A DNA stretch of 64,000 nucleotides from Phycisphaerae bacterium (GCA_029858345.1 JAOUFG010000002.1:13903-77902); one strand, 5' to 3'; shown: positions 1-64,000, counted from the stretch's first letter. The notes: a model not told the origin generated them from the sequence alone. Translations and numbers: made by a program.

Positions 1-369
1 GGGGGCATTGACAGCTATCACGACAACAGCATTGTTGTCATACCCATAGCTTTTGGCTTTGTTCTGGTGCCGCCTAAGTTGGTTATTTGAAATACCGGCT
101 TGGACTTTAGATTCAATAATAACAGCCCATGATTCATTGTTACAAAAATAGGCATCCGGCACGCTATTTTGGTTTTCCAGAATAGGCGATTGTTCCTGGC
201 CTGGGAGACTTTGAATGCCAATATCAATGTCTTTGAGAGGTGGAATATTTTTGACTTTAAGCCAACTCAAGAAAGGTCTTATGAGTTTGGGTTCATGATG
301 GAGCGTTGAGATCAAAGCATGGGTCAGCTTGTTCTCTGCCTGATCATATTGGTCAAAAATATTTCGCAA
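1..369 (-). CDS. Partial ORF running off the left edge; possible PD-(D/E)xK-type nuclease
   Basis: My own minus-strand translation from TTG at 369 stays open to position 1 (LRNIFDQYDQAENKLTHALISTLHHEPKLIRPF...SVPDAYFCNNESWAVIIESKVQAG...). The D...ESK stretch resembles a restriction-endonuclease core. It is absent from the track because it has no in-window stop. Start codon uncertain. Confidence 0.4.
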   Translation of the reverse strand, partial: MRNIFDQYDQAENKLTHALISTLHHEPKLIRPFLSWLKVKNIPPLKDIDIGIQSLPGQEQSPILENQNSVPDAYFCNNESWAVIIESKVQAGISNNQLRRHQNKAKSYGYDNNAVVVIAVNAP

Positions 370-384
370 CCGGAATAACCTTAT

Positions 385-642
385 TCAAAACAAGTGCTTT
401 TGATTAAAATCAGTAATAAAACCGTTCTGCCTAAGTATTTCAAGGTAATCGGCCTTAGTGATTCGAACGAAATCATCTATTTTGGCCTGGATCTCCGTGT
501 TCCAATACTCGTCATAGTCGAGAAATTTAGGGTCCAAATCATCACTGAACAAGGGGCCGCTGGTGGACCGGACATGCCCGGCCTCATCGGTCTCAATGGC
601 GAAGATGTCGCCGCTTCGTTTGTGACGGTATAGGGATTTCAT
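385..642 (-). CDS. Hypothetical small protein (85 aa)
   Basis: Track ORF, co-directional with the defence island and ending 15 nt upstream of the partial ORF at 1-369. No recognisable motif. Confidence 0.5.
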   Translation of the reverse strand: MKSLYRHKRSGDIFAIETDEAGHVRSTSGPLFSDDLDPKFLDYDEYWNTEIQAKIDDFVRITKADYLEILRQNGFITDFNQKHLF

Positions 643-753
643 TGTTTTATCTATTATTCCATCTCAACAATTAAGGGTTGCCCAGGGTATCATCGTCAAG
701 CTGCTCAAGCAGTCATCCTTGGCTTCTGATTTTGATGTTCCTTTTAGACATAA

Positions 754-1488
754 CTATTTACCAGCTTTTACAAGTGCATCAAAGTTTTCCATAACCTTCA
801 CCTTCGCTTCTTGACAAGAAATATTCCAGATGTCACTCAAGTCAAAGCATACATCGATTGCTTCCCAAGGCATAATAGGCTTACCGTTCAGAATGGCAAA
901 AGGTCCATCTGACTCCGGCAGCACCAATTCGGAAGGGATTCTTGAAACCAAGTCTTTGCCTTTTTTGCTTTTGAGCATTAGTGAATTGACACTGAAGTAA
1001 CACCTCATTTCGACGGCTTCTTTCAATTCGGTAATCGATCCAGAAAACCAGTGCATTATCTGAATGCCACAATTCGGGTACTTTCTGATGATTGACAATA
1101 TCTTGGAAGCGGCTCCTCTCGAATGAATACTGATGATTCGACCACCGGCTCTTTCACATTCTCGGATAGTGCTATCAAAAATCAGTTCCTGTTTGCCTAA
1201 TGTCTTTGAATACCTCTCAGAGCCATCGATCCCAACCTCTCCGACGAAATCAGTATTGTGGATCGAAGTTAACAGAAGGTCCAGTTCATTGAACTTTTGG
1301 TCAGCGACTTCCGGATGCAAACCGAGAGCGACCTTGATGTTATTGTATCCCTTAAAAACTTGTGAGGTCGCTACCCATGCCCTTGGACTCGTTGTAACAG
1401 CCAGTGTGAAATGGTTTTCATTATTGACCCGGGCGAGGATATCGAGTGCGTTGGGGTATAAATCAAGGTGTGAATGTAGATCGATCAT
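754..1488 (-). CDS. qatD: TatD-family metal-dependent DNase, QatD of a Qat defence system
   Basis: N-terminal MIDLHSHLD (HxH metal site) and TatD-like length. It overlaps the upstream QueC-like gene by 4 nt, in the canonical QatABCD order. Confidence 0.85.
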   Translation of the reverse strand: MIDLHSHLDLYPNALDILARVNNENHFTLAVTTSPRAWVATSQVFKGYNNIKVALGLHPEVADQKFNELDLLLTSIHNTDFVGEVGIDGSERYSKTLGKQELIFDSTIRECERAGGRIISIHSRGAASKILSIIRKYPNCGIQIMHWFSGSITELKEAVEMRCYFSVNSLMLKSKKGKDLVSRIPSELVLPESDGPFAILNGKPIMPWEAIDVCFDLSDIWNISCQEAKVKVMENFDALVKAGK

Positions 1489-2762
1489 ATCACCCCTTTT
1501 TCCCGTAACAGTTCTCCGACCTCGTTAAGCCCTCGTGAAAAAACTCCTTCGAAGTCATTTCGTTCCTGGTCGGCAAAAGACAAGTTTCCAGAGATCAATC
1601 GCTGAATACCTGACTGTTCAGCAACTAAACAAGCGTTGGAAACGGCCCCTACATCGTCGGGATTCCCTTGATTTATCCGATCAAGTTGATCTGAATAATA
1701 ACCACCGGATGTTTCGTCAACTTCTCCCCAGTGTTTGAACGCAGCTCTTCGAACCAAGCACGGAACACATCTGCCACAATGTTGCATTTTATAAACTCGA
1801 TATTTCCCACAACTCACAGATTGAAAAACCAATTCTTTCAATAGATGTTGATTTTTACATTCTGCAAGTATCTCTCCTTTCGTTTTGAACTGATAAGGCA
1901 TTATTAGATTTATACTTATACCTACTGCATGCCAGATATTCTGAATTCCTTTCAAGTAAACAGGATGTGAAGTCTTAGTGCTGAAACTGCCCATGCGCCC
2001 TGAATTGAGTGGGATATTCAAACTGATAAAACCATTTTCGGGTACAAATATGTCAACTGGGGAACCGGGCTGAACTTCGATTGCAGACGTAGCCAAAGCC
2101 GCAAAAGCAAAGAAAACGATTGAGCGGCCTCTTGTCGAACCTTCGGACTCCCCTTGGGGAGGATGAATCTTGTGGCTCCATTGGAAATGAGGGCTTTCAG
2201 ATCTGATCCTTCCAGCATAGGCTCTTTGTGTCTCAGCATCGCCTCTCACAACTTGTGATACGAATATCGGTTTATGGTCGTTTGCTGTCAGATCAATCGC
2301 TCCGACTAAACTATCAACACCGCCCGACAGCAGAGAAACACAGTCACAATCGTATCGTTTCTGCCTTTTTGCTCTTGGAGGATTGACTCCATCATCTTTG
2401 AGATTAAGAGACCAAAAATCCCCTGTAAGAAATCTTAATGTTTTCTCTAATTTTTGCTTCACAGGTTCCCATGCACCTGGATTACAGAGGTGAACGGTTA
2501 ATTCTATTTGTCGTGTCCACCCATCTGCACTGTTGCTTCTTGTCAGGGAATTGTCGGCGGCCGCAACAGCCAAAGCGATTGTATTAAAATCCCATACCTT
2601 TTCTGAAGGACGGATACCAACTCTTTGAATATCCCTTATCAGGGTAGAACCGAAATATCCGACATGTTCTCTTCCAGTATTCGAGTATGTCGAAAAATAC
2701 TTTGTGTCTTCCTCGAGTTGCTGGGGGATGATATTTTCTGGTGCACAAATGATCTTCCTCAT
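1485..2762 (-). CDS. qatC: QueC-like PP-loop ATPase, QatC
   Basis: PP-loop motif LLSGGVDS and a Cys-rich C-terminal segment (CGRCVPC). 4-nt overlaps with both neighbours. Confidence 0.85.
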   Translation of the reverse strand: MRKIICAPENIIPQQLEEDTKYFSTYSNTGREHVGYFGSTLIRDIQRVGIRPSEKVWDFNTIALAVAAADNSLTRSNSADGWTRQIELTVHLCNPGAWEPVKQKLEKTLRFLTGDFWSLNLKDDGVNPPRAKRQKRYDCDCVSLLSGGVDSLVGAIDLTANDHKPIFVSQVVRGDAETQRAYAGRIRSESPHFQWSHKIHPPQGESEGSTRGRSIVFFAFAALATSAIEVQPGSPVDIFVPENGFISLNIPLNSGRMGSFSTKTSHPVYLKGIQNIWHAVGISINLIMPYQFKTKGEILAECKNQHLLKELVFQSVSCGKYRVYKMQHCGRCVPCLVRRAAFKHWGEVDETSGGYYSDQLDRINQGNPDDVGAVSNACLVAEQSGIQRLISGNLSFADQERNDFEGVFSRGLNEVGELLREKGVI

Positions 2763-3607
2763 ACTTCCTCCTCGAACACTTCGAAAGTGATCTTAATAGC
2801 CGTTTGAAGCAAATTGTTCATTTCTGCTTTGGTCGGGTTAGATGTCTCTGTTCTTAATTCTTGTATTTGAGCTGAAATTTCGGATTTAAGATACTCTCGC
2901 ATATCATTCATTCTGGAGACGGCTTCTCTTGGGGAATATTTGGCACTTTCAAAAAGCTGGCCAATATCAAGGTTGATCCGATTGAAAGCTTCGTTGGCCA
3001 TGAATAATTCCATCACGGTCCAAATGCTGTCGTTATCCATATTGAGCAAGTCAACATCGGGGTCGATGGTCAAGAGGTCCGACATGGCTTGGGCCATGGA
3101 ATCCCTGCAAGACTCCTCTTCAAGACTGCCTCCACTTGATACTACCTGATCAATGATTTCGTCGGCAACTTCATATGCCGAAAGATTCTTTGATGTAAGC
3201 TGGTTTACCCAATCCCTGATTTTGGTGTCAGAACTGTCGCGAACTCCTTGCAGGAAATTGAAAAGCCCTGCACCAGCAGAAGTTGACGTCCGCATTCGGC
3301 TGGCAACTTTAGAAGCTCCCCCCATTCCTTTTCGGGAGTAGCTCCCAAGGGCTTTCTTCAAAGAAGCCCTGTTGCCACTACTTGCATATTCACCAAGATG
3401 CCGCCGTGCATTGCCAAATCGTCTTGGAGGAGCAACATCTACAGGCTGTACTGTAGGTTCTGTTTGCTGAGAATTTTGCCCTGATTCAGGAGGTTCACCG
3501 GAAATCTGCTCCAGAGGAGATCCAATTTCCGAAGCTACAGAACTTAGCCAAGGGGGATCAAAAGGGACTCCAGAACCGGGACCTGAACTTGACGAGGAAG
3601 TTCCCAT
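2759..3607 (-). CDS. qatB: QatB-position protein (no known domain)
   Basis: 282-aa ORF between the KAP NTPase and the QueC-like gene, overlapping both (1 nt and 4 nt). Low-complexity Ser/Gly/Pro N-terminus. Assigned by position only. Confidence 0.65.
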   Translation of the reverse strand: MGTSSSSSGPGSGVPFDPPWLSSVASEIGSPLEQISGEPPESGQNSQQTEPTVQPVDVAPPRRFGNARRHLGEYASSGNRASLKKALGSYSRKGMGGASKVASRMRTSTSAGAGLFNFLQGVRDSSDTKIRDWVNQLTSKNLSAYEVADEIIDQVVSSGGSLEEESCRDSMAQAMSDLLTIDPDVDLLNMDNDSIWTVMELFMANEAFNRINLDIGQLFESAKYSPREAVSRMNDMREYLKSEISAQIQELRTETSNPTKAEMNNLLQTAIKITFEVFEEEV

Positions 3608-5472
3608 TATTTACTCCTTGTTTTGCTCTTAATTGCGTTTTTCACTGGAGTTGGTGAGTTTTCATCCGTCTCCCAACGGGACAATAATTCCTTAGCCCAG
3701 CTTTCTGATGATAGTAGAGGGATCAATGCCGGATGTCTTTTCCTAGCGGGTATTTCGTCAAGCATGGCAATGAAAGAAGTCGCCAATTCAGGAAAAGCTT
3801 TGGGGAGATGCAATGCTTGAATGATAACGGTAGACTCCCATTGCTGGTTTCTGGCTCTCCTTTTCATTCGAGTAAGGATTTTTTCTGACTCAATCGCTCC
3901 AATTTGTGTGATATTGGTAATAAGAGGTTGCATCCACCCCTTGGCTTCACAAAGGGCCGTCAGCAACTCTCTCCCTTCAGGAGAAAGTTCATCAAAACTG
4001 GCAAGAGATATTGCCTTGTCCCTGCTCAAATAGAGTAAAGGACGCAGATCAATGTCTGATAGCGGTGGACTTAATTTCAACCAGTCTGAAATAAATGTAA
4101 CCCTCCAAGACTCATGCAGAAATGTGAGTTCTTCTGCCTTGGCAACTTTCCCTTCAAGTTCCTTCAGGAACTCTGGTTTGCCATCCTCGCAGTCACCGAC
4201 TTGCTTGGCAAGATATTCAAACGCGGCGGCAGGTGCGCATCTTTCAAATAGCTGCAGTTTGACCAGTTCTTCAAAAGAAACACTCATTTCTTGGGCTTTG
4301 GCAATTGATTCCCGAATAATAAGGTTATTCAGAAACCTCTTGATGAGTCTCGGATTGCCTGCTATGTGATCTGAGGTTGCCATGATATTAGCGAGCTGGT
4401 CCGCCAAGTCGATTTGAACAGCAAGTTTTGAAGCTGCTCCACCATAAGCGTCTTCGATTACCTTTTTGGTTAGACCGCCAGCCCATGATTTTTTGATAGC
4501 GCGCATGATTGCATCATGACCTTTATCTTTCTCTTCCTGTGTGATTTGACCGCGTCGTTGAGCGAGATCGGCTAAAAGCAAGATCAGATATCCCTTGACC
4601 TCATTGGCTCCGAGACGCGGGACTCTGAGCGGAATCTGAATTAGCTTGTCGAAGTAACTTGTTACAAGTTCATCACTGAGGTCGATATTGCCAAAGTGGG
4701 ATCTCACCGCATTACGGATCATTTGTTCGTCAGCTGCAATGATAAATGCCGTTTGAGGGATGAACAGCAGCAACCGCATTGCCTCAAGTGTGGAGATCGC
4801 CGTGTTAGGTAAACACCGATCGAGATCATCGACCAGAACGACCAGGGTCAGTTCGAGTTCTTCCAGCAACTCCTGGAATAGTGACCTCAGGGCTGCAATC
4901 TCCTTCGGAATAGACTTTTCTTCTTTCTCATTTAGGAGTTTATGCAAATCGGGAGCAACCTGATTATAAGATTCCTTGACCTTGTTTAAGTCCTCTTGGC
5001 TCGGCATTCCACTTTGACCTAACAAACCGCTGACCGCACCTATAAAAGATCCAATAGGACCCGCAACTGCACCACCGGTAATGATTCCAGCGGCAACCGG
5101 AGCCATAAATTTTGCGGTTCTCAACCAATTGATGCGTTTGATAAACTCTTTGGCCTTAACGACACAGGTTTTCCGTGATTCCGCCTCCTCCATTATTTTG
5201 TCAGCGACTTTTTGGAGAAGAGCCATGCGAGCGTCATCATAGCCCTGATACAGCCATGCATTGAAATTGATAAAGATGTAATTTTTTCCACCATCAAGTT
5301 TTTTGATTGACTCACCAATCATTTGAACAAGAGATGACTTACCGGCTCCCCAGCTTCCTGAAACTCCAATGGAGATAGGCTGGCCGTTTCCGTCTTTAAT
5401 CATTTGGGCCGCCGTATCTGCGATAACCTCGAAATTCAATAGGTCTTGAGTTGTTTCTACATCATTCCACAT
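3607..5472 (-). CDS. qatA: KAP-family P-loop NTPase, QatA
   Basis: Walker A GVSGSWGAGKSS, Walker B-like VVLVDDLDRC, and a hydrophobic insert (AAGIITGGAVAGPIGSFIGAVSGLL) typical of KAP NTPases. Confidence 0.85.
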   Translation of the reverse strand: MWNDVETTQDLLNFEVIADTAAQMIKDGNGQPISIGVSGSWGAGKSSLVQMIGESIKKLDGGKNYIFINFNAWLYQGYDDARMALLQKVADKIMEEAESRKTCVVKAKEFIKRINWLRTAKFMAPVAAGIITGGAVAGPIGSFIGAVSGLLGQSGMPSQEDLNKVKESYNQVAPDLHKLLNEKEEKSIPKEIAALRSLFQELLEELELTLVVLVDDLDRCLPNTAISTLEAMRLLLFIPQTAFIIAADEQMIRNAVRSHFGNIDLSDELVTSYFDKLIQIPLRVPRLGANEVKGYLILLLADLAQRRGQITQEEKDKGHDAIMRAIKKSWAGGLTKKVIEDAYGGAASKLAVQIDLADQLANIMATSDHIAGNPRLIKRFLNNLIIRESIAKAQEMSVSFEELVKLQLFERCAPAAAFEYLAKQVGDCEDGKPEFLKELEGKVAKAEELTFLHESWRVTFISDWLKLSPPLSDIDLRPLLYLSRDKAISLASFDELSPEGRELLTALCEAKGWMQPLITNITQIGAIESEKILTRMKRRARNQQWESTVIIQALHLPKAFPELATSFIAMLDEIPARKRHPALIPLLSSESWAKELLSRWETDENSPTPVKNAIKSKTRSK

Positions 5473-5485
5473 AAGTAACTATTCC

Positions 5486-6268
5486 TTAAAGAGACATGCC
5501 TTGTCCAACCCTGTCAACTTGGTTTAATGACAATGAAATTTCATATTCCATTGCATGTATCTCTGGATCACTGGCGATGGCATAGCGAATTTTATCTGAT
5601 ATGTTTTGGGCAATAATGATTCCCCTCACAGGCTTCCCATTTGCAAGGTTAATTTTTACCCAGTTCTTATATCGAAGCACCTGTGCAGGCGCATAATCTG
5701 GGCCACGGGCAACTTTCAGCTCGATTATAACGAATTTCCCGTTTTGATCCACAGCTAGAATATCGATAAAACCAACGCCAATGGAATATTCAACACCGTC
5801 TTTTCCTTCGTCGTCAACGTAAAGCTCCAATCCTTCTTCCACTATGTGTAAGTTTTGGGCAAGATAATCTCTCAAATGCGATTCAGCGGCAAAACAAGTA
5901 CCAACTTCGTCGGGTTCAGTTTTTCCAGGAGGCTCCTCGGGCGATCCATCGGTTTTTCGGACACCCAATTTCCCATTATCCGAACAATAAATTTCCCATA
6001 TGCCATGTTTCTGGGGATCATACATTTCTAAGAGACCTGAACTAGGTCGGTAGAGAAAATCATAAGCCCCGTTAGCAATTCGAGGTTTTTTATTTTGGGG
6101 ATAATGAATTCGGGAGTCATGATTTACCGTACATACAATAATCTGGCAATTTATCGTATTAGCATTTGTTTGAGGATGTCTTTTCAGTATCCAGTTTTTT
6201 ACCGATTTATTGGTAAAGCTGTCTCCCAGTTCATCCGCAGCTTGTTTAACCATTTCCCAGACAGACAT
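5486..6268 (-). CDS. NucS/DUF91-like PD-(D/E)xK nuclease with an unassigned N-terminal domain
   Basis: C-terminal GFIDILAVDQNGKFVIIELKVARG...QVLRYKNWV matches the NucS-type D...ExK core. It ends only 13 nt upstream of the qatA start. Confidence 0.65.
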   Translation of the reverse strand: MSVWEMVKQAADELGDSFTNKSVKNWILKRHPQTNANTINCQIIVCTVNHDSRIHYPQNKKPRIANGAYDFLYRPSSGLLEMYDPQKHGIWEIYCSDNGKLGVRKTDGSPEEPPGKTEPDEVGTCFAAESHLRDYLAQNLHIVEEGLELYVDDEGKDGVEYSIGVGFIDILAVDQNGKFVIIELKVARGPDYAPAQVLRYKNWVKINLANGKPVRGIIIAQNISDKIRYAIASDPEIHAMEYEISLSLNQVDRVGQGMSL

Positions 6269-6339
6269 AAAACAATCTCCTTACATTTCATTGGATTAAT
6301 GGCCTTATAATCCAAAAACCATTATTTCTTCACAAACAC

Positions 6340-9300
6340 TTACGCATATACCTTCCCGAACAATAGAGACACATAATCCTGATCGTCGTCCATGAACAGG
6401 ATGTTATGGGCATGGAACATTTCCATGCCTGCTCCCGCGGCCCAGTGGGATATTTCACTGTATCGGGTCGGGGACAGGATAAATGAATTCAAAACGACGG
6501 TTTCATCCTGCAGACGCTGGCGCTCTATTCGCTTAATCGTTTCATTGAAGCGAATCTTGCTGTCATCAAAACTGCGGGCATTGCGCAGGCCATGCGGATC
6601 AATGAACGTGATATACTGCTTATCTTCATCCAGCAGCCACATGATGAAGTCCGGATAGAAATTGCCTTCTTCAAAGAAACTGATGCCCTTGCCGCGGCTT
6701 TGATTGCGTAGGACGTAGAGTTCCTTGCCGTCAAGAAACTCACCGGCGTTTGCCTGGCACCACGTTTTCAGGTCTTCAATGAATTTTTTCTCGTATTTAT
6801 TCAGGTGGGTTGGTTTGACGGAAATGCCCACGCTGCCCTGTGCAACATGGATCAACGGCTGGTATAAATGCTTGTCAAAATTGAACACTGACAGACTGGC
6901 ACACTCGTACTCCTGCAGCTGACCCTGCTGAAGCCGTTCACTGACGACATGCAGGTCCTGAATCAACTGTTCCTGACTCTTTTCAATCGCGGCTCGATAT
7001 TCAATCCGCAAGTTCTGCAGGAATTGTTTGTTGTGGCGTTCCTCCGGATCATCCATGACCTGCTGAATGGTTCGGTATTCCTGATACGGGGCCTCAAATT
7101 CATCCTTGTGGAAATTGTAGAATTTGCGGCAGTATTTCTGCAGCAGGTCGGCGGCGATTTCCTGCCAAATATCAACCTTGCCGAAATTAGAAAACTCCAG
7201 CAGGTGGTTGGGGATGCACAGAACATACCAGTCCGTTTGCGATAATAATTCGCGGATAGACTCTTTGCTGATTTGAAGATTATACATCGCATTCTGCTTC
7301 TTGAAATGCAGCAGGTCCAGATACAGCTTGTCATAATCCAGAAACAGACGGTTCTCCGGTTTCAGCGATGTTTCATTAAAATGGTTCTCGTCCGTTGAAT
7401 GCAAATCATAGCGGGTGGTCCGGCTGTCCAGACGGCCATACCAATCCGCTGAGACTGTGGTACGGATTCGGTCATCCCGGCTCAATACCGGTTTGACTTC
7501 TTTTTTGAAGTCCGGCATATCCCGTTTAGGCAAAATAACCTTCAAATCCGTACGGGCCAGATTTTCCAGTGTCGGCAGGACAATGATTTCGGTTTTCTTT
7601 TCCGAATCGACATCCTCTTCCTCGATGTATTCATTAAACGCCTGCATATAATCGGCACGAATCCCGAATACATTCAGTGTTTCCAACTCCGCGATATATT
7701 GCGGGTGCTCAACTTCCGGCAGGTGGCCGCTGCGTTTCAGACAGAAATCCAATCCTTTCAGGCGAACACCACGACCGAATAACTGGATGATCTGAGAGCC
7801 CTCGTTGCGGCCGATATTGACCAGCCCCATGCAACTGACGCGCCAGCAGTTCCAGCCCTCAATAAACTTCTTGGCACCCACCAGCAACCGGATTTTGCTG
7901 TTGGGAGATTTAATCTCATCGAACAGAGACACTGAAAACTCCTGTTCGGTGCAAACAATTGTCTCGCCGTGACGGGCCTGCAGCAAATCCCACAGCTTTT
8001 TGGGGTCGCCAACATTGATGACACCGAAGTACTCGCCGCCATCGCCAATCCGCAGACCGATTTCACTGCCGCTGCCTTTAAGATGAACGGCATGGAGCAG
8101 GCCGCGGCCTGTGGTATTGAACACGACCTCCAGAATGTCCCTGAATAGGCGGGTCGCTGAATCTGTTTCGGTTGCCGGAAACAGGTGGGTGATGTAATTA
8201 AACGCATTGCGAAAGACCAGACCATCCTGATCGTGAAGGTCGTCGCGATGGCGAATCAGCAAATCCAGCATCCGGATGCTGTCCCGTTCGTCGGCAATAA
8301 AATCGGCAAAAAACTTCAGTGCCGTTACCACGTCTGTATCGTGCGTTTGCTGACGCTGGCCGGTGACCGAACCACCAACAAACACCATCAGCGGATCGTC
8401 AACCAGATAACTGGCATATTGACCCTTGCGGTCCTTGTATAAGCGGCATTGCTGATAAAACCGTATCAGGCAGGCGGTCAGATAAATCTTGTGCTGCTGG
8501 TCAATCGCGCCGCCTTCTTCCTGGCGATAGTTGAGAATATGAAAATCCTTGCCGTAACCGTCGCCAAAGAAGAATTTATACGAATAGTCAAAAATCACGC
8601 TCTTGGCATAAAGCTGGCCCATTTCCTTTTGTTTATTTCCGGACAGCGCATTGACCGACTGACCGAAGGTGGCGGAGTATTCAAATGAAAATCCATCCTC
8701 ACAAAGCTGCTGGCGTTTGCTGAACCATTCCTCGCCGCCTGAGCCGCGATGGCCTTCATCGACCATGACAACATTATTGCGGCCAAATTCATCGACCGAA
8801 ACGGTCGTCACACCGGTCTTTTCCTTCAGTTTGGTGATTTCGATGACCTCGATGATGGCCTTGTTCAGCAAGGCACCACGGTCGCGTTCGTAGCGTTCGG
8901 CGGGGATTCCGGACAGATCGAATTCCTCCAGATGTTGTTCGGAAAGCCCCTCATTGGGCGTAATCAGGATGTATTTGTTAAAATGGCGGTCCAGTTTACG
9001 CTGTTTAAGGTAATCATCCAACTGGCGGATATTGCAGTGCATAATCAGCGTCTTGCCGCCGCCGGTGGCGATCCAGTAGGCCAGCTTGGTCAAATCCTGT
9101 CCCGTAAACGGTTCGACATGGTCCGATGCTGCACCGCGACCGGTAAACCGCAGGTTGAAGGTTTCACAAAACGCATTCAACTCATCCAGCAGGGTTGTCT
9201 GGCGCTGCTGAAGGTCACGGGTCCAGCGATCCAGATAGTATTCGGTAAACAACAGGGAGAGATACTGAAAATACAGCGGGAAAATATCCCGGTGCTCGAC

Positions 9301-9564
9301 CGTGCGGCGTTTACGGGTGATCTGTTCCCAGTGCCGGTAGATGTTCTGGTCGTATTCAACCAATAAATCATTACCGACCGTCCGATGCGACGGCAGGGAC
9401 AGTTCAAGCTGCCTGCGGAAATAAAAGACATTCTGCTCATCCCAGCCGGTTTGCGTCTCTTTAAGGGACCGGCTGAGTTTACGCATGCCGTTTTGGGTAT
9501 CGGTATAGCCAAGCTGACCAAACAGCCATTCGTTCAGGACCAGTCGTTTATCCAATCGTGCCAT
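6340..9564 (-). CDS. Type III restriction Res-like SF2 helicase with a divergent C-terminal nuclease-like motif
   Basis: Walker A ATGGGKTLIM, DEGH box (VMVDEGHRG), and C-terminal FYPDFIMW...ITFIDPHG resembling the Res YxPDF...ExKG motif. It lies 15 nt downstream of the methyltransferase gene. Confidence 0.8.
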   Translation of the reverse strand: MARLDKRLVLNEWLFGQLGYTDTQNGMRKLSRSLKETQTGWDEQNVFYFRRQLELSLPSHRTVGNDLLVEYDQNIYRHWEQITRKRRTVEHRDIFPLYFQYLSLLFTEYYLDRWTRDLQQRQTTLLDELNAFCETFNLRFTGRGAASDHVEPFTGQDLTKLAYWIATGGGKTLIMHCNIRQLDDYLKQRKLDRHFNKYILITPNEGLSEQHLEEFDLSGIPAERYERDRGALLNKAIIEVIEITKLKEKTGVTTVSVDEFGRNNVVMVDEGHRGSGGEEWFSKRQQLCEDGFSFEYSATFGQSVNALSGNKQKEMGQLYAKSVIFDYSYKFFFGDGYGKDFHILNYRQEEGGAIDQQHKIYLTACLIRFYQQCRLYKDRKGQYASYLVDDPLMVFVGGSVTGQRQQTHDTDVVTALKFFADFIADERDSIRMLDLLIRHRDDLHDQDGLVFRNAFNYITHLFPATETDSATRLFRDILEVVFNTTGRGLLHAVHLKGSGSEIGLRIGDGGEYFGVINVGDPKKLWDLLQARHGETIVCTEQEFSVSLFDEIKSPNSKIRLLVGAKKFIEGWNCWRVSCMGLVNIGRNEGSQIIQLFGRGVRLKGLDFCLKRSGHLPEVEHPQYIAELETLNVFGIRADYMQAFNEYIEEEDVDSEKKTEIIVLPTLENLARTDLKVILPKRDMPDFKKEVKPVLSRDDRIRTTVSADWYGRLDSRTTRYDLHSTDENHFNETSLKPENRLFLDYDKLYLDLLHFKKQNAMYNLQISKESIRELLSQTDWYVLCIPNHLLEFSNFGKVDIWQEIAADLLQKYCRKFYNFHKDEFEAPYQEYRTIQQVMDDPEERHNKQFLQNLRIEYRAAIEKSQEQLIQDLHVVSERLQQGQLQEYECASLSVFNFDKHLYQPLIHVAQGSVGISVKPTHLNKYEKKFIEDLKTWCQANAGEFLDGKELYVLRNQSRGKGISFFEEGNFYPDFIMWLLDEDKQYITFIDPHGLRNARSFDDSKIRFNETIKRIERQRLQDETVVLNSFILSPTRYSEISHWAAGAGMEMFHAHNILFMDDDQDYVSLLFGKVYA

Positions 9565-9579
9565 ATCTGGGTCGGGCTC

Positions 9580-12500
9580 CTAAAGCTGTTTGATGTCAAA
9601 CATCAGGTTATGGAAGATTTCTTCGGTTAGCAGAATCTTTTTATGCGGGTCGTTCAGTGTTGTATCGCCGTTGATATAGATCGCGTGATATTCGGTATCG
9701 GCGGTATTGATCCGCAGCGTCTCGGTGACAAACTGCTCCAGGGCGGCGTTGTCTTTTTCGGTGACATTGCGCCAGATCACCAGCACTGTCTCTCCAACCG
9801 GATTTTCGCCTTCGATGGTCAAAAAGCCGTCCCGCATCTTGACCTCGCGAACACGCAGGCCCAGCAAGTAATTGAAGGTTTCGGGCAGGTCGATCTGTTT
9901 GGGTTCGGCGGTGCCGGTTTCGCGATTGTAGATTTTCAGCGTCGTATCAAACGGATTTTCAAATCGATCCAAGGCCAGCAGAGAACCGCGGGTTTCGATG
10001 TCCAGCATATAATTAATCAGATACTGCTGCTGTACCTCATCCGAAAGTCCCAATAAGTCCTGCTGGCGATCTTCCATTTCCAGATTGTTCAACGTGTCCT
10101 CATAGCTTTCAAGACGGATATATTTGAAGCATTGAGAGATACCCGTGTTTCTTGCACTTGGCTTACCTTGGCTCCAATCTATGCTATATGTTGCTTTTTG
10201 GATACGGGATTTCAAAACCGTGTCAAAATATTCGCCCATTTCAACCAGAATGTATTTTCGTTGGCCCCCATCTTCGCGATTAAGATTAATAACAGAATGC
10301 CCTGTCGTGCCAGAACCAGCAAAATAATCGAGAACACAGCTTGTTTTATCGACATTGGAAACTCTTAAGCAATCTTCCACTGCATGAACAGACTTAGGAA
10401 ACGAAAATCGTTCCTTTTCGCCCATGATATTTGCAAGGAGATTGGTTCCGTATGCAGTTGATGAGTACTCTTTTTTGTCCCAAATCGTTCTAGGGAGAGT
10501 ACCTTCTTCGTTAATGCGAGCTTTGCGATATATGGCTCGTTTCCGATCCTGATCAATTCCTACTCGAAACTCTTCGGGATTATCTCTTGCAGTGTCACTG
10601 CCCCATTTCCATGTTTTATCTACTCCTGAAGAGTCCACAGGATAGATAATTTGTTCATCGGTACGTGGTTCTTCATTTAAAATCCACTCATTATTATCCA
10701 CATCCCATTCCATAGATGGTATGCGAAGGTTATCTTCAGATGCAAAAATTGGATAAAATAGTTTGGGGCGAGCATATCGGTTAGCATTTGCACCACCATG
10801 CTTGCGAAAATTGACCCATTCAAAACGTCCTTTCTCATCTTGCTCATTATATCTCGATATTTGTTCTTCTGAATGGCTGAGCCGACCTATTGCTGTAAAT
10901 TCTGATTTAGTTGTAAATAACGCATATTCATGTGAAATTGAAAAACCCTTCGGCGTTGCTCTACCTGAGGGGTTATTTTTAATCGCAGCTACGCCTACAA
11001 TTCCTTCCTCAGAATATAACTGTTCCAAGAGGTATCTAAGTCCAGCAAATTCAAAATCATCAATTGTTATGCACTGCATGCCATCTTTGCTGATTAAATC
11101 TTTGCCTGTAGATATACGATTTTCAATATAACTTAGCCATGAAGAACTCTTATATCCATTTTTATAAATTATCTCAGAAGCAGATGTGTTATATGGTGGA
11201 TCAATATAAACACATTTAATCTGCTCCTTATATCGTTTCTGCAAAAGATTCAATGCTTGAAAGTTTTCCGAGTGAATCAGGAAGCCATTAAGCTGGGCAT
11301 CAATGTCATCAATAGAGTCCAGCAGGCGGTATTTGAAATCCGCATCGAAAAAGCATGTATCCAGTACCAAAAACGGGTTGGCCTTGAGAAATTCCACGGT
11401 TAATGGATCTGAGTATGCCGGGCTGCCGGTTTGGAGCAAGTCGCCGGTTGCGGCCGTAATTTCATCAATGGCAAACAGCTTAATCCATTCTTGCCTTTGG
11501 GCGTCATTGGCAGCAATTTCGGAGTACATGGTTTCGGGTATTCGGTCCAGCGTGATACAGTAGTTGGTTTCATAGATGAATTTCTTTTTAAGCCACAGTT
11601 TCTTTTGAAAATCCTCAAACTGGGCCAAAAAAGCAATCAGGTCCTTGGCGATCAGGCGAATCGCTTTGATCTTGCGAATTTCCGCTTCCAGATAATTGGC
11701 GGGCCTGTCATCGATGTCGTCCAGGTACATCACTTCATTCTTGATATAGAAGTCCAGTTCATTGGTCAAAAAGGCCCCGAGGTCTTTATGGATGAAGTAA
11801 TCGCTGGTGTTTTTCTTCGTATAGTTCTGCAGGTGTTTCTGCAGGACAGTCCGACCGTCTGTACCAGTGTAGGTTTCATCATTAGTACCCAGCCGCTGTT
11901 TCCATTCGGTAGGCACCTTGGCATTGATAACGGTTTCCAGTTCGGCCACGAGCTGGTTGTTATTCGGGGTTCGTCCCGTGAATTCTTTGAAGTGGAAGGG
12001 AATCACCAGGGCATTGTCCACTTCCTCAACATCGGCTTCATCGTCGATGACAAAAAGGCGTTTCGCTACATTATTATTCTGGACTGCGTCCATACGCGAC
12101 AGTTTGAATTTGACACGATATGAATTGCCGCCTTGTTCGATGTTGAAGGTGTAATCCTTCATGTCCTCGGACGATTTGATATAGTACTGGTCTTTATTGG
12201 CCCAGTGCAGCAGGACTTCTTCGCCATTGTAGGGAATCGCATATTTACTCTTATTGCTGCTGCGGCGAAGCGAGATAAAATCGGCGTCATCGTAATACCG
12301 GCTGAAAAAGTCGTATAAATGTGAATAGACTTCCGTCTCGATGCGATCCAGATCGGCGGCATTGCCGGTGGTTTCCAAAAGGGACAGGTACTGCTGGCCT
12401 AACGAATCCTGCTGTGCTGCGGTATCGACCAATGTACCGTTATCGTCAAAGGCGCGTCTGCCGAATTCATCGATGATGCGGGTCTTCAGTTCTTCCAGAC

Positions 12501-12690
12501 GCTCGGCGTTCTGTGCGACGGACAGTTCGGATAAAACGGCCTTGACCTTGCTCGGCAAAGTCGCGGTCAGGTACTGTGTAATCTGGGCGTGTTTTTGTTT
12601 GATAATGCGGTGGATGCCAAAATCCAGGTCGGCTTTGTCCAACTCGAACAATTCGGCCAGTTTGGCAACCAGTTCTTCAAATTTACTCAT
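9580..12690 (-). CDS. Large beta-class N6/N4 DNA methyltransferase (type III Mod-like)
   Basis: Motif IV IDPPYNT precedes motif I VLDYFAGSGTTGHS (beta-class order). About 480 aa of unassigned N-terminal extension. Confidence 0.85.
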   Translation of the reverse strand: MSKFEELVAKLAELFELDKADLDFGIHRIIKQKHAQITQYLTATLPSKVKAVLSELSVAQNAERLEELKTRIIDEFGRRAFDDNGTLVDTAAQQDSLGQQYLSLLETTGNAADLDRIETEVYSHLYDFFSRYYDDADFISLRRSSNKSKYAIPYNGEEVLLHWANKDQYYIKSSEDMKDYTFNIEQGGNSYRVKFKLSRMDAVQNNNVAKRLFVIDDEADVEEVDNALVIPFHFKEFTGRTPNNNQLVAELETVINAKVPTEWKQRLGTNDETYTGTDGRTVLQKHLQNYTKKNTSDYFIHKDLGAFLTNELDFYIKNEVMYLDDIDDRPANYLEAEIRKIKAIRLIAKDLIAFLAQFEDFQKKLWLKKKFIYETNYCITLDRIPETMYSEIAANDAQRQEWIKLFAIDEITAATGDLLQTGSPAYSDPLTVEFLKANPFLVLDTCFFDADFKYRLLDSIDDIDAQLNGFLIHSENFQALNLLQKRYKEQIKCVYIDPPYNTSASEIIYKNGYKSSSWLSYIENRISTGKDLISKDGMQCITIDDFEFAGLRYLLEQLYSEEGIVGVAAIKNNPSGRATPKGFSISHEYALFTTKSEFTAIGRLSHSEEQISRYNEQDEKGRFEWVNFRKHGGANANRYARPKLFYPIFASEDNLRIPSMEWDVDNNEWILNEEPRTDEQIIYPVDSSGVDKTWKWGSDTARDNPEEFRVGIDQDRKRAIYRKARINEEGTLPRTIWDKKEYSSTAYGTNLLANIMGEKERFSFPKSVHAVEDCLRVSNVDKTSCVLDYFAGSGTTGHSVINLNREDGGQRKYILVEMGEYFDTVLKSRIQKATYSIDWSQGKPSARNTGISQCFKYIRLESYEDTLNNLEMEDRQQDLLGLSDEVQQQYLINYMLDIETRGSLLALDRFENPFDTTLKIYNRETGTAEPKQIDLPETFNYLLGLRVREVKMRDGFLTIEGENPVGETVLVIWRNVTEKDNAALEQFVTETLRINTADTEYHAIYINGDTTLNDPHKKILLTEEIFHNLMFDIKQL

Positions 12691-12717
12691 GTATGATTTC
12701 CCACTATCCGTAAAAGG

Positions 12718-15624
12718 TTAACTCATTTCCCATCGTATCATAAACAGAGGGCTTAGCTCTGTATTCTGTACCATCTTTTTGCGCAAAGCATCGATCAGCA
12801 GATCCCGCTTTTCCTCGGCCTGAGTTTCGACTTCGTCGATCTGCCGCCGAGCCGCGCGTTTTTTTCGTTCCAGAACTCGGATGTTTTCCTGTGCGGCGGT
12901 TTGCTCGTCAACCGTTCTGGCATAAGCGGCCTCTCTTCTGGCCGCACGAATCTCGGCTTTGGCCATGTCCAATTGCCGTTCGGCGGCGGCCACAACATCA
13001 TCGACCCAGCGATTCAGCTGCAACTGACGCTCGACAAAGTGGTGGTTATTTTCTTCCAGCGACCGGGCAAGGGTCGATTGTGCGAACACCTGAGCATCCG
13101 CATTGAGCCGCTCGGCAATCCCTTCCGGCACGTCAACCGGTCCCTTGGCGGATGCATCCAGCTTGAACAACTGCTCTAAAACATCGTGACTGAGATTGCT
13201 GCCAGTATCGGTAAACCCGGAAAACAGGAGATATTCTTCCTCGTCCAGACTGTTGATCCGCAGCCGATTTAATATCAGCCAACCGCTGTCGGCTTTAAGC
13301 GACTCCAAAACGGATATTTTAGACGCATAGCCGGAAAGGTCAAATGTTACTTTGCCCGCCTCGGTCATCAGTTCTTTTGCCTGCTGGATACAGTATTCTC
13401 CCAGCGGATGGGACAGGCGATACAGGAAGATGTTTTCCGCATCCACCTGACCATCCAGCGATGAATCTTTGATGCGGACATCGCGTTTTCGGTTCAGGTG
13501 GTATCGACCAAGCGGCAGTTGGGGAACCGGCGTGGTGTCCAGATAGAAACTGAGATCGTCCTCATTGAACCGGGCATTGCCATCCAGCATGAACCGCGTC
13601 AGTCGCCAGAATTTACGGCCAACCGCATCCAGCATCTGCAATGCCTGATCGTAATCGACCTTCAGGCGAGAATGAACTTCTTCATCGAAGTACTCCAGCA
13701 CTTTCTGACGGGTGTCCTGCAGGCGAAGCTGAATCTGCTCATCCAATTCCTGCTGCAAACGACGGAACCCCTCTTCGATTTGCTCAGGGGTGCGGCACTG
13801 CTGGTACAAGTCCAATATACGGGATTCAAACGCAGCAGAACTGTCCAGACGGCCCAGGACTTCATCGGATGCCCCAAAGACACCTTCAAACAGATTGAAT
13901 TTATGCCTCAGCAGGTCATAGACCCGCTGGTCGGCGGCATTGCGTTCATTCAGGAAATTGACCACCACGACATCGTGCTTTTGACCATATCGATGCACGC
14001 GGCCAATTCGCTGTTCAACCCGCTGTGGATTCCACGGCAGGTCAAAGTTGATCAGCAATGAACAAAACTGGAGATTGATCCCTTCGGCAGCCGCCTCTGT
14101 AGCAATCATGACCTTCGCTTCCTTCTCAAAGCAGTCTATGATGGCATGACGCATGTCAATGGCCCTGGAACCGGAGATTTTTCCGGTGTCCTGATTCTTG
14201 TCGAGCCATTTCTGATATATCTGTGTCGATTGCGGGTCCGTATTCGAGCCGGAAAAAGTGACGACCTGTCCGGCATACCCATTGCTTTCCAGAAAGTTTT
14301 TCAGATATTGCTGGGTCCGGCGGGATTCTGTAAAGACCACTGCTTTTTGCAGTGCCCCCATCGCAGCCATTTTTTCATAGCCGATTTCAAGACCTTTGAG
14401 TAAATGGCGGGTTTTTGTGTCAATCCCGATGCTGCGAGCCCAGCGAATATATTGATCAATTTCCTGGATTTCCGCTTCCAGCTTGTCTTTGTCTATGACT
14501 TCATCTTCCTCGTCTGACTGAGATTCTTCGGTTTCTTCTTCCATTTCTTCGAGAAGTTCTTCGATCAGGTCTTCATCCAGATCGTCCTGGCCCAGCAGAA
14601 TCGATGTCATATCCTGCGTGTCCACCGCCTGATCCCTTAGACCAATGAGCCGCTGGCGAATGACTTCCAGCGTTCCGGCAAGGGCAACCGGCGAGGAAGC
14701 GAGGACCTTGCGGACGACTACAACGGTCAAGTGTTTTTGCTGCTTAGGCAGCGCGTAGGTGCCTTCCCGCTGGAGGAAAGCGGAAACCGATTCATACAGC
14801 CGGTGTTCTTCATCGTTCGGGCGGAAACGAATGGTTGTCAGTTTTCGTTCGGTGTATTGAACAAACTCCAGCACTTCCCTTCGCAACGTTCGCTTACAAA
14901 AACCGTTCAGCCGTGCCCGGAGGTCTTCAAGGTCGCCGTCTGAATTGGCATACAGCGTTCGGAATGTCGGCAAGTCGCCAAATAACTGGTCGTCAATCAG
15001 TGTTGTAATCCCATACAATTCCGTGAGTGAATTTTGCAGCGGCGTCGCCGTCAGCAGGAGTTTGCGGCGGTCTTCCAAAGCCCAGCGTATATTTTGACCG
15101 ATTTTATTGCTGGCACGGTAGGAATTACGGAGTTTATGAGCTTCATCGATCACCACCAAATCCCACTGGACCTGCCGGATGTCGGCCGCCATGCAACTGG
15201 CATAATGAAGCGATGTGATAACGATTTGTTTTGTGCTGAAGGGGTTTGGATTTCCATCTTTTTGGGCTTTACGATACAGTTTTGAGTCCACCACTGTGCA
15301 GGGCAGGTTAAATTTGTCCTCCAGTTCAATCTGCCATTGCTTGCGTAAGGATGCGGGGCAAACAACCAGCAAGTTACGCTTCCGTTCGGCCCAATACTGT
15401 GAAAGAACAAGCCCGGCTTCAATGGTTTTGCCCAGACCGACTTCATCCGCTAATAATGCCCCTTTGGAAAGCGGGGACCGGAGGGCAAATACGGCCGCCT
15501 CAACCTGGTGGGGATTTAAGTCGACACACGCATCGAAAAGAGACTGCGAGAGACGATCAATCCCCTTACCTCCTTGACGCGTTAAGTCATATGCAAAATA
15601 TTTAGCGTGATAATCTGTACTCAT
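12718..15624 (-). CDS. SNF2-family helicase
   Basis: LADEVGLGKTIEAG (motif I), VIDEAHKLRN (motif II), helicase-C motifs (QRIGRVHRYGQ) and a long coiled-coil C-terminus. I prefer the ATG at 15624 (MSTDYHAKYF) over the track's GTG at 15660. Confidence 0.85.
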   Translation of the reverse strand: MSTDYHAKYFAYDLTRQGGKGIDRLSQSLFDACVDLNPHQVEAAVFALRSPLSKGALLADEVGLGKTIEAGLVLSQYWAERKRNLLVVCPASLRKQWQIELEDKFNLPCTVVDSKLYRKAQKDGNPNPFSTKQIVITSLHYASCMAADIRQVQWDLVVIDEAHKLRNSYRASNKIGQNIRWALEDRRKLLLTATPLQNSLTELYGITTLIDDQLFGDLPTFRTLYANSDGDLEDLRARLNGFCKRTLRREVLEFVQYTERKLTTIRFRPNDEEHRLYESVSAFLQREGTYALPKQQKHLTVVVVRKVLASSPVALAGTLEVIRQRLIGLRDQAVDTQDMTSILLGQDDLDEDLIEELLEEMEEETEESQSDEEDEVIDKDKLEAEIQEIDQYIRWARSIGIDTKTRHLLKGLEIGYEKMAAMGALQKAVVFTESRRTQQYLKNFLESNGYAGQVVTFSGSNTDPQSTQIYQKWLDKNQDTGKISGSRAIDMRHAIIDCFEKEAKVMIATEAAAEGINLQFCSLLINFDLPWNPQRVEQRIGRVHRYGQKHDVVVVNFLNERNAADQRVYDLLRHKFNLFEGVFGASDEVLGRLDSSAAFESRILDLYQQCRTPEQIEEGFRRLQQELDEQIQLRLQDTRQKVLEYFDEEVHSRLKVDYDQALQMLDAVGRKFWRLTRFMLDGNARFNEDDLSFYLDTTPVPQLPLGRYHLNRKRDVRIKDSSLDGQVDAENIFLYRLSHPLGEYCIQQAKELMTEAGKVTFDLSGYASKISVLESLKADSGWLILNRLRINSLDEEEYLLFSGFTDTGSNLSHDVLEQLFKLDASAKGPVDVPEGIAERLNADAQVFAQSTLARSLEENNHHFVERQLQLNRWVDDVVAAAERQLDMAKAEIRAARREAAYARTVDEQTAAQENIRVLERKKRAARRQIDEVETQAEEKRDLLIDALRKKMVQNTELSPLFMIRWEMS

Positions 15625-15726
15625 ACAGTCCTGTTTTACAGAAGACGGCCTTCTTGACACCGAATGATAACGCTGAAAAGCTCATTTTACAACCCAATTC
15701 CAGATAAAACTCGTTACTAATTACAT

Positions 15727-16002
15727 TTACGTAATAAATGAATTCTCTGGACCGAAACACACAAGCGGCAACCCCTCGCAATCGGCCTGATCGAAGCAAA
15801 ACAGACGTTTAAACCGGTTTTTCAGGCTATCAGGGCCGGGGAATAGGTGTTTTTCGACCTTCTTGAAGTCTTTCGGACTTAAACTGCCCAGATATCTGCA
15901 GAGTCTAGCCCAACGTTCTGGATCAATACCATCGGAAAGCTCGCGCCAGAGACCAGTTTCAGAAACAGTAGGTTCGGCAAACAATAAACCTTGTGAGGAC
16001 AT
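15727..16002 (-). CDS. Hypothetical small protein (91 aa) at the head of the defence cluster
   Basis: Track ORF with AAGGA about 9 nt upstream of the ATG. No motif recognised; coding status uncertain. Confidence 0.3.
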   Translation of the reverse strand: MSSQGLLFAEPTVSETGLWRELSDGIDPERWARLCRYLGSLSPKDFKKVEKHLFPGPDSLKNRFKRLFCFDQADCEGLPLVCFGPENSFIT

Positions 16003-16146
16003 GGGAAATTCCTTTCAACCAATCGTTCTGGATTAGTTAAAAGGGCTTAGGAGGGAGGTGGGCAAGCCAGAGCTCGGTGCAACCCTTACTGTAAAGGGTT
16101 ATTATATCGGCAAAAGGGTTTTATGCGAATAAATTTTTCTGTCCTC

Positions 16147-16175
16147 TTGCCTTGAAAGCCTGTTTTTAGTATAAT
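16147..16175 (+). promoter_or_regulatory. Putative sigma70-type promoter (TTGCCT-17 nt-TATAAT)
   Basis: TTGCCT at 16147-16152 and TATAAT at 16170-16175, about 25 nt upstream of the AGGAG RBS and ATG at 16201. Confidence 0.4.
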
Positions 16176-16200
16176 TTCGGCGATTAAAACAGGAGATACT

Positions 16201-16758
16201 ATGGCAACGAAACCGACAAAAATATACCAACTCGAAATATGGTTAAATGAGATTAAACCTCGTATCTGGCGGAAATTAGAGGTTTCCGCCAGTGTTAAAC
16301 TGGATAAGCTGCACGAGATTATCCAAGAAGTCATGGGGTGGACAAATTCGCACTTGCATTCCTTTAATGTAGATGGATATGAGTACAGCATGCCGTATCC
16401 GGGCGACGAGGCTTACAATGAAGGGGTGCTGGATGAAAGAAAGGCCAAATTGACCGATTTGGTCGGCCACGTCAAGGACCGGTTCGTCTACGTCTATGAT
16501 TACGGCGACAACTGGGAGCATACTGTCGAATTGGTGGAGATCAAGGAACCGCAAAAAGGCGTTAAATACCCGGTCTGCCTGGATGGCCAGCGAGCCTGCC
16601 CGCCGGAAGACTGCGGAGGGCCATGGAGCTATCCGGAACTTCTGGAAACCCTCAATGACCCCGATCACGAGGAATATGAGGAAGTGCTCGAATGGGTCGG
16701 CGATGAATTCGACCCGGAAGTATTCGATGTCAATGAGGTCAACGACCTGCTCCGGTAA
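16201..16758 (+). CDS. pRiA4b ORF-3 / MM3350-like family protein
   Basis: N-terminal IYQLEIWLNEIKPRIWRKLEV, YVYDYGDNWEH and CPPEDCGG motifs characteristic of this family (from memory). Strong RBS ACAGGAGA. Confidence 0.75.
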   Translation: MATKPTKIYQLEIWLNEIKPRIWRKLEVSASVKLDKLHEIIQEVMGWTNSHLHSFNVDGYEYSMPYPGDEAYNEGVLDERKAKLTDLVGHVKDRFVYVYDYGDNWEHTVELVEIKEPQKGVKYPVCLDGQRACPPEDCGGPWSYPELLETLNDPDHEEYEEVLEWVGDEFDPEVFDVNEVNDLLR

Positions 16759-16800
16759 CTTGAAATCAGCCCTATATTTAAGCAACAAGCAAAGGCACCA

Positions 16801-18990
16801 ATGGCTTCGCAATATCAACCAAAAGATCACATCCAGCGACTGGACATCGCTCCACGGCCTGAAGGTGTGTTTGATCAACGTGAGATTACGATCCAGTCCT
16901 ACCAAACAACGGTTCCATTTGATTATGCTCAGTTTGATGCAGCTATTGAATCAGCATGGCTGAAGCCACAAATCCGATTCGGGGTATTCTCCCGCACCCC
17001 TGTAGTAGACAACAGCGAGCGATCCATAGATGTTGTCCTTGGTCTGCAGGACGAGTTGTCTGTGCGTGCCTATGATTATGACAATCGCCGACCAATCTAC
17101 TATTCATGGCAGGATTTGGTTGTCGATACGGTAAGCATCCACTATTTCTGCGATGAAGACGGACTCCTTCGTTTCACCACAACAGGCGGCGGCCGGAAGA
17201 TCACAGATGATCGACTGTACGATTTTAACGCATCTTTTCTGGAAATCCCTAAGGATGCGGTGAGCAAACGACACTTCGATTTGGATAAGCTGCGGGAACT
17301 CTGCTTTGGTCGTTTCTGTGACCGACTCCACATGATCAAAGTAACCGATCCATCTGATGAAGGATATCGAAGTATTGACCATGCTCAGTTCCAAAGCCGT
17401 GAGTACTTCGATCCCAAAGCTGACAGACTCAATGAACTTAAAAATGATCCAACGGTAAAGGTTGAATCGTTCGATTCTGATATTGAAGTCCATGCGGATA
17501 TCCTGGCTCAGAGCATTAGGGTCCGCTTCTTTATTCGCGGTTCAAGTGGCTCACTTCGTCTTCGTTTGCCCAAAATCCACTATAAACACGAATACAAAAG
17601 CGTTGATGAGCAGACACACGCTTTCTATAAGCTGGTTGACACAGCTGTTAACTGCATTCTTGATGCAGACTACTACTCCCAACAAAAACGCTCGCTTGAG
17701 GATTTGAGCAGTGAATTGCAAGTCTTGTCTCCTGACCTGGTTGACCTGGCCCCATTTCGAGATGTTCTTGTTAGTGAGAATGAGCGGCAAAAGTTCTTCG
17801 ACGGCCTTAAATTGGATCGATGGGAGCAATGGCAACCTCATATGCGCGTATTAAATGAATTGATCTCCTCTGAAGTTATCAAAAACCATATTGAGGGATT
17901 GCTGAACAGGCTCGTAACAACCGAACCATTGAAAGCGGCAAATCTCTTAGTGGAATGTTGCAATGGCGCTCTCTTGAATGACATCGGTACGATTCTCGCC
18001 CATTCATGTGCCGATAAACTCCAGGGAATCGATGAAAAACACCGCTCATATCTTGAAGAAGCAATTCTGGCATGGGCTGTCTCGCACGAACAAGACGCTT
18101 GGGATGTTGTACTGGATAGGAATGAAATCGAGGTATTCAGTATTCATTGGAAGACGGATGACCTGTCAACCGACGTACTTGCCAAAATCCTCTGGAAGCT
18201 CATCGGCGTATTTCATGATCGTCTACTCAACAGCCAAGGGAACACTCACGGACTGTTAAGCAAGCTCCATCAATGCGTCGGATGGGTGAAATCTCTCCCC
18301 AAAAACCTCAATGAACTTAATTCTGCTCTTAAATTGATTGTGGCTGAGAAAGTCCCAGCAAAACCATCAGCCGGTAAATATTTAACGGATATAGCCACAG
18401 CAAATATTGCCGAATTTGACAATGCTGTATTGAACACGCTTGGTCTTCCCTTATGGCCGATGATTGAAGCTTGTTCGACAGGTAAAAAGCTAATGTTAAC
18501 AAACACAGGGCTTGGCGATGCTATTAATGTGTCAATTTCTGAAGAGGGGCTGTTGTTCAACGATAAAATGCTCCCACTCGATCTCGTGGCGGGCGAATCT
18601 ATTGAGAACATAAAGGAGACAACAAATAAGCGAATTACACTTGTGTTTGAAAAATATGCCCAGAAATTCTGTGTCGATGTGCCAATCACTGAGTGTTCAG
18701 CGGAAGTGGATAGTGCAGATGTAGCACCAGATTATGATTGGGCAAAGCAGGCAGAAATAGTCAGGGCAACAATTCAGGTTCTTGGAGAAGAAGACGCTCC
18801 GGATAAGGCGACTGTTTCCAGATGGGGTCGTGACGGAAAGGTCAAAACCAACGGAGAGACAGGGCACGAATCTCGAATTGATGTAAACAGCTTTTTGACT
18901 TACATTGCTAAAGAGATGGAGCTTGAAAATTGCGAAAGAACGCAGATACGCAATGCGATTATTGGCGAAATCAATGCTCGCAAAAACTGA
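16801..18990 (+). CDS. Large hypothetical protein (729 aa), no recognisable domain
   Basis: Long uninterrupted ORF 42 nt downstream of the pRiA4b-like gene and followed by an intrinsic terminator. I can see no Walker A, nuclease triad or TM segment. Confidence 0.75.
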   Translation: MASQYQPKDHIQRLDIAPRPEGVFDQREITIQSYQTTVPFDYAQFDAAIESAWLKPQIRFGVFSRTPVVDNSERSIDVVLGLQDELSVRAYDYDNRRPIYYSWQDLVVDTVSIHYFCDEDGLLRFTTTGGGRKITDDRLYDFNASFLEIPKDAVSKRHFDLDKLRELCFGRFCDRLHMIKVTDPSDEGYRSIDHAQFQSREYFDPKADRLNELKNDPTVKVESFDSDIEVHADILAQSIRVRFFIRGSSGSLRLRLPKIHYKHEYKSVDEQTHAFYKLVDTAVNCILDADYYSQQKRSLEDLSSELQVLSPDLVDLAPFRDVLVSENERQKFFDGLKLDRWEQWQPHMRVLNELISSEVIKNHIEGLLNRLVTTEPLKAANLLVECCNGALLNDIGTILAHSCADKLQGIDEKHRSYLEEAILAWAVSHEQDAWDVVLDRNEIEVFSIHWKTDDLSTDVLAKILWKLIGVFHDRLLNSQGNTHGLLSKLHQCVGWVKSLPKNLNELNSALKLIVAEKVPAKPSAGKYLTDIATANIAEFDNAVLNTLGLPLWPMIEACSTGKKLMLTNTGLGDAINVSISEEGLLFNDKMLPLDLVAGESIENIKETTNKRITLVFEKYAQKFCVDVPITECSAEVDSADVAPDYDWAKQAEIVRATIQVLGEEDAPDKATVSRWGRDGKVKTNGETGHESRIDVNSFLTYIAKEMELENCERTQIRNAIIGEINARKN

Positions 18991-19059
18991 TGCAACACCA
19001 ATTTTGAAGTTGCAAATCAAAAAAAACTGATTTTTTTACCCTTATTATTGCGGGATGAA

Positions 19060-19092
19060 GCGGCGTAGACCTCTGGTTTACGCCGCTTTTTT
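19060..19092 (+). terminator. Rho-independent terminator
   Basis: 8-bp stem GCGGCGTA/TACGCCGC with an 11-nt loop, followed by TTTTTT (19087-19092). Confidence 0.7.
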
Positions 19093-19234
19093 GTTGCACA
19101 TTCGTTGCACTGCAAAATCCTCTTATTTAATTCCCCGCGACAGGTTCGACCAGAAACAAACTTCTGGCTGTCGCAGGGAAATCAATCGTATCGAGCCTGC
19201 CTCCTTGCCAGCCAGTTTTATAAGGAGATTCGAC

Positions 19235-19852
19235 ATGAATCTATTAAAACAGGCAGGCCATTCGGATGGCCAAAACGAAGTCGTGGCGTATGCCGAAACC
19301 ACCATCGAAATCTTAGCCAAAGAACTGATCGGTAAATGCGGGATTACTCCAGACGATCTGGAGGATATTGAGCAGGAAATGATGATCGATCTGCTACGGC
19401 GGCTTGGCAATTATGACCGATCCAAAGCCAAGCTAACCACCTTTATCAAGCGGGTGCTTGAACGTAAAATCGCCAATATCCTGCGCCAACGCTGTACGGA
19501 AAAAGAGTTCTTAAATCGCTCATGTCTGAGCCTGGAAAAGTCCATTCAGTCATACGACACGCCTGGCGAACACATAACGCTGGGCGACACCGTAACGACA
19601 GAATACTATGACAAAACCGTTCGCGGCAAAATGCGAAGCCGCGAAGACGAGCGTCAGCTTGTTTTCGATGTCCGTCAGATCGTAGCGGTTTTTCCGGATG
19701 AACTTCGTATCGCTTGCGAACATCTGCTCTCTGGCAAAAGCGTCAGCGAGACAGCCAATTTGGTCGGCATCAAACGCTCCACATTCTATGAAAAGGTTCT
19801 GGCACCCATCCGCGAGGCGTTCCAAGCGGCTGATCTAAAAAATTATCTGTAA
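19235..19852 (+). CDS. Sigma-70/ECF-like sigma factor (prophage early region)
   Basis: Region-2-like EQEMMIDLLRRLGNYD...TFIKRVLERKIANILRQ and region-4 HTH LSGKSVSETANLVGIKRSTFYEKV. ATG at 19235 is preceded by AGGAG; the track start at 19055 runs through the upstream terminator. Confidence 0.7.
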   Translation: MNLLKQAGHSDGQNEVVAYAETTIEILAKELIGKCGITPDDLEDIEQEMMIDLLRRLGNYDRSKAKLTTFIKRVLERKIANILRQRCTEKEFLNRSCLSLEKSIQSYDTPGEHITLGDTVTTEYYDKTVRGKMRSREDERQLVFDVRQIVAVFPDELRIACEHLLSGKSVSETANLVGIKRSTFYEKVLAPIREAFQAADLKNYL

Positions 19853-19983
19853 ATCTCCGACACCCGGCCTCTGCGCCGGGTAAGTAATGGGTACACCAAT
19901 AAAACAATTTTATTAAACAGGAAAAACAATATGAACAACACAATTCAAAAATTCAAAGTTTGCGAAGCAAAGGAGGTGGCGTA

Positions 19984-20277
19984 ATGGCTAAATCACGTCG
20001 AACCGATCCGGTCACCTCCCATCAGGCCGCTCACGAAGTGGAAAAATCAGGTCGTGCGGCATCACATCGGGCGATGTGTCTTGCTTCGGTAAATATGCGT
20101 CCGGGACAGACCGCCGCCGAAATCGCTGTCCATACTGGCCTTGAGCGTCACGCGCCAAGCCGCCGCCTGCCGGAATTGCGGGACCAGGGGCTAATCGCTA
20201 ACGGACAGTCCAGGGTTTGCACTGCCACCGGCAGATTAAGCTTAGTCTGGCTGCCAGTGGCGGGAGGTATCAGATGA
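19984..20277 (+). CDS. Winged-helix DNA-binding protein
   Basis: DPVTSHQAAHEV...GQTAAEIA...RRLPELRDQGLI pattern typical of small phage wHTH proteins. AAGGAGG RBS before the ATG at 19984. Confidence 0.6.
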   Translation: MAKSRRTDPVTSHQAAHEVEKSGRAASHRAMCLASVNMRPGQTAAEIAVHTGLERHAPSRRLPELRDQGLIANGQSRVCTATGRLSLVWLPVAGGIR

Positions 20278-21074
20278 ACCGTCCGAAATGGCTCATTGAA
20301 GAACCGGCGGATATATATCACGCCCAGCGAAATAAGTATCTGAGCAGTCACCAACTGATCGATTTCATGAAATGCCCATATCTGCATTACAAAAAGCGCC
20401 AAGGGCTGATTACAGAGAAAGAATCCACCTCTTATCTGATTGGGCGTGCTGCTCATACACGGATATTAGAAGGAAGCGCCGCTTTCGCACTGGATTTCGC
20501 GGTGGACGGTCCGACCAATCCTACAACCGGCAAACCCTATGGCAGCCTGACAAAGAAGTTCGCTGAATGGAAGGCGAAGCAGAATAAACCCGTGCTGACA
20601 TTAGAGCAGGCGGACTTAATTGATCAGATGGCTTCCGGCGTTGCCCTCAATGACATTGCCGTCGAACTGCTCTCTTGGGGTCTGGCTGAAGGTGTTGTTC
20701 GGACCCAGTATTGCGAGGTCCTCTCGCAGATTCGTATCGATTGGCTTCATCCTGAAAAGGGAATTGTGGACCTGAAAACCTGCGACGACCTGACCTGGTT
20801 TGAGGCGGACGCCCGCCGCTATCGCTATCACAACCAGATGGCATTTTATCAAGCGGTATTGAACAAGGAAGTCGGTGAACTTGTGCCGGTCCACATCATC
20901 GCTGTTGAAAAGAAAGAACCCTTCCGCTGTGGTGTCTGGCGCGTGTCCAACGATTGCCTGACTACAGCTCGGCAGGAAAATGAGGCGGCCATCGGCCGCC
21001 TCATATCCTGTCTCCATCACAACCAATGGCCAACGGGTTATGAGCAGATTCGGCTGTTGGATTCATTTTTTTAG
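20274..21074 (+). CDS. PD-(D/E)xK exonuclease (phage RecB/Cas4-like)
   Basis: IDWLHPEKGIVDLKTCDD core (D...D/ExK). The ATG at 20274 overlaps the previous stop (ATGA). Confidence 0.65.
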   Translation: MNRPKWLIEEPADIYHAQRNKYLSSHQLIDFMKCPYLHYKKRQGLITEKESTSYLIGRAAHTRILEGSAAFALDFAVDGPTNPTTGKPYGSLTKKFAEWKAKQNKPVLTLEQADLIDQMASGVALNDIAVELLSWGLAEGVVRTQYCEVLSQIRIDWLHPEKGIVDLKTCDDLTWFEADARRYRYHNQMAFYQAVLNKEVGELVPVHIIAVEKKEPFRCGVWRVSNDCLTTARQENEAAIGRLISCLHHNQWPTGYEQIRLLDSFF

Positions 21075-21165
21075 CATTTTTTACGCTTCAGGCCGGTCTG
21101 CGGTCGGAGTGGGTTCCCCTATAACGAATGCGACCCTGACTCCCTCCCGCCGCCTGAAGCATTTC

Positions 21166-21233
21166 GGCGAGGAAAACGGTTTTGCACGGGTCTCATAAGC
21201 CCGTGGTTGTCGGTTCGACTCCGGCACTCGCCT
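21166..21233 (+). other. tRNA-like element (Met-CAU-type anticodon arm, canonical T-arm, acceptor) with a truncated D-arm
   Basis: Hand fold: acceptor GGCGAG(G)/(A)CTCGCC, anticodon stem CGGGT/GCCCG with loop CTCATAA, and T-arm GTCGG-TTCGACT-CCGGC. Only 13 nt lie where a D-arm should be. Confidence 0.3.
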
Positions 21234-21286
21234 TGGACCCGGCCGGTCAAATCAGAAATATCACTTTAATCACAGGATCAAAAAAC

Positions 21287-22024
21287 ATGACAATTTTTGA
21301 ATCAACACTTAACCAAACCCATATGCGAGCCCCGAAGGGCATCGTGTACGGTCCGCCGGGGATCGGCAAGACCACATTCGGTGCGAGCACACACAAACCG
21401 ATTATTGTGGATTGTGAAAACGGCGCTGCTCATGTGCAGTGTGACCGGACGCCGTATCTGTCTGACTGGAATGTGATCATGCCTTGGCTTCAGGCCCTGG
21501 CCTATGATGATCATACCTATGGAACAGTCGTCATCGACTCGATTGACTGGCTCCTGCGGCGGTTGGAAGAGCGTGTTGCTGGTGTCAACGGCCAAGTCGA
21601 AAACATGGACAAGACCATGAATCGCTCCCATGGTGGCTACGGAAACGGAAAACAGGTGCTTCGCAACTATGTCTATCAGTATCTGCTGCCGACATTGGAT
21701 GCGATTGTCAACCGGGGCATTTCGGTCGTGTTACTGGCGCATGTCTCACGCAGAACCTTCACAACCATCGACGGCATCACCATGGAAAAATCCGCTCCGG
21801 AAATCCATCCGGACCTGATGAACACGATCATCGAATGGTCGGATTTTGTCGGTGCGGCTCGAGCGGATGGTGACTGTCGCGAGCTGGTCTTAAATGAAAC
21901 GGGTCAGCTGATGGCCAAGAACCGCTATGGAATCACAGATGTATTGCCGCTGGACTGGAACTACCTGATGGGGGCAATGAACACACAGCAAACTCAAATC
22001 ACAGGAGAAACAAGTAATGGCTAA
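21287..22024 (+). CDS. Sak4-like RecA-fold AAA ATPase
   Basis: Walker A VYGPPGIGKTT and Walker B-like VVIDSID. It is followed by a DUF669-like gene, as in Sak4 recombination modules. Confidence 0.7.
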   Translation: MTIFESTLNQTHMRAPKGIVYGPPGIGKTTFGASTHKPIIVDCENGAAHVQCDRTPYLSDWNVIMPWLQALAYDDHTYGTVVIDSIDWLLRRLEERVAGVNGQVENMDKTMNRSHGGYGNGKQVLRNYVYQYLLPTLDAIVNRGISVVLLAHVSRRTFTTIDGITMEKSAPEIHPDLMNTIIEWSDFVGAARADGDCRELVLNETGQLMAKNRYGITDVLPLDWNYLMGAMNTQQTQITGETSNG

Positions 22025-22475
22025 TCTGAACAATTTCAACGCAAACGAAGTCGAACCGAATGTGGGCTTTGAACCGGTGCCGGCGAATAAGTACATCGCC
22101 ATGATCACCGCCTCGGAAATGAAACCGACCAAAAACAGCGATGGCAGTTATCTCGAACTGGAACTGACCATTCTGGATGGTCCGTTCAAGGACCGCAAGG
22201 TCTGGGATCGGCTGTGTCTGAATCATCCGAATCCCCAAACGGTCAAGATCGCACGCGGGTATTTGTCATCCGTTTGTCGCGCGGTCGGCGTCATGCAGCC
22301 CAAGGACAGTTGTGATTTGCACAATATCCCAATGTGTATCACGGTCAAATGCAAAAAGCGTGATGACAACGGCGAAATCACCAACGAGGTCCGGGGGTAT
22401 GCCAAAAAGGAAAGTGCTGCGGGCAAACCTCAACAGGCGGCGTCCACGGATAACACACCTCCCTGGAAGCGATAA
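22017..22475 (+). CDS. DUF669-like phage protein (putative SSB partner of Sak4)
   Basis: N-terminal NANEVEPNVGFEPVPANKY...LELELTILDGPFKDRKVWDRL resembles DUF669. It overlaps the ATPase gene by 8 nt. Confidence 0.55.
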   Translation: MANLNNFNANEVEPNVGFEPVPANKYIAMITASEMKPTKNSDGSYLELELTILDGPFKDRKVWDRLCLNHPNPQTVKIARGYLSSVCRAVGVMQPKDSCDLHNIPMCITVKCKKRDDNGEITNEVRGYAKKESAAGKPQQAASTDNTPPWKR

Positions 22476-22477
22476 CC

Positions 22478-22774
22478 GTGAACGCCAAGGCTAAGGGTAC
22501 GCGCCTGGAACGCAAGACGATCAAGATGCTGCAGTCGGCCGGATACATCTGTATCCGGTCGGCGGCATCGCTCGGGCCATTCGACATCATCGCAATCAAT
22601 CATTTGGGACTGCGATGTATCCAGGTCAAGGCCAATGACTGGCCGCGACCGGTCGAACGAGAAGACCTGCAGGCAGCGGCGAAGAGTCTGCCGCCCAATG
22701 CTCTGATCGAATGCTGGCGCTGGAACGATAACGCCAGAGAACCTGTCATCAAACTATTGGAAGAATTCAACTGA
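22478..22774 (+). CDS. Hjc-like Holliday-junction resolvase (PD-(D/E)xK)
   Basis: KGTRLERK...GPFDIIAI...IQVK arrangement (E, D, xVK). Small size, in the recombination module. Confidence 0.55.
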   Translation: MNAKAKGTRLERKTIKMLQSAGYICIRSAASLGPFDIIAINHLGLRCIQVKANDWPRPVEREDLQAAAKSLPPNALIECWRWNDNAREPVIKLLEEFN

Positions 22775-22790
22775 AACGAAAGGATCAAAC

Positions 22791-23036
22791 ATGGAATTTG
22801 TATTTGCTCTTATTTTGGGTGCTTGTATCGGACTGATCATCGGTATTTTGACGGGCCTGGAGCTGGCTGCAAAGCCGGATGTCAACAGCCAGGTTGACGA
22901 TCTGAACACGCAGGCTCAGAAGAATCTGGATGAGTTTCAAGAAACGCAATATCAAATCACACAGGTCAGCCAGAAAGCGGACATGATTCAGCGAGGCCTT
23001 AAATCCAAAATCACCGAACTGGTTAATCAGGAATAA
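22791..23036 (+). CDS. Small membrane-anchored coiled-coil protein
   Basis: N-terminal TM FVFALILGACIGLIIGILTGL followed by a polar helical tail. Confidence 0.5.
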   Translation: MEFVFALILGACIGLIIGILTGLELAAKPDVNSQVDDLNTQAQKNLDEFQETQYQITQVSQKADMIQRGLKSKITELVNQE

Positions 23037-23075
23037 GATTGCGATGTCCTAATATCAGCTGTTACTCGAACTCGA

Positions 23076-23405
23076 ATGACCACTTTAAAACAGGAAATAG
23101 AAATTATGCAGACCTTAAAAAATATCCCCATCGCCGAATTGACGGCCATTCGCACAGATGAAAATAAACTCAAAACGGTTTCAAGATTAGAAGGCTTTGG
23201 ACATCAAGTTCCGAACAGCCGGTATTTCAGGACATTTTGCATTGACTGTCACACTCCAATGCGGGTCAGCCACAATCGCCTCGATATACCGATTCGCTGC
23301 GAAGAGTGTGATCCCAAGCATGTCGGGTGCACAAGCCCCCAAACAGGACTTGACGGTCTTGACAAAGATGTTGATGCCTTCAGTCCATCATGGAAGTGCG
23401 CATGA
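23076..23405 (+). CDS. Zinc-ribbon protein
   Basis: CIDCH...CEECDPKH paired Cys motifs. Confidence 0.5.
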   Translation: MTTLKQEIEIMQTLKNIPIAELTAIRTDENKLKTVSRLEGFGHQVPNSRYFRTFCIDCHTPMRVSHNRLDIPIRCEECDPKHVGCTSPQTGLDGLDKDVDAFSPSWKCA

Positions 23406-23542
23406 GATATGAAAAACTGTTCCCAACCCTATTAATCATTTTGGACCTCTGCGCAGCAATGGCCTATATGCCTTCCGGTAACTGGCGACAAGTAATTTAC
23501 TGGCTCGCCGCTGCGGTCTTAACAACCTGTGTGACGTATTAA
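23402..23542 (+). CDS. Small hydrophobic protein (46 aa), not in the track
   Basis: My translation is MRYEKLFPTLLIILDLCAAMAYMPSGNWRQVIYWLAAAVLTTCVTY. Its ATG overlaps the previous stop (ATGA) and it ends 2 nt before the helicase ATG. Confidence 0.45.
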   Translation: MRYEKLFPTLLIILDLCAAMAYMPSGNWRQVIYWLAAAVLTTCVTY

Positions 23543-23544
23543 AT

Positions 23545-25266
23545 ATGCAATTACGCGATTACCAACAAGAATCTGTCGATGCGGTGTATGAGTATCTTCG
23601 AAATCGGGATGGCAATCCTTGTATTGTCATCCCGACCGCTGGGGGAAAAACGCCGGTGATGTCAACCATCTGTACCGACGCGGTTAATCTGTGGGATGGT
23701 CGTGTGCTGGTATTGGCGCATGTCAAAGAACTGCTCGAGCAGACGGCCGGGACATTGAGCAAGGTGGCTCCGGATCTGGACATTGGGATTTATTCGGCAG
23801 GACTGAATCGGCGCGATACCGAGCACAGCATTGTCGTTGCCGGGATTCAGTCGGTGTATCGTCGGGCTTCTGACCTGGGGGCGTTTGATTTAATTCTGAT
23901 TGATGAGGCTCATATGCTTCCGCCCGATGGCGAGGGCATGTATCGTACCTTTCTGCAGGATGCACAGGTTGTCAATCCGAATATTCGGCTGATTGGTTTG
24001 ACGGCAACACCGTTTCGGATGAGTTCGGGTATGATCTGTGGGCCGGACAATCTGCTCACGGACGTCTGTTATGAAGTCGGCGTCAAAGAACTGATCATAA
24101 AGGGATATTTGTGCCCTCTAAAAAGTAAGGCGGGTCGACAAAAGGCTGATACCTCCGGGCTGCACCTTCGCGGTGGCGAATTTATTGCCACCGAAGTCGA
24201 GGATTTGATGGACCAGGACGCCTTAGTTTCCTCTGCCTGCAGCGAGATCATTGAGCAGACGGCAGATCGTAACAATGTCCTTGTGTTTGCATCGGGTGTC
24301 GGACATGCGCGGCACATTCAAAAACTCCTGCAGGAACGCAGCAAACAGGAAGTTGGATTGGTCACCGGTGATACACCGGCCCCGGAGCGTGCCGAACTGT
24401 TGGCTCGTTTCAAGGGAGAAGTCGTCAAAGCCGATTTATTCGGCAATAATAAGCCGCCATTGAAGTTTCTGGTCAATGTCAATGTGCTGACCACCGGATT
24501 TGACGCTCCAAATATCGATTGTGTAGTTCTGCTTCGGCCGACGAATTCGCCGGGGCTTTACTATCAAATGGTCGGCCGTGGATTCCGGCTGCATCCATCG
24601 AAAGAGAACTGTTTGGTGCTGGATTTTGGCGGCAACATCCTGCGGCATGGACCGGTGGATAGTTTAGAGATCAAAGATCGTTCGACCGGTACGGGTGATG
24701 CACCCGCCAAGGAGTGTCCTGAGTGTCATTCAGTTATTCATGCGGCCTATGCAACGTGTCCTGACTGCGGATATGAATTTCCACCACCGGACCGGCAAAA
24801 ACATGATAGTTCTGCCACTAGCGCCGGCATCTTATCCGGTCAGACGGAGGATACCGAATACCCCGTTTATGATACGCTGTATCATTTCCACATTAAGCGT
24901 AATGCGGGGGCAGATGATCGGCCGACGCTGCGGGTTCAGTACAACATTGGTTTTAATCAATGGATCTCCGAATGGGTCTGTTTAGAGCACACGGGCTATG
25001 CCCGAAGCAAAGCCGAGGGTTGGTGGAGAGCACGAAGCAATGAATTGATTCCTGATACGATTGAGCAAGCGATTGATCTTGCTGAGTCTGGCGCATTAGC
25101 AGAAACCGAGCAGATTACTGTTCGCAGTGTTGCCGGCCAAAAGTATGACCGCATCATCAATTATCAACTGGGTTCCAAGCCGCCATTGTTGGATGGCAGT
25201 GAGGAACGAGATGATGGTACTCTGCCAGAATACGGCTATCAATACGACGATGAAATCCCATTTTAA
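23545..25266 (+). CDS. SF2 DEAD/DEAH-box helicase with a Zn-ribbon
   Basis: PTAGGKT (motif I), LIDEAH (motif II), helicase-C motifs (VLTTGFDAP, QMVGRGFR) and CPECH...CPDCG. Confidence 0.8.
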   Translation: MQLRDYQQESVDAVYEYLRNRDGNPCIVIPTAGGKTPVMSTICTDAVNLWDGRVLVLAHVKELLEQTAGTLSKVAPDLDIGIYSAGLNRRDTEHSIVVAGIQSVYRRASDLGAFDLILIDEAHMLPPDGEGMYRTFLQDAQVVNPNIRLIGLTATPFRMSSGMICGPDNLLTDVCYEVGVKELIIKGYLCPLKSKAGRQKADTSGLHLRGGEFIATEVEDLMDQDALVSSACSEIIEQTADRNNVLVFASGVGHARHIQKLLQERSKQEVGLVTGDTPAPERAELLARFKGEVVKADLFGNNKPPLKFLVNVNVLTTGFDAPNIDCVVLLRPTNSPGLYYQMVGRGFRLHPSKENCLVLDFGGNILRHGPVDSLEIKDRSTGTGDAPAKECPECHSVIHAAYATCPDCGYEFPPPDRQKHDSSATSAGILSGQTEDTEYPVYDTLYHFHIKRNAGADDRPTLRVQYNIGFNQWISEWVCLEHTGYARSKAEGWWRARSNELIPDTIEQAIDLAESGALAETEQITVRSVAGQKYDRIINYQLGSKPPLLDGSEERDDGTLPEYGYQYDDEIPF

Positions 25267-25276
25267 GAGGGTTTAG

Positions 25277-27436
25277 GTGATAGATAACGCAAAACATTAC
25301 TTGGACGCCGAACTTTCTGTTCTGCCCGCTAAACGCCAGGACAAACGCCCTTGTGTTGGCTCCTGGAAACAGTATCAAAATCGTTTGCCAACTCAAGCCG
25401 AAATCGATGCTTGGTTCAGCAATCCGCAAGATGGCGTCTGTATTATTACCGGTGCGGTTTCGGGAAACCTTGAGATCATCGACTTTGATAATGGCGGAGA
25501 GTTGTTTGACGCATGGTATGGCCAGATCTCCGCTGGCCTGCGGGACCGATTAGTTGTTGAACAGACTCCTTCTGGTGGGTGGCATGTGATTTATCGCTGC
25601 GAAACCGACATCTGCGGGAATATGAAGCTGGCACAGCGGAAAAACGGTAGTAAAATCCATACCTTGATTGAAACCCGTGGTGAAGGCGGGCTATTTTTAT
25701 GTGCTCCAACGGCTGGGTACGAGCTGATGCAGGGTGAATTGACGAATGTGCCTGTTCTGAGCAGTGATGAGCGTCAGCAACTTCTGGAGTCGGCATGGAT
25801 GCTAAATGAACACTGCCCGGCGGTCGCTCATGAGCCCCAAACCCAAACCGCACGAACCGACGAAACATTACGCCCCGGCGATGATTACAACGCTCGCGGT
25901 GATATCGAAACGCTGCTTCGAAATCATGGCTGGCAACAGATTGAGGTTAATGACAAGAATCAGCTGTGGCGCAGGCCCGGGAAAAGTGGCGGCAGTCATT
26001 CGGCGACGTTGTGGAACGAGTCAAAGGTCTTCTATGTGTTCAGCACCAATGCAGCGCCGTTTGAAGCCAATACGCCATATTCACCATTTATGACTTTTAC
26101 GCTGCTGGAACATGGGGGGGATTTCAGCAAAGCGGCGTCAGCGCTATCCAAACAGGGGTACGGAGAAAGGCCTCAGCAAATTCCTGAACAAAACGATGAT
26201 GTTGATTTGTCGGGGATGCTATCAAATGAGGATGACGAAGATGAATGGGATGATGGAGCCATTTCACTAACTGAACTGATCGCCAATTTTCAGGGGCTCA
26301 ATAAGCCGCTGATTCATGGCCTGCTTCGTGAAGGTGAGACGATGAACATTATCGCCTCGCCGAAGATCGGTAAGTCCTGGCTGGTCAACTCGCTGACAAT
26401 CTCCATTGCATCAGGAATGGACTGGCTGGGATTTAAGATCAATCCGGGACGCGTGCTCCTAATCGATAATGAGCTTCATCTCAATACGACCACCTATCGC
26501 TACATGGAAGTGACCAAGGCGCTGGGATTGCCGAGCCATCTGTTCAGTGATAATTTAAAAGTCAAATCTCTGCGGGGCCAACTGAAGGACATGAACCAAT
26601 TGTCTGACATGTTCAAAAAGATTAAACCGGGCAAATACGATGTCATCGTAATCGATGCGTTCTATCGTACGCTGCCGGTCGGAACCGATGAAAATGACAA
26701 CGGTGCGATTGCTGGGCTGTATAACCAGCTGGATGTCCATGCCAATCGGCTCAAATGCGCATTTATTCTGATCCACCACACAAGCAAAGGCAATCAGTCC
26801 AATAAATCCATCACCGATGTGGGGGCAGGGGCAGGAGCACAATCACGCGCTGCGGATACACATGTGATTCTGCGGGGTCATGAAGAGGATGATAAAGTTG
26901 TCATGGATGCAGCCACACGCAGCTGGCCGCCATTGAAAACGCTGGTGCTGGCCAAGCAGCACCCGTTGTTTGTGATTGATGATGATGCGGACCCGACAGC
27001 TCTGGCCGGCTCCCTCAAAACCAGCCCATCAAAGAAACAGCTAACCCTGGAAGAGTTCGTGGACAGCTGTGTGGCATCCCAGGACCCCTGCTCACAACGG
27101 GCGGTGGTTTATGAATCTGGCCAGCAGTACAGCCTCTCTGAACGCCGGGCTAAAGAGATGCTCCTTCTGGCTGAGGACCGAGGGCTGGTAACAACAATTA
27201 CCACCGGTTCAACCGAGCAATTTGTTGCCATCCGGCCTGGGATCAGTGGTGAAAAAGGATACTGGGCCGCAGCACTTTTGACCCATGAACTGGAGCCGAA
27301 CACCGCAGAAATCGCTCGAAAAACCGGCGCATCTGAGCGTCATGTCCGACGAATTAAGGCTCTTCTGGAAGCGGACATGAACCCGGACATGGGCCGGACA
27401 TCGGACATGGCCATGTCCGCTCCATGTCCGCCTTAA
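25277..27436 (+). CDS. Primase-polymerase (bifunctional prim-pol N-domain) fused to a RepA/AAA_25-like ATPase and a C-terminal HTH
   Basis: N-terminal LSVLPAKRQDKRPCVGSWKQYQNRLPTQAEIDAWF, central P-loop ASPKIGKSW with LIHHTSKG, and C-terminal TAEIARKTGASERHVRRI. Confidence 0.75.
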   Translation: MIDNAKHYLDAELSVLPAKRQDKRPCVGSWKQYQNRLPTQAEIDAWFSNPQDGVCIITGAVSGNLEIIDFDNGGELFDAWYGQISAGLRDRLVVEQTPSGGWHVIYRCETDICGNMKLAQRKNGSKIHTLIETRGEGGLFLCAPTAGYELMQGELTNVPVLSSDERQQLLESAWMLNEHCPAVAHEPQTQTARTDETLRPGDDYNARGDIETLLRNHGWQQIEVNDKNQLWRRPGKSGGSHSATLWNESKVFYVFSTNAAPFEANTPYSPFMTFTLLEHGGDFSKAASALSKQGYGERPQQIPEQNDDVDLSGMLSNEDDEDEWDDGAISLTELIANFQGLNKPLIHGLLREGETMNIIASPKIGKSWLVNSLTISIASGMDWLGFKINPGRVLLIDNELHLNTTTYRYMEVTKALGLPSHLFSDNLKVKSLRGQLKDMNQLSDMFKKIKPGKYDVIVIDAFYRTLPVGTDENDNGAIAGLYNQLDVHANRLKCAFILIHHTSKGNQSNKSITDVGAGAGAQSRAADTHVILRGHEEDDKVVMDAATRSWPPLKTLVLAKQHPLFVIDDDADPTALAGSLKTSPSKKQLTLEEFVDSCVASQDPCSQRAVVYESGQQYSLSERRAKEMLLLAEDRGLVTTITTGSTEQFVAIRPGISGEKGYWAAALLTHELEPNTAEIARKTGASERHVRRIKALLEADMNPDMGRTSDMAMSAPCPP

Positions 27437-27585
27437 GTCTATTAAATGAAATGACTTAAGTCCAAAGCGGACACCGGACATGAGACATGTCTCAAAACGT
27501 GTCTCATGTCCGCAAGATCGAAAATGATAAACCTTTAAAAGAAAAGAAGTTATGAATTTTTCTCGCGGACATATGACCGGACATG
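27341..27585. repeat. Iteron/palindrome field: at least 10 copies of CGGACATG/CATGTCCG plus two inverted repeats
   Basis: Copies at 27341, 27372, 27384, 27395 (variant), 27402, 27412, 27423, 27475, 27505, 27566 (variant) and 27578. A perfect 13-bp inverted repeat lies at 27475-27487/27500-27512, and CTTAAGTC/GACTTAAG at 27432-27460. Confidence 0.8.
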
Positions 27586-27785
27586 AGCACACCACTCCCC
27601 TACGGGGAGTAGTGCGGGCGTCTGAAACGCCCCGCACAACACCCCAAATCGTAGGGCTTTTCCGGGAAAATCAACGGGTCCTCCCTAAAAAATAAAAGAC
27701 ATGAGGCCACGGGAACGAGTCGCATTACATAGGACACTTTTTTTTAATCGCGTTTTTTTCATTAACCCTTAAATCGGAGATTTTT

Positions 27786-29072
27786 ATGAGCAGCAATTTC
27801 ACAGTACAGATCAAAGACATCACCACCATCAAACCCTACGATAACAACCCTCGCATCAATGACGATGCGGTGGATGCGGTAGCGGCCAGCCTGAAAGAGT
27901 TTGGATTCCGACAGCCGATTGTGGTCGATGGCGACGGGATCATTGTCTGCGGCCACACCCGCTACAAGGCGGCACTGCAGTTGGGACTGACCAAAGTCCC
28001 GGTCCATGTGGCGACCGATTTGACTCCCGAACAGATCCGGGCGTATCGCATCGCGGATAATAAAACCGCCGACCTGGCCGAGTGGGATTATGACATCCTG
28101 CCGATTGAGTTATCAGAACTGGCCGATGCCGGATTCGATATGGACCTGCTGGCCTTCGATGAAAAAGAACTGAACAAGCTGCTGGACACCGAGATCCAGC
28201 AGGGACTGACCGACCCGGATGATATCCCCGACGTTCCGGACGAACCGATATCACAATCAGGAGATCTGTGGCTCCTGGGCAGTCACCGTCTGCTGTGCGG
28301 GGATTCAACGAACGCGGATGATTTCAAGCGGCTTATGGATGGGCACAAGGCGGAGATGGTGTTTTGCGATCCCCCGTACAATGTCAATTATGGAGCAACC
28401 ATGAAGGACACCCTCCGCGGTAAGGATGGGCACAAGAACCGGGCCGGCAGCAAACCGGGGCGTAAAATCCTCAACGATAATCTCGGCGACAACTTCGGGG
28501 CTTTTCTGAAAGCTGCCTGCCAGCAGATTGTTGACCATTGTTCCGGTGCGATCTACATCTGCATGTCCTCCTCGGAACTGGATACTCTGCAGGAGGCGTT
28601 CCGTTCGGTCGGTGGCCACTGGTCGACGTTTATCATCTGGGCCAAAAACACCTTCACCATGGGCCGGGCGGATTACCAGCGGCAGTATGAACCGATTCTG
28701 TACGGCTGGCCCGAAGGTGCCAAACGCTATTGGTGCGGGGACCGCAACCAGGCGGATGTCTGGGAGGTCAATAAACCCCGCAAGAACGATCTGCATCCGA
28801 CCATGAAACCGGTCGAGCTGATCCTGCGGGCGGTGACCAACAGCTCCAAGCAGGGAGCGATTGTCCTGGACCCATTCATGGGCTCCGGTTCCACCCTGAT
28901 CGCCTGCGAGCAATCCAACCGCACCTGCTATGGCATGGAACTGGACCCGGGCTATTGCGATGTGGTGGTCCAGCGTTGGGAAGAGTTTACCGGAAACAAA
29001 GCGGAGCGGATCGAAGCGACGAAGAAAACCCCGGCAGAGGATACCGAGGTTCAAGAAGAGGTGAAGGTCTAA
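27786..29072 (+). CDS. ParB-like N-terminal domain fused to an N6/N4 DNA methyltransferase
   Basis: ParB-type IKPYDNNPR...GHTRYKAA, then motif IV FCDPPYNV and motif I VLDPFMGSGSTLIA. Confidence 0.8.
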   Translation: MSSNFTVQIKDITTIKPYDNNPRINDDAVDAVAASLKEFGFRQPIVVDGDGIIVCGHTRYKAALQLGLTKVPVHVATDLTPEQIRAYRIADNKTADLAEWDYDILPIELSELADAGFDMDLLAFDEKELNKLLDTEIQQGLTDPDDIPDVPDEPISQSGDLWLLGSHRLLCGDSTNADDFKRLMDGHKAEMVFCDPPYNVNYGATMKDTLRGKDGHKNRAGSKPGRKILNDNLGDNFGAFLKAACQQIVDHCSGAIYICMSSSELDTLQEAFRSVGGHWSTFIIWAKNTFTMGRADYQRQYEPILYGWPEGAKRYWCGDRNQADVWEVNKPRKNDLHPTMKPVELILRAVTNSSKQGAIVLDPFMGSGSTLIACEQSNRTCYGMELDPGYCDVVVQRWEEFTGNKAERIEATKKTPAEDTEVQEEVKV

Positions 29073-29080
29073 TGGTTCAG

Positions 29081-29602
29081 TTAGCCGTTGGCCAGTGCAA
29101 ACTGCCCGCGTCCGACTTTTTCAAATCGAGAGTCGGTCCCTTTGACCTTGATCTCCTTGCAAATGGCAGCATGCAATGTGTTCTGCGGCGTCTTGCCGGC
29201 CTTCTTCGGTTGCCAGTAATTCTTCTCCGTCATGGTATCGATCAGCTGCCGGCAGTTCATGGGTTCGCTGGCTTCGGCCAGCACCCGTGCCGCAGCGTCC
29301 AGGGCCGAGACCTGTTTGACTCGCAGGGTGTTGGCCACAGGTGGCGGTGTGTCAGGGATCTTCGGTTTGTCGGGCGATTGGATCGGGGCTGGATCTTCGG
29401 TCGCCACAGGCCGCGACGTGACGGCTTGTTTGGCAAACCCGCGCAAGCCTTGGGCTGATTTAATCCGCACCGTTTTGCCGGTGGCCAGGTTCTTCGCATC
29501 CCAGCCGCCGTGAGGGTTTTCGGCAATGATCTCGACGACAACCAGCTTGTTGGTCACTTTGGCGGTGTACTGTTTTGAGATGTGTACATCTGATGTTTTC
29601 AT
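29081..29602 (-). CDS. HARE-HTH domain protein
   Basis: C-terminal SALDAAARVLAEASEPMNCRQLIDTM...TPQNTLHAAICKEI...SRFEKVGRGQFALA matches the HARE-HTH pattern. Confidence 0.6.
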   Translation of the reverse strand: MKTSDVHISKQYTAKVTNKLVVVEIIAENPHGGWDAKNLATGKTVRIKSAQGLRGFAKQAVTSRPVATEDPAPIQSPDKPKIPDTPPPVANTLRVKQVSALDAAARVLAEASEPMNCRQLIDTMTEKNYWQPKKAGKTPQNTLHAAICKEIKVKGTDSRFEKVGRGQFALANG

Positions 29603-29625
29603 GGGTCTGTCCTTTCAAAAATATG

Positions 29626-29895
29626 TTAATCAATAAAATTTTCCAAAATCCGGTAATAGTCATGCACCATAGAGTTGGTGCCTTTGCATCCGTCCAGATG
29701 GTACTGCAGGCACTCGGCCATGGAGAAGATGTCTTCGGGGCTGTCGGCCTCGACGATGTGCTCCCGCTCGCTGTCGGGACCGATAATGGTGACCGTGATA
29801 TATTCGTTACCAGGAGTGCGATGGAGGGTCGCGAAGTATTCGGGCAGGTTATTTTTGTTCAGTCGTCCCGCGAGTTTCATTTCGGTGATATGCAT
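29626..29895 (-). CDS. Hypothetical protein (antisense cassette)
   Basis: Track ORF in a tightly spaced four-gene minus-strand block. Confidence 0.5.
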   Translation of the reverse strand: MHITEMKLAGRLNKNNLPEYFATLHRTPGNEYITVTIIGPDSEREHIVEADSPEDIFSMAECLQYHLDGCKGTNSMVHDYYRILENFID

Positions 29896-29910
29896 GGTTT
29901 GATCTCCCTG

Positions 29911-30189
29911 TTAGCAGGCTCCGTTTTCTTTAGCGATAAAGTTGTACAGTCTGACCGGGATCTCTTCGCGTACAGCCGTATCAACCCAGTAAATCGTCGA
30001 CCAGGCCGATTCATAATCGCCGTCGTTAATAAAGTTCAGGATGTCTGTCAGGTCCTTGACGTCTTTTTCGTACATGCGGGCCATCTCAATATCCTGTTTT
30101 TTCATTTCCGCTTCACACCAGCGTTGCCGGGTGGCGATTCGGCCTTGCAGCTTTTTAAGGTCTGTGTTCATGGCTTTGTAAGTGCTCAT
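29911..30189 (-). CDS. Hypothetical protein (antisense cassette)
   Basis: Track ORF, 15 nt from its downstream neighbour; helical and charged. Confidence 0.5.
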   Translation of the reverse strand: MSTYKAMNTDLKKLQGRIATRQRWCEAEMKKQDIEMARMYEKDVKDLTDILNFINDGDYESAWSTIYWVDTAVREEIPVRLYNFIAKENGAC

Positions 30190-30201
30190 GGTCGTTCCTT
30201 T

Positions 30202-30456
30202 CTATGCTTGGGTTTCTTTTTTGATTTCCGCGTCGGCCCAGGCTTCGGCCAGGCCGTCTTTGATCATGTCCTGTTCGATGCCGCTCATAAAGCTCAGGGT
30301 CTCAACCAGGTCTGTTCTGATTTTGCTGAGGCTTCCGACGTGAGCCCAGTTCAGATTCGCGGGCTGTTTATCCAGTTCGCATTCAAACCAGCCCAGCAGG
30401 TTGGCGATGTCGGTTTTGACGCTGTCGTAGGCTTTTGTGAGGTCTGCGTTTGCCAT
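30202..30456 (-). CDS. Hypothetical protein (first gene of the antisense cassette)
   Basis: Track ORF adjacent to the AT-rich divergent intergenic region 30457-30600. Confidence 0.5.
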   Translation of the reverse strand: MANADLTKAYDSVKTDIANLLGWFECELDKQPANLNWAHVGSLSKIRTDLVETLSFMSGIEQDMIKDGLAEAWADAEIKKETQA

Positions 30457-30600
30457 GGTTTTTCCTTTCGTAAGTCGTTGTTAATGTTTGGTTTACATAC
30501 GCCATATATGCTTGTTTTTGAAATCTTATCAAGTCATATAAGTCATTATTATTAAAGAATTTGCATTAATTTTATTAGTTCCGGACAAGGATTCGATACA

Positions 30601-30801
30601 ATGGGTAAATCCCTCAAAATAACCGCTTTAAGCCCCGAAGAACTGGCCAATGTGCTCTCACAGGCCGGCCGTAAAGCCATCTCGGCCGCTGATGTGCGGA
30701 TAATTGCCGAAACAGCGGGGATACTTGCCCCGGACGAGACCATTAATTTGATTGATTACACCGCATTTTTAGCTCAGGAGGTCGCCGGTGGCGCAGATTA
30801 A
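30601..30801 (+). CDS. Putative small terminase / DNA-binding protein (by position)
   Basis: 66-aa ORF overlapping the TerL start by 14 nt. No motif recognised. Confidence 0.4.
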   Translation: MGKSLKITALSPEELANVLSQAGRKAISAADVRIIAETAGILAPDETINLIDYTAFLAQEVAGGAD

Positions 30802-33049
30802 TCCGACCAAACTCAAACCCACTGACCTGACACGCCTACTCAATTCGGCTGGATTCGGCGAAGTGATCAGCGAGCATATCCTGCGCCGTCACCGCAATCG
30901 TGCCGGTTACACCATCGGTGATGCGAAAACAGTGGATTTATTTCGGTATGCGGCATGGTTGACACACCAGTATCTGTCGCCACCGAAAGAGGCTCGCGAC
31001 TATGACCAGATGAAAGAAGCGTCGCGAAAACGAATCGCCGACATGGTTCGTGCCGGTCAGGACATTGGTCAGCTCCCAGCTGTTGTAAATCCTGATCGCA
31101 AAGCCAAGGCGATGGCCAGCTTTAAGTATTTCTGCGAGGTATATTTTCCCGATGTGTTTTACCTGCCGTGGTCAGAGGACCATCACAAAGTGATCGCCAA
31201 GATCGAGCAGGCGGTTCTTAAAGGCGGGTTGTTTGCATTGGCCATGCCTCGAGGCAGCGGTAAAACGGTTTTAATGCAGATGGCCTGCCTGTGGTCGGCG
31301 CTGATTGGCGCGACGGAGTTTGTGTGTCTGATTGCTGCCTCCGCTGACCGTGCAAAAAACCTCCTGGAAAATATCAAGGTCTGGCTGGAGACCAATGAGC
31401 TGCTGGCAGAGGATTTTCCGGAGGTGACATTCCCGATCCGGGCGTTAGAGCGGATCACCAATCGACAGAAAGGTCAGCGATACAACGGCATCTCGACCCG
31501 CATTGACTGGTCGGCCGATAAGGTTGTGCTGCCGACCATCGAGGGTAGCACGGCATCCGGCGTGGTGATCTCCTGTTCGGGCATGCGAGGCTCTGATATC
31601 CGCGGCCAAAACCATGCCCGTGCCGATGGCAAGGTGGTCCGTCCACAACTGGTGATGGTCGATGACCCGCAGACGACCGAATCGGCATGGAGTCCGTCGC
31701 AATCCCAGCGTCGCGAGGCGATCTTGGCCGGGGATGTCCTGGGTATGGCTGGTCCGGGCAAGAAGATCTCCGGCCTGATGGCCTGTACTGTCATCCGACC
31801 CCAAGATATGGCCGACAACATCCTGGACCGGGAAAAGCACCCCGAATGGCAAGGCGAACGGACCAAAATGGTCTATGTGTTCCCGACCAACGAGAAACTC
31901 TGGGCACAGTACGCTGAAATCCGTGCCGATTCCTTGCGAAACGACGGGGATGGATCTGAGGCAACCGATTTTTACCGTGATAACCGCGAGGCAATGGATG
32001 CCGGTTCGGTGATTGCCTGGCCCGAGCGACACAATACTGATGAATTATCCGCGATTCAACACGCCATGAATCTCAGGCTTCGGGATGAGGCGGCATTCTT
32101 TGCCGAGTACCAGAACGAACCCATCGTCGAGACCGAGGGCGAGGAAATGCTCGGAGTCGATGAAATCGCTGCCAAACTGAACGGCTACAATCGCAGTATC
32201 GTTCCGATTTCCTGTAATCATCTGACGATGTTCATCGATGTGCAGCAAAAGGCGCTGTTTTGGATGACATGCGCGTGGGAGACAGATTTTACCGGCTATA
32301 TTCTCGACTACGGCACCTGGCCGGACCAGAAAAGAACCTACTTTACCCTGCGGGATGTCCGGCGCACCATTGCCCAGCAAAAACCGGGGGCAGGACTGGA
32401 AGGTGCCATTTATCATGCCCTCCAGGAATTAACCGAAGAGAAGCTATCTCGCTTTTACCACCGGGAGGATGGGCTGGAGGTCAAGATCGACCGCTGTCTG
32501 ATTGATGCCAATTGGGGCCAGAGCACGGATGTGGTCTATCAATTCTGCCGGCAGTCACGATACTCCGGTATTGTCGTACCCAGTCATGGTAAATATGTGG
32601 GAGCCTCCTCGATTCCGTTTTCCGAATACAAACGCAAACGCGGGGACCGGGTGGGACTGCACTGGCGGATTCCCAATACGACTGGCAAGCGGGCGGTGCG
32701 GCATGTCCTGATTGACACGAACTACTGGAAAACCTTTGTTCATGCACGTCTGGCGGTGGCGATGGGGGACCCGGGCGCACTATCGCTGTATGGTCGTGAT
32801 GAAAAGCTGCACCGATTACTGGCAGAGCACCTGACGGCCGAATACCGCATCAAGACGATGGCACGGGACCGTACCGTGGATGAATGGAAACTTAAGGCCA
32901 TCCGGCCGGATAACCATTGGTTTGACTGTTTGGTCGGATGCGGGGTTGCCGCTTCAATGGAGGGAGCCAAGCTATTTGGAACCGAGTTTAATCCACAGCC
33001 TCGGGCCACTCGAATCAAGCTCTCAGAGCTTCAAAAGAAGCATCGATAA
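30788..33049 (+). CDS. Terminase large subunit (GpA-like)
   Basis: Walker A AMPRGSGKT, Walker B-like LVMVDDPQT, size and position upstream of the portal. AGGAGG RBS before the GTG. Confidence 0.8.
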   Translation: MAQINPTKLKPTDLTRLLNSAGFGEVISEHILRRHRNRAGYTIGDAKTVDLFRYAAWLTHQYLSPPKEARDYDQMKEASRKRIADMVRAGQDIGQLPAVVNPDRKAKAMASFKYFCEVYFPDVFYLPWSEDHHKVIAKIEQAVLKGGLFALAMPRGSGKTVLMQMACLWSALIGATEFVCLIAASADRAKNLLENIKVWLETNELLAEDFPEVTFPIRALERITNRQKGQRYNGISTRIDWSADKVVLPTIEGSTASGVVISCSGMRGSDIRGQNHARADGKVVRPQLVMVDDPQTTESAWSPSQSQRREAILAGDVLGMAGPGKKISGLMACTVIRPQDMADNILDREKHPEWQGERTKMVYVFPTNEKLWAQYAEIRADSLRNDGDGSEATDFYRDNREAMDAGSVIAWPERHNTDELSAIQHAMNLRLRDEAAFFAEYQNEPIVETEGEEMLGVDEIAAKLNGYNRSIVPISCNHLTMFIDVQQKALFWMTCAWETDFTGYILDYGTWPDQKRTYFTLRDVRRTIAQQKPGAGLEGAIYHALQELTEEKLSRFYHREDGLEVKIDRCLIDANWGQSTDVVYQFCRQSRYSGIVVPSHGKYVGASSIPFSEYKRKRGDRVGLHWRIPNTTGKRAVRHVLIDTNYWKTFVHARLAVAMGDPGALSLYGRDEKLHRLLAEHLTAEYRIKTMARDRTVDEWKLKAIRPDNHWFDCLVGCGVAASMEGAKLFGTEFNPQPRATRIKLSELQKKHR

Positions 33050-33100
33050 AAAAATATTTACAAAATTAGAAAAAAGTTTGTTACGGAGGCCTGTTTTTCC

Positions 33101-33661
33101 ATGAGTATATATAATAGAGGGCAACACTTTTTTGAATCAATCAACCAAACTATCACTGAAAACCAGAACCTAATTCACGAAGTCATCAAGAAACACTACT
33201 CGCATCTGAAGCCCTGGCAAACAGATGAATTGTTTGCCGATGGCATTTTGGGATTATGGGCAGCCGTCAAACAATATAAACCTGGCAAGCAAAGTTTTAA
33301 ATCCTACGCGAAGATTCAGATTCGATTGCATATTCGACGCGGGCTTGTTGATCGCCAGGATCCACTGGTTCGTCATCTTGAAGGTGAGAAATACACCATA
33401 CAGCAATTTGTCGAACTGGGTTTTGATCAGGGTCAGCCACATGAAGGCTTTAATCATACGGAAACAAATGATCTCGTTTACCTCTTGATCAACGAATTAA
33501 CAGATCACGAAAAACGAATCATCCATGAGCATTTCTGGGAAGATTTAAGTTTTAGTAAAGTTGCGAAGCATTACGGAACCACCAAACGACATATTCAGCT
33601 ATTAATTGAATCCGTCATTAAAAAAATGAGACAGCATGCAGAAAGAATTGATGCATTATGA
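33101..33661 (+). CDS. Sigma-70 family sigma factor inserted between terminase and portal
   Basis: Region 2-like DELFADGILGLWAAVKQYKP...SYAKIQIRLHIRRGL and region 4 LTDHEKRIIHEHFWEDLSFSKVAKHYGTTKRHIQLLIESVIKKMR. Visibly more AT-rich than its flanks. Confidence 0.75.
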   Translation: MSIYNRGQHFFESINQTITENQNLIHEVIKKHYSHLKPWQTDELFADGILGLWAAVKQYKPGKQSFKSYAKIQIRLHIRRGLVDRQDPLVRHLEGEKYTIQQFVELGFDQGQPHEGFNHTETNDLVYLLINELTDHEKRIIHEHFWEDLSFSKVAKHYGTTKRHIQLLIESVIKKMRQHAERIDAL

Positions 33662-33858
33662 GTGACAACACACTGGAAACAGCAATTAAAGACAACGCCG
33701 CTGGCCCAAAAAGCGCCAGCGGTGACGCAGGAAGCGTCCAGCAGCATTCACTGACTGATCAGATCGCTGCTGATAAACATATTCAGTCCAAAGAGGCAAT
33801 GAAGACCAAGGGATTGGGAGTCAAGCTCGTCAAACTCTCTCCCGGAGGCACTGTCTAA
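33658..33858 (+). CDS. Small head-module protein (gpW position)
   Basis: 66-aa ORF overlapping both neighbours (ATGA and TAATG junctions). Confidence 0.45.
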   Translation: MSDNTLETAIKDNAAGPKSASGDAGSVQQHSLTDQIAADKHIQSKEAMKTKGLGVKLVKLSPGGTV

Positions 33859-35264
33859 TGTGGCCATTTCGGTCTAAAGCTAAAACAATTCGCAGAACCA
33901 TGCCGGTGACGCTGCATGCAAAGTACGATGCAGCGCAAACCACCCGCGAGAACATCCGACATTGGATTATGGCGGACGGTCTTTCAGCGGATGCGGCGGT
34001 CAGCAGTGATGTCCGGAAAAAACTCCGCGAGCGGGCACGATATGAGGTAGCCAATAATTCTTATGCCAAGGGCATTGTCCTGACTCTGGCCAATGATTGT
34101 GTGGGCACGGGACCGCGATTGCAGGTGCTGACTGCAGATACTGAATTTAATCGCCAAGTTGAGACAGCGTTTAGTCAGTGGGCACAGGCGGTTGGACTGG
34201 CGGCGAAACTTCGAACGATGCGGATGGCAAAATCAACCGATGGCGAGACATTTGCTGTTTTAGCAGGCAATCATAATGTTTCTGGTCCCGTGAAACTGGA
34301 CCTTCACTTGGTCGAGGCCGACCGGGTGACAACGCCGTATGTCAAACTCTTGGACGACACAGGCATTGATGGGATTGAGTTTGATTCCAACGGCAATCCT
34401 GTCCGCTACACCATTCTGCGGTATCATCCCGGCGACCTGCGGGCAACGATTAATGATTTTGATGTGATTGATGCCGATGCAGTCATCCACTGGTTCCGTC
34501 CGGACCGTCCCGGTCAGCACCGCGGCGTACCGGAGATTACGCCGGCATTACCATTGTTTGCTCAATTGCGGCGATACACATTGGCGGTGCTGGGTGCTGC
34601 TGAAACCGCCGCGGATTTTGCAGCGGTTTTATTTACCGATGCACCGGCGAATGGAGAAGCGGCCTCGGTGGAGCCGATGGACGTGGTCGATCTCGAAAAA
34701 CGCATGGCAACGGTGCTGCCGGACGGCTGGAAACTGGGGCAGATCAAGGCAGAACAACCAGCGACCAGTTATGCGGAATTCAAAAAAGAAATCCTGAACG
34801 AAATCGCCCGCTGTCTGAATCTGCCGTACAACATCGCGGCGTGTAATTCGTCGGGATACAATTATGCCAGTGGGAGGCTCGATTGGCAGACCTTCGCCAG
34901 GGCCATTCGCGTTGAACAGGCGGACATGGCATCGGTGGTGCTGGATAAGATTCTCGCGGCATGGATGTATGAGGCGATGCTGTCCAGTGAGTTCTCGGTT
35001 TTACGAACGCTGGGATACCTGCCGCATCAGTGGTTCTTTGACGGCACCGAGCATGTCGACCCGGCTAAAGAAGCCAATGCCCAAAAGACCCGCTTAGATT
35101 CCAATACCACGACTTTAGCCGCTGAATTTGCTCGCCAGGGTAAAGACTGGGAGACCGAACTGACGCAGCGTGCAAAAGAAAAACAACTCATGGCCGAACT
35201 GGGCCTGACTGAAACAGCAACCGAAACCGCCACTTTAGTAGAGGACGACGATGACGAAGAATAA
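33858..35264 (+). CDS. Portal protein (lambda family)
   Basis: Size, acidic C-terminus (VEDDDDEE), ANNSYAKGIVLTLANDCVGTGPRLQ segment and position after TerL. Confidence 0.75.
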   Translation: MWPFRSKAKTIRRTMPVTLHAKYDAAQTTRENIRHWIMADGLSADAAVSSDVRKKLRERARYEVANNSYAKGIVLTLANDCVGTGPRLQVLTADTEFNRQVETAFSQWAQAVGLAAKLRTMRMAKSTDGETFAVLAGNHNVSGPVKLDLHLVEADRVTTPYVKLLDDTGIDGIEFDSNGNPVRYTILRYHPGDLRATINDFDVIDADAVIHWFRPDRPGQHRGVPEITPALPLFAQLRRYTLAVLGAAETAADFAAVLFTDAPANGEAASVEPMDVVDLEKRMATVLPDGWKLGQIKAEQPATSYAEFKKEILNEIARCLNLPYNIAACNSSGYNYASGRLDWQTFARAIRVEQADMASVVLDKILAAWMYEAMLSSEFSVLRTLGYLPHQWFFDGTEHVDPAKEANAQKTRLDSNTTTLAAEFARQGKDWETELTQRAKEKQLMAELGLTETATETATLVEDDDDEE

Positions 35265-37227
35265 TATCCCCGACAACATTCAGTTTCAATGTGCACTGAC
35301 AATCGATGCCGCTGCCGATGATAAGGCGGTTCCGAAGTTTTCGATGGTCGCCTATACGGGCGGACCCATGAAGATCGCCGGGTTTACCCATCCGGTCGTG
35401 GTTGATCTGGAGGGTCTGTCCATTGACCGACAGAATATCCCCATTCGCTTGGACCACAATCCCAAACAAGGCGTCGGTCATACCGACCGCGTCGTCATCG
35501 AGAACGGACAAGTCATGGCGGAGGGACTGATTTCTCGCGACACCAGTTGGGCACGGGATGTGACTAAAAGCGGCAAAAACGGTTTTCCCTGGCAGGCCAG
35601 CATCGGTGCCGAGATCATCCAGGCCGAATTTGTCCCCAACGGCAATCAGATTCAAGTTAACGGTAGGACTTTTGACGGTCCTTTATATGTCATTCGAAAA
35701 TCCATTCTTAAGGAGATTAGCTTCGTGGATCAAGGCGCAGATAACAAAACAACGGCCCAGGTAGCGGCCCAATCAGGAGAACAAAAACAGATGAACGATG
35801 AAACAAAAACAACCGACGTTAAAGTTCAAGCAGTCGCGACTGAAGCGGTCAAAGAAGATGTCCAGGCATCCGAAGCGCACACCTGCCAGTGCAAAACCAA
35901 ACAGGCAGAAAAGATTGAAGCCGCGGCTGCGCCCGATCTGGTGGCGGACATGCGTCAAAAAGTGGCTGCCGAAACGCAGCGTATCCAGGCCGTCCGCGAT
36001 GTGTGCGACGGAAAACACGCCGATATCGAGGCCAAGGCCATCGAAGAAGGCTGGGATGTAACCAAATGTGAGCTGGAAGTCTTACGGGCTTCTCGTCCGA
36101 AGGCCCCAGTGGTCCACACCCAAAAGTCGGTTGCAACGCCTCAGGTGTTTGAAGCGGTGGCGCTGATGAGTTCGGGACTCGGCAATGCTCGCTTGGAGGC
36201 GATGTATGATGCTCCCATTCTGGAGGCGGCCGACAAACTTCGCGGCATCGGTATCCAGGAGTTCTGTGAAAAGATCGTCGGCAACCAACTTCCGCGGTTC
36301 CGCCGGGATGCCTCTGGATGGTTGCAGGCAGCGTTTAGCACAACCTCACTGCCGGGAATCCTTAGTAACATCGCCAATAAGATGCTGCTGGAAGGGTATA
36401 ATTATATCGAGGATGCCTGGCGTCAGATCTGCAAGATCGCATCGGTTAACGATTTCAAGGAGCACACCCGGTATCGTATGACCGGCGCGTTTAAGTTCGA
36501 GCCGGTCGGCGCTGACGGTGAGCTCAAACACGGCAAGCTCGACGAGATGAAGTTTGGTCAGAAGGCAGACACCCACGGGATCATGTTTGCCCTGACCCGC
36601 CAGATGATCATCAACGATGACATGGGTGCGTTCACCGATATCCCGCGTCAGATCGGTATGGGAGCAGCGGAAGCCATCGCCGATGCGGTATGGGGGCTGT
36701 TGCTTTCCAATCCCAACAACTTCTTTTCGGCCGGGAATAAGAACTACGCCGAAGGCGTCGACACCGCACTGAGCATCGATGCCCTGACGGCGGCCGAAAT
36801 CCTGTTCGGCGAGCAGACCAAACCCAATGGTCGTCCGCTGGGGATCAGCCCGCGCATCCTGCTGGTTCCGATTGCCCTGAAGGTAATTGCTACCAGCCTG
36901 ATGAAATCGCTGGAACTCAATGAAACGACGACTGCGAACAAGGGCAAGCCCAAGAGCAATCCGCATGTTGGCAAATTCGATGTGGTTTCCAGTTCGTTCT
37001 TGAGCAATGCATCGTTTAGCGGCGCTTCAGCCAAAGCCTGGTACTTGTTCGCTGATCCGAACCGGCTGCCCGCATTGGAAGTGGCGTTCCTGAACGGCGT
37101 GGACCGACCGACGGTGGAGAAAACCGATGCCGACTTCAACACGCTGGGGATTCAATTCCGCGGGTACATCGATTTCGGAGTTCGCGAGCAGGACCATCGC
37201 GGGGGCGCGAAGTTCAAAGGCGAATAA
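35251..37227 (+). CDS. Head maturation protease / scaffold-like linker / major capsid protein fusion
   Basis: 658-aa ORF: N-terminal protease-like part (FSMVAYTGGPMKIAGF...), a charged Ala/Glu/Lys linker, and a C-terminal roughly 330-aa capsid-like part. Directly after the portal. Confidence 0.6.
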   Translation: MTKNNIPDNIQFQCALTIDAAADDKAVPKFSMVAYTGGPMKIAGFTHPVVVDLEGLSIDRQNIPIRLDHNPKQGVGHTDRVVIENGQVMAEGLISRDTSWARDVTKSGKNGFPWQASIGAEIIQAEFVPNGNQIQVNGRTFDGPLYVIRKSILKEISFVDQGADNKTTAQVAAQSGEQKQMNDETKTTDVKVQAVATEAVKEDVQASEAHTCQCKTKQAEKIEAAAAPDLVADMRQKVAAETQRIQAVRDVCDGKHADIEAKAIEEGWDVTKCELEVLRASRPKAPVVHTQKSVATPQVFEAVALMSSGLGNARLEAMYDAPILEAADKLRGIGIQEFCEKIVGNQLPRFRRDASGWLQAAFSTTSLPGILSNIANKMLLEGYNYIEDAWRQICKIASVNDFKEHTRYRMTGAFKFEPVGADGELKHGKLDEMKFGQKADTHGIMFALTRQMIINDDMGAFTDIPRQIGMGAAEAIADAVWGLLLSNPNNFFSAGNKNYAEGVDTALSIDALTAAEILFGEQTKPNGRPLGISPRILLVPIALKVIATSLMKSLELNETTTANKGKPKSNPHVGKFDVVSSSFLSNASFSGASAKAWYLFADPNRLPALEVAFLNGVDRPTVEKTDADFNTLGIQFRGYIDFGVREQDHRGGAKFKGE

Positions 37228-37251
37228 TCCGCCAGCGAAATAATCAAGCCC

Positions 37252-37277
37252 GAGGGCCAGGCTTGGCCTGGTCCCTC
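37252..37277 (+). terminator. GC-rich hairpin after the capsid gene (no U-tract)
   Basis: GAGGGCCAGGC-TT-GCCTGGTCCCTC, 25 nt after the stop codon. Confidence 0.4.
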
Positions 37278-37325
37278 AAGCTTGTGTGGATGACAACCAA
37301 TTCATTTCTTTAGAGAGGATATTCT

Positions 37326-37667
37326 ATGGCAATTGCACAATTTGTTCAACAGGGAAATTCAATTGATCACACACCGAGTAGTGCTATTACCGCCGGTGAT
37401 GTGGTGGTCCAAGGTGATCTGATTGGTATTGCACAGATTGACTGTGCGGCTGACCAGCTCGGGGCGCTGGCTGTAAGCGGTGTCTTTGATATTGATAAGG
37501 CAACGGGGGTCGGAACCGGAATCTCAGTCGGCACCAAGGTCTACTGGGACGTCGCTGACCAGCAGGCCAAGGCGGATGATGAGTCCGGGGCCAATAAATA
37601 CCTGGGTAAAACCATCGCTGCCGCCGGTGATGATGACGCCAAGGTGCGGGTACGGTTGGAACAGTGA
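37326..37667 (+). CDS. DUF2190-like head decoration/cement protein
   Basis: FVQQGNSIDHTP...AGDVVVQGDLIGIAQID...GALAVSGVFD pattern typical of DUF2190. AGAGAGGA RBS. Confidence 0.6.
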   Translation: MAIAQFVQQGNSIDHTPSSAITAGDVVVQGDLIGIAQIDCAADQLGALAVSGVFDIDKATGVGTGISVGTKVYWDVADQQAKADDESGANKYLGKTIAAAGDDDAKVRVRLEQ

Positions 37668-38017
37668 GCAATCTCCTAAATAGTGGTCTGGATTGGCTGG
37701 AGCAGAGACTCCTCGGTTTCTGCTCCAGCCCGGTGGAGTATCGGCGGGATACGCAATCTCAGACCATCGATGCAGTGTATGGCAAAACGGATCTTGAAGT
37801 CGAGGACCAAACCGGCATCTCGGTCAGCAGTTTTGTGTGGGATTTCCTGATCGATGCAACCACGCTGGGGTTTGAACCAGCAGTCGGCGACCTCATTGTG
37901 ATCAACGGCCGGCAATTTGAAGTCATGAACCTGTCCGGCCAGGGCTGTTGGCGTTGGACGGGACCGAACCGAAAAACCTATCGCATTCATACCAAGGATA
38001 GTGGCGATGACGTGTAA
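37664..38017 (+). CDS. Head-tail connector candidate
   Basis: ORF overlapping the previous stop; assigned by position. Confidence 0.45.
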   Translation: MSNLLNSGLDWLEQRLLGFCSSPVEYRRDTQSQTIDAVYGKTDLEVEDQTGISVSSFVWDFLIDATTLGFEPAVGDLIVINGRQFEVMNLSGQGCWRWTGPNRKTYRIHTKDSGDDV

Positions 38018-38246
38018 TAACGAACAATATGAAAATGTCTGCAAAGGCGAATTCGCCGAGCTTCACAAAAAGCTCGACGGGCTGGACGAGGCCATTCGCG
38101 GCAACGGCAAGCCGGGTATTCAACTCCGGCTGGATCGCCTGGAACAAGAAAAGCTGACCCGCAGCAAGGTGACGTGGTTTCTGGTGGGGATTGCCGGAAC
38201 GGTTGGCGGAGCATTGCTGACCTCATTGATTGTGGGGTGGCTATGA
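38001..38246 (+). CDS. Small coiled-coil protein with a C-terminal TM segment
   Basis: C-terminal VTWFLVGIAGTVGGALLTSLIVGWL. The start is either GTG 38001 or ATG 38007. Confidence 0.5.
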   Translation: MAMTCNNEQYENVCKGEFAELHKKLDGLDEAIRGNGKPGIQLRLDRLEQEKLTRSKVTWFLVGIAGTVGGALLTSLIVGWL

Positions 38247-38671
38247 AATTAGCGATTGATGTTGCTGATGCCGTTGTTGCAGAGATGGCCGCTCATACGT
38301 TCAGTGAACCATTTTCGGTCACGCGTCGTGTTCTGCCCGAGTATGAGATCGCCGAACTGAAGGCATTGACGGTCACCGTGGTGCCCAAATCGGTTGGCAT
38401 CAACAATATCACGCGGGATTCCAGCAGTTTTACGGTGGCCGTTGATATTGGCATCCAGCAGAAAATCGGTAAGGATACCGACACAGACGTCACCCGACTC
38501 AGCGGTGTGGTTTCTGAAGTCGTCACCTTTATGAATCGGCGGAAACTGAGTGGCTTTCCTGCGGCAGTTTTTGTCTCGATTGCCAATGAGCCGGTCTATG
38601 CTCCGGAACATCTGTCTGAAAAGCGGCTGTTTACATCCATTCTCACGTTAACCTACAAGGTCATCCAATGA
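38243..38671 (+). CDS. Head-tail adaptor candidate
   Basis: The ATG at 38243 overlaps the previous stop (ATGA); the track start at 38174 is over-extended. Confidence 0.45.
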   Translation: MKLAIDVADAVVAEMAAHTFSEPFSVTRRVLPEYEIAELKALTVTVVPKSVGINNITRDSSSFTVAVDIGIQQKIGKDTDTDVTRLSGVVSEVVTFMNRRKLSGFPAAVFVSIANEPVYAPEHLSEKRLFTSILTLTYKVIQ

Positions 38672-39009
38672 GTCTACCTGAAAATATCTATTCAAAGATT
38701 CTCACCTACGCCAGACAGCAAAGCTACAGTCTTTCGCAGATTCAGAATCTGACGCATACGCAGTTTAAGACATTTGCCCAAAACCATGGCGTCACCGACC
38801 AGCGTATCGTAAAATTCCTGCCATTTTTTGAGCAAATCAAGAGCCGACTGATAGAGGATTTCGAGACCGATGCCCTTAAGTCCGAAGGTCAGCAGATCAA
38901 GCAGGCCATCCTGGCTCGATTCCCGGATGCAGAGTTTGACATCGACCGTAAAAAATCACTGGTGATGGTCTGGCTCAAGGGTCGTCCTGCCGCGGAGGAG
39001 GTCGTTTAA
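38668..39009 (+). CDS. Hypothetical structural-module protein
   Basis: ORF with overlapping junctions on both sides. Confidence 0.45.
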   Translation: MSLPENIYSKILTYARQQSYSLSQIQNLTHTQFKTFAQNHGVTDQRIVKFLPFFEQIKSRLIEDFETDALKSEGQQIKQAILARFPDAEFDIDRKKSLVMVWLKGRPAAEEVV

Positions 39010-40571
39010 TGGGACTGTATAACAACAATAAACCGTATTGTGTTTTCTATGGCGGCGGTGGAACCAAGGCTGGCAGCAGTAATTATTCCGGCTGTACTTA
39101 TGAATGGCTCGAAGGTAAGAACTTCGATGCTTCCAGTTTATTCAATTCCGAAGGCGGCCCGCTGGTCGATTGGGACGGTGGCGGGGTTGATCAGTTGACC
39201 ATTGAGGAAGATGGACAGATCCTGCGCAGTACCAGTGCCGTTAATGCCGCGTTTATTGATACCTGTCTGGCCGCCGGTATCGAAGCGGGGATGCTGATCT
39301 ATCGTGATGATGATCTTTACCTGATGTCTTATCTGCAGGAGATCGTAAGCATCAGTTATGATGCGATTGGACTGGATTTTTCTGAGATCGAGCAGACCTA
39401 TGCCAACTTTGCGGTCATTGGTGGTGCCAGTAATGCATTCACAGAACCATTGGATTACGGATTTATTGATGCTTGGTCGAACGATTGTTATTATTTCATC
39501 GGCAAGGATATCACACTGTCGTCGACATATGTCATCCCGGTTGGCGGAACCATCAACCGCTCATCGCTTCGAATTGTTGGATATACCGATCCGACCAATC
39601 TGTTTCATCTAAGCGAAGATGGAGCGGATTATATTTCAGCATTTACCGCTGCCAAGATGGGATTTGCTGCACTGCCGGGACCAACGATTACACTGGCCAT
39701 GGGTGATGCCGCCAAGGGACTTGGGATTGAGACAAATAACATTGAACTGCATAATCTCAAAATCACCACCACCGCAGACATGACCGGTTGGTTCATCTAC
39801 GGACCGACCTGGCAGGCAACACCCAATAAATTCAATATCCGGTTCCAGCACTGCAGTTTTCAATCAACGACGTCGGCTACCGGCCTTTTCGGCTGGGGGC
39901 AATGGGGTAATGTCATCATCGATGATTGTTACTTCCAAGACATCGCATATTGGGCCGTCAATATCGGTCCGGCGTATGACCAATACTCTGCAGATCGGGT
40001 CAGCCGCTGCTTTACTCGAGAGACTCAGGTCGGGATTCTGGCTCCCAATATTGAAAACTGCATTATCTATAAGCCCCGTTCCATTCCGTTTATGAGCAAT
40101 ACCATTACCCACTCGATTGTCTACCGGCCACTGGGAACGGTCAATCCTGAAAACTTGCGGTCTGGAAAGAACAATCGTCGCGCCTTGAACAACATCTTCT
40201 ATCTGGACCGAACCGGTCCGCTGGAAACCGTCGGTATTTGGCGTCTGTTAGTCGATTCCGGTGCAATGGAAGAAGATTATAACTGCTATTTTGATGTGGC
40301 TAACCCTGACCTGACACCCGACTCTTCGGATTTTTTTGGTGATATTGATGCTTCCGCACGACCTTGGCAACCCGGTGTGCAAAAGCACGGCTTCTATGCC
40401 GACCCGCTGTTCGTGGATCCGGAGAACTATGATTTTCGATTACGGTCGTCCAGCCCGTGTCTTGGATCAGGGAAACCGGTCAACGGATTGGCTACTGATA
40501 TGGGGATGACTTTGAAAAAACCTGATCCCGTGGGTGTGTACGGCCAAAACAAAAACCTCTATGGCGTTTAA
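39009..40571 (+). CDS. Right-handed parallel beta-helix protein
   Basis: C-terminal DPLFVDPENYDFRLRSSSPCLGSG, typical of beta-helix/pectate-lyase-like proteins, with repetitive Gly/Asn/Ile-rich turns. Confidence 0.55.
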   Translation: MGLYNNNKPYCVFYGGGGTKAGSSNYSGCTYEWLEGKNFDASSLFNSEGGPLVDWDGGGVDQLTIEEDGQILRSTSAVNAAFIDTCLAAGIEAGMLIYRDDDLYLMSYLQEIVSISYDAIGLDFSEIEQTYANFAVIGGASNAFTEPLDYGFIDAWSNDCYYFIGKDITLSSTYVIPVGGTINRSSLRIVGYTDPTNLFHLSEDGADYISAFTAAKMGFAALPGPTITLAMGDAAKGLGIETNNIELHNLKITTTADMTGWFIYGPTWQATPNKFNIRFQHCSFQSTTSATGLFGWGQWGNVIIDDCYFQDIAYWAVNIGPAYDQYSADRVSRCFTRETQVGILAPNIENCIIYKPRSIPFMSNTITHSIVYRPLGTVNPENLRSGKNNRRALNNIFYLDRTGPLETVGIWRLLVDSGAMEEDYNCYFDVANPDLTPDSSDFFGDIDASARPWQPGVQKHGFYADPLFVDPENYDFRLRSSSPCLGSGKPVNGLATDMGMTLKKPDPVGVYGQNKNLYGV

Positions 40572-40586
40572 GCAAGGATTATTCTC

Positions 40587-40946
40587 ATGAGTGAACATGC
40601 ATTTATTCTCTATGGCAGTTATCAGAATCCATACCTTCGACTGGTACGAATTGCAGATGGACTGGTTTTCGATGTTGCTGCAGGTCTGTTGGCCCAGGCA
40701 CCCGCATGGGCGGACTCGGCTCTGGCACTGGGTGCGAAAGACGCCGTGATTAACGGCTGGCCGGTGGACCTTCCCGAAAACCTGCCCAATGGGGCTTATG
40801 ATCTTCAGCTCTATGATGCCGCTGCACCCTCGCAGTCTGATGCGATGGTTGCCGGGTGGCGGTTGGTGATGCCGCATAAACTGCTGGTCAATCCCACAGA
40901 ATTTCCGCTGGATGTGTTCGGTCGGATCAGGATAACGGGGGCATAA
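40587..40946 (+). CDS. Hypothetical structural-module protein
   Basis: Track ORF in a co-directional packed array. Confidence 0.45.
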   Translation: MSEHAFILYGSYQNPYLRLVRIADGLVFDVAAGLLAQAPAWADSALALGAKDAVINGWPVDLPENLPNGAYDLQLYDAAAPSQSDAMVAGWRLVMPHKLLVNPTEFPLDVFGRIRITGA

Positions 40947-41374
40947 TGGCCGGTTTCAAACTCAAATACCTGTTTTTTGACAGCCCTAAAGTTGTTCGGG
41001 CCGTTGATAAATCCACCCGCAAGGTACTCTCGAAGTTCGGTGCCTTTGTCCGGCGAACGGCTAAACAGAGCATCCGCAAACGAAAGAAGACATCCGCACC
41101 CGGAACGCCACCGTCCAGTCATACCGGGCTTTTAAAGCGGTTTATCTTCTTCGGCTATGACCCGCAAAAACGCAGTGTTGTCATCGGACCGACCCGGCTG
41201 ACAGAAAATAACCGCGGCGAGGCACCCTCGATCCTGGAGTATGGCGGCCGGACAACGGTCAACAGCGGCACAAAAAAAACACGTGTACGAATCCGGCCTC
41301 GGCCGTTCATGGGACCGGCCTTCGAAAAAGAAAAACCAAACCTTCCATCGATGTGGAAGGATTCAGTGAAATAG
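40946..41374 (+). CDS. Tail completion / HK97 gp10-like candidate
   Basis: Basic 142-aa ORF immediately upstream of the tail tube gene; assigned by position. Confidence 0.4.
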   Translation: MAGFKLKYLFFDSPKVVRAVDKSTRKVLSKFGAFVRRTAKQSIRKRKKTSAPGTPPSSHTGLLKRFIFFGYDPQKRSVVIGPTRLTENNRGEAPSILEYGGRTTVNSGTKKTRVRIRPRPFMGPAFEKEKPNLPSMWKDSVK

Positions 41375-41386
41375 GAGACTTTCAAA

Positions 41387-41836
41387 ATGGCTGATTTTTT
41401 ATTGGGCATGAATGCCAAGATTTACCAGGGGGCTACGGCCGCCGATCCGTCGACCCTCGACCCGGCAACGTTAACCGAGATGGGTAACGTCAAGGACGTG
41501 ACGCTCTCGCTGGAAGCCGGCGAAGCGGATGTGACCACCCGTGCCAACAGTGGCTGGCGTGCGACCGCACCGACCTTGCGGGAGTGTTCCTGCGAATTCG
41601 ACATGATCTGGAAGCCTGGTGATGCGGGATTTGAGGCGATTAAGGCGGCGTTCCTGTCGGCGGGAACCGTGGCACTGGCGGTTTTGACCGGTGCACACAA
41701 CGAATCCGGTGCCGAAGGTCCGGTGGGCAACTGGTCCATCACCAACTTCTCGCGGAGTGAAGCCCTCGAAGAGGCTGTTACCGTTAGTGTCACCGCCAAA
41801 CTGGCCGCGTTCGGTCAGTGGTTTGAAGCAGCTTAA
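41387..41836 (+). CDS. Major tail tube protein
   Basis: About 150 aa, GMNAKIYQG...GNVKDVTLSLEAGEADVTTR pattern of TP901-1/phi13-type tail proteins. It is followed by the chaperone pair and the tape measure. Confidence 0.6.
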   Translation: MADFLLGMNAKIYQGATAADPSTLDPATLTEMGNVKDVTLSLEAGEADVTTRANSGWRATAPTLRECSCEFDMIWKPGDAGFEAIKAAFLSAGTVALAVLTGAHNESGAEGPVGNWSITNFSRSEALEEAVTVSVTAKLAAFGQWFEAA

Positions 41837-41840
41837 ACAA

Positions 41841-41885
41841 AAATGAAGAATTGAAAATGAAGAATTAAGAAATGAGGAATTTATG
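41841..41885 (+). repeat. Three and a half tandem copies of AATGA(A/G)GAAT leading into the chaperone start codon
   Basis: aaATGAAGAATTgaaaATGAAGAATTaagaaATGAGGAATTtATGAAGAC; the last copy supplies the real ATG at 41883. Confidence 0.6.
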
Positions 41886-42353
41886 AAGACATTCAATGAT
41901 GCCGCTGGCCGGACCTGGACCATTGCTCTCAATCTCGGTACGGCCATGGCGGTTAAAAGTAAACTGGGGATTGATTTATTGCGGCCGGAAGATGGCGATC
42001 CGCCGCTGCTGACGCAGTTGGGCACTGATGAGATGCTGCTGGGAGAGGTACTCTGTGCACTGCTCGAATCCCAGTTCGAAAAACACAACCTCACCGATGC
42101 AGATGTTCGAATGTCGTTTGACGGTGCTACGCTATTGGCAGCACAGAAAGCATTCTATGAGGAACTGGTGGATTTTTTCCGCAGCCGCGGCCGGACCGAC
42201 CGGGCCAAGGCGGTCGCGGCTCAGATGCAGCTGATCGACAAGGCGACCAGCGCCATCGAAGCCAAAATCGAAGCGATGGACCTGGATCAGATGATCGATG
42301 GTGCACTGTCTGGCACATTGCGGGATTCCTCGGCATCGACCCCCGTCCCTTAA
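41883..42353 (+). CDS. Tail assembly chaperone (G-like)
   Basis: Position between the tail tube and the tape measure. A downstream ORF in the -1 frame lacks its own RBS. Confidence 0.55.
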   Translation: MKTFNDAAGRTWTIALNLGTAMAVKSKLGIDLLRPEDGDPPLLTQLGTDEMLLGEVLCALLESQFEKHNLTDADVRMSFDGATLLAAQKAFYEELVDFFRSRGRTDRAKAVAAQMQLIDKATSAIEAKIEAMDLDQMIDGALSGTLRDSSASTPVP

Positions 42354-42364
42354 CGCTGCGGCAG

Positions 42365-42586
42365 TTGCTCTGGATGGCGGAAGGTCACCACCGCGATGCC
42401 TGGCAACACACGTCATCTCTGATGGCGCTGATGGCCAATGTCAATCGCGACCCGAAGAAAACCCGGGCCTTTAAGCCGTCGGATTTTAACCCTTATGTTC
42501 GAAAAACATCCCGGCCGGATGTGATTGTTGTTACGAAAGAAAATATTTCGCTACTTAAACATGCTTTTTTAGGAGACAAACGATGA
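42365..42586 (+). CDS. Probable -1 frameshift extension of the tail chaperone (GT-like)
   Basis: The -1 frame is open far upstream of the listed TTG start. A CCCCC run (42340-42344) lies 3 codons before the chaperone stop. Confidence 0.4.
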   Translation: MLWMAEGHHRDAWQHTSSLMALMANVNRDPKKTRAFKPSDFNPYVRKTSRPDVIVVTKENISLLKHAFLGDKR

Positions 42587-43104
42587 AAACGGATGCAGTA
42601 CACGCAGTATTCAATTGGGCCGACCACAATCGTTACACCATCGCTTCGGTGCTGGTTTTTATCCTGACGATGGGAATCGTCGTTAATCTAAGCGGCTGCG
42701 AATCAGCCACCTCGGGGCTGGTTGCGGCGGCTGACGGGACGGCGACCAAGGTGTCCCGCAGTGAGTTCCAGCGTCAGGCGCTGGTCGGCGAGAAAGATTT
42801 CGCCATAAAACGCATTGAACTGGACGGTTTAGCGGCCACATTTAATGCAGAGGTCAAGGCATTTAATGAACGTATTCAGGCGGGACTGGACGATCTGGCA
42901 CGTCAGGATGAGTTTAAGCAGCAGCTTTTAGACACGATCGGCAGTGTGGCGATTGGCGCAACCGATGGCACTCTCAATCCGATGGCCCTGGTTCCCATCG
43001 GAATCGGATTACTCGGCGGAGCACTCGGTCTGGGTACTTCTGCGGATAATCGGCGTAAGGATAAGGTCATCACGGATCTTAAAGTAGCCGCAATGACCAC
43101 ATAA
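42583..43104 (+). CDS. Lipoprotein with a C-terminal TM segment (u-spanin-like topology)
   Basis: Signal peptide plus lipobox VNLSGC, helical middle, and C-terminal hydrophobic MALVPIGIGLLGGALGLG followed by RRKDK. Confidence 0.5.
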   Translation: MKTDAVHAVFNWADHNRYTIASVLVFILTMGIVVNLSGCESATSGLVAAADGTATKVSRSEFQRQALVGEKDFAIKRIELDGLAATFNAEVKAFNERIQAGLDDLARQDEFKQQLLDTIGSVAIGATDGTLNPMALVPIGIGLLGGALGLGTSADNRRKDKVITDLKVAAMTT

Positions 43105-43106
43105 CC

Positions 43107-45092
43107 ATGGCTAATACTACTTCCATACGAGCCGGTCGGGCATTTGTCGAACTGTTTGCTGATGACAGCAAACTGGTGCGGGGTCTGCGCTCAGCCGAGC
43201 GTAAACTCCGCGCCTTCGGCAATGGCATCCGCACACTGGGCCTAAAGATGATGGCCATTGGGGCCGGATTGCTCACGCCCCTGATCGGTTCTGCCAAGGC
43301 GTTTAGCAAAATGGGCGATGAGGTGGCCAAGATGAGCAAACGAACGGGTCTGTCTGTCGAGACGCTCTCGGAACTGAAGTTTGTCGCTTCCCAGACGGGC
43401 ACCGAATTTGCCACCTTGGAAAATGGTGTCCGTAAGATGCAGCGGAGCATCTATGATGCCGGTCGCGGCCTCAGTACCGCGGTTGATGCCCTGGAAGATT
43501 TGGGGCTGACGTATAAGGATCTGGAAGGACTGTCGCCGGAAGAGCAGTTTAAGCTGCTGGCCGAGCGGATCAGCAAGATCAAAGATCCCACCAAAAAGGC
43601 CGCTATCGCGATGAGCCTGTTCGGACGGACCGGTACAAATCTTTTGCCCATGTTCGAACAAGGCGCTGCCGGGATTAATGCACTCCAGGAAGAAGCCCGC
43701 CGGTTGGGCCTGACCATGCGGAGCGAGGATGCCAAGGCGGCCGAGGATTTTACCGATGCGATGGATAAGCTCTGGAAAGTGGTCAAGATGACGGCCTTTC
43801 ATGTCGGCGCTGCCTTAGCGCCTGCATTAGAAAAGATCACGAATGTGATTACGAACGTGGCCGTCAAGATCAATGCCTGGATACAGCAAAACCATGCGGT
43901 CATCGTCACCATCGGGAAGGTGGTATTAGCGGTTATTGCCGGCGGTGCCGCACTGGTGGTGCTGGGCACCCTCATCAGCGGGTTGGGACTGGCATTCGGT
44001 AAACTGAGTCTGGTCATTACTGGTATTGGCGCTGTCTTAAAGATGCTGGGTTCGGCAATTGCGTTTTTGGTCTCGCCGATTGGCCTGGTCATCGCCGCCG
44101 TTGGTGCACTGGCCGCCTATCTAGTCTACAGCACCGATGTGGCGGCTAAAGCGGTTGATTGGCTGGGCCAGAAGTTCAGTATATTAAAGGATGATGCACT
44201 CGCGGCCTATCAGGGAATCGCCGACGCCATGGCGGCTGGCGATATTGCTTTAGCGGCTAAGATTCTATGGCTGACTTTGAAGATGGAATGGACGCGTGGG
44301 GTCAATGTTTTGGAAAAGGCGTGGCTAAACTTTAGAAACTTCTTCATCCGCATCGGTTATGACGCGTTCTACGGCATGGTGGCGGCTGCTCAAACCGTCT
44401 GGCATGGACTGGAAGTCGGCTGGATTGAGACGACGGCGTTCTTTTCTCGCACATGGCAGGGATTTGTGTCGTTTTTTGCAAAAACCTGGGAGAACATCAA
44501 AGCCGGGGCTCAAAAGGCATGGAACTGGATTAAATCGCTGTTCGATGATTCTTTCGATCTTCAAACCGAAAACAAGATGGTCGAGGACCAGCGTCAACAG
44601 GCGATTGCATCAATCGAGGATGAAAAACAACGCAAACTCGCCGAACGCGAGGCCGAGCGTCAATCGCAGCGGGACCAGGCGGCCCGGATGAATGATGCAA
44701 CACTGGAAGAGATCGGCCGTCAACATGCGGAAAAGTATCAGGCTCTCGATGATGAATACAACGCCCGCATGGCCGAAAACACCAAGGATTTAAAGGCCGC
44801 CCGAAAAGAATGGAAGGACTCCATCAGCCGGGCCAAGGATAAACGTGCCGAAAAGGAACTGGAAAAACCCGCCGCTGTCGAAAAGGCAAACACCGCCTGG
44901 ATGGATGTCGGCGATGTCCTGACCGAGGCAGCCAGTAAGATGAGCGTGACGGGCACGTTTAACGCAACCGCGGCCTGGGGACTGGGCACCGGCAGTGCCG
45001 CTGACCGGACCGCCAAGGCCACCGAGGAAACCGCCCGCAATACCAAGCGTCTTCTGGATGAATCCCGCAATAATGGAGCGACGTTCACATAG
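43107..45092 (+). CDS. Tail tape measure protein
   Basis: 661 aa, N-terminal TMP core (SLFGRTGTNLLPMF), central multi-TM/Gly-Ala-rich region and a coiled-coil C-terminus. Confidence 0.8.
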   Translation: MANTTSIRAGRAFVELFADDSKLVRGLRSAERKLRAFGNGIRTLGLKMMAIGAGLLTPLIGSAKAFSKMGDEVAKMSKRTGLSVETLSELKFVASQTGTEFATLENGVRKMQRSIYDAGRGLSTAVDALEDLGLTYKDLEGLSPEEQFKLLAERISKIKDPTKKAAIAMSLFGRTGTNLLPMFEQGAAGINALQEEARRLGLTMRSEDAKAAEDFTDAMDKLWKVVKMTAFHVGAALAPALEKITNVITNVAVKINAWIQQNHAVIVTIGKVVLAVIAGGAALVVLGTLISGLGLAFGKLSLVITGIGAVLKMLGSAIAFLVSPIGLVIAAVGALAAYLVYSTDVAAKAVDWLGQKFSILKDDALAAYQGIADAMAAGDIALAAKILWLTLKMEWTRGVNVLEKAWLNFRNFFIRIGYDAFYGMVAAAQTVWHGLEVGWIETTAFFSRTWQGFVSFFAKTWENIKAGAQKAWNWIKSLFDDSFDLQTENKMVEDQRQQAIASIEDEKQRKLAEREAERQSQRDQAARMNDATLEEIGRQHAEKYQALDDEYNARMAENTKDLKAARKEWKDSISRAKDKRAEKELEKPAAVEKANTAWMDVGDVLTEAASKMSVTGTFNATAAWGLGTGSAADRTAKATEETARNTKRLLDESRNNGATFT

Positions 45093-45165
45093 CTTAACGA
45101 TGAAATTGTTGTTTCTGCGCGGCTCTGTAGGGTCGCGTTCGTTTTAGAATATTCGTGCGAAACTT

Positions 45166-45975
45166 ATGACCCTGAAGGGTATGATGAGCGTCACTGTTAC
45201 TGAAAAATTTCAATCCCGCGATGTCGTCCGTGGGACCAATCCGTCGGCGCAGCTGAATTTTGTGATTCAGGGCACCGATGATTATGACGAGGCGCTGACC
45301 CAATTGGCCAGTAAGGCACCGCAGGTGTTTGATAATCTCCCGCGTCTGAGCTATGGCATTGAACCGATTGCCGAGACGCTCTGGCTGGGCAATGCACGCT
45401 ACGGTTATCAAAGTGTCCAGGAGACCGGTGAGGCCGTCTATCAGTTCGACACCGGCGGCGGCAGTCAGCACATCACCCAGAGCTTAGGGACCGTCCGGCG
45501 TTATGCACGACCGGGTGCTGTTGCCGGGAACTTTATGGGGGCCATCGGCGTGACCAATGACTCGGTCGAGGGGGTGGATATTACGGTCCCGATGTACAGC
45601 TTCAGCGAGGTGCACTATAAATCAAGATCTTTCGTTGATGAAAACTATAAAGCCACGTTGTTTGAGATGACCGGAACGGTCAATAGCAAACCCTTCCGCA
45701 AGTTCGCTTCCGGTGAAGTCTTATTCCTCGGTGCCAGCGGCACCAAACGCGGTTCGGATGATTGGGAACTGGTCTATCGATTCGCGGCCAGCCCCAATAT
45801 GAGCGGCATGATCATTGGCCAGATTGAGGGCGTCGCCAAGGGTGGCTGGGAGTATCTGTGGGTCCAGTATGTTGATTCAGAAGACGAAAATGCACAAACG
45901 CTCATTAAACAGCCTGTCTCGGTCCATATCGAGCAGGTGTACGCATACAAAGACTTTGACCGGCTGAGGTTGTAA
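45166..45975 (+). CDS. Distal tail protein candidate
   Basis: First ORF after the tape measure. Confidence 0.4.
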   Translation: MTLKGMMSVTVTEKFQSRDVVRGTNPSAQLNFVIQGTDDYDEALTQLASKAPQVFDNLPRLSYGIEPIAETLWLGNARYGYQSVQETGEAVYQFDTGGGSQHITQSLGTVRRYARPGAVAGNFMGAIGVTNDSVEGVDITVPMYSFSEVHYKSRSFVDENYKATLFEMTGTVNSKPFRKFASGEVLFLGASGTKRGSDDWELVYRFAASPNMSGMIIGQIEGVAKGGWEYLWVQYVDSEDENAQTLIKQPVSVHIEQVYAYKDFDRLRL

Positions 45976-45976
45976 T

Positions 45977-46735
45977 ATGGCCAAGCACGTCACCGCAGGT
46001 GAAAAATTCCGATTTGGTGCTCGTACCTATAACGAAATGACCAGTCTGATCGAAAAGGATCGGGCCAGTGATCTGTCCATGCAGGCTAAAACCACACGCG
46101 GCAACACTGATTTTGTCCTGGTCAAGAATATCAGCGGTTCCGATGTCGCTCGTTTTGGTGTATTGGGAATCGCAGGAATCCTGTTCGATCCGGCGACCGC
46201 ACTGCCGGCATTTACATCACGAACCGTATTTACAGGTGAAACGCCAACCGAAGAACACCAGACGGGTCGGTTTTTGATCTGTGCCGAGCCGATTCGTAAT
46301 GGCGCGATTGGCCGGGCATGGGCGGATGGGATCGTCACAACTCGATTATTTGTGCAGGACGCCTCGCATAACTATGCCACGGTTAAGCCGGATGATAGTA
46401 CCCAGTTGGTCAGCGCCGACCAGGGACTGTGCTATATCCTCTATAAAGAAGCGGGCACCGGCACGAAATGGGCGGTTGTGCGGTATGGCTCTACCGGTAA
46501 TTCCCTCCGATGGGCGTTTTGCAGTGAAGATGCAGGTTCCGGCAATACACTGGATTGTTTCCTCGATACCGACGAAACCGGTACACTGGTGACGGTGTAT
46601 TTTAAGCTGCTCAACTGCTCAAATCTCGAAGATGGTCATTTTACACTCATCGATGGTGTCCCCATCCCGGTCATGAAACGCAGCGGCAATTGGTGGTGCA
46701 TCATCCCCATCGAAGGGACCAAGGTGGTCGTATGA
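45977..46735 (+). CDS. Tail tip/baseplate protein candidate
   Basis: ORF 1 nt after the previous stop. Confidence 0.4.
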   Translation: MAKHVTAGEKFRFGARTYNEMTSLIEKDRASDLSMQAKTTRGNTDFVLVKNISGSDVARFGVLGIAGILFDPATALPAFTSRTVFTGETPTEEHQTGRFLICAEPIRNGAIGRAWADGIVTTRLFVQDASHNYATVKPDDSTQLVSADQGLCYILYKEAGTGTKWAVVRYGSTGNSLRWAFCSEDAGSGNTLDCFLDTDETGTLVTVYFKLLNCSNLEDGHFTLIDGVPIPVMKRSGNWWCIIPIEGTKVVV

Positions 46736-48048
46736 GTGAGATTATCCCTCTCTGTCGCGATATTGACACCGACCGGCTGTACCGGACTAATGACGGTTCG
46801 GCGAAACTGATGCGTTGTCTGAGTCCGGAGTTTAACACGCTTAATCTGGGGTGTTTTCTGCCGCAATATCCGATCTGGACTGAGGGCAACACGTATGCTG
46901 TCGGGGATATTGTCTTTGGCAGGGTAGAGTTTGGCACTCCTGTGGTCCTGTATATCTGCGGCGTCTTTGAGTGCCGAGTTGCACATACCGCAACAAGCGG
47001 CAATGCACCCTCTGCCAACAGCAGTTGGAGTGTTTGCCAGGTGGAAACGACACTTCACTGGCGAGCCTTGGGAACCACGCGGCTGTTGGAGCATCCGGTC
47101 TGCGGATCATTGGCATCCGGTGGGGCTGAACCGTATGGCGGCATCAATAAATCGCCAACGGGCGTGTTGATTGCATTAAGTGGCATTACTCCCAAGCCCG
47201 ACCATCTGGACTATCCGGAGATTGCATGGCATCATGATTATAACGGGGTTTATTGCATTCCAGCTATGTATGGGTACACCGGGGGAACATGGTATATTGG
47301 CGGTCTCTGTGATGGAGACTTAAAGTGGACCTTAGAATTTGATCCGATGCTGCCTTGGGGCGACTGCGAAGAGGGAGCCCGAAAAATGTCCATCCGTCAT
47401 CTCAAACGAACCCTCTCGGACAACTGGTGGTACTGGACGTATCTCTTTTGTGGTTCGCATGAGATTTCTCTCTGTGAAACCAGCTATACCGACAGCAACC
47501 TGTTCCTGCCGCCGCCGTACTGGCCTTATTATTGGTGGGATACGGATCCGGCGATTGTCGCGTATCGACAGTCGTTAATTCCTGCTCGTGATTGTACGGG
47601 ATATGATAACTATGGGGCCATTCCACCGTTTAGCGGTTGGGGTGGAACAGTGAGTTTCCTCGGATTTACGGATTATATGACGGTGGGCTTTGACGATTAC
47701 AGCGTTGAGTATTTCAATAATGGCGAAAGTGCTACTGTCCGCTGGCGATTTGCCCTGTTTGGCTCCGGCGGTAAACGCGTCATCCTGAAGAATAATATCG
47801 CGTGTGACCTCTTTCGCCTGGATTTTCAGGGTATCGACTGGGACATCTTTTTGGGATGTACGACATCCCCGGTCACGCCGGATGAGGATGGGTGGTTTGA
47901 AGCTACGGTTTCGCTGACGGACGGCATGACCATCACGGATTTTGGAGTCACCAATGTCAATGCCTATAACTGGCGGTATCAGTGCACCCTTAGCAGTGAT
48001 CTGGCTGCCGGGACCGCCTATCTTGGATCGTTGAGACAGAGTTCATAA
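46732..48048 (+). CDS. Tail tip protein candidate (Trp/Tyr/Cys-rich)
   Basis: The ATG at 46732 overlaps the previous stop; the track start at 46690 is over-extended. Contains an unusual PPPYWPYYWWDTDP stretch. Confidence 0.45.
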   Translation: MSEIIPLCRDIDTDRLYRTNDGSAKLMRCLSPEFNTLNLGCFLPQYPIWTEGNTYAVGDIVFGRVEFGTPVVLYICGVFECRVAHTATSGNAPSANSSWSVCQVETTLHWRALGTTRLLEHPVCGSLASGGAEPYGGINKSPTGVLIALSGITPKPDHLDYPEIAWHHDYNGVYCIPAMYGYTGGTWYIGGLCDGDLKWTLEFDPMLPWGDCEEGARKMSIRHLKRTLSDNWWYWTYLFCGSHEISLCETSYTDSNLFLPPPYWPYYWWDTDPAIVAYRQSLIPARDCTGYDNYGAIPPFSGWGGTVSFLGFTDYMTVGFDDYSVEYFNNGESATVRWRFALFGSGGKRVILKNNIACDLFRLDFQGIDWDIFLGCTTSPVTPDEDGWFEATVSLTDGMTITDFGVTNVNAYNWRYQCTLSSDLAAGTAYLGSLRQSS

Positions 48049-48050
48049 CC

Positions 48051-48455
48051 ATGGGATGCTGCGGAAAAATATCAAAGGGACTTTCGATTGCCAAGGGCAA
48101 CCTGGCGGTGGTGCTCGAAAAAATCAACTTGCTGCCACCCGATCCGTTTATGTATCATTCGGTCCGGCTGCGGGCGTGTCGTTCATGTAAGTATCACACC
48201 TATCTGACCGAGAGTGAGTTCCTGGACTGGATTGATGAACATGGCGGATTGGTCAAGTTCGTTGCTGAGATTGATATCCTGGACCAGTGGCCGCCACTGC
48301 CCATTGAACAGGAAAAGCCCGGAGCGAAATTGTTCTGCAGTCTGTGTAAATGCTGGCTGCCAGCGAAAGCGTATGTCAAACAAGAAAATTGCCCAATCCA
48401 GCATCCGGATTGGCGAAAACCGAAGTGCTTCTTCAATACAAAGGAAACCTTATAA
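48051..48455 (+). CDS. Cys-rich small protein (MGCCGK N-terminus, two CxxC pairs)
   Basis: CRSCKYH...CSLCKCW motifs. Tightly packed between the tail tip gene (2 nt downstream of its stop) and the fibre gene (stop overlaps the fibre ATG). Confidence 0.5.
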   Translation: MGCCGKISKGLSIAKGNLAVVLEKINLLPPDPFMYHSVRLRACRSCKYHTYLTESEFLDWIDEHGGLVKFVAEIDILDQWPPLPIEQEKPGAKLFCSLCKCWLPAKAYVKQENCPIQHPDWRKPKCFFNTKETL

Positions 48456-50158
48456 TGTCTGAAAAATACTGGTATGGCGGCGTGACGAATCACCGAGGCG
48501 AATGGGACTGGGAAGGTATCGCCCCCTTTACGATTTATGCAGGAAATTTGGTCAACGTCGGTGGACTGTGTGGGATTGGCGCTGTTGGGCATGGTTTAAT
48601 GCCTGGCGATGAGATCACCATCGCTGGAACATCCACGATTGACGGCACATATAATGTCCACACATCAACGACGGCCGATGTTATCGTTATTGATCTGCCC
48701 TTTTTCCTGCTGTCTGGCACAAACTCGATTGTTTCGGGGACTCAGTGGACGGCATCAGGAATCAATCTATACACGTCCGGCGTCCAGGCCGGAATGAGGA
48801 TCAAGCTCTTCAATGGCGCTACGTTGCTGGGTGCAAAATACTCCGGCAGCAACGGCATCGTTGCAGGCACGGCGTTCACGGCATCGGGTGTAGACTTCTA
48901 TGCGATGGGTGTCGAGGTTGGAATGACCGTCAAACTGACCAGTGTTGGAAGCGGGTATCTTGGCGAGTTTGCGATTACGAGCATTACGGATGCGACTCAC
49001 TTGGTGATTGAGGACACCGGCACATCCGAAAGCGGCCTGACCTGGGAAATCCAGGTGCGTGACGAGGCCACATGGGGCGGCTTTGAAATCATCGCCGTCA
49101 CGGATGCAACCCATTTGCAGCTTGAATCGACCGGTCTTTCCCAAAGCGGTGTAACTTATGAAATTAACCGGGGTGAGACCTTTGATGGCACCGAAACCAT
49201 CACGCCCAACATCGATTCCAACTGGAAACTGGTCACTGATGGAAGTAACACTGACAAGCCCACCGATGGAGATGTGGTCCAATTCAATGATCGGGCGTAT
49301 TACAACAGTACTGCCCAACGATACCAGGACTGCACCATCAATGTCGATGCGGCCGGAACGGGAACGCCCAATCTGGGTGGGATGTTTGTTTCGGCTGGAT
49401 TTAATGGCCATCTTGGTAGTGAGTCGAATCCAGTGGAGATTAATTGCCAAAACAACGACATTGTTGTGGACGGTGAATGCACAATTTATTTGAAACTATC
49501 CGCCGGAGCAGGAGCAGATGCAGGATGCGGGCGGTTGGTCGTCAATAATGAAAAGGCAAATGTCTATGTCTCCAGCCTGCTTAACGATGTGAGTAATGTG
49601 TGCCTGTATGATTTGCTGATCTGCCTGAAGGGGTATCTCTGGATTCAGGATAATTGTGCGGTAGGGGAGTTGGTTTCCGCCAACTATAGCTCATTCGTCG
49701 ATGCAGGCGTCGGGATTGAAAATATCAAGGCAGGCACACCGTGCAGGATCACGGCCGTCAAGGGCGAGATTGTATGGCGGTCGAAGATTGACCAAGTCAA
49801 ACTTTTTGATGCGGAGTTTGCCTGGGGGGATGAAGATATGACCGAGGTGGTCAATTATGCCTGCAATCTTCTGACCATCTACTCCAAGAGCGGTGAGTTC
49901 CAGTGGCAGATGGCCGACACCGGCGAATCAGTCATCAAGCAGTTTGTGCTGTACGCTGGAAACCTGATCGCCTCCCAGTCGGTCAACAGCGGCTATAAAA
50001 AGAAAATCGGCACGGGCACCGAAATCAGCGAATTGTGGCCGGATGCAACCGCCAACCTAAACAGTTCATCCAACAATGTGTTAATTGCTGCTGGCTCCAA
50101 ATTGGAATCGCATGGGGGGACATTAATTGCCTCCAGTGGCTCATTGTTAGGATGGTAA
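48455..50158 (+). CDS. Tail fibre / receptor-binding protein with internal repeats
   Basis: The ATG at 48455 overlaps the previous TAA. Last structural gene; repeated ~45-aa segments are visible in the protein. Confidence 0.6.
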   Translation: MSEKYWYGGVTNHRGEWDWEGIAPFTIYAGNLVNVGGLCGIGAVGHGLMPGDEITIAGTSTIDGTYNVHTSTTADVIVIDLPFFLLSGTNSIVSGTQWTASGINLYTSGVQAGMRIKLFNGATLLGAKYSGSNGIVAGTAFTASGVDFYAMGVEVGMTVKLTSVGSGYLGEFAITSITDATHLVIEDTGTSESGLTWEIQVRDEATWGGFEIIAVTDATHLQLESTGLSQSGVTYEINRGETFDGTETITPNIDSNWKLVTDGSNTDKPTDGDVVQFNDRAYYNSTAQRYQDCTINVDAAGTGTPNLGGMFVSAGFNGHLGSESNPVEINCQNNDIVVDGECTIYLKLSAGAGADAGCGRLVVNNEKANVYVSSLLNDVSNVCLYDLLICLKGYLWIQDNCAVGELVSANYSSFVDAGVGIENIKAGTPCRITAVKGEIVWRSKIDQVKLFDAEFAWGDEDMTEVVNYACNLLTIYSKSGEFQWQMADTGESVIKQFVLYAGNLIASQSVNSGYKKKIGTGTEISELWPDATANLNSSSNNVLIAAGSKLESHGGTLIASSGSLLGW

Positions 50159-50179
50159 AATTAGGATGGTAAAATGAAA

Positions 50180-50209
50180 TTGACAGAAACCGCGTATTGT
50201 TTGTATAAT
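50180..50209 (+). promoter_or_regulatory. Near-consensus sigma70 promoter TTGACA-18 nt-TATAAT
   Basis: TTGACA 50180-50185 and TATAAT 50204-50209, with TG immediately upstream of the -10. Confidence 0.6.
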
Positions 50210-50215
50210 GAGGGG

Positions 50216-50302
50216 CAATTAAAAAGCTCCTTCTGCCGCCTGTGGTGTAGCCCTGGGAAGTTCACTAACTTCCTCCTCCTTCTTGCCACAGGCGGTCTTT
50301 TT
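50216..50302 (+). ncRNA. Candidate ~85-nt small RNA or leader ending in an intrinsic terminator
   Basis: Outer stem GCCGCCTGTGG (50235-50245) / CCACAGGCGGT (50286-50296) followed by CTTTTT. Inner hairpin GGAAGTT-CACT-AACTTCC. CU-rich tracts CTCCTTCT and CCTCCTCCTTCTT. The 5' end is inferred from the promoter. Confidence 0.45.
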
Positions 50303-50376
50303 CAACAACCATCTTTTGTCTTGTCTGTATTAATCAATCATCTTAGCTTTTAACCCCATTTTTGAGAGGAGTGACG

Positions 50377-50586
50377 GTGCAGAATTTTCCTGAATTAATG
50401 ACTGAGGACGAAGTAATTCAATTCCTACGGATTCCCGAAATCAGCAAAGCCGCCAACTATCGGCATGTGATTGAAAACCTCAAGCGGATGCATGACCTGC
50501 CCTGTATCCATATCTGCCGACAGCCGCTATATCCCTTGGATTCTGTGCGAAATTGGGTCAAAAATAAGGCATTATTGGAGGAATAG
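50377..50586 (+). CDS. Excisionase-like HTH protein
   Basis: TEDEVIQFLRIPE...LPCIHICRQPLYPLDSVRNWV resembles MerR/excisionase-type HTH. It sits just upstream of int. Start uncertain (GTG 50377 after AGGAG, or ATG 50398). Confidence 0.6.
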   Translation: MQNFPELMTEDEVIQFLRIPEISKAANYRHVIENLKRMHDLPCIHICRQPLYPLDSVRNWVKNKALLEE

Positions 50587-50673
50587 AGTGGATTTATTGG
50601 CCCAAATAATTCATAATAAAGACCAGGTTAATCCAGGTCTAACCGGCGTCATGAGTCAGAAAGGAATGGCTCA

Positions 50674-51876
50674 ATGATGAGACAAAAAAAACTGGTTACA
50701 CTCTGGGAAAGGCCATCTTCGGATGGCAAAGGTTTTACCTATTACCTGCTCTTTAACGATGAAAACGGGATTCGACGGCAACGGTCGCTCGGTCACGCCG
50801 ACAAGCGAAAAGCAGAACGGCAGCGGGACAAGTTTGAGCGGCAATTGCGGATGGGAATGGTAGAGCCAAGTTCTTTGAAAATTAAAGACTTCGTAAAAGA
50901 CAGCTTGGCAAGGACGGGCGATCAAATTCGCGAAAGCACTCGCAATGAGTATGCATCAGGGGTGAAAGATTTTATCAAACGAATCGGCAACCTTGATGTT
51001 CGAGATGTGACGCTTACGCATGGAGAAAAATACCGACAACTCTGTCTGGACGATGGCAATTCGCCTGCGACGGTCACCAAAAAACTCAAGCATTTAAAAC
51101 GATTGTTTCAGTTGGGAGTCAACAGGCGGCAACTCGACGAGAATCCTTTTAAGTTTGTGGATACTCCCAAGACCCGCAAAAAGAAGATTCGTATCTACTC
51201 GGAAGCAGAATGCCAAAGCATCCTTAAGGTTGCTCAAGAATATAGTGTAGAATGGGATCTGCAATACCGACCCAAATGGGATTTGCTAATTATTGTGGCG
51301 TTGGCAACCGGGATGCGACGTGCCGAACTTCTAAATTGCACCTGGAGCGATGTGGATTTTGAACAGCAGGTGATTAACGTCACTCCCAAAGAGGATACGA
51401 AAGCAACATGGCGCTGGGATATTAAGGACTCCGATGAACGAATGCTGCCGCTGACCAATGAGGTGACGCAACTCCTTGTGGACCATCATGCCAAGCAACC
51501 TGAGGGCTATCCTTATGTATTCGTGCCTGTTGGGCGATATGATGTCATTCAAACGCTCCGAGCCAAAGGGCAGTGGACATACTCGGATTCTCGATTGAAG
51601 GTTGTAAATAATTTTACTCCGCAATTCGAGAAAATCCTGAAAACGGCCAAGGTCAAAAAAGGGCAGTTTCACGACCTGCGACGTACGGCAATCACAAATT
51701 GGTTTGCCAATGGCATGGGGGAGCACGACGTCATGGTTCTGGCGGGTCACTCTAATTTTGCGACCACGCATGAATTTTACTTGGCGGTGGCAGATGATTT
51801 AGTGGACCGAGCAAGGCGGGCATCCGTGAAAAGTATTGATCAAAATCTGTTGCAAATCTGTTGCAGGAGCATATAA
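50674..51876 (+). CDS. int: Tyrosine site-specific integrase
   Basis: C-terminal catalytic motifs ATGMRRAELLNCTW, HDLRRTAITNW and LAGHSNFATTHEFY. Adjacent to the tRNA 3' end. Confidence 0.9.
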   Translation: MMRQKKLVTLWERPSSDGKGFTYYLLFNDENGIRRQRSLGHADKRKAERQRDKFERQLRMGMVEPSSLKIKDFVKDSLARTGDQIRESTRNEYASGVKDFIKRIGNLDVRDVTLTHGEKYRQLCLDDGNSPATVTKKLKHLKRLFQLGVNRRQLDENPFKFVDTPKTRKKKIRIYSEAECQSILKVAQEYSVEWDLQYRPKWDLLIIVALATGMRRAELLNCTWSDVDFEQQVINVTPKEDTKATWRWDIKDSDERMLPLTNEVTQLLVDHHAKQPEGYPYVFVPVGRYDVIQTLRAKGQWTYSDSRLKVVNNFTPQFEKILKTAKVKKGQFHDLRRTAITNWFANGMGEHDVMVLAGHSNFATTHEFYLAVADDLVDRARRASVKSIDQNLLQICCRSI

Positions 51877-51890
51877 CGCCCAAAAAGGGA

Positions 51891-51920
51891 AAAGCCAAAA
51901 ACCTGTAAGTCTTTGGCTTT
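51891..51920. terminator. Hairpin between int and tRNA-Phe
   Basis: AAAGCCAAA / TTTGGCTTT 9-bp stem with a 12-nt loop. Confidence 0.35.
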
Positions 51921-51935
51921 ACGTCATTTACGAAA

Positions 51936-52008
<73 letters not shown>

Positions 52009-52344
52009 TCGCTGTGGCGAGAAACCAAAAAATTAGCAAAACGCCCTCTGCTTTGCAAGAGAAATCCCTCAAAATCCTGGAATCTCATTGATTAACCGAT
52101 TTTGCCCTCAGAAAGGCGACACGTAATGACCTGAAAGCTCCTTGCGTGCAAAGTATTCTGTATATGATTGAAAACTGCCGTTTCTGCTCGGCTATGTAGG
52201 GTTGTCCCGATACATCGGGATAAATTACGGATTGACTCGCTGGAATTTATGCCCCCTAAGAACACATGTTAAAGATTTTGAAATTAGGGATTCAAATTGT
52301 CCAACAATTAATTATAATACAATGCGTCTTTATGGTTATAGTAT

Positions 52345-52977
52345 ATGATTTGCATGGATAAAAATGGAACAAAATCTGCTTCGGGTAAAGTATCCGACTC
52401 CGAGCTTCTTCAGCGGTACCGCCAAGGTGACGAAGAGGCATTCAGAGAGATTATAACTCGCTATAAAAACCCACTTTATGCGTTTTTAAGGCGGTTTGTC
52501 AGCCAGGACGATGTTGTTGAAGATGTTTTTCAGGAGACATTTTTACAACTTTACGCCAGCCGGGACAGTTTTGATTTTAACCGGCCCCTTCGTCCATGGC
52601 TTTTTACGATCGCAGCCAATAAAGCCAAGGACGCGTTGCGAAAAATGCAGCGGCAAGCGTCAATGAGCATGGGAGCGATTGCGGATGCAGGCGATTTCTC
52701 ACTGGATGAGGTCGTTAATATTCTGACCTCGTATGATACGACTCCGGAGGATGAGGTTTCAGCAGAAGAAACGGCTCAAAGAGTAAGACAAGTTATATCC
52801 GAAATGCCCGAAAACCTGCGTGGAATTTTAATTTTAGCGTATTTTGAGCAATTTTCTTACAAACATATGGCTGAGATTCTCAGTATACCTATAGGGACGG
52901 TAAAAAGCCGGCTTCACACAGCCGTTTTGTATTTTATGAAGAAATGGAAAGCCGCCAACCGCGGAAGTCAATTATGA
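52345..52977 (+). CDS. ECF-type RNA polymerase sigma factor
   Basis: Region 2 VVEDVFQETFLQLY and region 4 LRGILILAYFEQFSYKHMAEILSIPIGTVKSRLH. Confidence 0.85.
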   Translation: MICMDKNGTKSASGKVSDSELLQRYRQGDEEAFREIITRYKNPLYAFLRRFVSQDDVVEDVFQETFLQLYASRDSFDFNRPLRPWLFTIAANKAKDALRKMQRQASMSMGAIADAGDFSLDEVVNILTSYDTTPEDEVSAEETAQRVRQVISEMPENLRGILILAYFEQFSYKHMAEILSIPIGTVKSRLHTAVLYFMKKWKAANRGSQL

Positions 52978-54068
52978 ATAAATTAACGCACGAAGAGCAG
53001 CAATTTATATTAGATTTTTATTTTCGTTGTGGAGATCAAAATGATATCGAGGCGGGGCGCGACTTGATTGCCTCAAACCCAGGGGCCGCAAAGCTTTATG
53101 CTCATCTTGAGAGTTCGTTGACGGATCTTGACCACATTAAATATGAGGCGTGTCCCGATAATCTGGTGGATTTGACGATTGCCCGCCTCAAACTTGTATC
53201 CAGCGCTTCGAATGTTTCCAAATCACGTCTTCATCAACTTCTCGAAAAAGAACAGAAATCTGATAATTCCCCAAGTGAAAAACCGGCATATCAACCTCAA
53301 TTGTCGGTCTTTCCCCGGAAAAGCAAATTTTTACGGCCTGTTTTTGAAGTCCTCGCTACCGCGGCAAGTATCGCTTTAATTGCAGGCATTTTGTTTCCCT
53401 CCTTTGGGCTTGCTCGAAACAAGTATCGACAGGTGGCTTGCCAAAACAATATGCGGCTGTTAGGGGAGGGGTTTGCTTCTCTTGCCAATGACTACAAAGG
53501 TAATTTTTCAGAGGCCAAGGTCAAGGTTGGCGATCCTTGGTGGAAAATCGGGGATCAGGGACGGGAATCCCAGTCGAATACCCGCTATCCATTCATGCTT
53601 ATTAAGCTTGATTATGTTGACGGAAAGGTGTTTGTCTGCAAAGGGAATACGAACGCTCAACCGGTAAATAATGGCCCCTCTGTAGCCCAAATGTACGATT
53701 TCCCTTCTCGCAATAATGTTAGCTATAGCTTTATGCTCTTTTGCGATAAAAATGTGGATCCTTTCAAGCGCAACCGAAAAATTGTAGCAAGCGACCTCAA
53801 TCCCGTTTTCGAAAAAATACCCTGCCAGCAAAGCTTTTATCGGAAAATGAACGAGTTTGAAAAAGTCCTTCTCAATGAACAGCTTAAACAGATGATGAGC
53901 GCAAGCCACCGTGGCCGCGGCCAGAATATTTTGTATTGTGACGGCAGCGTCGAATTTGCCAGAAAGAGGGTTATCGATGGTGATGACATTTTTACGGTTC
54001 ACGGAGTTGACACTTATACCGGCCGTGAAGTTCCCGCGGGCGATAATGATACGTTCCTCGCACCTTAA
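52974..54068 (+). CDS. Anti-sigma-like N-terminus, single TM and DUF1559-like (H-X9-DG-like) C-terminal domain
   Basis: The ATG at 52974 overlaps the sigma stop (ATGA). TM LATAASIALIAGILFPSF; C-terminal SHRGRGQNILYCDGSVEF. Confidence 0.65.
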   Translation: MNKLTHEEQQFILDFYFRCGDQNDIEAGRDLIASNPGAAKLYAHLESSLTDLDHIKYEACPDNLVDLTIARLKLVSSASNVSKSRLHQLLEKEQKSDNSPSEKPAYQPQLSVFPRKSKFLRPVFEVLATAASIALIAGILFPSFGLARNKYRQVACQNNMRLLGEGFASLANDYKGNFSEAKVKVGDPWWKIGDQGRESQSNTRYPFMLIKLDYVDGKVFVCKGNTNAQPVNNGPSVAQMYDFPSRNNVSYSFMLFCDKNVDPFKRNRKIVASDLNPVFEKIPCQQSFYRKMNEFEKVLLNEQLKQMMSASHRGRGQNILYCDGSVEFARKRVIDGDDIFTVHGVDTYTGREVPAGDNDTFLAP

Positions 54069-54259
54069 TTCGGTCCTTCTCATTTCAGGGGTTTCAGTAG
54101 ATTTCAAACCTTGAAAAGGCGTTTTTCTGCCTATGAAAAACTTATTGTTATCAATTCTTCCAGCCCTTGCAATCGCAGACTGTTTGGGGTATAAGTGCCA
54201 TTAAGACGGGATTTGACTAAATCAAAGATACAACGAATATTTAGTAGCAGAGAAAAAAC

Positions 54260-55400
54260 ATGGAATTAGCGGAACTTCGCACCTCTATCCAACAGCTCGA
54301 GGCCCGGATTACACAAATCCGGGACTGGCTTTGACTTGCCTTCGAAAATTGCACTTTGTGACCAACTTGAACAACAAATGGCCCAGCCGGGTTTCTGGGA
54401 TAATCCCGATGCCGCAAAACGTATTGTAACCCAGCTCAGTGCCGTTAAATCCATAATCGCCCCTGTCCGGGCCGCTGAAAAGTCAATTCTGGATTTGAAC
54501 GAATTATTGGAATTGGCGATAGACGAGGGTGACGATCAAACATTATCTTCGATCCAGGATGATTTAGAGCGGTTAAGCCGGAAATGCGACCAGATCGAGG
54601 TCGCAGGAATGCTGAGCGGTCCGGATGACACCCGACCGTGCTTTTTCAGCATTCATGCGGGTGCCGGCGGGACTGAAAGTTGTGACTGGGCCAACATGCT
54701 GTTTCGGATGTACACGAGGTACTTTGAGGACAATAAGTACAGCTATGAAGAGTTGGACATCACTCCGGGAGAAGAAGCGGGCATTCGATCTATTACACTC
54801 CGGGTCGAAGGGCCGTTTGCGTTTGGCAAGCTGTCTTGTGAAACAGGTGTACACAGGTTGGTGCGGATCAGTCCGTTTGATTCACAAAGCCGCAGGCATA
54901 CCAGCTTCGCCGCGGTTGATGTCATGCCGGATTTTGAAAATGAAATCGAAGTCGAAATTAATGAGGACGAATTACGGATCGATTATTATCGTGCCGGCGG
55001 GGCGGGTGGTCAGCATGTGAATAAGACAAGTTCGGCAGTCCGGATCACCCATTTCCCTACGGGAATTGTAGTGCAGTGTCAGAACGACCGCAGCCAGCAT
55101 AAAAACAAGGCGGAGGCGATGAAAATGCTGCAAGGTCGTCTGTATATGCTCGAACAGCAGAAGCGCGATGCGGAACTGGCTAAACTGTACAGCAATAAGG
55201 GCGAAATCGCCTGGGGCAACCAGATTCGCAGCTACGTACTGCAACCCTATCAGATGATTAAGGATCATCGTACTGATCACCAGACGGGCAATGTTCAGTC
55301 CGTTTTGGATGGTGATTTAGAGCTATTTATTGAAAGCTATTTGCGCTATAGGGCCGAAAAGAAAAATAAAAAAGAAGTTATCAAGGCCCGAAAGGAATAA
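54260..55400 (+). CDS. prfB: Peptide chain release factor 2 with a programmed +1 frameshift
   Basis: A 24-codon leader ends CTT TGA C (TGA at 54332-54334). The +1 frame continues into the RF2 body containing the SPF and GGQ motifs (RISPFDS, AGGAGGQHVNKT). Confidence 0.9.
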
Positions 55401-55544
55401 GTTGGAAGTCCTGAAAAGATTTATCGTAACGATTGTAAACAGAGTCGTTTTGGTTTGCGTGCCGGTAGGGTGTTTGCAGGCGTGTGTTCAGGCGGCGGAT
55501 GCTGCAAAGCCGAATATTATTTATCTGTATCGAGGGATTGTAAC

Positions 55545-57071
55545 ATGGCAAAAGCATTGATTCAGGTCGCTGTGAAAGCACAAAAGGGTAATTGTTTCAG
55601 GACGGCCGGTGATTTGTTGGCGGTGGGGGTGTTTTCAGATACGCTTGCGGGGTCACTCGCGGAGACGCTGGATGATAAATTGAATGGTAAAATCTCAGAG
55701 CTTAAGCGGATGGGAGATTTTGAGGGCAAGGCCAACACGAGCTGTTTGCTGTACGGGCAGGGGGGTATTTCGGCAAAGCGGATTTTGCTGGTTGGGCTGG
55801 GGGAACGTAAGGCCTTTAAGCCGGAAGTGCTGCGAAAGGTCGCCTCGCAGGCGGTGAGCAAAGCCGTTGACCTGAGAGCTAAATCGGTTTTGCTTTCTTT
55901 GCATGGCGATGTACCGGCCTCGGCGAAGTTGGATATAGCCGCAGTGGGTCAGATGATTACCGAAGCGGCCTGTTTTGGGGCGTATCGTTACGATGAGTTT
56001 GTAACCGAAAAGGGCAAACGTCCGGCCAGTGTCAGGGCGACACTTGTGGACGCGGATGCCAAAAAGGTAACGCTGTTGAAAAAAGGCATTTCAGCCGGAA
56101 TGATTAGCGGTGGAGCGCAGAACTATGCCCGCACCATCGCCAACCGACCCGCCAATGTGGTCAATCCGGTAACGCTGGCGTCAGAGGCAAAGAAGCTGGC
56201 TGCGGCGACACCGGGGCTTCGGTGCACGGTTTTGGACAAAAAACAGCTTGAAAAAAAGGGGATGGGCGGGATATTAGCTGTGGGTCAAGGGTCGGCAACA
56301 CCGCCGCGGCTGATTGTTTTGCAGTATGTACCTGCCAAGGCGAGCAAAAATGCCAAAACGGTCGGTTTGGTCGGCAAAGCGGTGACATTCGATTCCGGCG
56401 GTATCAGTATCAAGCCCGGCGAGGGGATGCATGACATGAAATTCGATAAGTCCGGCGGGATTGCCGTGCTGGGGGCGATGAAAGCAATCGCGAAGCTCAA
56501 ACCCAAGTGCAAAGTCTATGGCTTCATTCCGTCCGCAGAAAACATGCCCGGGGCCGGCAGCTATCGTCCGGGCGATATCATCACGACGTTCAGTGGCAAG
56601 ACAGTGGAGATTCAAAATACGGACGCCGAAGGGCGTATGCTGTTGTGTGACGCCATTGCCTACGCAGAAAAACTCGGCTGCTCAACCATCGTGGATATTG
56701 CCACGCTGACCGGAGCCTGTGTGGTTGCCCTAGGCCAGAAGCGGGCGGGCGTGATGAGTAACGACGACACACTGGTCGAACAACTGAAAGCCGCATCCGC
56801 CAAAACAGGCGAGCGCCTGTGGCATCTGCCCTGTGACGATGAATTTGTCGAAGCGATGAAAAGTAAGATTGCGGACTTGAAAAACATCGGCGGCAAGTGG
56901 GGCGGGGCGTGTACAGCGGCGGCTTTTCTGAGCCAGTTTATAAAAAAAGCCAAATGGGCGCATCTGGACATGGCCGGTGTGGGCGTCTGGGGTGCCAATG
57001 AAAGCGATGCCCCCGGTTCCATCGGGTTTGGAGTTCGATTATTAACTGAATTTGTGTGCCGTACCAAGTGA
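55545..57071 (+). CDS. pepA: Leucyl aminopeptidase (M17)
   Basis: [13 protein letters not shown] signature and [17 protein letters not shown] prefer the ATG at 55545 with a GAGGGA RBS over the track start at 55455. Confidence 0.85.
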
Positions 57072-57090
57072 GACTAAAGAAAGACGATCC

Positions 57091-57663
57091 ATGAAAGAGA
57101 TAGATATCAAACGAATTGAAAAAGCTGTTCTGGAAATCCTAGAGGCCGTTCGTGAAAATCCCCAACGGGAAGGATTAAAAGAAACTCCGGCTCGTGTGGC
57201 TCACATGTATGCGGAATTACTTGAAGGGATGCGGCACGAACCATCGGAACATTTGAGCAGTATATTCCATGAAAAATATGACGAGATTGTATTGCTGCGG
57301 GATATTCCTTTTTACAGTATTTGTGAACATCACTTGATGCCGTTTATCGGCAAAGCCCATCTCGCGTATTTGCCGGATGGTAAAGTACTGGGTGTCAGTA
57401 AACTGGCCCGGATTGTGGATGCGTTTGCCCGGAGATTACAGGTTCAGGAGCGGCTGACCGACCAGATTGCGGATTTCCTGATGGTCAATCTCAAGCCCCA
57501 AGGCGTAGCGGTTGTATTGGAGGCATCACATAGCTGTATGACCATACGCGGAATCAAAAAACCCGGATCAATGATGGTGACAAGTGCCTTACGCGGCATC
57601 TTTAAGAAAGATTCGCGGAGCCGATCAGAAGTGCTGACGTTAATGCATGTGGATAGACAATAA
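57091..57663 (+). CDS. folE: GTP cyclohydrolase I
   Basis: ICEHHLMPF and SHSCMTIRG motifs. ATG at 57091. Confidence 0.85.
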
Positions 57664-58478
57664 TGCATACGTTGAGCCGTCAGATCCGTTTTTCCATGGA
57701 TCCATTTTCCGCAGAACGGGAAATGGGGTATAATTCCTACGCCTCAAAACCCTGTGTTAAGGGTTTGGGTCTTTACCTTGCCTTGTGGGTCGATTTGAAG
57801 AGCCGGCTGAACCCGGATACGGGGTTTGTCGTTAATGTTTCGGAAATTGATAAAATCGTTCATCAAACGGCCATTCCGATTTTCATACAGATGATTTCGA
57901 GTGCATTTACAGCACAGCAAACAGTTTCATTATCGGGGCTGGCCTCAATACTGAAGCGATGCTGGAAAGCAATACAAACAGGATTCCGGACGAATGAACT
58001 GATACAGCTTCGTTTGGAATTGAGTCCCTTTCAAACAATTTCAATCGAAGCGGAGGATGCCGGAATGTTTACGTATGGTGAGAAATTTGAATTTGCCGCG
58101 ATGCATCGGCTTTGGAACGAAAAATTTGATGCAGCGAAAAATACGGAATTATTCGGTAAATGTGCCAATCCTGCCGGACACGGGCATAATTATATTCTGG
58201 AGGTGCAGGTCCAGTGCCAAACCCCTTTGCTGGATGCCGGATGGAAAGTGGATTACCAGAAAGTAATCAAAGAAGAGTTCCTGGATAGTGTTGACCATAA
58301 AAACCTGAATGAAGACGTTCCCGAATTCAGAACTTTGAACCCGACGGTCGAAAATTTATCCTTTTTGGCATGGCAGAAGCTGGCCGGGAAGCTGAAAAAC
58401 GCGAAATTATACAAAGTGACTGTGTGGGAAAATGACCGTACATGCTGCAGCTACACTTCACATGAACAAAATGGGTAG
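57663..58478 (+). CDS. 6-pyruvoyl-tetrahydropterin / 6-carboxy-tetrahydropterin synthase family protein (two-lobe)
   Basis: CANPAGHGHNY and DHKNLNEDVPEF motifs. It overlaps the folE stop. Confidence 0.7.
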   Translation: MHTLSRQIRFSMDPFSAEREMGYNSYASKPCVKGLGLYLALWVDLKSRLNPDTGFVVNVSEIDKIVHQTAIPIFIQMISSAFTAQQTVSLSGLASILKRCWKAIQTGFRTNELIQLRLELSPFQTISIEAEDAGMFTYGEKFEFAAMHRLWNEKFDAAKNTELFGKCANPAGHGHNYILEVQVQCQTPLLDAGWKVDYQKVIKEEFLDSVDHKNLNEDVPEFRTLNPTVENLSFLAWQKLAGKLKNAKLYKVTVWENDRTCCSYTSHEQNG

Positions 58479-58822
58479 GTATAGCATATAATTTGGGTGC
58501 AAAAAACAACTTTCATGCAGAATGGAAGATGCAGGAATTTATTCTAAACTCTTGTTAACTATGGCTTAATGAATAGCCGATAAATACATTGATTGCCTTT
58601 ACGGCAGTCGATATTTCAAATTTCAGATCTTGGAAAATGTTGTTTTCTTTCCGGGATGAACAGCGTGAAAATGCGTTTTTCACGCCAATGAGTCGGTTTG
58701 ATTGCTTTATGCGCAACCGACGGGCACGGAGTGTAGGATGGCTTAATGATTTAGGAGAAATGTTGGGTGTCTTACATTTTCCGTTTGTTATTTAAACCGT
58801 TTATTAAAAAGGGGTTACGTGA

Positions 58823-60112
58823 ATGAGAGTGGCAGCGGTAGGTGTTGGCTATGTCGGATTGGTGGCTGCGGCGTGTTTGGCCGATGGCGGCAATCATGTT
58901 GTCTGTGTTGACACTGACAAAAAGAAGATTGAAAACCTCCGGAATGGAGTTATTCCCATCTATGAACCGGGGCTGACTGAAATTGTCAAAAAGAATGTCG
59001 AAGCAGGACGTTTAATCTTTACCACAGACCTTCAAGAAGGGATCGATAACTCACTGGTGGTCTTTATCGGAGTCGGTACTCCCAGTGCGGCCGATGGTTC
59101 GGCGGATATTTCGGCGGTGCTGTCGGTGGCCGAATCGATTGCCGAGATGATGACCGAATACCGCATTATTGTGACCAAAAGCACCGTTCCGGTCGGGACC
59201 CACAAAATCGTCAGCGATTTGATTGCTTCCAAGACCGAAGTGCCGTTTGACTACGTCAGCAACCCGGAATTTCTGAAAGAAGGGTCGGCGGTCGATGACT
59301 TCCTCAAGCCCGACCGGGTGATCATCGGGACGACCAATCCGGCGGTCATGGAGATTATGAAGGTCCTGTACGGGCCGTTTATGCGAAAAAGCAGCCGGAT
59401 CCTGTTTATGGACCCGGCCAGTGCGGAAATGACCAAATATGCCGCCAATACCATGCTGGCGACCCGTATTTCATTCATGAATGAGTTGAGCGCCCTGTGC
59501 GATCAGTTTGGGGCAGACATTGAAAGTGTCCGTTCCGGCCTCGGCAGCGACAGCCGCATTGGAAACGCGTTTTTGTTTGCCGGTGTGGGCTATGGCGGCA
59601 GTTGCTTTCCCAAGGACGTCCGGGCGCTCATTCACATGGGCAACGAAAATGGGGTTTCCATGACCATTGCCAAGGCCGTTCAGCAGGCCAATCTTGATCA
59701 GCATGATCGCTTCGCCCAAAAGATACTCAGTTATTTTGAGGGCCAAAAAAATATTCAGTTAGGTGTATGGGGACTGGCATTCAAGGCAAGGACGGATGAC
59801 ACGCGTGAATCGCCGGCGCTTTATTGCATGGAGAAGTTTCTTGATGCCGGGATGACCATTACGGCGTTTGACCCGGAAGCGGAATGTCCTGATTTTGATA
59901 CAAAAATCAGCCGGGTTCAGAATGCTTATGATGTTTTAGCCGGTTCCGATGCGCTGGTCATTTTCACCGACTGGCAGGAGTTCCGCACGCCGGACTTTGA
60001 ACAGATCGCACAAGGTCTGAACAAGCCGGTTATTTTCGACGGCCGCAATCTTTACAGCCCTGCGTTTGTCAAAAAGCAGGGGCTGGAGTACTACAGTATC
60101 GGACGGGCTTGA
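58823..60112 (+). CDS. ugd: UDP-glucose 6-dehydrogenase
   Basis: N-terminal Rossmann VGVGYVGLV, GGSCFPKD catalytic Cys motif, and length. Confidence 0.85.
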   Translation: MRVAAVGVGYVGLVAAACLADGGNHVVCVDTDKKKIENLRNGVIPIYEPGLTEIVKKNVEAGRLIFTTDLQEGIDNSLVVFIGVGTPSAADGSADISAVLSVAESIAEMMTEYRIIVTKSTVPVGTHKIVSDLIASKTEVPFDYVSNPEFLKEGSAVDDFLKPDRVIIGTTNPAVMEIMKVLYGPFMRKSSRILFMDPASAEMTKYAANTMLATRISFMNELSALCDQFGADIESVRSGLGSDSRIGNAFLFAGVGYGGSCFPKDVRALIHMGNENGVSMTIAKAVQQANLDQHDRFAQKILSYFEGQKNIQLGVWGLAFKARTDDTRESPALYCMEKFLDAGMTITAFDPEAECPDFDTKISRVQNAYDVLAGSDALVIFTDWQEFRTPDFEQIAQGLNKPVIFDGRNLYSPAFVKKQGLEYYSIGRA

Positions 60113-60116
60113 GAGA

Positions 60117-60151
60117 TATCAGATATCAGATATCAGATTTCAGAAGTCAGA
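60117..60151. repeat. Five tandem heptads NNTCAGA upstream of the four-helix-bundle gene
   Basis: TATCAGA x3, TTTCAGA, AGTCAGA, ending 4 nt before the ATG at 60156. Confidence 0.8.
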
Positions 60152-60155
60152 AAAG

Positions 60156-60506
60156 ATGAAAGATTTCAGAGAATTACAAGTTTGGCACAAAGCCCATAAG
60201 TTAACATTAGAGGTTTATAAAGCATCTGCCGCGTTTCCAAAAGCAGAGATGTATGGTCTGTCCGCTCAAATCAGGAGAGCTGTTGCTTCGATTGCGACCA
60301 ATATTGCGGAAGGGTGCGGCAGAGGAAGCAATAAAGAGCTCAAGCAATTTTTGCAGATATCGATGGGGTCAGCATCAGAAGTTGAATACCAAAATTTACT
60401 GTCGTATGAATTAGGTTATATAGATCGCAAGGTTTATGATGACTTAGACGCGAGTGTTCAGGAAGTGAAAAAGATGCTTTCAAGTTATATTGTCAAGATT
60501 AACTGA
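60156..60506 (+). CDS. Four-helix-bundle protein ('23S rRNA intervening-sequence protein' family)
   Basis: FRELQVWHKAHKLTLEVYK...QIRRAVASIATNIAEGCGR is the family hallmark. The track start at 60066 overlaps ugd and is over-extended. Confidence 0.8.
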   Translation: MKDFRELQVWHKAHKLTLEVYKASAAFPKAEMYGLSAQIRRAVASIATNIAEGCGRGSNKELKQFLQISMGSASEVEYQNLLSYELGYIDRKVYDDLDASVQEVKKMLSSYIVKIN

Positions 60507-60523
60507 CATCTGACTTCTGACCT
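60503..60523. repeat. Three tandem heptads CTGACNT, the inverted counterpart of the upstream array
   Basis: CTGACAT CTGACTT CTGACCT. TCTGACTTCTGA (60509-60520) is the exact reverse complement of TCAGAAGTCAGA (60140-60151). Confidence 0.8.
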
Positions 60524-60541
60524 CTTGTTTTGAGGAATATT

Positions 60542-61603
60542 ATGACGAAAAAAATACTCGTTACCGGAACGGCGGGTTTTATTGGGTATCATGTTGCGCA
60601 GCGGCTGATGGACCGCGGCGATACCGTGGTGGGGCTGGACAGTATCAATGATTATTACGATCCGCGTGTCAAATACGGGCGTCTGGCCAATACCGGGATC
60701 GAAAAAGACCGCATTGAATACAATAAACAGATCCCCAGCCGCACGTCGGACAACTATTCATTCATCCAGCTCAACCTGGAGGACCGGGTCAATATCGATG
60801 CCCTGTTTGCCCATGAGAAGTTTGACAGGGTCTGTCACCTGGCGGCGCAGGCGGGCGTACGGTACAGCTTGATCAATCCGCAGGCCTATATCGACTCGAA
60901 TATTGTTGGTTTCGTCAATATCCTGGAGGGCTGCCGTCATACGGATGTCGAGCATCTGGCCTATGCCAGCAGTTCCAGTGTTTACGGCCTGAATGAATCC
61001 ATGCCGTTTTCGACCCGCGACAATGTGGATCATCCGGTGAGTTTGTACGCCGCGAGCAAGAAATCCAACGAATTGATGGCCCATACCTACAGCCACCTCT
61101 TTGGAGTGCCGACAACCGGCCTGAGATTTTTTACCGTGTACGGGCCATGGGGTCGACCGGATATGGCGCTTTTTTTATTCACCAAGGCGATTCTGGAAAA
61201 TCAGCCCATCGATGTGTTTAACTACGGCAAAATGCGGCGGGATTTTACCTATATTGATGATATCGTTGAAGGTGTCGTTCGCGTGATTGACCACCCGCCG
61301 CAGGGCAGGCCCGACTGGAGCGGGAAGACCCCGGATCCATCCTGCTCGAAGGCTCCGTACAAAATCTATAACATCGGCAACAGCTCCCCCGTCGAATTGA
61401 TGGATTTTATCGAGGCGATTGAAAAGGCATTAGGCAAAAAGGCACAGAAAAACATGCTGCCCATCCAGCCCGGGGACGTTCCGGCGACGTGGGCCGATGT
61501 CAGCGACCTGGTTGAGGATTTGAAGTATCAGCCCAATACGTCGATCCAGGTTGGCGTTGAGCGGTTTATTGCATGGTATAGAGAGTTCTATAAGTGTTCG
61601 TAG
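60542..61603 (+). CDS. NAD-dependent nucleotide-sugar epimerase (UDP-glucuronate 4-epimerase-like)
   Basis: [11 protein letters not shown] Rossmann motif and YAASKKSNE (YxxxK). Confidence 0.8.
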
Positions 61604-61704
61604 TTCGTAGTTGTGGAGTTCCGACGAGTCTGGATGATGAATTGAGTGATATAAACTAATGGCTGACGGCGGATGGCTGAAAGCTAAACTAAACGGAGTG
61701 TTTC

Positions 61705-62805
61705 ATGCAGGTACCTTTATTGGATTTGAAAGCGCAGTATGCGACGATCAAGGAAGAAGTATTAGCGAAGATAAACCAAGTGTTGGATTCCCAGCGCTGC
61801 ATCGGCGGCCCCATGGTCGAAGAACTCGAATGTGCCATTGCCGGAGTCTGTAATTGCAAGTACGCCATTGGTGTTTCCAGCGGTACAGACGCTCTGGTTA
61901 ACAGCTTAATGAGCTTAGGCATCGGCGAAGGCGACGAGGTCATTACCACCCCGTTTACCTTTTTTGCTACGGCCGGCAGTATCGCTCGTGTGGGAGCGGT
62001 GCCGGTCTTTGTGGATATCGACCCGGTCACCTATAACATCAATCCCGCAATCATTGAGGCGGCGATTACGAAAAAGACCAAGGCCGTTATGCCCGTGCAC
62101 CTGTTCGGCCAGATGGCGGACATGGACCCGATCATGCAGATCGCCGGTCAGGCCTCATTGGCGGTCATTGAAGACGCCGCCCAGGCGATCTCGGCGACCT
62201 ATAAAGGCAAAAAGGCGGGCCAGATCGGCACCTGCGGTTGCTTTAGCTTCTTTCCCAGCAAGAACCTCGGCGGCATCGGCGACGGCGGCATGATCGTCAC
62301 CAATGATGAACAGTTGTACCATCGGCTCTTTATCATGCGGAACCACGGGATGGAACCGAAGTATTATCACAAATACATCGGCGGCAACTTCCGGCTGGAT
62401 CCGATTCAGGCCGCGGCCCTGCTGGTGAAACTGCCTCATCTGGACGACTGGTCCGAAGGCCGCCGGAAGAACGCGGCCTATTACGACAAAAAATTCAAGG
62501 GGTCGGTTGTCCAGACGCCGGTGATCTCAGACGATTGTGTTTCAATCTATAACCAGTATGTGATTCGCCTGCCGCGCCGGGACGAGGTGGTGAAGCACCT
62601 TCAGGCCAACGGAATCGGCTGCGATATTTATTACCCCGTTCCGATGCATCTGCAGGAGTGCTTTGCCTATCTGGGCCAGGGGGTCGGGACGTGCCCGGAG
62701 GCGGAAAAAGCCGCCAAAGAAGTCATGGCCCTGCCGGTTTACCCGGAACTGACCGATGCAATGCAGGACCACGTGGTGGACACGATTCTGGACTTCCTTT
62801 CGTAA
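61705..62805 (+). CDS. DegT/DnrJ/EryC1-family PLP aminotransferase
   Basis: VPLLDLKAQY start and FFPSKNLG (PLP lysine) motif. Confidence 0.85.
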   Translation: MQVPLLDLKAQYATIKEEVLAKINQVLDSQRCIGGPMVEELECAIAGVCNCKYAIGVSSGTDALVNSLMSLGIGEGDEVITTPFTFFATAGSIARVGAVPVFVDIDPVTYNINPAIIEAAITKKTKAVMPVHLFGQMADMDPIMQIAGQASLAVIEDAAQAISATYKGKKAGQIGTCGCFSFFPSKNLGGIGDGGMIVTNDEQLYHRLFIMRNHGMEPKYYHKYIGGNFRLDPIQAAALLVKLPHLDDWSEGRRKNAAYYDKKFKGSVVQTPVISDDCVSIYNQYVIRLPRRDEVVKHLQANGIGCDIYYPVPMHLQECFAYLGQGVGTCPEAEKAAKEVMALPVYPELTDAMQDHVVDTILDFLS

Positions 62806-62816
62806 AGAGATTGAAC

Positions 62817-62843
62817 CACGAATGCACACGAATCAGCACGAAT
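62817..62843 (+). repeat. Three CACGAAT direct repeats at 10-bp spacing upstream of the HEPN-MNT pair
   Basis: CACGAAT at 62817, 62827 and 62837. Confidence 0.7.
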
Positions 62844-62905
62844 TTGTTTTTAAATGGATTTCAAAGTCAGTGTAATGTTGTCATCCCGAGCGGTATCGAG
62901 GGACT

Positions 62906-63301
62906 GTGGATAAACAGGCGATTGTAAAATATTGGATCGAAACATCCGATAAGGATTACCACACGGTCCAGAGTCTATTTGCTTCGGGTGATTATCACTG
63001 GGCTCTTTTCATCGGTCATCTTGTTTTGGAAAAGCTTTTCAAGGCGCTGTATGTCAAGACAATTGCACAAAGTCCTCCTCGGACTCACGATCTTGCCCGG
63101 CTTGCTGAAAAATGCAATCTTTATCTTCATGGTGAAATGCTCGATAAACTTGAGTTGATCACACGGTTCAATTTGAGTGTTCGTTATCCGGACTATCAGC
63201 AGGAAGTGTATAAGATTTGTACAAAAGAGTTTTCCTTTGAGGTGCTTCAATCCATTAACGAGGTAAGAGTATGGTTGCAAAACCTGATCAAAACATCCTG
63301 A
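62906..63301 (+). CDS. HEPN domain protein
   Basis: About 130 aa, helical, PPRTHDL (R-x4-H-like) motif. It overlaps the downstream NTase gene by 31 nt. Confidence 0.65.
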   Translation: MDKQAIVKYWIETSDKDYHTVQSLFASGDYHWALFIGHLVLEKLFKALYVKTIAQSPPRTHDLARLAEKCNLYLHGEMLDKLELITRFNLSVRYPDYQQEVYKICTKEFSFEVLQSINEVRVWLQNLIKTS

Positions 63302-63582
63302 AAACAGTTGGCGCCTATGTGGATGTTCTACGTGCGAACCAAACGGAGTTTGAGTCGATATGGCTGTTTGGTTCCTTCGCAGAAAAACGGGCTGATGAGG
63401 ACAGTGATATTGATATTGCTCTGGTGATGCCGGCTGTCAAAGTGAAATTCTTCAAGGAAGTCGAACTGACACGGTATCGAAGAGAGATCGATAGCCGAAT
63501 TGAGCCGCATATCATTAACGCAGCTGATCTGGAATCCCCGTTTTATCAGGAAGTTGTATTGCGAGGCGTCAAAATCGCTTGA
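63271..63582 (+). CDS. Minimal nucleotidyltransferase (MNT)
   Basis: LFGSFAEKRADEDSDIDIAL = the GS-x9-DxD NTase motif. Confidence 0.75.
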   Translation: MVAKPDQNILKTVGAYVDVLRANQTEFESIWLFGSFAEKRADEDSDIDIALVMPAVKVKFFKEVELTRYRREIDSRIEPHIINAADLESPFYQEVVLRGVKIA

Positions 63583-63738
63583 ATGGATTTTTGTTTTATG
63601 CCTTTAAGGGTAGTCATTTTCAGCGGATAAACCCCTGATCTGAGTTTGAAACAACACAAAGCAGTTCAAAAATTTTTTACCGTGAACAGTATAATAATCT
63701 GTGTAATCTGTGGACAATAAACTAATGGAGAAATGGTA

Positions 63739-64000
63739 ATGGCGAAGAAAGTCATGACGCTTCAGCAGAAAATTGACGCGAAGAGGGCCGTGGTTGGGAT
63801 TTTGGGGCTGGGTTATGTCGGCCTGCCGCTGGCACGGGAGTTCGCCGAGGCCGGCGTGAAGGTGCTGGGCTTTGACATTGACGACAAGAAGATTAAAAAG
63901 CTCAATTCCGGAAAAAGCATCTTAAAGACCGTTTCGAATGCTTCGGTTAAACAAATGGTTGCTTCTAAAAAGTTCAGTGCGACGACCAACATGGCGCGTA
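63739..64000 (+). CDS. Nucleotide-sugar dehydrogenase (UDP-ManNAc/GlcNAc dehydrogenase-like), 5' partial, runs off the right edge
   Basis: My translation from the ATG at 63739 is MAKKVMTLQQKIDAKRAVVGILGLGYVGLPLAREFAEAGVKVLGFDID..., a Rossmann GxGxVG motif with no stop in the window. Confidence 0.7.
   Translation, partial: MAKKVMTLQQKIDAKRAVVGILGLGYVGLPLAREFAEAGVKVLGFDIDDKKIKKLNSGKSILKTVSNASVKQMVASKKFSATTNMAR

Follow-up and report, generated by a model that had tools for sequence, protein, structure and literature searches.

Genes and features at the locus

The DNA analysed here, referred to as the window, is a stretch of 64,000 nt from a Phycisphaerae bacterium (GCA_029858345.1 JAOUFG010000002.1:13903-77902). 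It contains a complete siphovirus-like prophage, which extends from roughly 16.2 to 52.0 kb. The early and replication genes encode an exonuclease, a Sak4-like annealase, an SSB, a helicase, a primase, and a ParB-methyltransferase, and the late genes encode terminase, portal, a protease-capsid fusion, tape measure, and tail fibre. Two prophage genes (19055-19852 and 33101-33661; PHROG 1740/351) are sigma-factor-like, which points to a phage that steers RNA polymerase towards its own genes; the promoter described below is, by contrast, of host type. The host flank codes for an ECF sigma factor and a DUF1559-type protein. Since the nearest relatives of the Xis protein are found in Sedimentisphaerales/Phycisphaerae MAGs, and in view of the genes of the host flank, we infer that the host is a Planctomycete.

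On the right, the prophage ends at a tRNA-Phe gene, its integration site (Table 1). No direct repeat of at least 13 nt of the tRNA-Phe region occurs elsewhere in the window (51880-52060; 15660-16200 inspected), and the left border is therefore set by gene content only. Rfam gives a weak tRNA match at 21166-21233 (plus strand; 32 bits, just above the gathering score) that ARAGORN does not call and that overlaps the beginning of the ORF for the Sak4-like annealase. This may represent a degenerate tRNA of the phage or a chance similarity.

The element of interest sits within the 218-nt gap between the stop codon of the tail-fibre gene (50158) and the xis-like gene (50377). Its placement just upstream of xis-int in the first-pass annotation holds: the xis-like HTH gene, the integrase gene, and tRNA-Phe follow in this order. 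The xis-like HTH protein has 698 homologues, mainly in Planctomycetota/Sedimentisphaerales. A 14-nt tandem duplication lies at the left junction; it is missing in the closest relative, L383, which reads ...GGGGTGGTAAAAATGAAATTGACAG.

Table 1 Features of the cassette and of the flanking prophage genes in the window
Feature	Position	Strand	Basis or remark
Tail-fibre gene, last late gene	48350-50158	+	ORF of 602 aa; upstream border of cassette
Tandem duplication of 14 nt (TTAGGATGGTAAAA, twice)	50147-50174		Spans tail-fibre stop codon, left junction of cassette; 2 copies versus 0.02 expected
Sigma-70-type promoter	50180-50209	+	-35 TTGACA 50180-50185, 18-nt spacer, -10 TATAAT 50204-50209; 12/12 match
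Predicted sRNA transcript, ~87 nt	50216-50302	+	Start placed 7 nt past the -10 hexamer; end, U-tract
5' unpaired motif CUCCUUCU, proposed seed 1	50227-50234	+	Identical in 8/8 copies; unpaired in each individual fold
Outer (terminator) stem, 5' arm GCCGCCUGUGG	50235-50245	+	Pairs with 50286-50296
Inner hairpin GGGAAGUU / AACUUCCU, apical loop CACU	50255-50274	+	50255-50262 with 50267-50274; loop core (U)CAC conserved
Second unpaired CU-rich motif CCUCCUUCUU, proposed seed 2	50275-50284	+	Internal loop, 3' side, in all folds
Outer stem, 3' arm CCACAGGCGGU, and U-tract UCUUUUU; predicted intrinsic terminator	50286-50302	+	Fold; U-tract 50296-50302; T-run in all 8 copies
Xis-like HTH gene	50377-50586	+	PHROG HTH DNA-binding protein; downstream border of cassette
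Tyrosine integrase gene	50674-51876	+	Pfam Phage_integrase 5e-20; PHROG_1 4e-52
tRNA-Phe (GAA), integration site, right prophage end	51936-52008	-	ARAGORN; Rfam 77 bits

A consensus promoter match precedes a predicted, stably folded RNA

The promoter had been described as the best in the window. In a scan of both strands (128 kb in total) it is the sole 12/12 site on either strand and one site scores 11/12, the scores being relative to a sigma-70-type consensus that may not be Planctomycetota's own. The 30-nt promoter has no exact match in the GTDB genome collection.

The predicted RNA folds with a free energy of -32.8 kcal/mol, compared with -17.7 +/- 2.5 kcal/mol for 200 dinucleotide shuffles (z = -5.96), none of which is as good. 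The outer stem is formed by GCCGCCUGUGG and CCACAGGCGGU. It has the 11 bp and the closing U-tract originally ascribed to it, and the MFE structure adds two wobble pairs. The inner hairpin is also present, but it has 8 bp and not the 7 bp first reported. Both CU-rich tracts thought to be exposed, CUCCUUCU and CCUCCUUCUU, are unpaired in the fold. The full second tract, CCUCCUCCUUCUU (50272-50284), begins inside the inner stem and is unpaired from 50275.

Eight copies share the fold and covary

Seven further copies of the element are found in five IMG/VR viral contigs and one ENA contig, which gives 8 copies in seven contigs; the IMG/VR family count is a lower bound (at least 5 contigs). The first homologue, L115, came from an IMG/VR scan for the outer-stem palindrome and carries two copies. 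L118, L119, L123, and L125 were added by motif scans, and L383 by a look-up of tail-fibre homologues. The two copies in L115 (7318-7939, minus strand) are separated by 540 nt, with a 129-aa ORF between them. In the downstream copy, L115a, the second CU motif has diverged (UAUUCUCCUU).

A covariance model (R1), built from seven of the eight copies, scores 97.9 bits on the window copy and 68-91 bits on the 7 other copies. On about 2 Mb of fetched DNA, R1 finds nothing above 25 bits beyond the eight copies. All eight copies fold individually to one shape, with z between -5.2 and -6.6.

The first-pass annotation had named conservation and covariation in related phages as a check on the hairpin. 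The region is conserved in the eight copies and the stems covary. In a structure-blind MAFFT alignment, RNAalifold predicts 21 pairs, 10 of which (10/21) show compensatory changes. In the model alignment, 11 of the 21 pairs covary and 95.7% of cells are paired, versus 42-56% with the partners slid; none of 500 shuffles reaches the observed values. Compensatory changes are seen in 4 of the 12 model pairs of the outer stem (e.g., CCUGUGG/CCACAGG versus UCUAUGG/CCAUAGA) and in 6 of the 7 pairs of the inner stem. With so few members in the family, several of them closely related, the number of independent events behind these changes is low.

Conservation is not confined to the stems. CUCCUUCU is invariant (8/8), as is CAC of the apical loop (8/8), and UCCUCCUUCU is found in 7/8 copies; column conservation is 0.86 for unpaired and 0.80 for paired positions. 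A T-run follows the stem in 8/8 copies, on this strand only, and the opposite strand carries CAGAAGGAG there.

In five of the eight copies, a near-consensus promoter is located 6-18 nt upstream of CUCCUUCU. Besides the window copy, these are L119 (TTGACA-16-TATAAT), L383 (TTGACA-17-TATAGT), L123 (TTGACA-17-TAGTAT), and L118 (TTGACA-16-TACAAT), all at the homologous position. In L119 and L118, the promoter is the top-scoring site on that strand in the whole locus. At L115b, the promoter is weaker, and the upstream gene has a hairpin terminator of its own ahead of it. L125 has a weak promoter only, and no promoter is recognisable at L115a.

The RNA has no match in the window among the Rfam 15 covariance models (including SprX/RsaOR, LhrC, and RsaE) at gathering thresholds, and a search of 50100-50420 with E up to 10 gives noise of at most 14.4 bits. 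Blastn against the INPHARED phage genomes finds no match to the element. Looser IMG/VR motif scans returned about 250 loci among the matches listed, almost all of them false positives in coding regions or simple hairpins.

Hairpins of the form CUCCUUCUGCCGCC-N4-GGCGGCUUCUUUUG are present in unrelated viral contigs (L237 7053-7089, L243 1215-1251, and L238 2146-2182). They score 22-24 bits with the model and have no inner part. As the opposite strand reads a terminator followed by a AGAAGGAG RBS, they are probably ordinary intergenic signals.

The first-pass proposal of a prophage sRNA with its own promoter, its own terminator, and exposed anti-SD-like tracts is thus strongly supported, at the level of sequence, by the eight copies with their covarying stems, invariant unpaired CU motifs, and conserved upstream promoters and by the lack of a conserved ORF. 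Judged from sequence, the RNA is real, conserved, structured, and non-coding, and constitutes an independent and mobile transcription unit.

The cassette is an optional unit

In four related phages (the window, L383, L119, and L123), the cassette directly follows the tail-fibre stop codon. The related phages L119, L123, and L383 have tail-module proteins with 64-88% identity, and their cassettes begin 5-13 nt past the stop, as in the window. The tail-fibre homologues of L119, L123, L111, and L383 (64-92% identity) end in ...SGSLLGW and a stop codon just before the cassette or the empty site.

At least six relatives (L111, L374-L382, and L385) have no cassette, as judged by the lack of a model match. 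L111 is one of them: its tail fibre, Xis, and integrase are 92%, 88%, and 90% identical to those of the window, and its tail-fibre and xis genes are separated by 48 nt without the cassette.

The downstream neighbours differ. The same xis-int module follows the cassette in the window and L383, an unrelated xis and integrase follow it in L123, and in L119 there is no ORF for 700 nt. The four remaining copies (two in L115, one each in L118 and L125) are in non-homologous contexts. In L125, the cassette lies between a PEP-CTERM gene, which precedes it, and the 3' end of a convergent gene, which it directly adjoins; in L115b, it follows a gene for a PEP-CTERM protein; in L118, it adjoins a type I R-M methylase gene.

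Phage morons are additional units, each with promoter, gene, and terminator, that separate two genes found side by side in related phages (PMC3594210). The cassette is present or absent between the same flanks and has its own predicted promoter and terminator. Its GC content deviates as well (0.44 at 50159-50302, versus 0.51 in the tail-fibre gene and 0.52 in the prophage), which is weak evidence for so short an element. With these predicted signals, the cassette behaves as a phage moron.

The slot after the tail-fibre gene is hypervariable among the relatives. It is occupied by an N6 methylase, a convergent large helicase, other non-coding DNA, or xis-int alone (L374 1545-1705, L375 3866-3914, L378 3953-3967, L382 1632-2040, and L385 1295-1700), and looks like a cargo hot spot. 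In L385 (1400-1600), about 110 nt after the tail-fibre homologue are directly repeated on either side of an N run, probably a scaffolding artefact or a local repeat.

The xis-like HTH and integrase module is also found, without the cassette, behind inovirus-type Zot/TraX/secretin genes (L112 1-4479, L113 1-4361, and L114 1-2131; compare window 50377-51876), with Xis proteins 78-85% identical. In L112, the module adjoins the same ECF-sigma host neighbour. Tailed and filamentous prophages therefore appear to share one integration module and site.

Proposed function of the RNA

We propose that positions 50180-50302 are a self-contained gene for a non-coding RNA of about 77-87 nt, found as an optional moron in siphovirus-like phages of Phycisphaerae/Sedimentisphaerales, and that the RNA acts in trans on SD-type sites. 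We assign this reading a probability of about 0.58. Within it, the most likely activity is that of a trans-acting sRNA that would pair with purine-rich ribosome-binding sites.

The host-type sigma-70 promoter is predicted to start transcription a few bases before the invariant CUCCUUCU. The long GC-rich stem would double as an intrinsic terminator and enclose the small hairpin, and three pyrimidine-rich segments would be single-stranded, namely CUCCUUCU at the 5' end, UCAC in the apical loop, and UCCUCCUUCU in the internal loop. As the promoter has the host-type sigma-70 consensus and the phage has sigma-like factors of its own, host RNA polymerase would be expected to transcribe the RNA from the repressed prophage. 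The CU-rich segments could pair in trans with SD-type AGAAGGAG, GGAGG, or GGUGA of host or competing-phage mRNAs, and such pairing would block translation initiation, as it does for SprX and LhrC. At this locus, the terminator may have the side effect of insulating xis-int from transcription of the late operon and the cassette.

SD-led starts are common in the window: in a crude gene call, about 45% of the genes have GGAG/GAGG at -4 to -22. Nowhere in the window does the coding strand contain AGAAGGAG, the perfect 8-mer complement. An RNAduplex ranking of targets in the window, with coding-region matches left unranked, puts the strongest generic SDs on top and xis 14th of 70. We rejected both predictions, exact complement and RNAduplex, as evidence, since they point to generic SDs only. 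A motif complementary to SDs in general does not account for target specificity. For a mutant design, CUGGUUCU is an altered version of the proposed seed CUCCUUCU.

In L125, the PEP-CTERM gene directly upstream of the sRNA copy (6983-7720, minus strand) has the RBS AAGAAGGAGAGC, a perfect 8-nt complement of CUCCUUCU. This is the only neat RBS match and is anecdotal. The PEP-CTERM genes preceding L115b have RBSs without such a complement.

The unit is compact and clearly delimited (promoter, RNA of ~80 nt, terminator) and comes with presence/absence variants and eight sequence variants, which makes it a directly testable candidate.

Alternative readings of the RNA and its signals

The unpaired segments could have another use. 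UCAC and CCUCCUUCU resemble what we take to be the conserved 16S 3' tail, AUCACCUCCUU. In one alternative, which we consider unlikely, the motifs UCAC, CCUCCUU, and CUCCUUCU imitate this tail (AUCACCUCCUU...), and the RNA is a decoy or sponge rather than an mRNA repressor. It would titrate a protein, a nuclease toxin, or purine-rich host sRNAs that recognise the tail or pyrimidine-rich RNA. The presence of three distinct conserved motifs in single strands, with UCAC of the apical loop beside CCUCCUU, fits this idea, as does the consensus-strength promoter, which implies a high copy number, and prophage anti-sRNA sponges are known in EHEC (PMC4104026). However, the motifs are short and equally expected of a plain SD-pairing seed.

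A broader and more doubtful version is that the whole RNA mimics the 16S 3' tail, with the UCAC loop followed by single-stranded UCCUCCUUCU and a second CUCCUUCU at the 5' end. Produced in large quantity in lysogens from its consensus promoter, the RNA would compete with ribosomes for SDs or serve as decoy to a factor or toxin directed against the anti-SD tail. If so, the outcome would be a global re-weighting of translation, for example against SD-led mRNAs of superinfecting phages, instead of control of a few specific targets, and such mimicry would be a new viral way to bias host translation.

In another alternative, to which we give a similarly low probability, the element acts in cis as a leader or attenuator. 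The promoter would be that of xis-int, and excision would follow when the terminator is overcome by a protein bound to the CU repeats or by a phage antiterminator. In the window, L383, and L123, xis begins 35-75 nt past the terminator, and in the terminator-to-xis interval that strand has no other promoter of at least 9/12. A same-strand ORF lies within about 100 nt downstream in six of the eight copies. Against this, the xis and int genes of L123 are not homologous to those of the window, L119 lacks any ORF over the 700 nt downstream, and the L125 copy abuts a convergent gene. Conversely, L111 and the inovirus-type L112-L114 have the same xis-int module and are cassette-free. A terminator-containing leader that gates xis/int, as first suggested, therefore finds no support as a function of the family, because the cassette occurs in unrelated contexts, one of them without a downstream gene.

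The read-through fold argues in the same direction: the terminator is kept, no competing antiterminator forms, and the CU tracts are not paired with the xis SD. Neither the MFE nor the centroid structure of 50216-50400 contains an antiterminator helix, although a protein-dependent mechanism is possible. In the 300 nt upstream of Xis homologues at 108 loci (genomes and metagenomes), there is no blastn similarity to the element and no recurrent promoter-plus-terminator, and the model has no match above 17 bits. The element does not travel with xis.

It is improbable, and somewhat more so than a leader, that the element does no more than end the late (tail) operon, as an intrinsic terminator kept by descent, with a promoter that is fortuitous or an arrangement that insulates or primes the downstream genes. 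The position directly after the last late gene in four phages and the stable GC stem with a T-run, a canonical terminator, are what this reading would predict. But a terminator needs neither the invariant unpaired CU motifs, the conserved apical loop, and the 40-nt insert in the stem, nor the near-consensus promoter that five copies retain 6-18 nt upstream. Moreover, L115b has a hairpin terminator for its upstream gene ahead of the promoter, and related phages do without the cassette.

We also considered the DNA itself. The inverted repeat is unlikely to be a protein-binding palindrome, because the repeats are 40 nt apart, the inner hairpin covaries, and a T-run follows.

A small protein or a toxin-antitoxin RNA is very improbable. 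The first-pass statement that no ORF follows the promoter is nearly right: a 59-codon ORF (ORF59, 50174-50353) overlaps the element, but it is an orphan and its frame is not kept elsewhere. On this reading, the region would either encode a small protein, from ORF59 (the C-terminal half of which is hydrophobic) or from an ORF that follows the AGGAGG tracts on the minus strand, or specify a toxin-antitoxin RNA of type I/III. ORF59 has AGGA 8 nt ahead of its ATG and is called as a gene in a public assembly, and the minus strand has AGGAGGAGG followed by GTG. However, ORF59 has no homologue among 5.8 billion proteins, a search that, used as a proxy for other copies, returned only ORF59 itself. Its ATG is created by the window-specific 14-nt duplication that L383 lacks, and the predicted terminator would fall within it. 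No ORF is conserved in frame across the copies on either strand, ORFs in the other copies being missing (L125 has none at all) or in differing frames, and the substitutions track base pairing, not codons.

As for a toxin-antitoxin system, neither a repeat array nor an adjacent toxin gene is present, and a type I test found no conserved small hydrophobic ORF overlapping or adjacent to the element. The suggestion of an RNA antitoxin falls with the lack of a conserved small toxin ORF beside or opposite the RNA. A minus-strand arrangement (a hairpin, an AGGAGG RBS, and a short ORF, or a bidirectional terminator) was likewise rejected, because the upstream A-tract is window-specific, T-runs follow the stem only on the plus strand, which also carries the promoters, and the minus strand has no conserved ORF.

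Comparison with known systems

Riboregulation in Planctomycetota and the accessory cargo carried by their phages are, to our knowledge, almost unexplored. Among phage immunity and antisense RNAs, c4 of P1/P7, sar of P22, and CI RNA of P4 are small transcripts that mask an RBS or target transcripts of the phage. Each is complementary over an extended stretch to a site in its own phage, unlike the RNA described here, for which this prophage has no such site and whose cassette is dispensable in relatives.

The organization of the cassette is that of morons of the HK97 gene 15 type (PMC3594210): an inserted promoter-gene-terminator unit of deviant GC that lies close to the att site, towards the end of the late operon. 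Classical morons, however, encode proteins. Moron-like units that encode regulatory RNAs, among them the anti-sRNAs AgvB and AsxR, are present in EHEC prophages (PMC4104026), but AgvB and AsxR are Hfq-dependent sponges of host sRNAs and lack CU-rich anti-SD motifs.

SprX (RsaOR) is an sRNA of Staphylococcus aureus converting phages, the CU-rich loop of which pairs with the spoVG RBS and blocks translation (PMC4005690). Like the RNA described here, SprX is prophage-borne, forms a stand-alone unit with a CU/C-rich unpaired segment, and is variable in occurrence, its copy number differing between strains. The two have no similarity in sequence or by Rfam model and come from different phyla, and the targets and expression of SprX are demonstrated whereas our RNA is predicted. 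The architecture differs too, SprX consisting of several separate hairpins versus one long terminator stem that encloses a hairpin.

LhrC1-5 of Listeria monocytogenes bind AG-rich SDs through three redundant CU-rich sites, of which one lies in a loop, one in a single strand, and one in the terminator (PMC4132741). The distribution of CU-rich motifs over single strand, hairpin loop, and terminator element is shared with our RNA, and there is no homology between them. LhrC RNAs are chromosomal, induced by the two-component system LisRK, and built on a UCCC core, in contrast to a phage-borne RNA with a constitutive-looking consensus promoter and a CCUCCUUCU core.

The RNA thus represents a new family, absent from Rfam, of a type that is already known, the prophage-borne moron sRNA with CU-rich anti-SD-type seeds. 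If its CU motifs target RBSs, it would be a lysogenic-conversion factor made of RNA, and phages of a distant phylum would have arrived independently at the strategy that SprX and LhrC use in Firmicutes.
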